Sequence record: SRR20825019_1295
Length of the DNA: 39,151 nt
Strand: one strand, 5' to 3'
Under the pieces are notes generated by a model, which was not told the origin of the DNA, did no database searches, and saw only the letters and a program-made list of their open reading frames with translations. Positions 1 to 39,151 of this stretch are shown here, piece by piece (position 1 is the stretch's first letter; every line of letters starts with the position of its first letter). Made by a program: the position numbers and the translations under genes.

Positions 1-2
1 CT

Positions 3-173
3 GATAAAAATTATATATTTGAAATACCTACCGGAAGTATCTTCAAAATTTACAATGGTAAAGTTTTCAAAAAAGGATTACAGCGTGTAAAACGCTATGA
101 ATGTGTTGAAATAGCAACAGGAAAAGTATATCTGTTTCAACCTAATGCAGAAGTTGAATTTATTAAAAACTAA
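3..173 (+). CDS. 3' end of a probable SprT-like protein (partial)
   Basis: Open frame DKNYIFEIPTGSIFKIYNGKVFKKG...RYEC...YLFQPNAEV ending TAA at 171-173; resembles the C-terminus of flavobacterial SprT proteins found upstream of manC. Confidence 0.6.
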   Translation, partial: DKNYIFEIPTGSIFKIYNGKVFKKGLQRVKRYECVEIATGKVYLFQPNAEVEFIKN

Positions 174-179
174 CTATTA

Positions 180-1262
180 ATGGAAAATAAAAATTACTAT
201 GCTGTGCTAATGGCTGGTGGTATTGGATCAAGATTTTGGCCTGTAAGCACTACTAGTTTCCCAAAGCAATTTCATGATATGCTAGGCACTGGCTCTTCAT
301 TAATACAAAAAACCTTTGCAAGGCTTTCTAAAACTGTCCCAGAAGAGAATATTTTTATACTCACCAACTCAAAATATGAAGACCTGGTAAAGGAGCAGTT
401 ACCTAATGTAACAGATAGACAAATAGTCCTAGAGCCTGCAATGAGAAATACGGCACCTTGTATATTATTGGCAGCTTTAAAAATTCAGAAAGAAAATCCT
501 GATGCATTAATGCTCGTAGCTCCTAGTGATCATTGGATAGAAGATGAAAATGCTTTTAACGATAATATTCGTACAGCTTTTGATGCTTGCCAAAGACAAC
601 CTATTCTTATGACTCTTGGTATTGAGCCAACTTTTGCAAATACTGGTTATGGTTATATAAATTATATAGAAGACTCTTCTACACCAATAAAGAAAGTTAA
701 GCGTTTTACCGAAAAACCAAATAAAGAGCTTGCAAAACAATTTTTAGCTGACGGCAATTACTTATGGAATGCCGGAATTTTTATTTGGAGTGCTAATACT
801 ATTGTCGAAGCTTTTGAAAAACAAATGCCAGATATGCATCATCTGTTTTTTAGAGGAATTGATGCTTTAAATACAGAACGTGAAACAAAATTCCTTTCAA
901 GAACTTATCCTAAAGCAGATAACATTTCTATAGATTTTGGTATAATGGAAAATGCTGCTGATGTAAGAGTACTACCCGCTACTTTTGACTGGAATGACCT
1001 TGGTACTTGGGGATCTTTATATGAAAAGCTTACCAAAGATTTTCAGAATAATGCAATTGTAAATGCTGAAACATTTGCACCCAACAGTCAAGGAAATATG
1101 ATACACACACAGTCTAACAAAGCTGTGGTAATAGATGGTTTAGAAGATTATATCATTGTAGATAGAGATGATGTTTTAATGATTGTTCCAAAGGAGAAAG
1201 AACAAGACATAAAATCTATTAGTAAATCTGTACAGCAAAAATTAGGTAAAAACTTAAATTAA
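180..1262 (+). CDS. manC: Mannose-1-phosphate guanylyltransferase
   Basis: MAGGIGSRFWP..PKQF, EPAMRNTAP, FTEKP, WNAGIF, SIDFGIME, WNDLGTW motifs. Confidence 0.93.
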   Translation: MENKNYYAVLMAGGIGSRFWPVSTTSFPKQFHDMLGTGSSLIQKTFARLSKTVPEENIFILTNSKYEDLVKEQLPNVTDRQIVLEPAMRNTAPCILLAALKIQKENPDALMLVAPSDHWIEDENAFNDNIRTAFDACQRQPILMTLGIEPTFANTGYGYINYIEDSSTPIKKVKRFTEKPNKELAKQFLADGNYLWNAGIFIWSANTIVEAFEKQMPDMHHLFFRGIDALNTERETKFLSRTYPKADNISIDFGIMENAADVRVLPATFDWNDLGTWGSLYEKLTKDFQNNAIVNAETFAPNSQGNMIHTQSNKAVVIDGLEDYIIVDRDDVLMIVPKEKEQDIKSISKSVQQKLGKNLN

Positions 1263-2722
1263 TGGCAAACGAACCTAATATAGGTAGCAATCCTCCTTTA
1301 GATGAGGAAAACAAAGACTTACGCAAAGAGGCACAAGGTCTTTGGCAACAAATTAAAATTTTTGTTTCAGAGCTTCTGAATATAAAAAATGATACCGATC
1401 GGGATTCGACTATTGAAGCCGTTAAGAAAGACATACCTTTTAAAGGGCATAACGCTTGGATTCTTATCTTTTCAATATTTGTAGCTTCTATCGGGCTTAA
1501 CGTTAGCAGTACTGCTGTTGTTATAGGAGCAATGCTTATTTCTCCATTAATGGGACCAATTGTAGGTATTGGGTTGTCTGTTGCTATTAATGATATTGAC
1601 ACCTTAAGACGATCTTTAGTAAACTTAGGTGTTATGATTTTCCTAAGTGTTATTACTGCATTTATCTATTTTAAAATATCACCTATAACCAAGGCTACTC
1701 CAGAATTATTGGCTCGAATTTACCCAACAATTTTAGACGTACTTGTTGCCTTATTTGGTGGTTTGGCTCTTATTGTAGCTAAAACTAAAAAAGGAACCAT
1801 TGCAAGTGTGATATTTGGTGTTGCTATTGCTACAGCTTTAATGCCACCATTATGTACTGTAGGTTATGGCTTAGCTATTGGTAATTGGAGCTATGCTAGT
1901 GGTGCTATGTATTTATTTTCTATAAATGCAGTATTTATAGCATTATCTACATTTTTAGTATCTAAGTTACTTGGTTTTCCATTAGTAAAATATGCCAACC
2001 AAAAACGTCGTAAGCGTATAGCTTTTATTGCTTCACTAATTGCAATTATAGTTATGGTACCAAGTGTCTACTTATTTATAAACTTGCTTAGAATACAAGT
2101 CTTTGAAACTAAAACAAACGATTTTGTAACCAATGTTATTAAGTATGAGGGTACAGAAGTTGTAAAATCTACTCAAGATTTTAAATCAAAGGATATTAAT
2201 GTGTACTTAATAGGACAACCAGTTCCTAGCAGTAAAATAAATAGTTGGATTGCTGAACTTAAGAAAGATGAAGCGCTTAAAGATGCTAATCTTAAAATTC
2301 ATCAAGGATCAGATCAAAGTAGTGATTTGGCAGAACAACTGAGCTCTTCTGTAAAAGCTGGAATATTAGAAGATCTTTATCTTAAAAATCAAGAAGCACT
2401 TCAAAGTAAAGATGCACGTATCTTATTGTTAGAAGATCAACTTTCTAAATTAAAAGGTGCAGGAATCCCTTTTGAAGGTCTTAGTAGAGAGACAAAAATT
2501 AACTACCCTAACATTCAGCGGTTTTCATTTTCAAATGAATTGGTTAGTACATTTTCTGCTACAGACTCTATTAATACAACTCTAGACACCATTCCTACTT
2601 TTTCTGTAAAGTGGGTAGATAGTATTCCGCAACAAACTATAGTAAAAGACCAAAAAAGACTTAGGGCTTGGCTCTATGAAAAATTTGATATGGACACCAT
2701 AGCCATTAATCGAATTCAATAA
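1262..2722 (+). CDS. DUF389 family membrane protein
   Basis: ASIGLNVSSTAVVIGAMLISPLMGP and GVAIATALMPPLC signatures; multiple TM helices and a soluble C-terminal region. Confidence 0.88.
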   Translation: MANEPNIGSNPPLDEENKDLRKEAQGLWQQIKIFVSELLNIKNDTDRDSTIEAVKKDIPFKGHNAWILIFSIFVASIGLNVSSTAVVIGAMLISPLMGPIVGIGLSVAINDIDTLRRSLVNLGVMIFLSVITAFIYFKISPITKATPELLARIYPTILDVLVALFGGLALIVAKTKKGTIASVIFGVAIATALMPPLCTVGYGLAIGNWSYASGAMYLFSINAVFIALSTFLVSKLLGFPLVKYANQKRRKRIAFIASLIAIIVMVPSVYLFINLLRIQVFETKTNDFVTNVIKYEGTEVVKSTQDFKSKDINVYLIGQPVPSSKINSWIAELKKDEALKDANLKIHQGSDQSSDLAEQLSSSVKAGILEDLYLKNQEALQSKDARILLLEDQLSKLKGAGIPFEGLSRETKINYPNIQRFSFSNELVSTFSATDSINTTLDTIPTFSVKWVDSIPQQTIVKDQKRLRAWLYEKFDMDTIAINRIQ

Positions 2723-2751
2723 AAAAAGCGATCCTAATAGGATCGCTTTTT
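2723..2751. terminator. Bidirectional intrinsic terminator
   Basis: AAAAAGCGATCCT-AAT-AGGATCGCTTTTT perfect stem with A/T tails between convergent genes. Confidence 0.9.
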
Positions 2752-2771
2752 AAATTTTAAGTCTAATTAAA

Positions 2772-3677
2772 TTACTTCTTAATTAGCTTGAAAGATTTGT
2801 TTTGACCATTTACAGTCACTTTAGCTAAGTAAATTCCAGAAGAAAGATCTGCAAGACTTACTTGTGCTTCTTGAGAAGCTAGCTTCATTGTTTTTACTTG
2901 TTTTCCTAATACATTATATAGTTCTACAGATTCTAACACTTCATTAGAAGACATATACAGAGTATTATTTGAGTCTACAAACTGCGTGAAATTCAAAGCT
3001 GCAAATTCTTCAACAGCAAGTGGATTTTCTGCGTAAGTTAAATTATCAAAGTATGCTCCACTTTCAAAATTATCAAATAAGAAAACAGCAGACTCTACAT
3101 TAGTTGCTCCAAATGCTTCTCCTGTATAAATAAGAGAATCATCTATGTAATATAGAATTTCATTATCAGCAAACCTATGCTCTATTTTAAATTCGAAAAA
3201 TGCATTTCTAACAAATGTACCTGCAGGAATAAATGCTAAAGTTTCAGTACCAGTACCATCATCGTCTAATACAGAAACATTGCCTTGAAAATCAAAATTT
3301 ACACGAGCTGTAACCAACTCTTGAGATGGAGATTGGGTGATAATCTGAACATCTGAATTTTCACCTCCAGTTGGAGCAGCTTCAATAAAAGCATCAACGG
3401 TAAATACTACTACATCTGCAGAAGATGTAATTGTTGGCCCTAATGCAACTAAGTTAGATTGACCATTAGTTGGAATTAATTGCAAAGATTGTGTTCCATC
3501 TGTAGCTTGGCCTGTAGAGATTGAAAAATTTGCATCGGCACCGGTTGTATTAGCCCAACCATTTTGACCATTTAGAGCACCAACTGTGAATCCTTCTCCT
3601 GTTTCAAAAGAGGTTTCAATTTGCGCATTTGAATAGAAAGCAACCAGTAAAGCTGCTAACAAAGTAATTTTTTTCAT
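2772..3677 (-). CDS. T9SS type A sorting domain-containing secreted protein
   Basis: Likely start MKKITLLAALLVAFYSNAQ (signal peptide) at 3677; C-terminal YNVLGKQV...LSSGIYLAKV...FKLIKK CTD. Confidence 0.88.
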   Translation of the reverse strand: MKKITLLAALLVAFYSNAQIETSFETGEGFTVGALNGQNGWANTTGADANFSISTGQATDGTQSLQLIPTNGQSNLVALGPTITSSADVVVFTVDAFIEAAPTGGENSDVQIITQSPSQELVTARVNFDFQGNVSVLDDDGTGTETLAFIPAGTFVRNAFFEFKIEHRFADNEILYYIDDSLIYTGEAFGATNVESAVFLFDNFESGAYFDNLTYAENPLAVEEFAALNFTQFVDSNNTLYMSSNEVLESVELYNVLGKQVKTMKLASQEAQVSLADLSSGIYLAKVTVNGQNKSFKLIKK

Positions 3678-3776
3678 AATAAATAGTTTAAAGTTTAGTA
3701 TTTCATCTATAAATGTAAACATTTCATCGGATTTTGTTTACTTTATTTTAATATAAATTATTCAATTTGGCTTATG

Positions 3777-3784
3777 TATCTTTG
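3777..3784 (+). promoter_or_regulatory. Bacteroidota primary-sigma -7 element (TATCTTTG)
   Basis: Matches TAnnTTTG just upstream of the GTG start at 3790. Confidence 0.6.
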
Positions 3785-3789
3785 TAATA

Positions 3790-4767
3790 GTGAAAGTAAT
3801 ATCTAAAATAAAGCAGCCCATTGAACAGGAAATGGAAGACTTTGAAAAGCGTTTTCGCCAATCCATGTCTTCTCAAGTGGCACTCCTAAATCGCATAACC
3901 CATTATGTGGTTAATAGAAAAGGAAAGCAAATGCGCCCAATGTTTGTGTTTCTTGTGGCTAAGATGGTAAGTGAAGGTTCTGTAAACGATCGTACCTACC
4001 GTGGTGCGGCTGTTATTGAGCTTATACATACGGCCACATTGGTACATGATGATATTGTAGACGACTCTAATAGGCGTCGTGGTTTTTTCTCTATTAATGC
4101 GCTTTGGAAAAACAAAATTGCAGTTCTTGTAGGGGATTATCTGCTATCTAAAGGTTTATTATTATCTATTGACAACAATGATTTTGATTTACTTAAAATT
4201 ATTTCGGTTGCAGTAAGAGAAATGAGTGAAGGTGAACTTTTACAAATTGAAAAAGCGCGCCGTTTAGACATAACTGAAGATGTATACTACGACATAATCA
4301 AGAAGAAAACGGCCACTTTAATTGCCGCTTGTTGTAGTTTGGGCGCTGCATCTGTTAACCCAAATTCTGATGATGTTACGCTTATGCGTTTATTTGGTGA
4401 GAAGATAGGTATGGCTTTTCAAATTAAAGACGATTTGTTTGATTATGGAAATACTGCTATTGGTAAACCTACCGGAATTGATATAAAAGAACAGAAAATG
4501 ACACTGCCACTTATTTACACACTTAATACTGTAAGTAAAGAAGACAAACGTTGGTTAATTAACTCCGTTAAAAACCATAACAAGGACAAGGCTCGTGTAA
4601 ATAAGGTTATTGAATTTGTAAAAGAAAATGGAGGCTTAGAGTATGCAGTTATGCAAATGAAACAGTTTCAAAAAGAAGCTTTAGCACTATTAGAAAAATT
4701 TCCGCCTTCACCTTATAAAGAAAGTTTAGAACTTATGGTAAATTACGTGATAGAGCGTAAAAAATAA
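3790..4767 (+). CDS. ispB: Polyprenyl diphosphate synthase (IspB-like)
   Basis: GKQMRP, LVHDDIVDDSNRRRG (FARM), FQIKDDLFD (SARM). Confidence 0.85.
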   Translation: MKVISKIKQPIEQEMEDFEKRFRQSMSSQVALLNRITHYVVNRKGKQMRPMFVFLVAKMVSEGSVNDRTYRGAAVIELIHTATLVHDDIVDDSNRRRGFFSINALWKNKIAVLVGDYLLSKGLLLSIDNNDFDLLKIISVAVREMSEGELLQIEKARRLDITEDVYYDIIKKKTATLIAACCSLGAASVNPNSDDVTLMRLFGEKIGMAFQIKDDLFDYGNTAIGKPTGIDIKEQKMTLPLIYTLNTVSKEDKRWLINSVKNHNKDKARVNKVIEFVKENGGLEYAVMQMKQFQKEALALLEKFPPSPYKESLELMVNYVIERKK

Positions 4768-4770
4768 AGC

Positions 4771-6156
4771 TTAGGTTAATAAAGGCCTCTTGTGTTTTAC
4801 TATCCAAATTTCATATACTGCCATTCCTATAACAACCAAATACTCAACAGCTACCAGCCACAAGTTTTCGTTAAATTCTTCGCCATATGCACTATAGCTT
4901 AGCATAACTAACAGAGACCAAACTATTGCAAACCTATACCTTGTAAATACAGACAGCAACAACGGCGTTGCCACATACCAAGGATGCACTGTTGTAGAAA
5001 GTAAAAAGTAAACACTTACAGCAAATAACATAGCAACCAGTAATTGGGCTGTGGTTTCTATACGCTTAAATGTAGCAATAGTAAGAATGCTTAAAACAAC
5101 TACTATTGGTAATATTTTTCCAACTGTACCAATAATATTCCAACCTATAGTTTGAAAGCCAATCCATCTTATTATGTAATATACACTAGCATTAAATTCG
5201 AAATTTTGAAACCAAAGTCCAATAGTATTCAGAAAATTAGTGATGAAATCTATTGATAAAAACGGAAGAAAAGTAACGAGTGTGGTTAGTATTACTATAC
5301 CATAAAAACATACTAATGTTTTAATGTTTATTGAAGCTATTCGATTTAGAAACGAAGCCTCTTTAAGGTCTTTAGTATTAAAATAAGTTAATAATAAAGG
5401 CAACAAAAGTAACGGCAATAATTTAACTGAAATAGATACACCTATTAACACAGCAGCCCAAGCCCATTTTTTGTTATGTAATAAATATAAGGCCCACATA
5501 AAAAAGAAAAGCATAACACTCTCAAAATGTAAATTCCCAGAAAACTCAATGATGACAAATGGATTTAATATAAACCAAAAAATAAAATGCTTTGGTAATT
5601 TAAGTGATTTTAATAGCTTACTCCCAAAATACAGAATACCTAAGTCTGCCAATATAATAGTAAGGCGAAGTACAACTGCTCCGCCAAGTATCGAGTTTTT
5701 TGATAACCAACCAGATATAAGAAAAAACAGTTGATTTATTGGTGGATAATTTGTGTAGTGTCCTGCATTTAAAGCGCCCATACCTTTATATAAAGCATCA
5801 GACTGTGCTACTGGCTGCAAACCTTGATCTATAAAAGATTGTACAGTTTGCAAATAGGGATTTATACCTTGAGCAAGCAATCTGCCATCCCATAAAAATC
5901 TGTAAAAATCTTGTGATAAACCTGGCAACGTACCAATAAACACCAGTCTTGCTGTGAAAGCAACACCAACTAAAAACCAGAAATAAACACGAGCTCTTTT
6001 ATATAGAGCGTAGGATAAAAAGAAAAGACCTACAATTAAGGATATTAATTTAGGAAAATCTGCTCTATTTAAATCATATGCAAAAGCGGCATACATTGCC
6101 AAGAGACTTAAGGTTAAAAACCCAGTAAGTATGTGGTGCTTCACAAAAGCATTCAT
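4771..6156 (-). CDS. GT-C fold membrane glycosyltransferase (GT87-like, polyprenol-phosphate-mannose dependent)
   Basis: LSQDFYRFLWDG, NPY, YPP, HFES, VHPWY motifs; many TM helices. Confidence 0.75.
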   Translation of the reverse strand: MNAFVKHHILTGFLTLSLLAMYAAFAYDLNRADFPKLISLIVGLFFLSYALYKRARVYFWFLVGVAFTARLVFIGTLPGLSQDFYRFLWDGRLLAQGINPYLQTVQSFIDQGLQPVAQSDALYKGMGALNAGHYTNYPPINQLFFLISGWLSKNSILGGAVVLRLTIILADLGILYFGSKLLKSLKLPKHFIFWFILNPFVIIEFSGNLHFESVMLFFFMWALYLLHNKKWAWAAVLIGVSISVKLLPLLLLPLLLTYFNTKDLKEASFLNRIASINIKTLVCFYGIVILTTLVTFLPFLSIDFITNFLNTIGLWFQNFEFNASVYYIIRWIGFQTIGWNIIGTVGKILPIVVVLSILTIATFKRIETTAQLLVAMLFAVSVYFLLSTTVHPWYVATPLLLSVFTRYRFAIVWSLLVMLSYSAYGEEFNENLWLVAVEYLVVIGMAVYEIWIVKHKRPLLT

Positions 6157-6165
6157 AATTAGAAT

Positions 6166-7638
6166 TTAGCCTTTTGCAAATAACGATTTTAGACCGACAA
6201 ACCCAAATCCTGCAAAAAGCATAAGGTGAAAAATAATAAGCCCAAAATCTCCTGTGGTAAATGCACTATAAATAGCATATCCAAAATACAGCATTAAAAC
6301 CAACTCAATTATAGTGTTTCCAGATACATTTTGACTCAAATATTTATTGCCTTTCCAAGAATCTTTAATACTATTAATATTAAACTTTGGGGTTCTTACA
6401 AACTCAGATTTCTTTCCTAAGTGACCTTCTATCACCGCAACCGAATTATGTACAGAAAAACCCATTGCAACTGAAAAGAAAGTAAAGAACATGCCAATGA
6501 ACCTTATAAAATTTTTAAATCCGCCACCATGAATTTTTTTGTAAGTAAGCCAATAGCTTATAAAAAAAATAAGTGTACTTAATCCAAAAAAAGCAATAAC
6601 ATTAAAATACCAGCTAAAGTCTGGATTGTTGTTTTTTATAAATAGTACAGGTACACTTAATATAGCCACCAACAATACTAGTAAAAACATGCTACTGTTA
6701 AGTAAATGAAAAAAGCTATGAAATTTAGTTTTTGCAGAGACTGTTTTGTCTGTAAACAAACGCCAATACAGTTTCTGAAAGTTTTCTGCAGCGCCTTTGT
6801 TCCATCTAAATTGTTGAGATCTTGCTGCACTTATAACAACCGGTAATTCTGCTGGAGTCTCAACATCTTCTAAATACTTAAACTTCCAATCTTTTAGCTG
6901 TGCACGATAGCTTAAATCTAAATCTTCAGTTAAGGTATCGCCTTGCCAGTCACCAGCATCTAAAATGCAGGATTTTCTCCAAACGCCTGCTGTACCATTA
7001 AAGTTTATAAAATGGTTTCCAAAATTTCGGCCTACTTGTTCTAATATAAAATGAAAATCGAGTGCAAATGCCTGCACCTTTGTAAGCATAGAATAGTTTC
7101 TATTAATATGTCCCCAACGGGTTTGCACCACACCAATTTGTTCATCTTTAAAGTAGGGAATGGTTTTTAGTAACCAGTTTGGTTTTGGCAAAAAATCTGC
7201 ATCAAAAATGGCTATAAATTCACCTTTTGCAATTTTTAAACCTTCTTTTAAAGCACCTGCTTTAAACCCTTTTCTATTTACTCTGGTTATGTGAATAATG
7301 TCAAGACCGTTAGCTCTTAATTCTTCAATTTGGTCTTTGGTTTGCAAAACAGATTCATCTGTTGAGTCATCTAAAACTTGTATTTCTAACCTATCTTTAG
7401 GATACTCTATAGTTGCAATATTATTCAACAAACGTTCAACAACGTATTTTTCATTATACAAAGGAAGTTGTATAGTAACATAAGGAACCTCGTGTGGATT
7501 GTTTAAGTTGAAGGTTTCACAATCCTGTTTACTCTTTTTTGCTTTTAAGTAATTAAAATAAAGATTGAGCTGCGCCAAACTGTAGAAGAATATTAACAGT
7601 AAAGCTAATGTGTAGATAATAATGATAATCAAGTCCAT
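6166..7638 (-). CDS. Processive GT2, cellulose synthase-like (CslA-type)
   Basis: LDDS, FKAGAL, FDAD, TEDLDL and QQFRW (D,D,D,QxxRW); N- and C-terminal TM helices. Confidence 0.85.
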   Translation of the reverse strand: MDLIIIIIYTLALLLIFFYSLAQLNLYFNYLKAKKSKQDCETFNLNNPHEVPYVTIQLPLYNEKYVVERLLNNIATIEYPKDRLEIQVLDDSTDESVLQTKDQIEELRANGLDIIHITRVNRKGFKAGALKEGLKIAKGEFIAIFDADFLPKPNWLLKTIPYFKDEQIGVVQTRWGHINRNYSMLTKVQAFALDFHFILEQVGRNFGNHFINFNGTAGVWRKSCILDAGDWQGDTLTEDLDLSYRAQLKDWKFKYLEDVETPAELPVVISAARSQQFRWNKGAAENFQKLYWRLFTDKTVSAKTKFHSFFHLLNSSMFLLVLLVAILSVPVLFIKNNNPDFSWYFNVIAFFGLSTLIFFISYWLTYKKIHGGGFKNFIRFIGMFFTFFSVAMGFSVHNSVAVIEGHLGKKSEFVRTPKFNINSIKDSWKGNKYLSQNVSGNTIIELVLMLYFGYAIYSAFTTGDFGLIIFHLMLFAGFGFVGLKSLFAKG

Positions 7639-8333
7639 TACTTGAAACTGTATTTAAAGATCCAACCTAAAATTTTAACGCCAGCAAATATAGCACCTTT
7701 TAAAGTGCCTGATATTTTAGAGACACCTATTCTGTTTCTATACGGCACTTTAACTTCTGTATATGCCAATCTTTGCTTTAATGCCTTTAGTTGCATCTCA
7801 ACTGTCCAGCCATAAGTTTTGTCTTCCATCTCAAGACCCAGTAATGTGTCATATTTTATGGCTCTAAAAGGACCAAGGTCTGTAAATCTACTTTTAAAAA
7901 AGAGTTTCATTAAACGAGTTGCTAGCCAGTTACCAAAGATTTGGGGTGTAGTCATACTACCATCTTCTCTAAGCTCTTTTGACCTAGCACCAATAACTAA
8001 ATCGACATCGCACTTAATAATTGGCCTTACTATGGCATCTAAATACTCTGGGTAATCACTATAATCGCCATCTAGAAAAACTATAATATCTGGCTTTACC
8101 AAACTTTCTTTTATATAAGCCAAACCTTTTAAACAGGCATAGCCATAACCTCTTTGGTTTTCCTCTAAAACTGTAGCTCCAGCACTTTCTGCAATGGCAA
8201 TAGTTTTATCTGTTGAGTTGTTACTAACCACAATAACCTCATTAACATGTTTGGGAATATCTGCAATAACACGACCAATTGAATTGGCTTCATTAAATGC
8301 TGGAATGATGACTTTTATATGGGGTTCTTTCAA
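7638..8333 (-). CDS. GT2 glycosyltransferase (polyprenol-phosphate sugar synthase-like)
   Basis: IIPAFNE, STD, GYG, FLDGD, DLVIGAR; TTG start. Confidence 0.8.
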   Translation of the reverse strand: MKEPHIKVIIPAFNEANSIGRVIADIPKHVNEVIVVSNNSTDKTIAIAESAGATVLEENQRGYGYACLKGLAYIKESLVKPDIIVFLDGDYSDYPEYLDAIVRPIIKCDVDLVIGARSKELREDGSMTTPQIFGNWLATRLMKLFFKSRFTDLGPFRAIKYDTLLGLEMEDKTYGWTVEMQLKALKQRLAYTEVKVPYRNRIGVSKISGTLKGAIFAGVKILGWIFKYSFK

Positions 8334-8433
8334 AACGTTTGTTAAGTTGAAAATGTGGGTTACCTAAAAAATTAGAGGTTAGTTTTTATAATCTTGGTGT
8401 TAGACGAGTTTCTCTCTAAATGCTAACATAGCT

Positions 8434-9597
8434 TTAAAGTGAAACCAAAATTGAAACAGAATTTCCGCCAAAACCTACAGCATTTACAAGTATGTTCTTA
8501 ATTCTTTTAGGTTGAATTTGATTTTCAATAAAAGGAACTCCTATAAATTTTTGATGCTTTAGCATAAGAAGCGCCATTTCTAAACTTAATATTCCTGAAG
8601 CTCCAAATGTATGACCTAGTTGCCATTTATTTGAAGTTACAGCTGGCATATGTTCTCCAAAGACATCTTTAATAGCATTTATTTCAGCTTGATCGCCTTT
8701 AACAGTTCCTGGCGCATGGCATACCACAACATCTATATCTTTCGGGTTTATTTGCTTTATTGCCATACGCATTGAAGCCTGCATACAAGCCGCATCTTTA
8801 GAAATTGAAGCACTATGTTTTAATGTCTCTGTTCCAAAACCAATCCCTTTAATCTCACCAACATTTTGTTCAGATTGTATTTTAGATAAAGTTATTAAAC
8901 CAGAACCTTCACCTAAAATCATAGAATTTCGCGTTTTACTTAAGTTAAGTGCTTGGTTTGGATAGTTAGGGTTTTTTACCTGACCAACCTCAGCATAAAT
9001 TTTCATAGCTCGCATTTGCGCTATGGTAAAAGGAGTTAATGGTGCTTCACTACCACCAACTATAAACTCTTCAGCCATTTGTGCTTGCAACCAAGCTACT
9101 CCATTTAATATCGCATGAAATGCTGTAGAACATGTTATACTATGAGAAAACCTAGGGCCTTTGCTTTGTAAATCTTGAGCTAGCCAACTGGATATATTCC
9201 CTAAAGTAGTAGTAGGTGAGCTTAATGTAGAGGTTTGTCCAGATTTTATGTATTGCTCATGATAATTTTCAAACAACGTAGTGGCACCTCTAGATGACCC
9301 TACGTTTATTCCAAAATCTGTTGTGTTAAGCGGTGCTTTTAAAATTAAACCTCTTCCACATAGCATTGCGTACAACACAGAGTTATCTAACTCTGCATAT
9401 AATTTATCAGATTGTTTTAATTGCTCAACACGTTCTTTATCTATGTTAGAAAGCTCTCCAACAAATGTTGAAATATCATCTATTTTCTTAGATTTTAAAA
9501 AAGAGCGTTGAGACAAATAATTAGTCCAAATATCATCAGGATGGCTTCCCAAAGCAGAAACTGTAGATATGCCTTTTATATATATTGGGTGTTGCAA
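8434..9597 (-). CDS. FabF/FabB-like beta-ketoacyl synthase in the biotin operon
   Basis: ITCST (Cys), CHAPGT and LGHTFGA (His, His), LGEGSG, NAVGFGG. Confidence 0.8.
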   Translation of the reverse strand: MQHPIYIKGISTVSALGSHPDDIWTNYLSQRSFLKSKKIDDISTFVGELSNIDKERVEQLKQSDKLYAELDNSVLYAMLCGRGLILKAPLNTTDFGINVGSSRGATTLFENYHEQYIKSGQTSTLSSPTTTLGNISSWLAQDLQSKGPRFSHSITCSTAFHAILNGVAWLQAQMAEEFIVGGSEAPLTPFTIAQMRAMKIYAEVGQVKNPNYPNQALNLSKTRNSMILGEGSGLITLSKIQSEQNVGEIKGIGFGTETLKHSASISKDAACMQASMRMAIKQINPKDIDVVVCHAPGTVKGDQAEINAIKDVFGEHMPAVTSNKWQLGHTFGASGILSLEMALLMLKHQKFIGVPFIENQIQPKRIKNILVNAVGFGGNSVSILVSL

Positions 9598-9671
9598 AGC
9601 GTAGATTTAATGCTGCAAATATCGTGAATAGTAGCCGAGTTTATTGGCCTTAACTTAAAAATTTAGATGCC

Positions 9672-10958
9672 CTAAGAAAAAGACTCTAAAGCCTCCAGTA
9701 TAGCACTATAAACAGCTTGTAATTGTGCTTCTGTAATTACAAATGGTGGCAAAATATAAATTGTATTTCCGAGAGGTCTTAAATAAACACCTTTATCCAT
9801 AAAAAACTGAAAAAGCTTATTTCTTAAATCGCCATAGCGCTCCATTTCTACATCCATTTCAAAAGCTAGAATAACACCGCTTTGCCTCGGATTAAGCACC
9901 TTTGGATGGGCTGAAATTTTATTAAGAAACTCTCCATGAGCTTTAATTATGTAAGCTTGCTGTTCTTTTATTTCTTGAGATTGCAATAACTCTAAGCCTG
10001 CTAAAGCAGTTGCGCAGGCAATAGGGTTTGCAGAATAGGTATGTGCATGAAATAAACCTTTACCAACATTATCATCTAAAAAGGCATCATAAATATCTTG
10101 AGAACAGGTTGTAATACCCATAGGAACTAAACCAGCTGTTAGTGCTTTGGAAAGACATATAACGTCTGGTAATTCTTTAATATTTAAAGATGCGAAATAT
10201 GTACCTGTCTTGCCAAAGCCTGTCATCACCTCATCTGCAACAGTTATAATTTTGTTTGTTTTACATATCTTAAGTATTTCATTTAAACCTTGTGCATCGT
10301 ACATTTTCATACCAGCAGCACCTTGTACTAATGGTTCATAAACAAATCCCGCAATATTATGAGTTTCAATCAATGCGTTTAGTTGTTTTAAAACCTCAGC
10401 ATTATTTGTTCCGTCTGGAGTTGGAATACGTACTACTTTTAAAAAGTGATCATCAAAAGGGCCATTATAAACAGATAGACCACTCACACTCATAGCTCCA
10501 AAAGTATCGCCATGAAATCCGTTTTCAAAAGCTAAAAGTGTATCTCTTTTATCGTTGTTATTATGATGAAATTGCAGTGCCATTTTAATACCAATCTCAA
10601 CAGATGTTGAACCATTGTCATTAAACATTACTTTGGCTTGGTTCTTAGGCAAAATAGATAAAAGTTCTTCGGCAAGTTTTACTGCTGGTTCATGTGTAAA
10701 GCCTGTAAATACAACTTGATCTAAAGTTTGCATTTGTTTAAAAGCACTCTCAAGTATGTAATCGTTACAATGGCCATACATTGCAGTGTACCATGATGCA
10801 ATAGCGTCTATATACTCCTTACCGTTTTCATCATAAAGCAAAGCTGCTTTTGCTTTACTAATTGCCAATGGCAATCTAGCTGTTTTGTGTTGTGTTAATG
10901 GGTGCCAAATTGTTTTGCTATCTCTCTTACTTAAGCTCATTCTTAAATTTTTCTGCAT
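9672..10958 (-). CDS. bioA: Adenosylmethionine-8-amino-7-oxononanoate aminotransferase
   Basis: WHPLTQ, FHGDTFGAMSV, DEVMTGFGKTG, SKALTAG, LRPLG; true start may be the second Met. Confidence 0.93.
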   Translation of the reverse strand: MQKNLRMSLSKRDSKTIWHPLTQHKTARLPLAISKAKAALLYDENGKEYIDAIASWYTAMYGHCNDYILESAFKQMQTLDQVVFTGFTHEPAVKLAEELLSILPKNQAKVMFNDNGSTSVEIGIKMALQFHHNNNDKRDTLLAFENGFHGDTFGAMSVSGLSVYNGPFDDHFLKVVRIPTPDGTNNAEVLKQLNALIETHNIAGFVYEPLVQGAAGMKMYDAQGLNEILKICKTNKIITVADEVMTGFGKTGTYFASLNIKELPDVICLSKALTAGLVPMGITTCSQDIYDAFLDDNVGKGLFHAHTYSANPIACATALAGLELLQSQEIKEQQAYIIKAHGEFLNKISAHPKVLNPRQSGVILAFEMDVEMERYGDLRNKLFQFFMDKGVYLRPLGNTIYILPPFVITEAQLQAVYSAILEALESFS

Positions 10959-11544
10959 ATTCTTTTACAACATGCCTATCTATATAAGGCTCATTTTCAA
11001 TGCGACCAATAATAGGAACTTTAGTCATTTTAGTTATAATATCTTCTGTGGTTTTGGTTGAAGGTCCATTAAAGATTATACCGAAGATTTCAAGTCCTTT
11101 CGCCCTAAGTGATTCAATAGTTAGTAAGGTATGATTTATACTTCCTAAGTAATGTCTGGACACTACTACTACTCTATCTTTTTTACTTATAAGATCTGCA
11201 ATTGTTTGAGTATTACTTATAGGAACCAATAAGCCACCAGCACCTTCAATTACTAGGTTTTTAGATGTTTTTGGTCGTTTAACTTTAGATTTAGACAATG
11301 TTACACCATCAATTTCTGCGGCCGCGTGCGGACTCATAGGTGTTTTAAGGTTAAAGGCACTATCAAAGAATTTGGTTTCAGGGTTGTTTACCCAACGTGC
11401 AACTTTATGAGTATCACTATTAGATAAATCTCCTGCTTGTATGGGTTTCCAATAATCTGCTTTTAAAGCTTCAGTAAGAATAGCAGAAGCAACAGTTTTA
11501 CCAACATCTGTTCCTATACCTGTTACAAAATATGTATGTGTCAT
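10927..11544 (-). CDS. bioD: Dethiobiotin synthase
   Basis: TGIGTDVGKT P-loop, WKPIQAG, IEGAGG, LGSINHTLL. Confidence 0.95.
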   Translation of the reverse strand: MTHTYFVTGIGTDVGKTVASAILTEALKADYWKPIQAGDLSNSDTHKVARWVNNPETKFFDSAFNLKTPMSPHAAAEIDGVTLSKSKVKRPKTSKNLVIEGAGGLLVPISNTQTIADLISKKDRVVVVSRHYLGSINHTLLTIESLRAKGLEIFGIIFNGPSTKTTEDIITKMTKVPIIGRIENEPYIDRHVVKEYAEKFKNELK

Positions 11545-11945
11545 TGTATAAATTTAGTATTGCAGTTGGTACAACGGTATTGCATTTTTGGATTATCTAA
11601 AAGTAAGTTTGAAAAAAAATGCTTAAGATTTGCCCATAAATCTCTAGTACCACTAACCGTAATATCATGTTCTATGTCCACACTTTCGCATTGGGGACAA
11701 CTTAAACATTGTGTATCTTCATCATTATTATTTAAAGAACTTAGTATATGCTTAGCTCTTATAACGTCTTCGGCTTTTACTTTTAATTTAATGCCTCCCA
11801 TTGCTTGGCTTGCGCCTGGCTCTGCCTCAACAGAATATAGATCTCCTAAGTATACAGAAATACCATCTGCCTCCAAACGCCCTTTTAAAATTTGGGCTTG
11901 GTAGCTATATTCATAAACTGCAATTGTTTTATAGTTGTTTGCCAT
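11541..11945 (-). CDS. DUF2007 domain protein with zinc ribbon
   Basis: AQILKGRLEADGI...GGIKLKV pattern; CPQC...CTNC; likely start MANNY at 11945. Confidence 0.7.
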   Translation of the reverse strand: MANNYKTIAVYEYSYQAQILKGRLEADGISVYLGDLYSVEAEPGASQAMGGIKLKVKAEDVIRAKHILSSLNNNDEDTQCLSCPQCESVDIEHDITVSGTRDLWANLKHFFSNLLLDNPKMQYRCTNCNTKFIQ

Positions 11946-13074
11946 GTGACACAAAGGTAGCTAAGTGTTGCAGAACTTGAGTGATTTCAACTTTAGAATT
12001 AAAACTATGTATGCAAAACCTTAAACGCTCTTTTCCTTCTGGAACTGTTGGAGATAAAATAGGACGTACATCATAACCTTTTTCGCCTAAAAATTTTGAA
12101 GCTTTCTTCACTCTATTATTACCAGGAACTATACAAGATTGTATGGCAGATGAGCTCTCAATAAATAACTTATCTAGCCTTAGCCTAGCAACCTCACGTT
12201 TAAATGCATTAATATTGTTCTGAAGCTTTTCTAGGCAATTAATCCCTTTGTTGTTTTGTAATATATTATATGCCGAACCAATTGCTAAAAGTGAATGTGG
12301 TGGCATTGCCGTTGTATAAATAAAAGGTCTTGAGAAATTTATTAGAAATTCCTTTAAGCCTACACTTCCTAAAATTGCAGCTCCATGACCACCCATAGCT
12401 TTTCCATAAGTGACAATTCTTGCAAAAACCTGTGTTTCTAAACCTAAATCCTGAATTAAACCTTCACCTTTATTACCAAACACACCTATTGCATGAGCTT
12501 CATCTATAATAATGTTGGCATTATATGCTTTAGTTAAGTTTACAATTTGGTTTAGGTCTGGTTGATCACCATCCATAGAAAAAACAGATTCTGTCACAAT
12601 ATAACACTCTGAAGTACCTTTAAATTTATTAAGTAGCTGTTGTAAGTGATCTAAATCATTGTGCTTAAATTTTATTGCTTTGGCAAATCCCATTGTTATA
12701 CCATCTCGTATAGATGCGTGTGACCATTCGTCATAAAACACAACATCACCACGCATTAAAATTGCAGACAGTAAACCTAGATTAGCATCGTATCCAGAAT
12801 TAAAAAGTAATGCAGCTTCTGCATTATGGAAACCTGAAATTTGTTGCTCAGTTTTTTCAAATAAGGCTGAATGACCTGAAAGTAATCGAGAACCTGTAGC
12901 GCCATTTAAAATTGAGTGTTCTTCAAGATGTATTTTAGATTCAGAAATTAATTTTGAAAACCCTAAATAATCGTTTGAGCTAAAATCTATTAAATTTTGA
13001 GGTAGCCTTAAAGCTCTTAGACTATTGTTGTCTTTTCTTGAATCTATTTTTTTCTGTAGTCGCTCTGGTAACAT
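11929..13074 (-). CDS. bioF: 8-amino-7-oxononanoate synthase
   Basis: FSSNDYLG, GSRLLSG, SGYDAN, HASIRDG, ESVFSMDG, DEAH, TYGKA. Confidence 0.93.
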   Translation of the reverse strand: MLPERLQKKIDSRKDNNSLRALRLPQNLIDFSSNDYLGFSKLISESKIHLEEHSILNGATGSRLLSGHSALFEKTEQQISGFHNAEAALLFNSGYDANLGLLSAILMRGDVVFYDEWSHASIRDGITMGFAKAIKFKHNDLDHLQQLLNKFKGTSECYIVTESVFSMDGDQPDLNQIVNLTKAYNANIIIDEAHAIGVFGNKGEGLIQDLGLETQVFARIVTYGKAMGGHGAAILGSVGLKEFLINFSRPFIYTTAMPPHSLLAIGSAYNILQNNKGINCLEKLQNNINAFKREVARLRLDKLFIESSSAIQSCIVPGNNRVKKASKFLGEKGYDVRPILSPTVPEGKERLRFCIHSFNSKVEITQVLQHLATFVSHGKQL

Positions 13075-13078
13075 ACCT

Positions 13079-13086
13079 CAAAGATA
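13079..13086 (-). promoter_or_regulatory. -7 promoter element of the bio operon (TATCTTTG)
   Basis: Minus-strand TAnnTTTG 4 bp upstream of the bioF ATG. Confidence 0.6.
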
Positions 13087-13129
13087 AGGTCATTTTAATA
13101 ATCCTTATTATATTTATAAAAACAAGCGT

Positions 13130-13555
13130 ATGGAATTACAAGATTTTATAATTCGAGTAAGTCTAGCTTTAGGATCTGGATTTCTAATAGGATTAGAAAG
13201 AGAGTTTAAAAGCAAAAGTGCTGGACTTAAAACAAACATGCTCGTTGCATTGGGTGCATCAATATTCGTGTTGGTTTCATTAGAGTTTAGCAATAAAGAC
13301 TATACAGATCTTACGCGTGTTTTGGGACAAGTTGTAACAGGCATTGGTTTTCTTGGTGCTGGAGCTATAATTCAAAAAGGCACAAATATTAAAGGGTTAA
13401 CTACAGCTGCTACTATTTGGTGTAGTGCTGGAGCAGGTTGTTTGGCTGCTGTTGGCATGTATTGGGAACTGCTCACAATAACTGTGCTTGTTCTCATTGT
13501 AAACTTTATCTTTGGACTATTAGACACAAAAATTGAAAACACACTTAAAGACTAA
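13130..13555 (+). CDS. MgtC/SapB family membrane protein
   Basis: IGLERE, AGLKT, QVVTGIGFLGAG, GLTTAATIW. Confidence 0.92.
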   Translation: MELQDFIIRVSLALGSGFLIGLEREFKSKSAGLKTNMLVALGASIFVLVSLEFSNKDYTDLTRVLGQVVTGIGFLGAGAIIQKGTNIKGLTTAATIWCSAGAGCLAAVGMYWELLTITVLVLIVNFIFGLLDTKIENTLKD

Positions 13556-13558
13556 CCC

Positions 13559-14857
13559 TTGAAAATAGCAAAAAACCCCGTTGAGAATTTTATTAATCAC
13601 TCAACTTCTGGAAGTTTTATACTTATAGCGTGTACTATTATTGCACTAATTTGGGCAAACTCACCTTGGCAAGATGCTTACCACGCACTTTGGGCATCAG
13701 ATTTTTCTCTTGGTTTTACAGATACAACGTTTGCTATAACCAAACCTCTATACTTATGGATTAATGATGGTCTTATGACCTTATTCTTCTTATACGTAGG
13801 TTTAGAAATTAAACGTGAAATAATAGATGGAGAGCTAACCTCCTTTAAAAAAGCATCTATGCCTGTCTTTGCTGCTCTAGGCGGCATTGTTGTACCAATT
13901 GCATTATTCTTTTTACTAAACCAAGAAGACAGAGGTACGCACGGTTGGGGAATACCAATGGCTACCGATATTGCATTTTCTTTAGGAATATTACAATTAC
14001 TTGGTAAACGTGTGCCTTTAGGGTTAAAAGTTTTCCTCACCACATTTGCCGTAATAGATGACATAGGAGCTATTGTTGTTATAGCCATTTTTTACAGTCA
14101 TGGCTTTTATGTTGAATACTTAAGTGTTGCTATTGGCCTATTGCTCATATTATGGTTACTTAATTATTTACAAATATTCTCCAAGTACCTATTCTTAATA
14201 TTTGGTCTTGCCATTTGGGTATTATTTTTAAAGTCTGGTGTGCACCCAACTATTGCAGGAGTATTACTTGCGTTTGTACTACCTTCAGTTAGATATGTGA
14301 ATTTAAAGGATGTATTTTCAAACCTCAACAACAACTTAAAACGCTTAAAAGAAAGTGATCCTAAAAAACATGTCCTTACAGAAGAACAACAGGTTGCTGT
14401 AGATGAGATTAATGCTGTAACAGATCAAGTACAATCTCCAATGCAACAATTAGAGCATGGCTTAAGTGGTTGGGTTGCAATTGTTATCATGCCATTATTT
14501 GCTCTTGCAAATGCTGGCATCACTATAAATTTAGATTCTCTTAGCGCTACGCATTTAATTTCACAAATAGGAATTTCAATGGTTGCAGGTAAGGTTATTG
14601 GAATTAGTCTCTTTAGTTACTTGGCTTATAAATTAGGTATAGCCAGACTTCCTGCAGGCATACAGTTTAAAGACATATTTGCAGTAAGTATTTTAGGAGG
14701 TGTAGGATTCACAATGTCATTATTTGTAGCAGAGCTGGCCTTTAGAGAAGACGATTTACTAACAGCTTCTAAATTGGGTATTCTTATAGGTTCATTTGGA
14801 GCAGGTATTGTTGGTTATTTTGCTTTAAGGATACAGCTTAAACGCAAGACAAAATAA
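13559..14857 (+). CDS. nhaA: Na+/H+ antiporter NhaA
   Basis: WINDGLM, GWGIPMATDIAF, AVIDD, KSGVH, GVGFTMSLF. Confidence 0.95.
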   Translation: MKIAKNPVENFINHSTSGSFILIACTIIALIWANSPWQDAYHALWASDFSLGFTDTTFAITKPLYLWINDGLMTLFFLYVGLEIKREIIDGELTSFKKASMPVFAALGGIVVPIALFFLLNQEDRGTHGWGIPMATDIAFSLGILQLLGKRVPLGLKVFLTTFAVIDDIGAIVVIAIFYSHGFYVEYLSVAIGLLLILWLLNYLQIFSKYLFLIFGLAIWVLFLKSGVHPTIAGVLLAFVLPSVRYVNLKDVFSNLNNNLKRLKESDPKKHVLTEEQQVAVDEINAVTDQVQSPMQQLEHGLSGWVAIVIMPLFALANAGITINLDSLSATHLISQIGISMVAGKVIGISLFSYLAYKLGIARLPAGIQFKDIFAVSILGGVGFTMSLFVAELAFREDDLLTASKLGILIGSFGAGIVGYFALRIQLKRKTK

Positions 14858-14875
14858 ACAGATTAACAACTTAAA

Positions 14876-14923
14876 TTATTGTTTTTCGATAAATTGCATA
14901 TATTTGTTATCGTTAATCGATAA
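14876..14923 (+). promoter_or_regulatory. Two TTATYG-N5-CGATAA palindromes flanking a TATATTTG -7 element
   Basis: 14876-14892 TTATTGtttttCGATAA; 14907-14923 TTATCGttaatCGATAA; -7 box at 14899-14906. Confidence 0.7.
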
Positions 14924-14930
14924 TTTAAAT

Positions 14931-15443
14931 ATGCGACTTACTACTTTATTCAAATCACTTATAGACATAGCTTATGTCTTAATGATACCTATTGTTATCT
15001 TTTTTCCTGGTACAATATTATATCTAATATTTTTCCCTCAACAAACTATTTTCAAAACCAATATACCAATTGAAAGTAACGGTATTCCCGCATTATATAT
15101 CCTAGCTTTGTTTATAGGATTTTTAGAGTTTGTTTTATTTTTTGCAGGTTTTCATAACCTAAGACAATTGTCTAAGCATATTTTAAAGAAGTCATTAATT
15201 AGTAAAACTTCTGTAAATTATTTGAAACGAATTGGACAGTTTTTTTCTATCTCTGGAGGCTCATCTTTAGTGCTCTTATTTCTATTTAATCTTATAAAGG
15301 ATTCTAAAGTTAGCATTGAATTCGGCATCTCAAATTATCAATTACTTTTATTCTTATTTATTATTGGAGTATTCTTTTTACTTCTCAATCAAGCTTTTGA
15401 CAAAGCATTAAAGATAAAATCTGAAAATGATCTAACAGTTTAG
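14931..15443 (+). CDS. DUF2975 family membrane protein
   Basis: Four TM helices, C-terminal KSENDLTV, adjacent XRE gene; ATG 14931 preferred since the TTG at 14904 lies in the promoter box. Confidence 0.85.
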   Translation: MRLTTLFKSLIDIAYVLMIPIVIFFPGTILYLIFFPQQTIFKTNIPIESNGIPALYILALFIGFLEFVLFFAGFHNLRQLSKHILKKSLISKTSVNYLKRIGQFFSISGGSSLVLLFLFNLIKDSKVSIEFGISNYQLLLFLFIIGVFFLLLNQAFDKALKIKSENDLTV

Positions 15444-15444
15444 T

Positions 15445-15651
15445 ATGGCAATCATAATAAATTTAGATAGCATTCTTACTGCGCAAAATTTAAAAGGAAA
15501 AGAATTAGCTGAAGCTATAGGTATTACAGAAGCCAACTTATCTATTTTAAGGTCTGGTAAAGCAAAAGCCGTTCGCTTCTCTACACTTAACGCTATTTGT
15601 AAAACACTAAAATGCCAACCAGGTGACATTTTAAAATATACTGTAGATTAA
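15445..15651 (+). CDS. XRE/Cro-type HTH regulator (YozG-like)
   Basis: ELAEAIGITEANLSILRSGKAKAVRFSTL..IC..L.CQPGDIL. Confidence 0.92.
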   Translation: MAIIINLDSILTAQNLKGKELAEAIGITEANLSILRSGKAKAVRFSTLNAICKTLKCQPGDILKYTVD

Positions 15652-15684
15652 TTCGTCTTATATTTAGAGCATTAAAGCTTCTAT

Positions 15685-16722
15685 ATGCGTTATCATGTTT
15701 CAATTATAATTTTAGGAATTTTAAGCCTTATATGCATTTGGTCTTGCGAGAGCCAACCTAAAGACACAAAAAAGTCTGCTAAAATTAATGGTGTAAGCTT
15801 AGTGGCGTCTCGAGACGCAATAGATAGTTCTCATATTACACCTATTACTAATGTAAACGCAAATTACGCTTCTGTTATGCCTTTTGGGTTTATACGTAGT
15901 TTAGAGTCTGCAGAGGTTCTTTACAACACAGACAGACAATGGCGAGGTGAGCGCGTAGATGGTGTGAAAGAAACCATAAAGCATCTTCACAATGCTAACA
16001 TAAAGGTTATGCTTAAACCTCAAATTTGGATTTCTCGCGGTGAATTTACAGGAGATATGATGATGGCTTCTGAAGAACATTGGACAACGCTCGAAAACAG
16101 TTATGAAGGATTTATTTTATTATACGCACAGTTAGCTCAAGACACTAATGCAGAATGGTTTTGTATAGGTACAGAACTTTATAATTTTGTAAATGCTAGA
16201 CCTAAATTTTGGTCTCAACTCATTAAGAAAATTAAAACTATTTATAGTGGTAATTTAACCTATGCAGAAAATTGGGATAAAGTAGACAAGGTTACATTTT
16301 GGAATGAGATGGATGCTATCGGTGCAGACGCCTATTTTCCTATTTCCGAAGATAAGACTCCAACTATAAAAGCATCAAGACAATCTTGGAAACCTTGGAA
16401 AACCACTCTCAAGAACTTAAGTGACACCTATAATAGGCCTATTTTATTTACAGAATATGGATACAGAAGTATAGATTATTCTGGAAATAGGCCTTGGGAA
16501 TCACAACGTGAAGATGGCAAAATAAATCATGAAGCGCAGCTTAATTTAACTAACGCTTTATTTAAAGAATTTTGGAATGAGCCTTGGTTTGCAGGTGGTT
16601 TTATATGGAAATGGTTTCATAATCATTCAGAAGTTGGTGGTATGCAAAACAATAGGTTTACACCACAGAATAAACCTGTTGAAAAACTTATAAAAGAGCA
16701 TTACCAACAATACTCTAATTAA
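15685..16722 (+). CDS. GH113-like glycoside hydrolase, lipoprotein
   Basis: Lipobox-like IWSC; MLKPQIW, IGTEL, TYAENWD, DAYFP, FTEYG, WKW. Confidence 0.75.
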   Translation: MRYHVSIIILGILSLICIWSCESQPKDTKKSAKINGVSLVASRDAIDSSHITPITNVNANYASVMPFGFIRSLESAEVLYNTDRQWRGERVDGVKETIKHLHNANIKVMLKPQIWISRGEFTGDMMMASEEHWTTLENSYEGFILLYAQLAQDTNAEWFCIGTELYNFVNARPKFWSQLIKKIKTIYSGNLTYAENWDKVDKVTFWNEMDAIGADAYFPISEDKTPTIKASRQSWKPWKTTLKNLSDTYNRPILFTEYGYRSIDYSGNRPWESQREDGKINHEAQLNLTNALFKEFWNEPWFAGGFIWKWFHNHSEVGGMQNNRFTPQNKPVEKLIKEHYQQYSN

Positions 16723-16747
16723 TTAAGCTTAAAATAATGATTGAAAC

Positions 16748-18508
16748 CTAAACATGCTCTGGTGTTTCTAAAAGCTCTAAACCACCTTCAATTAAATGAC
16801 TAACTTCTGGTCTGCGCTCTTTTAATTCATTTAAATATCTGAACACCTCTTTTGATAGAGCTGTGTTTCGCTCAACTTCTAATTCATAAATCTCTAAAGG
16901 TAGTAACCAATCTTCATTATGGTGTTTCTTCAAGATATCAAAAACAGCATCTGGTGAAAACTTAGTGGTTTCACCGTTGCGGTAATTCCTAATAGCCTCA
17001 TACAACTCAATAAGTTCTTGTTGTTTTGCAGAACGTTCTGTTTTTATCGTTGTCGTTGTTGAAGGATTATGTGTGTTTACATTAAAAGATCTGTAATCTG
17101 CCATACCTGCAAAGGCTGAAACAATGTCTTTTCCAACGGCAAAGTCAAAATCGCCATCCTCTGGACTAAACAATACCTCATCTTTATATTTCACGGTACA
17201 ATCTGTAAATTGAATCAACATCAATTCACTTTTTAGGTTTCTTATACCTGTAACGTTCATACCTTCTACAGTAATGCCACTTTCAAACTCAAATTGAATG
17301 TGCTTTCCGTCATAAAAATTATAAGCTTGTAAATCGCGTGGACCCATATTTTCAATGGCGAGATTAATACCTTTTAATTTCCCTAAAGGCGATCGAAATC
17401 CATTGGTATGGCGCTCTATACCATGACCTATCAATTCTTTTTCACGGTAAGACAATGCGGTTTCACCTTCAGTTTCAAAATAAACAACTTCATTATCCTC
17501 ATTCTGTATCATTCGTTTAAATACACCCGAAACTTGTAAGCCTGTACTCAATTCTATAGTACCTAATTGTTTGCTTTCAATAAGTTTTTTAAGGCCGCGC
17601 CAACCACCTTTTCTTACTGCCATTGTATTGGCAAACTCTTCTAAAACCTCTTGTAAATATGCAAAATCTGGGGTTACAAATAGTTGTGGTTGTTGTTTTG
17701 TAATATCAAAATCTTGGTATGCTGCATCAATAGAATATGGTAGTTTTTTCACGGCATCTGTCATACAGTTCTTGCTTTCTCCAATAGAGGATAGTAAACC
17801 TGCGCCATAAATTTTTGGATCATCAACCGTTCCAACAAGTCCGTACTCTACTGTCCACCAATGTAAATTTCTAATTAATGAAATTTCACTTGGCTCAACC
17901 TTTTTATTCTGTAGTTCCTCAACAAGCATTTCAGCAGCATCAATTTGATCTTGTGGTGTGCCTTCTGCTTCTTTTAGTATAGAAACAGATCTTACTGCTT
18001 CATACATCTCAATATCGTGCGCACTAGAAATTGCTTTACTTCCAATTTCACCAAATCGACGCAAGTACTCTGCATAATCTGGACTTGCAATAATTGGTGC
18101 GTGACCTGCGCCTTCGTGAATAATATCTGGCGCTGGTGTATATTCAATATTTTCAAGCTGACGAATATCACTCGCAATCACTAAGACTTTATAGGCTTGA
18201 AACTCCATAAAAGCGTTTGGTGGTATAAAACCATCAACAGCAACTGCTGCCCAACCAATATCTTTAAGGATACGGTTCATACCATACATACTAGGGATTT
18301 CATTTATTGAAATACCTGTTTTCTTTAATCCAGACAAATAACTTTCGTGTGCAACCTTACCTAAATATTCAACATTTTTACGCATTACATAACGCCATAC
18401 TGCTTGATTAATAGCTGTATAATCGTCGTAGTTTTGAGATTTTATAAATTGCTTTAAGTGTGGTGGCAATCTATCTATAAGTGGGTTTGTCTGTATGGTT
18501 TCGTTCAT
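16748..18508 (-). CDS. phhA: Aromatic amino acid (phenylalanine) hydroxylase, long form
   Basis: YTPAPDIIHEGAGH, WWTVEYGL, YGAGLLSSIGE; C-terminal extension of about 300 aa. Confidence 0.85.
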   Translation of the reverse strand: MNETIQTNPLIDRLPPHLKQFIKSQNYDDYTAINQAVWRYVMRKNVEYLGKVAHESYLSGLKKTGISINEIPSMYGMNRILKDIGWAAVAVDGFIPPNAFMEFQAYKVLVIASDIRQLENIEYTPAPDIIHEGAGHAPIIASPDYAEYLRRFGEIGSKAISSAHDIEMYEAVRSVSILKEAEGTPQDQIDAAEMLVEELQNKKVEPSEISLIRNLHWWTVEYGLVGTVDDPKIYGAGLLSSIGESKNCMTDAVKKLPYSIDAAYQDFDITKQQPQLFVTPDFAYLQEVLEEFANTMAVRKGGWRGLKKLIESKQLGTIELSTGLQVSGVFKRMIQNEDNEVVYFETEGETALSYREKELIGHGIERHTNGFRSPLGKLKGINLAIENMGPRDLQAYNFYDGKHIQFEFESGITVEGMNVTGIRNLKSELMLIQFTDCTVKYKDEVLFSPEDGDFDFAVGKDIVSAFAGMADYRSFNVNTHNPSTTTTIKTERSAKQQELIELYEAIRNYRNGETTKFSPDAVFDILKKHHNEDWLLPLEIYELEVERNTALSKEVFRYLNELKERRPEVSHLIEGGLELLETPEHV

Positions 18509-18549
18509 CCTGTCATTATTATGAAATCATGCAAAGCACAAAATACATT

Positions 18550-18557
18550 CAAAAGTA
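18550..18557 (-). promoter_or_regulatory. Possible -7 element for phhA (TACTTTTG)
   Basis: Minus-strand TAnnTTTG about 40 bp upstream of the start. Confidence 0.4.
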
Positions 18558-18639
18558 AGAGTTGTCGGTCTAACACACCATTTTTTACAGTGAAACCTTT
18601 AAATTTTAGAAGCATTAATTTGAATAATAATGCGGAGCT

Positions 18640-18657
18640 AACTAACAAGTGTTAGTT
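18640..18657. promoter_or_regulatory. Putative TetR (PaaR) operator 1
   Basis: AACTAAC-aagt-GTTAGTT just upstream of the -7 box TATATTTG (18664-18671) of tetR. Confidence 0.75.
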
Positions 18658-18676
18658 TTTTCGTATATTTGTACTG

Positions 18677-19249
18677 ATGAAAGTCTTAGACCGCAAATCT
18701 GAAATCCTTAACGTTGCTACAAATCTCATTACCGAGAAAGGTTACAACGCCGTATCAATGCGCGATATCGCAAGAGGTATGGATATGAAAGCGGCGAGTT
18801 TGTACAATCATATTTCTGGTAAGCAGGATATCCTTTCAATTTCTATTCTCAAAGTAGCTGAACTATTTACTCAAGGAATGAATGCCGTTCTAGAATTAGA
18901 AGCAACTTCAACTGAAAAACTAACATTATTAATTCATTTACACATAGACATCAGCGTGAATCATTCCGGTGCTATGGCAATGATGAACAATGATTGGATG
19001 CATCTTGAGAGCGAGTCGTTATCTCAATTCCTTAGTCTTCGAAATGCCTACGAGAATAATTTCAGAATTATTATAAAACGAGGAATTTCTAAAAATGAAC
19101 TGACAGATAAGAATATCGAAGTTATTCTTTTTTCAATGCTTTCAACTTTACAGACAATGTATTTATGGTACGAGAAACGGGGTAAGATGGATGTTAATTT
19201 ACTGAAGAAGGAGATGGTTGATGTATTGCTGAACGGAATAATTGTTTGA
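18677..19249 (+). CDS. TetR family regulator, probable PaaR
   Basis: N-terminal HTH (GYNAVSMRDIA...ASLYNH.SGKQDIL); heads the paa cluster. Confidence 0.85.
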   Translation: MKVLDRKSEILNVATNLITEKGYNAVSMRDIARGMDMKAASLYNHISGKQDILSISILKVAELFTQGMNAVLELEATSTEKLTLLIHLHIDISVNHSGAMAMMNNDWMHLESESLSQFLSLRNAYENNFRIIIKRGISKNELTDKNIEVILFSMLSTLQTMYLWYEKRGKMDVNLLKKEMVDVLLNGIIV

Positions 19250-19267
19250 ATTTAAAAACCAATAAAT

Positions 19268-20377
19268 ATGGCACTTCAAGACGAAATAAATCAGAAGTCA
19301 TCTGAAATTCATACCGACTCATATCCTATGTCAATAGGAGAGATAATCTCAATCTATAAAGAAGGTGAATTAGATATTCATCCAGAATTTCAAAGATTCT
19401 TCAGATGGAATGAATCACAAAAATCTAAACTTATTGAATCAATTTTACTAGGAATCCCAATTCCTTCAATATTTGTATCCCAAAGAGAAAATGGTGTTTG
19501 GGATGTTATAGATGGATTGCAAAGACTATCCACTATTTTTGAGTTTGCAGGAATTCTAAAAGACAGAAATGGTGAGTTGAAAGATGCAAGTACTTTAAGG
19601 TCAACTAAATATTTGCCATCTTTAGAAGGCAAAAAGTGGGACTCTGAAGAAGAAAATTCCCTTACTGCTGATCAACGACTTTATATAAAAAGATCGAGAC
19701 TCAATCTCCAAATTGTTCAAAAAGAAAGTGATGATGACACAAAATATGAATTATTCCAAAGATTAAATACGGGAGGGACTCCATTATCTAATCAAGAACT
19801 TAGAAACTGTCTTTTGTTAATGATAGATAATGACTTTTTTGAATGGCTGAGTGATTTGGTAAAGGACGAAAATTTTCAAAATACCATAAGCTTAAGCGAT
19901 AAGAATTTAGAAGAAAGGTATGATGTTGAATTAGCACTTCGATTTTTTATAAATAAAAATTCTACAGAGGAAGAATTGACCAATTTTAGAGATATAGGAG
20001 AATTTATTACTGATCAAATGATAACATTTACAAAACCTGAAATGTTTGATAGAGACATAGAAAGCGAATTATTCAAGGATACATTTTCACTCCTTTACTC
20101 AGCCTTGGAAGATAACGCCTTTAAAAAATACAATTTTGATAAAAATAAATTTGAAGGGGGATTTTCTATATCTGCTTTTGAAGCTGTTTCAACTGGAATT
20201 TCATTTAATGAGCAAATCTACGATAAGACTGATGAGAATGACAAAAATATTTTAGTTGAAAAAGTGAAAAATCTCTGGTCAGAAGATTGGTTTAAATCAC
20301 ATTCAGGCGCAGGTGTTCAAGCTTATAGAAGATTACGAAAATTTGTTCCGAATTCTAAAGAGTATTTTTCAAAATGA
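19268..20377 (+). CDS. DUF262 (GmrS/ParB-like) domain protein
   Basis: PEFQRFFRW, LIESILLGIPIP, VIDGLQRLST, FQRLNTGG. Confidence 0.88.
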   Translation: MALQDEINQKSSEIHTDSYPMSIGEIISIYKEGELDIHPEFQRFFRWNESQKSKLIESILLGIPIPSIFVSQRENGVWDVIDGLQRLSTIFEFAGILKDRNGELKDASTLRSTKYLPSLEGKKWDSEEENSLTADQRLYIKRSRLNLQIVQKESDDDTKYELFQRLNTGGTPLSNQELRNCLLLMIDNDFFEWLSDLVKDENFQNTISLSDKNLEERYDVELALRFFINKNSTEEELTNFRDIGEFITDQMITFTKPEMFDRDIESELFKDTFSLLYSALEDNAFKKYNFDKNKFEGGFSISAFEAVSTGISFNEQIYDKTDENDKNILVEKVKNLWSEDWFKSHSGAGVQAYRRLRKFVPNSKEYFSK

Positions 20378-21021
20378 TGAAAATTAGATCTAAAGAAGCT
20401 TTACAACTTAAGATAGACGAAGATTCAGTTTGGCGAAAAAAAGAGATGTCCTTTCTATATAAGAGGGTGAAAAAATCGAATGATTTAATACTAAAAACAG
20501 AACTTAGAGTTGGAGTAGTTATGCTGTATGCACATTGGGAAGGATTTTTGAAGAATATTTTTGATTATTATTTTAACTATATATCTCATACGGAATCAAC
20601 TTATGAAGAACTTGCTAGTAATTTTCAAGTTATAGAAATTGAAAGAATATTGCTTAATTCAGATAAAACTCATTACGAAAGATGTCATAAGGCTCTAGAA
20701 TTTATTACAAAGGATCTTTCTAAAAAAGCTTTTTTTAATGAGTCAACTAACACCCAATCAAACTTAAATTTTGATCGCTTAGAATTAATTCTTCATAGAG
20801 CAGGATTTAATTCAAAAGAATTCAACCTTAAACAAAAATTAATAGATGAAAAACTTTTAGCTAATAGAAACACAATTGCTCACGGCAACTATTCTCAAAT
20901 TGGATTGAAAGATTTTGAATTACTGTACGAAGAAATAATGTCGATTATGGAAAAAATTAAAGTACATATCCTCAATTCTGTTATTTTAAAATCATACTCC
21001 GCAAAGGTTCTCAATAAATAA
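20374..21021 (+). CDS. HEPN domain protein (RiboL-PSP-HEPN / MAE_28990-like)
   Basis: LYAHWEGF and RNTIAHG (R-X4-H); overlaps the DUF262 stop codon. Confidence 0.82.
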   Translation: MMKIRSKEALQLKIDEDSVWRKKEMSFLYKRVKKSNDLILKTELRVGVVMLYAHWEGFLKNIFDYYFNYISHTESTYEELASNFQVIEIERILLNSDKTHYERCHKALEFITKDLSKKAFFNESTNTQSNLNFDRLELILHRAGFNSKEFNLKQKLIDEKLLANRNTIAHGNYSQIGLKDFELLYEEIMSIMEKIKVHILNSVILKSYSAKVLNK

Positions 21022-21035
21022 TAATTTGCACACTT

Positions 21036-21053
21036 AACTAACGTTTGTTAGTT
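21036..21053. promoter_or_regulatory. Putative TetR (PaaR) operator 2
   Basis: AACTAAC-gttt-GTTAGTT upstream of paaE, same arms as operator 1; overlaps TAGTTTTG (21049-21056). Confidence 0.75.
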
Positions 21054-21098
21054 TTGGAATAATAATTGAACATAAAGACATATAATTTACACCTCTAA

Positions 21099-22172
21099 AT
21101 GGCTAAATTTCATAATATAAGAGTTAAGGACATCTATAAAGAAACTGACGATTGTTCGGTGATTACTTTTGATGTTCCTGAAGACCTACACAATGCCTTC
21201 AACTTTTCTCAAGGTCAACACCTTACATTAAAAGCTATTATAAATGGCGAAGACACAAGAAGATCATATAGTTTATGTTCTAGCCCAATAGATAAAGAAT
21301 GGAAAGTAGCTGTAAAGAAAATTCACGGCGGTAAATTCTCTACATATGTAAATGATACCCTAAAATCTGGCGATATGCTAGAAATTATGGAACCAAGTGG
21401 CACATTTGGTGTAGACATAGATAACTCAAAACGCAAAAACTATTTAGTATTTGCAGCAGGAAGTGGTATTACTCCTATCCTATCTATGATGAAAACACAT
21501 TTAGCACTAGAGCCTGAAAGTACATTCAAGCTATTCTATTTGAATAAGAATGCAAAATCTATTATCTTTAAGGAAGAGATAGAACAGCTTAGAAATCAAT
21601 ATTTTGGACGTTTAAACATTTTTTATTTTCTAACAAGAGAACAACGAGATATTGAATTATTTAACGGCAGGTTTACACCAGAGAAAATTCAACAAATAAC
21701 ACACACCTTTGTAGATATTCAAGATACTAATGAAGTATTTATATGTGGTCCTGAAGATATGATTTTTATGATCCAGGATGAGTTAGTGAAAGCCGGCTTA
21801 CCAAAAGAATTAGTGCATTATGAATTGTTTGTCACAGGATTAAGTGATGAAGACAAAGCAAGAGCAGAACGTCTTGCACAACAAAGTGTTGAAGGAAAAG
21901 AAATTACTATTGTAGATGGTGGAAAAGAATTTCACTTTACAATGACTAAAGATTACGACAACATTCTCGATGCAGCACTTGGCGCAGGTGCAGATTTACC
22001 TTTCGCCTGTAAAGGTGGTGTTTGTAGCACGTGTAAATGTGAGGTAAAAGAAGGAAGTGTCGAGATGAAGATAAATTATGCATTAGATGATAAGGAAGTA
22101 TCTCAAAATTTAGTGCTTAGCTGCCAAGCTGTTCCAACAAGTGATAAAGTAACTGTCGATTTCGACGTATAA
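21099..22172 (+). CDS. paaE: Phenylacetyl-CoA epoxidase reductase subunit
   Basis: RRSYSLCS, AAGSGITP, ICGP, C-terminal 2Fe-2S motif CKGGVCSTC...LSCQ. Confidence 0.92.
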   Translation: MAKFHNIRVKDIYKETDDCSVITFDVPEDLHNAFNFSQGQHLTLKAIINGEDTRRSYSLCSSPIDKEWKVAVKKIHGGKFSTYVNDTLKSGDMLEIMEPSGTFGVDIDNSKRKNYLVFAAGSGITPILSMMKTHLALEPESTFKLFYLNKNAKSIIFKEEIEQLRNQYFGRLNIFYFLTREQRDIELFNGRFTPEKIQQITHTFVDIQDTNEVFICGPEDMIFMIQDELVKAGLPKELVHYELFVTGLSDEDKARAERLAQQSVEGKEITIVDGGKEFHFTMTKDYDNILDAALGAGADLPFACKGGVCSTCKCEVKEGSVEMKINYALDDKEVSQNLVLSCQAVPTSDKVTVDFDV

Positions 22173-22182
22173 ATAAAATATT

Positions 22183-23139
22183 ATGAGCAACGCAGAAATA
22201 AAGAATTTAGAAGACATCTTTGAGCAACGCATTGCCAATGATGAAAAAATTGAACCAAAAGATTGGATGCCAGAAAAGTATCGAAAGACACACATTAGGC
22301 AAATGTCTCAGCACGCACATTCTGAAATCGTTGGAATGCTTCCTGAAGGTAATTGGATTTCACGTGCACCTTCATTAAGACGCAAAGTTGCGTTATTAGC
22401 AAAAGTGCAAGATGAAGCTGGTCACGGCTTATACTTATACAGCGCTTGTGAAACTTTAGGTGTGTCTAGAGAAGAATTATACCGTCAACTACATTCTGGT
22501 GAAGCAAAATATTCTTCAATCTTCAACTATCCAACATTAACTTGGGCAGATATGGGTGCGATTGGCTGGTTGGTTGATGGCGCAGCGATTATTAATCAAG
22601 TGCCATTGTGTAACACATCATATGGACCATATGCAAGAGCAATGGTGCGCGTGTGTAAAGAGGAAAGCTTTCACCAACGCCAAGGATATGAAATCATGCT
22701 TTCACTTTGTAATGGAACTCCAGAACAAAAAGAAATGGCGCAAGATGCATTGAACAGATGGTGGTGGCCAAGCTTGATGATGTTAGGCCCAACAGATGAT
22801 GCTTCAGTACATACAGAACAATCTATGAAATGGAAGCTGAAACGTAAAACCAACGATGAACTACGTCAGCAATTTATTGATCAAACCGTTCCTCAAGCAG
22901 ATATTTTAGGACTAACTATTCCAGACCCAGATTTAAAATTTAATGAAGAGACAGGAAGCTATGACTTTGGAGAGATAGATTGGGATGAATTCTGGCAAGT
23001 TGTAAAAGGTCACGGTCCTTGTAATAAAGAACGCATGAACGCCAGAGTTAATGCTTGGAATGAAGGCGAATGGGTGCGCGATGCAGCTGTTGCCTATGCA
23101 GAAAAACAAGAAAATAAAAAAGTAGCGAAAGCAAGTTAA
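22183..23139 (+). CDS. paaA: Phenylacetyl-CoA epoxidase subunit A
   Basis: [30 protein letters not shown]. Confidence 0.96.
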
Positions 23140-23142
23140 GAT

Positions 23143-23433
23143 ATGAGCACTAAGAAAAATTGGCCCGTTTGGGAAATCTTCGTGAGAAGTAAAAATGGAT
23201 TAGAACACCGTCACTTTGGAAGCCTTCACGCAGCAGATGCAGAAATGGCTTTAGCGAATGCGCGTGACGTTTACACAAGACGTAGCGAAGGCGTAAGCAT
23301 TTGGGTTGTAAAGAGTCAACACATTACAGCGTCTAACCCAGACAATAATGGTGAGCTATTCGAGCCGGCACAAGACAAAGTGTACCGTCATCCAACATTT
23401 TACGATTTACCAGACGACGTGAAGCATATGTAA
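23143..23433 (+). CDS. paaB: Phenylacetyl-CoA epoxidase subunit B
   Basis: GSLHAADAEMAL.NARDVYTRR.EGVSIWVV, YRHPTFY. Confidence 0.96.
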   Translation: MSTKKNWPVWEIFVRSKNGLEHRHFGSLHAADAEMALANARDVYTRRSEGVSIWVVKSQHITASNPDNNGELFEPAQDKVYRHPTFYDLPDDVKHM

Positions 23434-23441
23434 CACTAGGT

Positions 23442-23467
23442 GTCACCCTGAATTTACTTCAGGGTCT
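23442..23467 (+). repeat. GTCA-tagged palindrome, subfamily B
   Basis: GTCACCCTGAA-tttac-TTCAGGGTCT. Confidence 0.85.
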
Positions 23468-23478
23468 TTTCCAATTTT

Positions 23479-23503
23479 GTCATTCCTGCGTAGGCAGGAA
23501 TCC
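23479..23503 (+). repeat. GTCA-tagged palindrome, subfamily A (full length)
   Basis: GTCATTCCTGC-gtag-GCAGGAATCC. Confidence 0.9.
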
Positions 23504-23533
23504 ACTACTTACTAAATATTTGAACATTCTGAA

Positions 23534-24295
23534 ATGGCTATCAAAAACGACATTTTAATAAATTATATCCTCGGCATCGCCGATAACTCACTCATCCTTG
23601 GGCAACGTCTAGGAACCTTAACTGGTCACGGACCAAGTTTAGAGACAGACATCGCTTGCACTAACATTTCATTAGACTTGTTCGGACAGGTTCGTGGTTA
23701 CTACCAATATGCTGCCGATTTATCTGAAGAGGACAAAACTGAAGATGATTTCGCGTTTCTCAGAAAAGAACGTGATTATAAAAATGTGCTTTTGGTTGAG
23801 CAACCAAACCGAGATTTCGCTTACGTCATCGCAAGACAGTATTTGTTTGATGTTTTCCACATTTTACAAATGCAAGAACTTCAAAATAGTAAAGATGAAA
23901 ACTTAGCAGCAATTGCTAAGAAAGGCATTAAAGAAGTGAACTATCACGTGCGATTTTCTGGAGATTGGATGAAACGTCTAGGCGATGGAACTGAAGAAAG
24001 CCATAATAAAATTCAGGAAGCCGTGAATAATCTTTGGGGTTATACCAATGAATTATTTATGATGACTGAAGCAGATAAAGAAGCTTCGGAAGCTGGTATC
24101 GGTGTAGATGTTTCAAAACTAAAAAACACCTATTACAATCGCGTTGAGAATCTTCTGAAAGAAGCAACTATCGAAACCCCTGAAAGTAAATACTGGCAAA
24201 AAGGTGGCAAAGAAGGTATTCATACAGAACATCTTGGTTATCTATTGAGCGATATGCAGTATATGCAACGCACCTATCCTAATATGAAATGGTGA
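23534..24295 (+). CDS. paaC: Phenylacetyl-CoA epoxidase subunit C
   Basis: LILGQRL, KEVNYH, GDGTEESH, HTEHLGYLL, MQRTYP. Confidence 0.94.
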   Translation: MAIKNDILINYILGIADNSLILGQRLGTLTGHGPSLETDIACTNISLDLFGQVRGYYQYAADLSEEDKTEDDFAFLRKERDYKNVLLVEQPNRDFAYVIARQYLFDVFHILQMQELQNSKDENLAAIAKKGIKEVNYHVRFSGDWMKRLGDGTEESHNKIQEAVNNLWGYTNELFMMTEADKEASEAGIGVDVSKLKNTYYNRVENLLKEATIETPESKYWQKGGKEGIHTEHLGYLLSDMQYMQRTYPNMKW

Positions 24296-24298
24296 TAA

Positions 24299-24321
24299 AT
24301 TCCTGCGAAAGCAGGAATCTC
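24299..24321 (+). repeat. Subfamily A palindrome, tag lost
   Basis: ATTCCTGC-gaaa-GCAGGAATCTC right after the paaC stop. Confidence 0.85.
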
Positions 24322-24344
24322 TAAAGATTCAGAAAATAAGGGCA

Positions 24345-24854
24345 ATGAAAACTCTCACTGAGGAACCTCACATAAACAAAAAACTTATAGACATTTTAGA
24401 GTCGGTTTCCGATCCTGAAGTGCCAGTACTTTCAATTTTAGATTTAGGTGTTGTTCGTTATGCAGATTTTGAAGACGACGGAAAAGTTTCAGTAAAAATC
24501 ACACCAACATATAGCGGTTGTCCAGCAATGGATGTTATTGGTGACGACATTGAAAAAGCATTGACAGAAGCCGGTTACAAATCAAAAGTAAAATTGATTC
24601 TTTCACCAGCTTGGACCACAGATTGGATGAGCGAGAATGGCAAGAGAAAACTCGAAGAGTACGGCATCGCGCCACCAATGGACGCCACAGCAGACAAAGC
24701 TGCTTTACTAGGAAATGCCAAAATCGTAAAATGTACCAATTGTGGAAGTACGAACACACATTTGGTAAGTCAGTTTGGCTCAACGGCTTGCAAAGCAATG
24801 TTTAAATGTGACGATTGCCAAGAGCCGTTCGACTATTTTAAATGTTTAACCTAA
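24345..24854 (+). CDS. paaD: Phenylacetyl-CoA epoxidase subunit D
   Basis: DPEVPVLS, TPTYSGCPAM, AWTTDW, CTNC, FGSTACKA, EPFDYFKC. Confidence 0.94.
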   Translation: MKTLTEEPHINKKLIDILESVSDPEVPVLSILDLGVVRYADFEDDGKVSVKITPTYSGCPAMDVIGDDIEKALTEAGYKSKVKLILSPAWTTDWMSENGKRKLEEYGIAPPMDATADKAALLGNAKIVKCTNCGSTNTHLVSQFGSTACKAMFKCDDCQEPFDYFKCLT

Positions 24855-24876
24855 TTCCTGCGTAGGCAGGAATCTC
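24854..24876 (+). repeat. Subfamily A palindrome, tag lost
   Basis: ATTCCTGC-gtag-GCAGGAATCTC overlapping the paaD stop. Confidence 0.85.
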
Positions 24877-24913
24877 TATGTTAGAAACGAGAACTTTAAA
24901 ATATAAGCTCGCC

Positions 24914-24995
24914 GTCATTCTGAATTCGTTTCAGAATCACATTATACTATTCAAAATTTGAAAAATAAGAGAACCTGAATCAAGTTCAGGTTGAC
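24914..24995. repeat. Inverted doublet of subfamily B palindromes (REPIN-like)
   Basis: GTCATTCTGAAttcgtTTCAGAATC (24914-24938) and reverse copy GTCAACCTGAActtgaTTCAGGTTCT (24995-24970). Confidence 0.85.
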
Positions 24996-25009
24996 AAAAA
25001 AAAAGAAAT

Positions 25010-25795
25010 ATGACCGACCAACCCATAATAAAAACCATAAACGGAAACGTTGCTACACTAAAGCTAAACCGACCAAAAGGTTTTAATAGTTTTAATCGTG
25101 AGATGGCGTTGCTGTTTCAAGATGAACTAAAAGCTTGTGATAAGGATGACAGCATTCGTGCGATTCTTATAACAGGTGAAGGCAAAGCATTTTGTGCTGG
25201 TCAAGACTTGAAGGAAGTTACAACTCCAGAATTAAATCCAGGCTTCAAAAAAATTCTTAAAGAACATTACAATCCAATTATTGAATTGATTCGCAATATT
25301 GAAAAACCAATAGTTTGTGCCGTAAATGGCGTTGCAGCTGGCGCTGGTGCGAACATTGCTTTGGCTTGTGATATTGTTATTGCTTCAGAACACGCTAGTT
25401 TTATACAAGCGTTTAGTAAAATTGGCTTGGTGCCAGATAGCGCTGGAACCTTCTTTTTACCAAGGTTAATCGGCTTTCAAAAAGCTTCAGCATTAATGAT
25501 GTTAGGTGATAAAGTTTCAGCTAAAGAAGCAGATGAACTGGGAATGATATACAAAGTTTTTTCTGCAGAAGACTATTTCTCTGAAGCTGAAAAAACTGCT
25601 CAGACATTATCTAAAATGCCTACCAAAGCATTGGGAATGACAAAGCGTTTGCTCAACCAATCAATGACCAATACACTTACTGAACAACTAGAGTTAGAAG
25701 GCAAGCTACAAATTGAAGCTGCCCAAAGCGAAGATTACGCAGAAGGTGTGGATGCGTTTGTGAATAAGCGCAAACCAGAATTTAAAGGCAGATAA
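25010..25795 (+). CDS. paaG: Ring 1,2-epoxyphenylacetyl-CoA isomerase
   Basis: FCAGQDL, AAGAGANIALACD, QAFSKIGLVPDS. Confidence 0.88.
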   Translation: MTDQPIIKTINGNVATLKLNRPKGFNSFNREMALLFQDELKACDKDDSIRAILITGEGKAFCAGQDLKEVTTPELNPGFKKILKEHYNPIIELIRNIEKPIVCAVNGVAAGAGANIALACDIVIASEHASFIQAFSKIGLVPDSAGTFFLPRLIGFQKASALMMLGDKVSAKEADELGMIYKVFSAEDYFSEAEKTAQTLSKMPTKALGMTKRLLNQSMTNTLTEQLELEGKLQIEAAQSEDYAEGVDAFVNKRKPEFKGR

Positions 25796-25814
25796 ATAAT
25801 AAACTCAAAATGAT

Positions 25815-25872
25815 AAATGTAAAATTATAAAGGCATAGAACTTTGAAATTTTACATTTTAAATTTTACATTT
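25815..25872. repeat. AT-rich period-7 inverted repeat
   Basis: AAATGTAAAATT (25815-25826) is the reverse complement of AATTTTACATTT at 25847-25858 and 25861-25872. Confidence 0.6.
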
Positions 25873-25877
25873 TTAAG

Positions 25878-27041
25878 ATGATAAAGAACGTAGGAATCAT
25901 AGGAGCAGGAACAATGGGAAGTGGTATCGCGCAAGTTGCTGCTACAGCTGATTGTAAAGTCAAACTCTTCGATTTAAGTCAAGAAGCACTCGATAAGGCC
26001 AAAGCAGCTTTAGAGAAAATATTAAATCGGTTAATTGAAAAAGGCCGAATCGATGTTGAAGAAAAGAACCGTATTCAAGATAACATCTCTTATATTTCAG
26101 ATATGAAGAGCTTTTCTGATGCGGATATGACTATTGAAGCCATTGTTGAAAATATCGACATTAAAAAGAAAGTGTTTCAGGAGTTGGAAAGCATTGTTTC
26201 TGAAGATTGTATCATTGCTTCAAACACCTCAAGTTTGTCGATTGCTTCCATTGCGTCATCACTAGATAAACCTGAACGTTGTGTAGGGATTCACTTTTTT
26301 AATCCAGCACCGTTAATGAAATTGGTTGAGGTTATTCCAGCAATACAGACTTCAGAAGCAACGTTGAATACGTCAGTAGACACTATTGAAAGTTGGAAGA
26401 AAGTTGTTGCAGTAGCTAAGGACACACCAGGATTTATTGTCAACCGTGTTGCACGACCATTTTATAGCGAGTCACTCAGACAATATGAAGAAGGCATCGC
26501 CGACTTCGCCACGATTGATTGGGCGATGAAGGAATTTGGAGGCTTTAGAATGGGACCTTTTGAATTAATGGATTTTATAGGAAACGATGTGAATTACACG
26601 GTTACTGAAACTGTTTTTGAAGCATTCTATTATGACCCACGTTACAAGCCAGCGTTCACTCAAAAACGCTTTTCTGAAGCAGGATATTTAGGCAGAAAAT
26701 CAGGTAAAGGCTATTACAATTATTCTGAAGGCGCTACGAAACCAGAGCCTAACAAAGATGCAGCCTTAGGACAAAACATTTTCAATAGAACATTAGTGAT
26801 GCTTATCAATGAAGCTGCTGATGCCTTGTTTTGGAATGTCGCTTCAGCAAAAGATATTGATAATGCGATGACCAAAGGTGTCAACTACCCAAAAGGTTTA
26901 CTCGCTTGGGCAAATGAAAAGGGAATCGATTGGTGTGTTACGGAATTAGACAAATTGTACAATGAGTATCACGAAGACAGGTACCGTTGTTCACCGATGC
27001 TGCGTAGGATGAAGGATTCAGGAAGTAAGTTTGAGGTATAA
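25878..27041 (+). CDS. paaH: 3-hydroxyacyl(adipyl)-CoA dehydrogenase
   Basis: GAGTMGSGIA, SNTSSL, HFFNPAP, PGFIVNR, MGPFEL. Confidence 0.88.
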   Translation: MIKNVGIIGAGTMGSGIAQVAATADCKVKLFDLSQEALDKAKAALEKILNRLIEKGRIDVEEKNRIQDNISYISDMKSFSDADMTIEAIVENIDIKKKVFQELESIVSEDCIIASNTSSLSIASIASSLDKPERCVGIHFFNPAPLMKLVEVIPAIQTSEATLNTSVDTIESWKKVVAVAKDTPGFIVNRVARPFYSESLRQYEEGIADFATIDWAMKEFGGFRMGPFELMDFIGNDVNYTVTETVFEAFYYDPRYKPAFTQKRFSEAGYLGRKSGKGYYNYSEGATKPEPNKDAALGQNIFNRTLVMLINEAADALFWNVASAKDIDNAMTKGVNYPKGLLAWANEKGIDWCVTELDKLYNEYHEDRYRCSPMLRRMKDSGSKFEV

Positions 27042-27043
27042 AA

Positions 27044-27115
27044 AGCCTGGAGCTGTGAGCCTTTAGCTATGAGATAAAAAAGGCATTAGGTATTTGGAAA
27101 TAGGCATTAGTAATG
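27044..27115. repeat. Heptamer arrays upstream of the four-helix-bundle gene
   Basis: AGCCTGG AGCTGTG AGCCTTT AGCTATG (27044-27071); AGGCATT AGGTATT TGGAAAT AGGCATT AGTAATG (27081-27115). Confidence 0.75.
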
Positions 27116-27493
27116 AATAGTGATTACAATTTTAAGTTTGAGGATTTACAAGTTTATCAAAAGGCGATGGACTTTGGAGAAGTCGTTGACAAAATTGTAA
27201 AGGATTTTCCTAAACACGAATTATATACTTTATCATCTCAATTTAGAAGAGCTGCAGATTCCATTGCTTTAAATCTTGCCGAAGGTTATCCAGGTTCAGA
27301 TGCTCAATTTGTGAAACATATTAATCACGCAATTTATAGCGCTAATGAATGTGTGAGTTGTAGCATAAAAGCTATCAGAAGAAATTATATCAGTCATCAA
27401 CAAAATGAAGAAAACAGAAAGTTAATTTCAGAAATGACAAAAATGATGTCTTCGCTTAGAAACAAAATCTTAGAACGAAACAAAAAGTACTAA
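27113..27493 (+). CDS. Four-helix-bundle protein (23S rRNA IVP / bAvd-like)
   Basis: FEDLQVYQKA, FPKHELY.LSSQFRRAADSIALNLAEG. Confidence 0.9.
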   Translation: MNSDYNFKFEDLQVYQKAMDFGEVVDKIVKDFPKHELYTLSSQFRRAADSIALNLAEGYPGSDAQFVKHINHAIYSANECVSCSIKAIRRNYISHQQNEENRKLISEMTKMMSSLRNKILERNKKY

Positions 27494-27504
27494 TCCTTAT
27501 CAAT

Positions 27505-27560
27505 TACTAATACCAAATCCCTATTCCCTAATGCCTATTTCCAAAACCAAAATCCCAAAT
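27505..27560. repeat. Heptamer array downstream of the four-helix-bundle gene, inverted relative to the upstream array
   Basis: TACTAAT ACCAAAT CCCTATT CCCTAAT GCCTATT TCCAAAA CCAAAAT CCCAAAT; 27528-27545 is the exact reverse complement of 27093-27110. Confidence 0.8.
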
Positions 27561-27941
27561 AAAATGCTAAGTCAAGACCACTTCTCAACCTGGCTCGGCA
27601 TAGAAATTATAAGTGTCGAAATAGGTCGCGTTAAGGTTGGAATGACCATTCGCAAAGAAATGCTGAATAGTATGGGAAAAGCACACGGCGGCATTTCATA
27701 CAGTTTAGCCGATACTGCTTTTGGATTTTCAGCAAACACACACGGAAAATATGCAGTAAGTATTGAAACTTCGATTAATCATATCGAAGCACTTGAAGAA
27801 GGCGATTATATTACTGCTGAAGCGGTGACAGATGTTTCAAAGAAAAAAGTAGGGTTCAATATTGTCGAAGTTAAGCGAGGCGACCAACTTGTTGCGCTAT
27901 TTAAAGGCGTTGTGTACAGAACGAGCAAAGATTGGGAATAA
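27531..27941 (+). CDS. paaI: Hotdog-fold acyl-CoA thioesterase
   Basis: MLNSMGKAHGGISYSLADTAFG; paa context. Confidence 0.88.
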   Translation: MPISKTKIPNKMLSQDHFSTWLGIEIISVEIGRVKVGMTIRKEMLNSMGKAHGGISYSLADTAFGFSANTHGKYAVSIETSINHIEALEEGDYITAEAVTDVSKKKVGFNIVEVKRGDQLVALFKGVVYRTSKDWE

Positions 27942-27989
27942 GCATTTAGAAAATTGTATTTTTAAAGGACTAACCATAACCTATTAAAT

Positions 27990-28853
27990 ATGAAATGGAA
28001 AGGTAGAAGAAAAAGTGGCAATCTCGATGACCGTCGTGGTATGAGTACCAAAGGTAAAGTCGCCGCTGGTGGTGGCGTGATTGCTGTTATTGTCATTTTA
28101 CTCCAACTTTTTGGAGGTGAAACAGGTCAGCAAATTGCACCAATTGTTGAGCAAATCAATAATTCCAGAACGACGACTCAGCAAACCACTTCAAGAGAAC
28201 TCACTTCAGCAGAACAAGAAATGGGCGATTTTATGGCGACTGTTTTAGCAGATACAGAAGATGTGTGGAATCAGCTATTTCGTCAAAATAATTTAGGCGA
28301 TTATAAAGAACCACAAATGGTTTTGTTTACCGATGTTGTAAACACGCGTTGCGGAAAAGCAAGTTCAGCTTCTGGACCATTTTATTGTCCTGGCGACCAA
28401 AAAGTCTATATGGATTTAGCGTTCTTCAAAGAACTACGAACACGTTTTGGTGCAAAAGGTGGCGATTTTGCTATTGCATATGTCACGGCTCACGAGATTG
28501 GGCATCACGTTCAAACCTTATTAGGAACATCACGCCAAGTTCAACAAGCAAAACAAGGACGTTCTCAAGCAGATGCCAATAAGTTATCTGTGGCTCAAGA
28601 ACTCCAAGCTGATTTTTACGCAGGACTTTGGGCGCATTACAATAAAAAATATTTGGACGAAGGCGATATCGAAGAAGCATTAAGCGCGGCACAAGCCGTT
28701 GGTGATGATGCCATTCAAAAAAGAACCAGAGGTTATGTTCAGCCAGACAGTTTCACACACGGCACAAGCAGGCAACGTATGGAATGGTTTATGAAAGGTT
28801 TTAGAAGTGGAGATATGAGCCAACACGATACGTTTAAAGCCATTTTAAATTAA
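27990..28853 (+). CDS. Neutral zinc metallopeptidase (YpfJ-like)
   Basis: GPFYCP.D, AHEIGHHVQ (HExxH), ELQAD, SFTHG. Confidence 0.9.
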   Translation: MKWKGRRKSGNLDDRRGMSTKGKVAAGGGVIAVIVILLQLFGGETGQQIAPIVEQINNSRTTTQQTTSRELTSAEQEMGDFMATVLADTEDVWNQLFRQNNLGDYKEPQMVLFTDVVNTRCGKASSASGPFYCPGDQKVYMDLAFFKELRTRFGAKGGDFAIAYVTAHEIGHHVQTLLGTSRQVQQAKQGRSQADANKLSVAQELQADFYAGLWAHYNKKYLDEGDIEEALSAAQAVGDDAIQKRTRGYVQPDSFTHGTSRQRMEWFMKGFRSGDMSQHDTFKAILN

Positions 28854-28863
28854 CATCAAAATT

Positions 28864-28933
28864 TCAGTTCGAGCGGAGTCGATAACAATTAAAACTCCAA
28901 AAGTCAAAACATCTCGACTCCGCTCGATGTGAC
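28864..28933. repeat. Inverted doublet of subfamily C palindromes
   Basis: TCGAGCGGAGTCGA (28869-28882) pairs with TCGACTCCGCTCGA (28914-28927); right copy ends in TGAC. Confidence 0.85.
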
Positions 28934-28958
28934 AAATTAAATTATAATTAATACTGTC

Positions 28959-28994
28959 TTCGATTTCAAATTCGATTTCAGTTTCAAATTCATA
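28959..28994. repeat. Hexamer tract, six TTCRNN units
   Basis: TTCGAT TTCAAA TTCGAT TTCAGT TTCAAA TTCATA immediately before the paaJ ATG. Confidence 0.7.
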
Positions 28995-28996
28995 AA

Positions 28997-30211
28997 ATGA
29001 AAGAAGCATATATCATAGACGGAACACGCACACCAATCGGAAGTTACCACGGCACATTATCTGCTGTTAGGACAGACGATTTGGGAGCAATGGTCATCAA
29101 ACACGTACTAGAAAAAAATCCAAACATCCCAAAAGACGCATTCGACGATGTTATAATGGGTTGTGCCAACCAAGCTGGTGAAGACAACCGCAACGTCGCA
29201 AGAATGTGTTCACTACTTGCCGGAATGCCGTTTTCGGTTCCTGGCGAAACGGTGAACAGATTATGCAGTTCAGGTCTTTCGGCAATCATCCACGCTAACC
29301 GAGCAATAAAAGCTGGTGACGGCGACTTATTCATTTCTGGAGGTGTCGAGAATATGACGCGCGGACCATACGTGATGAGCAAACCATCTAAAGCATTTGG
29401 GAACGACAGTAAGATGTACGACTCTAGTTTTGGCTGGCGTTTTGTAAATACAAAAATGCACGAAATGTACGGCACAGATGGTATGGGAAACACTGCTGAG
29501 AATCTAGTCGAGAAATACAATATCAGTCGTGAAGACCAAGATGCTTTTGCTTACAATAGTCAGATGAAAGCAACTAAAGCTCAAGAAAATGGGCGTTTAG
29601 CAAAGGAAATAATGACTGTTGAAATTCCGCAACGCAAAAAAGACCCAATACAATTCAGTAAAGATGAATTTGTAAAACCAACAACTACGAAGGAAATTCT
29701 TGGTAAGCTTAGACCTGCTTTCAAAAAAGAAAGTGGTAGTGTTACTGCAGGAAATTCTTCAGGATTAAATGATGGTGCGGCCGCTACTATTGTCGCTTCA
29801 GAAGATGCTGTAAAGAAATACAATCTAAAGCCATTGGCACGAATCGTTTCTTCTGCCGTTGTGGGTGTCGAGCCAAGAATTATGGGAATCGGTCCAGTAA
29901 AGGCGAGTAATAAAGCCTTAGAAAAAGCCGGTTTAACTATGGAAGATATAGATGTCATCGAACTCAACGAAGCCTTTGCAGCACAAGCATTAGCCTGCAT
30001 TCGCGAATGGGGGTTAAAGGACGACGACCCAAGAATTAACCCTAATGGCGGCTCAATTGCCATCGGTCATCCGCTTGGCGTAACAGGCGCGCGCATCGCC
30101 TATTCTGCGGCTTTAGAGTTGCAGGAAACTAACAAGCGTTACGCATTAGTTACGATGTGCGTCGGTGTTGGACAAGGCTATGCGGCGATTATCGAAAACG
30201 TGAATTTATAG
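28997..30211 (+). CDS. paaJ: 3-oxoadipyl-CoA thiolase (PaaJ/PcaF)
   Basis: NQAGEDNRNVARM, NRLCSSG, NEAFA, GHPLG, MCVGVGQG. Confidence 0.92.
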   Translation: MKEAYIIDGTRTPIGSYHGTLSAVRTDDLGAMVIKHVLEKNPNIPKDAFDDVIMGCANQAGEDNRNVARMCSLLAGMPFSVPGETVNRLCSSGLSAIIHANRAIKAGDGDLFISGGVENMTRGPYVMSKPSKAFGNDSKMYDSSFGWRFVNTKMHEMYGTDGMGNTAENLVEKYNISREDQDAFAYNSQMKATKAQENGRLAKEIMTVEIPQRKKDPIQFSKDEFVKPTTTKEILGKLRPAFKKESGSVTAGNSSGLNDGAAATIVASEDAVKKYNLKPLARIVSSAVVGVEPRIMGIGPVKASNKALEKAGLTMEDIDVIELNEAFAAQALACIREWGLKDDDPRINPNGGSIAIGHPLGVTGARIAYSAALELQETNKRYALVTMCVGVGQGYAAIIENVNL

Positions 30212-30213
30212 AA

Positions 30214-30330
30214 TTTGGGCGTTACCTAAAGGTCGGGCTTTCGCTACTCACTTTTTTAATGCCGCATTTCGACTGCGCTCAATGTGACATTAAAAAGAGT
30301 TCAAACAAACCGCTCAATCCCTAACGCAAA
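30214..30330 (+). ncRNA. Structured intergenic element, Flavo-1 RNA-like
   Basis: GGGCGTTACC..GGTCGGGCT...CAATCCCTAACGC; GCGTTA/TAACGC closing stem plus an inner stem; family assignment is from memory. Confidence 0.5.
30264..30289 (-). repeat. Subfamily C palindrome
   Basis: GCATTTCGACTGCGCTCAATGTGACA, exact reverse complement of 30958-30983. Confidence 0.88.
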
Positions 30331-30342
30331 AAACAACACAAA

Positions 30343-30945
30343 ATGAAAATCCTATTAGTTGGTGGCAACGGAACCATCGGAAGATATTTAAATACAACCT
30401 TATCAAAGGAACACGAAGTCATCGTCGCTGGTCGTTCAAAAGCTGATGTCATAGTCGATATTTCAGATTCTGAATCTATCAAGGCGATGTACGAGAAAGT
30501 CGATAACCTAGATGCCGTAATTTGTGTAGCTGGCGAAGCAAAATGGGAAGTATTCGAAAATCTTTCAGAAGAGGATTTCTATATCGGTATTAAGAGTAAG
30601 TTGATGGGTCAAGTTAATTTGGTTCGTATAGGTAAAGACTATTTAAATCATCGTGGCTCATTCACATTAACCACAGGAATTTTAGCAGATGAGCCAGTAT
30701 ATATGACAAGTTCTGCTGCAATGGTAAATGGCGGTATTCATAGTTTTGTAAAAGCTGTTGCTCTAGAATTAGGAAATGGCTTGCGTATAAATGCAGTGTC
30801 TTCAGATTTAGTAGAAGATGCCTACGAAAAATACCGAAGTTACTTTCCAGGAAATATTCCTGTTCCAATGAAAAAAGTAGCAATGGGCTATATTAAAGCC
30901 ATTGAAAGTAGATTAAACGGACAAATCATAAGATTACAAGGTTAA
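30343..30945 (+). CDS. Short-chain dehydrogenase (atypical SDR)
   Basis: GGNGTIG Rossmann motif, SKLMGQVNL, LRINAVS. Confidence 0.85.
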   Translation: MKILLVGGNGTIGRYLNTTLSKEHEVIVAGRSKADVIVDISDSESIKAMYEKVDNLDAVICVAGEAKWEVFENLSEEDFYIGIKSKLMGQVNLVRIGKDYLNHRGSFTLTTGILADEPVYMTSSAAMVNGGIHSFVKAVALELGNGLRINAVSSDLVEDAYEKYRSYFPGNIPVPMKKVAMGYIKAIESRLNGQIIRLQG

Positions 30946-30957
30946 TTAAATTTCATT

Positions 30958-30983
30958 TGTCACATTGAGCGCAGTCGAAATGC
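30958..30983 (+). repeat. Subfamily C palindrome
   Basis: TGTCACATTGAGCGCAGTCGAAATGC. Confidence 0.88.
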
Positions 30984-31013
30984 AATCAATGACAAATTTT
31001 GAAACGATATAAA

Positions 31014-33527
31014 ATGAACAAAACACAACATTACATATTAGGCCAATGGCAAGACGGTAAAGGCGACGGTAACCCAATCTACGATTCGGTGACTGGCGAG
31101 CACTTTACAAGCGTCACCACTGAAGGTTTAAACACAGGAGAAATTCTTCAATACGGAAGAGAAAAGGGAAACACGCTACGTAAAATGACGTTTCAAGAAC
31201 GTGGATTAATGCTTAAGAAATTGGCGTTTTATCTTCAGAAGAAAAAGAGAGCATTTTATGAGATTAGCTACAAAACTGGAGCTACAAAAATTGACTCTTG
31301 GATAGATATTGAAGGTGGTTTTGGAAACTTATTCGCCAATGCTTCGCTAAGAAAGTTATTTCCAAATCAGTCATTTCACGTGGAAGGTGACCCAATCGAT
31401 TTATCTCGTGGTGGTCGCTTTATGGCACATCATATTATGGTGCCTCGTGAAGGTGTAGCAGTTCACATTAACGCATTCAATTTCCCAGTTTGGGGAATGT
31501 TAGAGAAGTGTGCGTGTAATTGGATGGCTGGTGTTCCGGCTGTTGTATTGCCTGCGCCACAAACGGCTTATTTGACAGAGGCTGTCGTTAAAGAAATCAT
31601 CGCTTCAGGAATTTTACCAGAAGGTGCGTTACAGTTAATTAGTGGTACCGCTAAAGATATTTTAGATAATACGCAATCTCAAGACGTGGTAAGTTTTACA
31701 GGTTCTGCAAAAACAGGCCGAATGCTAAAAAACCATCCGCAACTTATTGAGGAATCTGTACCATTCACGATGGAAGCCGATTCATTAAACGCTTGTATTC
31801 TTGGGGAAGATGCTAAACCAGGCACTCCAGAATTTAATTTATTCATCAAGGAAGTTCGTAATGAGATGACTGTGAAATGTGGTCAAAAATGTACCGCCAT
31901 TCGTCGCATCATCGTTCCAGAAAACTTGATTGAAGATGTGCAAATTGCGCTTGGAAAACAACTGGATAAAGTCACTATTGGTGACCCAAGATTGAAAGAA
32001 GTGAGAATGGGTGCTTTAGTGACAAAAGAGCAACGTGAAAGTGTCTATAGTCAAGTCAAAGAAATTACAAAAACGGCAGACATCGTTTACGGCGATTTTG
32101 ATGAAGCACAGACTATAGGTGAAAACACAAAAGGTGGTTCATTCATTAAACCAATATTACTTCGCGAAGACAATCCCTTGAAAAATGAAGCGGCACACAT
32201 TACTGAAGCTTTTGGACCAGTATCTACTTTGATGCCTTATAAAGATTTGGACGAGGCCATTCAGTTGTCTAAAATGGGTAAAGGTTCGTTGGTATCTTCA
32301 ATCGTGACAAACGACAATAAGATTGCTAGAGATTACACAGTTTCTGCAGCAACGCATCACGGTCGCATTTTAGTTTTAAACAGAGAAAGTGCTAAACAAA
32401 GTACAGGTCACGGTTCGCCGTTGCCTAACCTAATTCACGGTGGTCCAGGTCGCGCTGGTGGCGGTGAAGAAATGGGCGGAATGCGTGGTATTAAACATTA
32501 CTTACAGCGTTGTGCCATACAAGGAAGTCCAACAACATTGACTGAAATTACTGGTATATATCAACCAAATTCAGCTTATAAAAAATCGCCTAAGCATCCA
32601 TTCGCTTACCATTGGGAAGACATTCAACCAGGAATGTCTTTGGAAACCCACAAGCGTACCATTACCGATACCGATATTGTAAACTTCGGTAACTTGACTT
32701 GGGACCATTTCTATGCTCATACAGATATTACGAGTCTTGACGGCAGTATTTTTGAACACAGAACAGCGCACGGTTATTTTGTGATTTCGATGGCAGCAGG
32801 ATTATTTGTGTATCCAAATAAAGGACCAGTTGCCGCAAATTATGGTTTAGAGGAAATAAGATTCTTACGTCCGTTGTATCATAACGATACGGTTTACGTG
32901 CGATTAACCTGTAAGCAGAAAGTGGACCGCGAGCAAAAAGGTTCAGAATTACCTAGCGGCATCGTGAAATGGTTTGTTGAGGTTTTTGATGCGGAACCAG
33001 ATGAAGACCAAGAACCATTGGTAGCCATTGCAACAATTTTAACGATGGTTCAGAAAAAGCAAACGGTTTTTGAAGAGATTTCAGAAGAATTTATTCAGAA
33101 TTCATTGAGCAAACTGACTGAAGATGCGAAACCAAAATGGGGCATAATGACACCACAACATATGGTTGAGCATTTGGAGTGGAGCTATAAAGTTGCTTCA
33201 GGAGAAATTCAGGATTTTGAAATTGCAACACCAGAAGAACATCTCGAAAAAGTGCACGACTCGTTGTACAACTATAAGCCATTTCCGCAAGGCCATCATA
33301 TGCCTTTAATGAAGAAAGATGAGTTGATGCCTTTAGAGCACGATAACCTTGACGACGCAAATCAAGCACTGTTAGATGCACGTGAAGCCTATGTGAAATA
33401 CTTTAAACAAAATGCAAAGGCTACTACTAAAAATGCAGTCTTTGGGCATTTAGATAGATTTGAGTGGACGCTTTTAGAACGAAAGCACTTGAATCATCAT
33501 TTCAAACAATTTAATTTAATCGACTAA
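31014..33527 (+). CDS. paaZ: Bifunctional PaaZ (ALDH + MaoC) with extra C-terminal DinB/DUF1569-like domain
   Basis: INAFNFP, MEADSLN, GQKCTA, EAFGP, MaoC WDHFYAH..AHGYF; tail WG.MTPQHMVEHL...HLNHHFKQF; ATG 31014 preferred. Confidence 0.9.
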   Translation: MNKTQHYILGQWQDGKGDGNPIYDSVTGEHFTSVTTEGLNTGEILQYGREKGNTLRKMTFQERGLMLKKLAFYLQKKKRAFYEISYKTGATKIDSWIDIEGGFGNLFANASLRKLFPNQSFHVEGDPIDLSRGGRFMAHHIMVPREGVAVHINAFNFPVWGMLEKCACNWMAGVPAVVLPAPQTAYLTEAVVKEIIASGILPEGALQLISGTAKDILDNTQSQDVVSFTGSAKTGRMLKNHPQLIEESVPFTMEADSLNACILGEDAKPGTPEFNLFIKEVRNEMTVKCGQKCTAIRRIIVPENLIEDVQIALGKQLDKVTIGDPRLKEVRMGALVTKEQRESVYSQVKEITKTADIVYGDFDEAQTIGENTKGGSFIKPILLREDNPLKNEAAHITEAFGPVSTLMPYKDLDEAIQLSKMGKGSLVSSIVTNDNKIARDYTVSAATHHGRILVLNRESAKQSTGHGSPLPNLIHGGPGRAGGGEEMGGMRGIKHYLQRCAIQGSPTTLTEITGIYQPNSAYKKSPKHPFAYHWEDIQPGMSLETHKRTITDTDIVNFGNLTWDHFYAHTDITSLDGSIFEHRTAHGYFVISMAAGLFVYPNKGPVAANYGLEEIRFLRPLYHNDTVYVRLTCKQKVDREQKGSELPSGIVKWFVEVFDAEPDEDQEPLVAIATILTMVQKKQTVFEEISEEFIQNSLSKLTEDAKPKWGIMTPQHMVEHLEWSYKVASGEIQDFEIATPEEHLEKVHDSLYNYKPFPQGHHMPLMKKDELMPLEHDNLDDANQALLDAREAYVKYFKQNAKATTKNAVFGHLDRFEWTLLERKHLNHHFKQFNLID

Positions 33528-33542
33528 CTAAAACCTATTACA

Positions 33543-34295
33543 TTGACTAAACCCTACGTAAAACAACATACAGAAAACGGAATTTCAACTATAGAATTTT
33601 TTCATCCGGCACATAACAGTTTGCCAGGTGATATTCTTGCCAAATTAGCGAACACAATTAATGAAGCAGGCCAAGACGATAACGTTCTTGTCATCATCTT
33701 AAAAAGTGGTGGTGACCGAACTTTTTGTGCCGGTGCAAGCTTTAAGGAATTAATTTCTATTGAAGATGAAAAAACAGGTGAAGCGTTCTTTATGGGCTTT
33801 GCTAATGTGATAAACGCAATGCGTAAATGCCCAAAATTCATCATCGGTCGCGTACAAGGAAAAACCGTTGGTGGTGGCGTTGGCCTTGCTAGTGCAATGG
33901 ACTATTGTATGGCGACAAAATTTGCCTCTATCAAGTTAAGTGAGCTGAATATTGGTATTGGACCATTTGTGGTCGGACCAGCTGTTGCACGTAAATTAGG
34001 TGTCAGCGGAATGTCTCAAATTGCTATTGATGCTAATACATTCTACAGTCCAGAATGGGCAAAAAACAAAGGTTTATTCACACACGTTTACGATTCAACT
34101 GAAGAGCTAGACGAAGCCGTTCAAGCCACCGCAGAGCATTTATGCACTTATAATCCTGAAGCAATGAAAGAGATGAAGAAAATCTTTTGGGATGGTTGCG
34201 ACGATTGGGACACGTTATTAAATGAACGCGCAAAAGTTTCAGGACGATTAGTTTTATCTGAATTCACTAAGGAGAAATTGAAGCGGTTTGCTTAA
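33543..34295 (+). CDS. Enoyl-CoA hydratase/isomerase family protein
   Basis: FCAGA, GGGVGLA, LSEL.IGIGP. Confidence 0.85.
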   Translation: MTKPYVKQHTENGISTIEFFHPAHNSLPGDILAKLANTINEAGQDDNVLVIILKSGGDRTFCAGASFKELISIEDEKTGEAFFMGFANVINAMRKCPKFIIGRVQGKTVGGGVGLASAMDYCMATKFASIKLSELNIGIGPFVVGPAVARKLGVSGMSQIAIDANTFYSPEWAKNKGLFTHVYDSTEELDEAVQATAEHLCTYNPEAMKEMKKIFWDGCDDWDTLLNERAKVSGRLVLSEFTKEKLKRFA

Positions 34296-34298
34296 TAC

Positions 34299-34319
34299 TT
34301 CCTGCGTAGGCAGGAATCT
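34299..34319 (+). repeat. Subfamily A palindrome, left of the GIY-YIG gene
   Basis: TTCCTGC-gtag-GCAGGAATCT. Confidence 0.88.
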
Positions 34320-34333
34320 CTGACTTGATAACT

Positions 34334-34654
34334 ATGACCAAATGGACCGTCTACATAATGACAAATAAACCAAACGGTGTGTTATATATTGGTGTTACAG
34401 ATGATATTAATTCGAGAGTTATTGAACATAAAATTAAATTTTACCCAAAGTCTTTCACAGCAAGATATAACTGTGATAAATTAATTTACCTTGAAGAGTT
34501 TAGTGAAGTAGCTGAAGCTTTAAAAAGAGAACGTCAATTTAAAAAGTGGAAAAGAGACTGGAAAATTAATTTAATAAAAGAAATGAATCCAAGCTGGTTT
34601 GATTTAAGCCTCAATTGGAATTTAGATTTGAATAAACATAGAACTAACCAATAA
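34334..34654 (+). CDS. Stand-alone GIY-YIG nuclease (UPF0213-like)
   Basis: VYIM..N.VLYIGVT.D...R...H, FTARY, A.KRE...K.W.R.WK..LI...NP.W.DL; ATG 34334 preferred. Confidence 0.9.
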   Translation: MTKWTVYIMTNKPNGVLYIGVTDDINSRVIEHKIKFYPKSFTARYNCDKLIYLEEFSEVAEALKRERQFKKWKRDWKINLIKEMNPSWFDLSLNWNLDLNKHRTNQ

Positions 34655-34656
34655 AA

Positions 34657-34673
34657 AGATTCCTGCCTCCGCA
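34657..34673 (-). repeat. Inverted truncated subfamily A palindrome, right of the GIY-YIG gene
   Basis: AGATTCCTGCCTCCGCA; its reverse complement matches 34303-34319 at 16/17 positions. Confidence 0.85.
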
Positions 34674-34683
34674 AAAAGTTGTT

Positions 34684-35277
34684 ATGATTTACAGTTTCAA
34701 AAACCACATCCCAGTAATCCACGAATCTAGTTTTGTACATCCGCTTGCGGCTGTGACTGGTAATGTGATTATCGGCAAAGATTGTTACATAGGTCCTGGT
34801 TGTGCTATTCGCGGTGATTGGGGTGAGATTATCTTGGAAGATGGTGTGAATGTTCAGGAGAATTGCACGGTGCATATGTTTCCGGGAAAATCTATTGTGT
34901 TGAAAGCAGGTGCACACGTAGGACACGGCGCGATTATTCACGGTGCAAACCTTGGTCGCAATTGCTTAATTGGAATGAATAGTGTCATTATGGACGATGC
35001 TGAAATTGGAGACGAAAGTATTGTTGGTGCAATGGCTTTTATAAAAGGTGAAACGAAGATTCCAGCACGAAGTTTAGTTGTTGGCAATCCTGCTAAAATT
35101 ATTAAAGAAGTGTCTGATGAGATGATTGCCTGGAAAACAGCTGGAACAAAACTCTATCAACAATTACCTGCAGACTGTCACGAAACATTGCGAGAGGTTG
35201 AGCCTTTGAGAGAAGTTCCTGATAATAGACCGAAGCAGGAGGACTTTTATAAAACTTTGAACCAATTCCGGAAATAA
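34684..35277 (+). CDS. paaY: Hexapeptide-repeat protein PaaY (gamma-carbonic anhydrase family)
   Basis: IRGDWG, NVQENCTVH, VGHGAIIHG; paa context. Confidence 0.85.
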   Translation: MIYSFKNHIPVIHESSFVHPLAAVTGNVIIGKDCYIGPGCAIRGDWGEIILEDGVNVQENCTVHMFPGKSIVLKAGAHVGHGAIIHGANLGRNCLIGMNSVIMDDAEIGDESIVGAMAFIKGETKIPARSLVVGNPAKIIKEVSDEMIAWKTAGTKLYQQLPADCHETLREVEPLREVPDNRPKQEDFYKTLNQFRK

Positions 35278-35907
35278 ATGTCCATAAGTTTAAGAAATAC
35301 AGCTCTAGTTTCAATAAGTATCCCTTTTCTTTTTCTAATTGTTTTTGGAGTATATTTTTTGGTTATATATCCAAACCTATATACTGATTTTAGTGGTTCT
35401 ACTCTTACACTATTTAACATTAAGCAACTACCCTATAACTGGTTTATAGTAGTATTTGGTTACCTAACTTTAGGTGTTTTAATGATTAATACATCCTTGT
35501 CATTACTATTATTGGAAGTAGAAAAAACAATACTTTTTAAAATAGGATTAATACTCACAATAATATCTGCAATGCTCTGGGTTTCTTTTGGCTTCACACC
35601 AATTACAATAGACCAAGAATTTAATGTAGATTCATTTATGTACCGTCAATTGGGTTTATTCATAACTTCCTTTTTTGGATTTATTTTTATAGCTACAGAT
35701 TCGAGTAGATTTTTAATAGCTAAAAAATTTAGTGTTCTGTTAATTATTAACGCTTCATTAATGGCGTTAATTTCTCTGATATTTGGAATTTTGAAGATGG
35801 AAATGAATATAATCTCTTACTTTATGCAGGCTTATTGGTTATTTTATTTTTCATCATATTTAATTCTTGGTCTAGGTATATTAAATAGTAAAAATTACAC
35901 AATCTAA
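35278..35907 (+). CDS. Hypothetical multi-pass membrane protein
   Basis: 209 aa, several hydrophobic segments, very AT-rich. Confidence 0.6.
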   Translation: MSISLRNTALVSISIPFLFLIVFGVYFLVIYPNLYTDFSGSTLTLFNIKQLPYNWFIVVFGYLTLGVLMINTSLSLLLLEVEKTILFKIGLILTIISAMLWVSFGFTPITIDQEFNVDSFMYRQLGLFITSFFGFIFIATDSSRFLIAKKFSVLLIINASLMALISLIFGILKMEMNIISYFMQAYWLFYFSSYLILGLGILNSKNYTI

Positions 35908-36377
35908 TCCAACACCGATAAATCCAACTCATTCGTTTGCTTTCCAGTGCTCAGCGTAATAAAACTCTGTACACTTCCCAGATACGGAATCAGTGTTAAC
36001 TTTGAGACAATAAAAGTTTCGTAAGCTTCAATATCTTTTACAACAAGTTTCAGCAAATAATCAAAGGTTCCACTAATACGGTGGCACTCTACCACTTCTG
36101 GAAAATCATTTATTTGGCTCACAAATTTCTCTAAAAAGCTACGTGTATGACCTTGTAAGGTAATGGCAATAAATACGGTTTGCTTAAGCCCTAATTTCTT
36201 GGCGTTCAACTTTGCAGCATAACCATCAATTAGACCTTCTTTTTCTAATTTCTTGATGCGTTCAAAAATAGGCGTAGTAGTTTTTCCTAAAATTTCAGCT
36301 AGACTTTTAACGGTTCTGTTAGAATCTTCTTGAAGTAATTTCAGTAACTTTTTATCTGTACTATCTAGTTTAATCAC
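35904..36377 (-). CDS. Lrp/AsnC family regulator
   Basis: LDSTDKKLL, ERIKKLEKEGLI, EVVECHRISG.FDYLLK. Confidence 0.93.
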   Translation of the reverse strand: MIKLDSTDKKLLKLLQEDSNRTVKSLAEILGKTTTPIFERIKKLEKEGLIDGYAAKLNAKKLGLKQTVFIAITLQGHTRSFLEKFVSQINDFPEVVECHRISGTFDYLLKLVVKDIEAYETFIVSKLTLIPYLGSVQSFITLSTGKQTNELDLSVLD

Positions 36378-36447
36378 AATGAACTTCTATTTAGTTTGGT
36401 TTAAAATTCAATATTAAGAATAAAAACATAGTTAAATAACATTAGGC

Positions 36448-36460
36448 AGAATTTTATTCT
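36448..36460. promoter_or_regulatory. Putative Lrp-family binding site
   Basis: AGAAT-TTT-ATTCT in the divergent lrp/E2 spacer; -7 box TAAATTTG at 36511-36518. Confidence 0.6.
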
Positions 36461-36536
36461 ATTACAAATAGATTGTTTAGTTGATACCTATAGACTTCAT
36501 TAAGATTAATTAAATTTGTTAGAATTCAAGAAACTT

Positions 36537-37976
36537 ATGAGCGAGACTGCATTTAAAGTCCCTAAAATGGGCGAAAGTATTACAGAAGGTACTATCATAA
36601 ATTGGGTGGTTCAAGAAGGTGATGCTTTTGAAGAAGGTGATATTTTAGTAGAAATTGCTACAGACAAAGTAGATAATGAAGTGCCTGCACCATTTTCGGG
36701 TGTTATGATTTCTCACAAAGCTCAGGCTAATGATGTTGTTGCGGTAGGTTCTGAGATTGCAATGCTCTCAAAAGAGAAGTCGAATTCGAAAATGAAATCG
36801 AAATCGAAATCGAGTTCTCAGACTCTTGAAAAGAAAGAACAGAATAGTAAACTTTCCAAATCAAAAACAGCTCAAGAAAGCTCTGATTCTTTCCCTTTGG
36901 GAAAGATGTCCGCAGGACAGAAAGGGAACAATCAATTCTATTCGCCTCTAGTCATTTCAATCGCCAAAGAACATCATATCTCATTTGAAGAATTGGCTCG
37001 GATTGAAGCGACAGGAAATGATGGCCGATTACGAAAAAGTGATGTTTTTAAATATATAGATGCTGGAAGACCTTATCAGTTTTCAGCAAGCGCTTCAACT
37101 ATTTCAGGAGAAGGTATTGGCGGAAAGTTTGAAGCGATTGGTCAGCAAATGATGCAATTGGGTCAGGAACTCAATGACACTTTAGCAGAATTAAAAGCCT
37201 TAAAAGAACAACCAGTTGTTGAGCAACCAAAACCGTACACGATTCCGCAGTTAAAATTAGATAAAGGTTCTGGCAAGATTGTCGAGATGGATCGTATGCG
37301 CAGTATGATTGCAGACCATATGGTGTATAGCAAACATACGTCGCCACACGTAACAGCTTATGTTGAAGCTGATATGACTGATATTGTGAATTGGAGAAAC
37401 GCAAACAAGGTGGAATTTCAGGAAAAGTATGGCGAGAAACTTACGTTTACGCCATTATTTGTTGAAGCTGTCGCCAATGCGATTACCGAGTTTCCAATGA
37501 TTAATGTGTCTGTAGATGGTAAAAACATCATCGTTAAAGAACACATCAACGTTGGTATGGCAACCGCTTTACCAAGTGGGAACCTTATCGTTCCGGTTGT
37601 GAAAGATGCCGATAAAAAGAACTTACAAGAACTCGCTACAGACGTTAATCGAATGGCGAATCTCGCCAGAGAAAACAAACTTGGTGGCGATGACATTAAA
37701 GGAAGCACATTTACGATAAGTAATGTGGGAACCTTTGGAAGTGTTATGGGAACACCCATCATTAACCAACCGGAAGCGGCGATTCTCGCTACTGGAATTA
37801 TCAAAAAGCGACCAGAAGTGATTACAAAAGACGGTAATGATATTATCGAAATACGTTCGATGATGTACTTGTCATTATCCTTTGACCATCGCATTGTGGA
37901 TGGTTTTCTTGGCGGAAGCTTCTTAAAGAAAATTGCTGATAATTTAGAGCAGTTTGATACGAATAGAGAAATTTAA
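36537..37976 (+). CDS. 2-oxoacid dehydrogenase E2 (dihydrolipoamide acyltransferase)
   Basis: Lipoyl motif ATDKVDNE, subunit-binding YSPLV..IA, catalytic DHRIVDG; ATG 36537 preferred. Confidence 0.92.
   Translation: MSETAFKVPKMGESITEGTIINWVVQEGDAFEEGDILVEIATDKVDNEVPAPFSGVMISHKAQANDVVAVGSEIAMLSKEKSNSKMKSKSKSSSQTLEKKEQNSKLSKSKTAQESSDSFPLGKMSAGQKGNNQFYSPLVISIAKEHHISFEELARIEATGNDGRLRKSDVFKYIDAGRPYQFSASASTISGEGIGGKFEAIGQQMMQLGQELNDTLAELKALKEQPVVEQPKPYTIPQLKLDKGSGKIVEMDRMRSMIADHMVYSKHTSPHVTAYVEADMTDIVNWRNANKVEFQEKYGEKLTFTPLFVEAVANAITEFPMINVSVDGKNIIVKEHINVGMATALPSGNLIVPVVKDADKKNLQELATDVNRMANLARENKLGGDDIKGSTFTISNVGTFGSVMGTPIINQPEAAILATGIIKKRPEVITKDGNDIIEIRSMMYLSLSFDHRIVDGFLGGSFLKKIADNLEQFDTNREI
36780..36815. 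repeat. In-frame hexamer tract within the E2 linker
   Basis: TCGAAT TCGAAA ATGAAA TCGAAA TCGAAA TCGAGT encoding SNSKMKSKSKSS. Confidence 0.65.
36891..36928. repeat. In-frame GC-rich hairpin within the E2 linker
   Basis: TTCCCTTT...TGTCC-gca-GGACA..AAAGGGAA. Confidence 0.55.
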
Positions 37977-37981
37977 TTGAT

Positions 37982-38030
37982 CTCGATTATGCTCGAACTG
38001 ACATCCATTGTCACATCGAGCGTAGTCGAG
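37982..38030. repeat. Tag-to-tag doublet of subfamily C palindromes
   Basis: CTCGATTATGCTCGAACTGAC-atccatt-GTCACATCGAGCGTAGTCGAG. Confidence 0.82.
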
Positions 38031-38055
38031 GTGCTTTTCATAATCATATAGAATA

Positions 38056-39117
38056 ATGAAAACTTTAGACATAAAAATAACCAAAGCAACAACTTCAAAA
38101 TTGGAGACTGTTGACATTAACAATATTCCATTAGGAAAAGCCTTTACAGATCATATGTTCATTTGTGACTTTGAGGATGGCGTTTGGAAAGACGCAAGAG
38201 TTGTTCCTCTAGACACCATACCAACACATCCAGCAGCAATGGCATTACATTATGGTCAGGCGATTTTTGAAGGTATGAAAGCAACGGTTGATGCAGATGG
38301 AAATCCGCAGTTGTTTAGACCAGCAGATAATGCAAAACGACTAAATTTTAGTGCTCGCCGCATGGGAATGCAAGAGATACCTGAAGAAATTTTTGTTGAA
38401 GGTTTAAAAGCACTTGTAAATATTGAACGTAACTGGATTCCAAAACAAGACGGTAGCACATTATATTTAAGACCATTTATGTATGCCGATGAGCCACATA
38501 TTGGTATGCGCGCCGCCACACATTACAAGTTCATAATTATAGCCACACCAGCAGGACCATTTTTTAAAGAACGCATAAAACTTTGGGCAGAAAAGCAATA
38601 CATACGTGCTGCAGCAGGTGGTACTGGCGAAGCTAAAGCGGCTGGAAATTATGCAGCGGCAATACGACCTACAGAGATAGCCAAGTCTAATGGCTACAAT
38701 CAAGTTTTATGGCTAGATGCACACGAGCACAAATACATTCAGGAAGTTGGGACAATGAACATCTTTTTCAAGATTGATGGTAAGTTTATTACACCAAAAC
38801 TTGATGGTTCTGTTTTAGACGGAATAACTCGAAAAAGTGTAATGACGTTGCTTAAAGATTTTGGATTTGATTTAACTGAACGTCGCATCACTATTGATGA
38901 AATAATTGAGGCAGAAAAAAATGGTACGCTTGAAGAAGCTTTCGGTACAGGAACTGCTGTAAATATTGCAATGATTGAAAGCATAGGTTATGATGGAGGA
39001 ACAATTCATGTCTCTGATGATAATCCTATAGGCGAGAAAGTAAACAATACCTTAGATGGCATTAAAACAGGTAAGGTTGAAGATAAATTTGACTGGATGT
39101 TGAAGGTGACAAAATAA
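38056..39117 (+). CDS. ilvE: Branched-chain amino acid aminotransferase
   Basis: LHYGQAIFEGMKA, LYLRP, KAAGNYA, EVGTMN, LDGITR, GTGTA. Confidence 0.92.
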   Translation: MKTLDIKITKATTSKLETVDINNIPLGKAFTDHMFICDFEDGVWKDARVVPLDTIPTHPAAMALHYGQAIFEGMKATVDADGNPQLFRPADNAKRLNFSARRMGMQEIPEEIFVEGLKALVNIERNWIPKQDGSTLYLRPFMYADEPHIGMRAATHYKFIIIATPAGPFFKERIKLWAEKQYIRAAAGGTGEAKAAGNYAAAIRPTEIAKSNGYNQVLWLDAHEHKYIQEVGTMNIFFKIDGKFITPKLDGSVLDGITRKSVMTLLKDFGFDLTERRITIDEIIEAEKNGTLEEAFGTGTAVNIAMIESIGYDGGTIHVSDDNPIGEKVNNTLDGIKTGKVEDKFDWMLKVTK

Positions 39118-39123
39118 CATTTT

Positions 39124-39149
39124 GTCATTCTGAACTTGATTCAGAATCT
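39124..39149 (+). repeat. GTCA-tagged palindrome, subfamily B
   Basis: GTCATTCTGAA-cttga-TTCAGAATCT. Confidence 0.85.
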
Positions 39150-39151
39150 CT

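Follow-up and report, generated by a model that had tools for sequence, protein, structure and literature searches.

A four-helix-bundle gene enclosed by complementary heptamer arrays in a paa operon resembles 23S rRNA intervening sequences

What is a small four-helix-bundle gene doing between paaH and paaI, with G-rich heptamers running up to its start codon and their C-rich complements following its stop codon? We addressed this question in a 39,151-nt stretch of DNA (sequence record SRR20825019_1295), referred to below as the window. The parts of the locus are as follows:

25878..27041, plus strand: paaH-type 3-hydroxyacyl-CoA dehydrogenase, the upstream host gene (3HCDH_N, E 5.6e-64; 3HCDH, E 6.4e-46)
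27045..27076, plus strand: outer part of the upstream period-7 array, GCNNNGA-type units that share the 7-nt register of the inner arm and lack a complementary partner downstream
27077..27112, plus strand: 5' arm of G-rich TAGGNAT-type heptamers, located by repeat pairs, with the 18-bp repeat arm 27093-27110 inside
27113..27493, plus strand: four-helix-bundle protein gene, 126 aa, PF05635/TIGR02436, located by its ORF and profile matches
27488..27563, plus strand: 3' arm of C-rich heptamers (the complement of TAGGNAT, read CCTAATG), with the 18-bp repeat arm 27528-27545 inside
27531..27941, plus strand: paaI hotdog thioesterase, the downstream host gene (4HBT; TIGR00369, 73 bits against a cut-off of 36.6)

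The junction is tightly packed. The paaH stop codon was read at 27039-27041, the 5' arm ends 0 nt from the four-helix-bundle ATG at 27113, and the 3' arm starts with the stop codon of the same gene. The start codon of paaI comes from the 3'-arm unit 27529-27535, so that its ATG (27531) falls within the 18-bp arm and codons 1-11 sit inside the 3' array; the PaaI N-terminus could be aligned with that of cassette-less relatives. The best-named NCBIfam match of this gene was PaaI (TIGR02286), with 98.3 bits, which is under the cut-off of 118.9. The cassette is located between two protein-coding genes and not in a 23S rRNA gene helix, and a search of 26000-29200 against Rfam returned no rRNA match at E <= 1 and nothing else of relevance (one chance match, E 0.39). 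No Pfam match to a reverse transcriptase, transposase, recombinase or integrase was found in the 21 ORFs between 13559 and 39117, and RVT_1 was absent from the whole nearest genome (G001; 99% complete), which bears out the remark in an earlier reading of the letters alone that no reverse transcriptase or transposase lies near the gene. The nearest genome does carry a gene for RNase III.

That sequence-only reading had reported a perfect 18-bp and a 9-bp inverted repeat around the gene, and on direct reading both were exact (27093-27110 with 27528-27545, and 27106-27114 with 27503-27511). A repeat search lengthened the arms to 27082-27110/27528-27556 (29 nt, 83% complementary) and identified a second register at 27077-27139/27478-27540 (63 nt, 73% complementary), the two registers being offset by 21 nt, that is, by three units. 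The period-7 register was continuous from 27045 to the ATG at 27113 upstream (9.7 units) and from the stop codon (27493) to 27563 downstream (exactly 10 units), with a best lag of 7 in both flanks and identities of 0.57 and 0.69, respectively. TRF detected only the downstream array, and this with the most permissive threshold (27518-27539, 3.1 copies, score 30), indicating that the arrays are degenerate. The inverted-repeat score of the flanks was 18.5, as compared to 7.8 on average and no more than 11 for shuffled flanks (n=100) and at most 12 for displaced controls (n=6). The G-rich and C-rich period-7 arrays first described from the letters are thus complementary beyond chance, but the last five C-rich units (27529-27563) are at the same time the first codons of paaI. 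The upstream array is inverted relative to the downstream array in its inner arm, whereas its first four units (27045-27072, GCNNNGA type) have no downstream complement. From 72 units of 18 orthologues we derived the unit consensus T-A-G-G-N-A-T, and the identity of the two arms among orthologues (0.73 and 0.85) was above the level at codon position 3 (0.59).

We then assigned the protein by profile searches. It matched PF05635 with 97 bits (cut-off 33.8) over profile positions 1-105 of 106 and TIGR02436 with 92.6 bits (cut-off 24), in agreement with its earlier placement in the Avd/23S-IVP-like four-helix-bundle family. Its PDB relatives by sequence were 2gsc_A (E 4.7e-7) and 2rld_A (E 3.8e-5), each from an entry with 5 chains, and a Xanthomonas member of the family is described as a pentamer in the available text of PMC4990558. 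The Avd model NF033474 was matched only weakly (E 1.3e-5), at 25.5 bits against an equivalog cut-off of 80. The protein is mildly basic, with a pI of 8.8 and 19 K+R versus 16 D+E. Pairwise identity among orthologues was 0.86, 0.93 and 0.59 at codon positions 1, 2 and 3, and the median dN/dS was 0.068 at a dS of 1.6 (118 of 153 pairs, 18 orthologues), values that indicate strong purifying selection on the gene.

Orthologues with 62-89% identity occupied the same paaH/paaI junction at 20 of 29 related loci, in at least 9 named Flavobacteriaceae genera; these 20 comprise 17 intact, aligned loci and three (L070, L077 and L089) that were judged by eye. Gene-less relatives exist as well. None of the paaH/paaI junctions of 11 other relatives held a four-helix-bundle gene, and the two host genes abut in seven of the 11 and share a TAATG stop/start overlap in one cassette-less relative; this comparison omits L003, L013, L014, L016-L020 and L030, where one or both genes are missing, and rows with duplicate spacers. 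Filled and empty junctions compared side by side gave no unambiguous target-site duplication at this old junction. The cassette appears to be an old, vertically inherited occupant of the paaH/paaI junction and not a young insert. A recent mobile insertion was considered and dropped after orthologues were found at the same junction across genera, and the suggestion of a minimal mobile cassette is contradicted by the vertical inheritance at the junction and the purifying selection.

The history of the lineage also includes loss and replacement. In the nearest genome, 27020-27506 is replaced by about 65 nt, so that the gene and the 5' arm are gone while the 3' arm is kept with two extra units; the paaB/paaC spacer of the same genome contains another kind of cassette, with hexamer arms. 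When the spacers of the paa operon were compared between the window and this genome, cassettes and REP-like hairpins were found to be exchanged. Relocated copies remain mostly inside the paa cluster, and the arms accompany the gene to its new junctions (L074, L079, L081 and the Nonlabens loci). Both L074 and L079 retain TAGGNAT-type units, and the paaH/paaI junction of L079 holds instead a decayed cassette of another lineage with 8-nt GAGTCATT-type units. The type of repeat unit thus tracks the gene lineage and not the insertion site.

To see how general this design is, we surveyed homologues and found PF05635 proteins in 88 of 121 genomes of the host family and in 114 of 151 genomes of a phylum sample, often in multiple copies. 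The cassettes sit singly inside housekeeping operons, with co-directional ORFs on both sides in 113 of 118 cases and median gaps of 42 and 38.5 nt. In 60 of 92 family cassettes the inverted flank score was higher than in any of 50 shuffles, as against 15 of 92 for direct alignment, and inverted flanks beat all shuffles in 22 of 30 cassettes of the phylum survey; 32 of the 92 family cassettes had no flank repeat above shuffles. The G-rich arm was upstream in 46/53 family and 21/21 phylum cassettes. A gene between inverted arrays occurred at 43 site classes with unrelated neighbours (groES, clpP, sdhA, trpE, panB, metH and thiolase genes). Since empty-site relatives and comparable homologue flanks both exist, the combination of absences that the sequence-only reading had set against itself does not apply. 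Median protein identity was 73% for same-site pairs and 40% for different-site pairs, indicating that cassettes are mostly site-faithful and that movement is rare. The 5' arm ended at most 15 nt from the four-helix-bundle start in 38 of 64 cassettes, and in 47 of 64 the 3' arm overlapped positions -15 to +3 relative to the start of the next gene; because the spacers are only about 40 nt long, however, arms of ~31 nt must overlap the start regions. No paper linking PF05635 genes outside rRNA to inverted heptamer arrays was found in the literature searched, subscription journals and supplements being outside its scope, and that literature describes only the rRNA version. The class is widespread, barely described and similar to the rRNA intervening sequences.

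The closest known system is indeed the ORF-bearing intervening sequence (IVS) of 23S rRNA, and the likeness noticed from the letters alone matched what is published. According to the available text of PMC4990558, the Coxiella burnetii IVS has a 28-bp inverted-repeat stem around an S23p ORF and tandem heptamers before the ORF, and ORF-bearing IVSs are also cited in Leptospira, Brucella and Xanthomonas. As far as that text goes, both systems carry the same protein family in the loop and lack a mobility gene, and terminal inverted repeats close the stem, which here has 18 perfect base pairs within 29 nt as compared to the 28 bp of Coxiella. Heptamers abut the start codon in both and vary in number, between strains in Coxiella and here by the two extra 3' units of G001. 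The differences are equally clear. The host here is an mRNA at a paa stop/start junction and not helix 45 of 23S rRNA; and the ORF is under strong purifying selection, whereas the same part of PMC4990558 describes the Coxiella ORF as being in decay and probably not translated. In addition, paaI has recruited its start from the 3' arm, and cutting by RNase III, shown for the 23S IVS (PMC4990558, available text), is putative here.

Other repeat-bearing systems were less similar. Dispersed heptamers are reported in Xanthomonas (GGGAATC) and Nostoc, where convergent pairs occur, and X. campestris has 70 cases of two close opposite-strand arrays able to form stem-loops; the available part of that source (PMC4692102) treats them as quadruplex-forming simple repeats and in that part mentions neither S23p, intervening sequences nor four-helix bundles. 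These repeats share with ours the G-rich 7-nt units in intergenic DNA, as far as described there, but in the present arrays no G run is longer than GG, and a gene lies between them. For a transposon or MITE, no transposase domain lies nearby, different-site cassettes have a median protein identity of only 40%, and the junction is too old for a duplication to be read. Integron cassettes are promoterless single genes with folding, imperfect inverted repeats that depend on an external promoter and vary in presence among relatives through gain and loss, features that the proposed cassette would share; each integron cassette has one 3' attC, lies in an array beside intI and is inserted at attI. The present cassette differs in having repeats on both sides, short tandem units and no integrase among its neighbours. 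We know of no Avd genes described with inverted heptamer flanks. Avd belongs to a homologous four-helix-bundle fold family (PMC10053308, available text), but the score of our protein was far below the Avd cut-off and neither the scanned ORFs nor the nearest genome contained a reverse transcriptase.

Taken as a whole, our proposal is that the locus is an IVS-type cassette in an mRNA operon, an old resident whose RNA stem would have a processing or coupling role, and we favour it with modest confidence. The identification as an rRNA-intervening-sequence-type cassette in an mRNA operon, together with its history, is highly probable; the step that involves an RNA stem and RNase III is tentative and somewhat doubtful. 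The cassette would be a single unit, made up of a promoterless PF05635 gene and two complementary heptamer arrays of its own, which probably entered the paaH/paaI junction before the divergence of at least 9 named Flavobacteriaceae genera and would have been inherited vertically since. The TAA of the first 3' unit is the stop codon of the four-helix-bundle gene and the ATG of a later 3' unit has become the start codon of paaI, CCTAATG offering a stop that overlaps a start. The cassette would be transcribed by read-through with the paa operon, and the arrays may pair in the transcript into a stem of about 20-30 bp that surrounds the ORF and extends over the initiation regions of the four-helix-bundle gene and of paaI. 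Such a stem could act as a processing or translation-coupling structure resembling the RNase III stem of the 23S rRNA IVS, with cleavage by RNase III suggested by that analogy. A factor acting in trans probably recognises the conserved unit, and the most plausible candidate is the protein of the cassette itself, which may bind the arrays and has pentamers as its solved relatives. Gain, loss and replacement would take place at the DNA level by recombination, as exemplified by the nearest genome, where the gene and the 5' arm have disappeared.

We next weighed the evidence for pairing in the transcript. When 27040-27570 was folded, as the sequence-only reading had proposed, the energy was -115.4 kcal/mol as compared to -93.5 +/- 5.3 for shuffles (z -4.17; 0/100 as low), and a closing stem joining both flanks was present in the MFE and centroid folds. 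RNAalifold of 18 orthologues gave a near-invariant closing helix that takes in the last codons of the four-helix-bundle ORF; covariation does not prove pairing because double changes occurred in just 2 of 11 closing pairs. When the arms were counted outside the ORF only, 5 of 18 orthologues scored <12, which falls short of the roughly 20 bp that RNase III substrates usually have. A scan of 25700-29100 gave no convincing promoter (14 sigma-70 sites versus 9.2 expected, with a consensus that is not meaningful for this phylum) and one weak terminator-like site, inside the peptidase gene. No excision joint without intervening letters was present in contigs from four RNA-library runs, which show no ends, strand or level and may contain DNA. 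Two of these runs (X4 and X5) contained a gene-less allele in which 27019 was joined to 27506 with 65 letters between and to 27551 with 110, the same joint as in the nearest genome, and this is a DNA-type allele; the two others (X1 and X2) contained a 90-95% relative whose contigs were broken at 27110/27111. Pairing of the arms in the transcript is plausible on the strength of the predicted folds, and the looping-out or excision of the gene from the mRNA that the sequence-only reading suggested is putative.

The main rival holds that the arrays act at the DNA level, where they would fold into hairpins or cruciforms when the DNA is single-stranded or supercoiled and would be recombination or mobilisation sites for a host enzyme in trans (compare integron attC and REP/RAYT), transcript pairing being a by-product. 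Mismatches in 53 family flank stems speak for it: on the sense strand we counted 51 of G.U type versus 94 of A.C type (12 versus 26 loci), and 14 versus 51 in the first 41 loci, while a slid-register control gave a compositional A.C/G.U ratio of 1.0-1.5. Since there is no excess of G.U over A.C, the wobble tolerance of a helix selected in sense RNA is absent and the complementarity is strictly Watson-Crick. The opposite strand also pairs slightly better (median duplex energy -30.9 versus -30.0 kcal/mol; 34 versus 19 loci). In our reading, the mismatch bias means that no signature specific to RNA is present; it does not prove that the bottom strand folds. The travel of the arms with the gene to new junctions, the entry of different cassette lineages into the same junction and the swapping of cassettes and REP-like hairpins among paa spacers point in the same direction. 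Against it, no recombinase, transposase or reverse transcriptase was found from 13559 onward, the nearest genome is without RVT_1, the cassettes are mostly site-faithful with rare movement, and no clear target-site duplication is readable at this old junction; the strict polarity with which the G-rich arm is placed with respect to the ORF is more readily understood at the level of RNA or translation. We consider the DNA-level reading unlikely.

An equally improbable version of events would make the cassette an operon-junction element, in which the pentameric protein is the sequence-specific reader of its own unit and the arrays are frame-independent adaptors. Every 3' unit would supply the stop/start TAATG and every 5' unit the stop TAG; since neither 7 nor 8, the periods of the units, is divisible by 3, three successive units would present a stop and a start in all three frames. 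In this manner, a gene without a promoter could settle in any stop-start junction with the translation of its neighbours unbroken and with no transposase of its own. If true, a very large family, known ever since rRNA intervening sequences were first described, would thereby gain its first function.

A translational switch operated by the protein would dispense with cleavage: the pentamer would bind single-stranded TAGGNAT leader units or their complement and thereby control closure of the stem over the start codons of its own gene and of paaI, giving autoregulation and downstream coupling with RNase III uninvolved. The primary sequence of the unit is conserved, beyond pairing, where synonymous sites are saturated, the arms lie near starts (38/64 for the 5' arm and 47/64 for the 3' arm), and the paaI ATG is inside the 18-bp arm of the window. 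Solved relatives are pentamers (PMC4990558), and Avd, to which the protein is related, is a DGR factor associated with nucleic acid (PMC10053308), according to the available parts of both. However, the short spacers (about 40 nt) would by themselves force ~31-nt arms onto the start regions and the protein is just mildly basic, and we find the switch quite unlikely. An ordinary phenylacetate accessory gene whose spacers acquired slippage-prone repeats by chance, with no link between gene and arrays, would account for its retention in the paa cluster across genera, where relocated copies mostly stay, and for the heptamers common in bacterial intergenic DNA (PMC4692102, available text), but it is already disfavoured and very improbable given the same design at 43 site classes with unrelated neighbours, complementary arrays in 60 of 92 cassettes versus direct ones in 15 of 92, and unit types that track gene lineage and not site.

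PF05635 proteins are among the commonest small unknowns of this phylum and have no assigned role apart from Avd. Here, a gene and its complementary short-period arrays form one heritable unit that wedges into housekeeping operons (groES-groEL, clpP-clpX, sdhA-sdhB, trpE-trpG and paa) and can persist under purifying selection through the entire history of a family. This links three published observations, namely the intervening sequences of rRNA, the heptamers associated with them and the paired heptamer repeats that bacteria carry without an explanation so far, and it raises the questions of what reads the unit, whether the stem is cleaved and by which route new junctions are reached without a recombinase. 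The paaH/paaI lineage displays intact, lost, relocated and decayed states, and their presence among marine strains that are cultured and harmless makes it a good model.

We read the paaH/paaI junction of the window directly, and it was laid out as follows.
27041, + strand: end of paaH
27045 to the ATG at 27113, + strand: upstream 7-nt register, unbroken
ATG at 27113, stop TAA at 27491-27493, + strand: four-helix-bundle (4HB) ORF, 126 aa
After the ORF stop to 27563, + strand: downstream array of the C-rich complementary type, exactly ten 7-nt units

Four GCNNNGA-type units opened the upstream array and were followed by TAGGNAT-type units. The sequence-only reading had described G-rich period-7 units upstream and C-rich period-7 units downstream, with an 18-bp (27093-27110 / 27528-27545) and a 9-bp (27106-27114 / 27503-27511) inverted repeat. 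Both repeats were exact, and the flank inverted-repeat score of 18.5 was above all controls (the 100 shuffles did not exceed 11 and the displaced controls did not exceed 12). A repeat search lengthened the two repeats to 29 nt with 83% of positions complementary and 63 nt with 73%, the registers being offset by 21 nt. The arrays are degenerate, since TRF detected the downstream one alone and at the lowest threshold; despite this, 7 was the best lag in both flanks. The RNA fold of 27040-27570, run as had been proposed, was predicted to close on the two arms (z = -4.17). The heptamer-armed 4HB gene is real. Its assignment to the Avd/23S-IVP-like family also held, as the ORF matched PF05635 (97 bits) and TIGR02436 (92.6 bits) in a profile search; it scored 25.5 bits against the model of the DGR accessory protein Avd, far under the cut-off of 80, and its solved-structure relatives were 2gsc and 2rld (five chains each).

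The window contains a complete phenylacetate cluster with every gene on the + strand, ordered by domain matches as TetR, paaE, paaA, paaB, paaC, paaD, enoyl-CoA hydratase, paaH, 4HB gene, paaI, Zn-peptidase, thiolase, SDR, paaZ, second hydratase and hexapeptide protein. The 21 ORFs scanned (13559-39117) contained no integrase domain and, as had been supposed, none of a reverse transcriptase or transposase. The 3' arm donates the start codon to the downstream paaI: the first 3' unit supplies the TAA that ends the 4HB ORF, and an ATG at 27531, located within the 18-bp arm and within a later unit, CCTAATG, begins the paaI reading frame. The residues added by this start aligned with the conserved PaaI N-terminus of relatives.

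A search for related loci identified 29 with relatives of the window protein (62-89% identity), and 20 of these, judged from flanking sequence, were at the same paaH/paaI junction. They came from Bizionia, Winogradskyella, Lacinutrix, Oceanihabitans, Gelidibacter, Dokdonia, Psychroserpens, Ulvibacter, Patiriisocius, SCB49 and two MAGs; two had shortened ORFs (L070, 95 aa; L089, 101 aa). When the window was aligned with 17 intact orthologues, the coding block was gap-free, with pairwise identities of 0.86 at the first codon position, 0.93 at the second and 0.59 at the third, and the median dN/dS was 0.068 at a dS of 1.6 (118 of 153 pairs). Arm identities were 0.73 (5') and 0.85 (3'), each higher than codon position 3, and the 5' unit consensus was T-A-G-G-N-A-T (72 units). 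These comparisons indicate that purifying selection acts on the arm sequence as well as on the protein, and by them the cassette is an old resident of its junction. The idea of a young mobile insert was rejected, given the junction shared by 20 of 29 loci across these genera and the purifying selection.

In the nearest genome (G001), paaH and paaI were 90% and 97% identical to the window DNA, with no 4HB gene in between. There, 116 nt ran from the paaH stop codon to an internal Met codon that is conserved in paaI (window 27564); ~65 nt, including half a REP-like hairpin, stood in place of window 27020-27506, and the 3' array was retained with two additional units plus ATG. Because the cassette is an old conserved resident whose 3' array persists as the paaI start, the best reading of this allele is that the gene and 5' arm were lost secondarily. 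Ten more distant relatives with both genes placed (nine loci without one or both genes were left out and duplicate spacers removed) also had no 4HB gene between paaH and paaI, so that empty-site relatives, as anticipated, do exist. The two genes abutted or overlapped in seven of the ten, and REP-like hairpins filled 104-187 nt between them in three; of the seven, one showed a TAATG overlap, and two others had the paaI ATG on the paaH stop codon or one base beyond.

Related cassettes were also found elsewhere. L074 carried a 4HB relative, 85% identical to Winogradskyella copies, between Zn-peptidase and thiolase, and its paaH/paaI junction had no cassette. L079 held two 4HB lineages one junction apart: an intact copy of the window lineage between paaI and thiolase, and at paaH/paaI (437-1018) a decayed gene from a different lineage, interrupted by two in-frame stops, whose arms consist of 8-nt GAGTCATT-type units. 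Relatives occurred at two further sites (L081, L088) and, in five Nonlabens loci, ahead of an ORF outside the domain scan, with the 3' array grown to about 12 units. TAGGNAT-type units were kept in L074, L079 and L081, and the Nonlabens units were a near variant; from these loci, the repeat unit type is judged to go with the gene and not with the site. Between its paaB and paaC genes (L001 1430-1870), where the window has two REP-like hairpins, G001 had a different PF05635 gene of 115 aa. Since this cassette is bracketed by inverted hexamer arrays (17-nt exact match), the design is not restricted to period 7. A PaaA/PaaC-family gene also precedes two further cassettes of the survey (L059, with PaaB next, and L150). 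Locus comparison indicates that the gene and its complementary arrays form one heritable unit, inserted at a stop/start junction, and that this unit is lost and replaced at the DNA level.

Of 121 genomes from the same family, 88 had PF05635 matches (up to 17 per genome), as did 114 of 151 sampled across the phylum. Comparable flanks around homologues, the survey that had been suggested, were common. In 60 of 92 family cassettes (91 plus the window; top-scoring matches, so neither random nor independent), the inverted flank score was higher than in any of 50 shuffles, compared with 15 of 92 for direct alignment. Among the 53 scoring at least 14, the G-rich arm was upstream in 46, and the best period was 7 in 35, 8 in 9, 9 in 3, 12 in 1 and none in 5. 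In other families of the phylum, 22 of 30 cassettes scored above their own shuffles and 24 of 30 above the maximum of 177 displaced controls; the G-rich arm was upstream in all 21 scoring at least 14, and the period was 7 in 13 and 8 in 5. Co-directional ORFs lay on both sides of 113 of 118 cassettes (median gaps 42 and 38.5 nt), the upstream neighbours being housekeeping genes recurring across genera (among them metH pieces, thiolase, panB, sdhA, groES, trpE, clpP, leuC-type aconitase, Fe-S assembly protein, PaaA/B). Median 4HB protein identity was 73% for pairs sharing a flanking family versus 40% for other pairs, and there were 43 site classes; most cassettes therefore stay at their own junctions over the long term and relocate occasionally.

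The feature is of the ORF-bearing rRNA intervening sequence (IVS) kind, here at an mRNA operon junction. The rRNA version and its heptamers are already published (PMC4990558): the Coxiella IVS has a 28-bp stem cleaved by RNase III, and GACAGAT heptamers, variable in number, precede the start of its PF05635-family protein, S23p, much as the window heptamers precede the 4HB ATG. The cassette would be transcribed by read-through, its arms would pair in the mRNA and, by analogy, the stem would be cut by RNase III, the gene for which is present in G001. Three observations count against a purely RNA-level stem. Sense-strand mismatches in the flank stems were 51 of G.U type versus 94 of A.C type (A.C/G.U 1.0-1.5 in slid-register controls), the closing helix was nearly invariant among orthologues, and arms counted outside the ORF scored below 12 in 5 of 18 orthologues, a measure that omits the part of the 3' arm within the last codons. 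A sequence-specific reader of the repeat unit is suggested, because unit sequence was conserved where synonymous sites were saturated; the obvious candidate would be the cassette's own predicted protein. The sequence-only interpretation is partly supported: the IVS-type kinship, gene-less relatives and homologue flanks stood, and the minimal mobile cassette gave way to the old resident.

Paired convergent heptamer arrays have been published for Xanthomonas (PMC4692102) in a paper that contains none of the terms S23, 'intervening' and 'helix bundle' and makes no tie to this protein family; a PF05635-family member is among the differentially expressed genes of a Flavobacterium transcriptome (PMC5787105). 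Our literature search, with subscription journals and supplements outside it, found no account of non-rRNA PF05635 genes flanked by inverted short-period arrays. The window contributes a cassette with deep vertical conservation at a single junction, an arm that gives the downstream gene its start codon, a loss allele in which one arm remains, a junction that has housed two cassette lineages, variants with hexamer or octamer units, and a negative wobble test.

Several minor observations were made. In two contig sets from RNA-library runs (X1, X2), contigs of a 90-95% relative broke exactly at 27110/27111, where the 5' arm gives way to the ATG, and continued into dissimilar sequence on both sides; the cause may be either a further insertion or a branching of the assembly at the repeat. 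In four Nonlabens loci (L084, L085, L086, L090), the 3' array after the 4HB gene had expanded to ~8-12 perfect CCACATA units, a pattern resembling slippage of simple repeats. What looks like a defence pair lies within the cluster at 19268-21021, flanked by the TetR regulator and paaE: a GmrSD_N (DUF262-type) gene that shares 4 nt with a HEPN (RiboL-PSP / MAE_28990) gene. The Zn-metallopeptidase gene (27990-28853; PF04228, E 3.6e-104) lies inside the cluster between paaI and thiolase, a position conserved in L074. Short GC-rich REP-like hairpins (23434-23533, 24296-24344, 24855-25009, 28862-28932) filled nearly every operon spacer and differed between the window and G001; the hairpin at 28863-28934 was missing from G001, whose paaH/paaI spacer contained half of that element. 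The hydratase/paaH spacer (25796-25877) had period-7/14 repeats (TRF 25842-25873, score 57) and a 12-bp inverted repeat whose arms enclose no gene. Directly upstream of the thiolase start, a solo C/T-rich array of period 6/12 (28940-28996) was 100% identical in G001 and similar to the 3' arm of the G001 hexamer-armed cassette; it may be a leftover cassette arm, because L074 and L079 hold a 4HB cassette at this junction.
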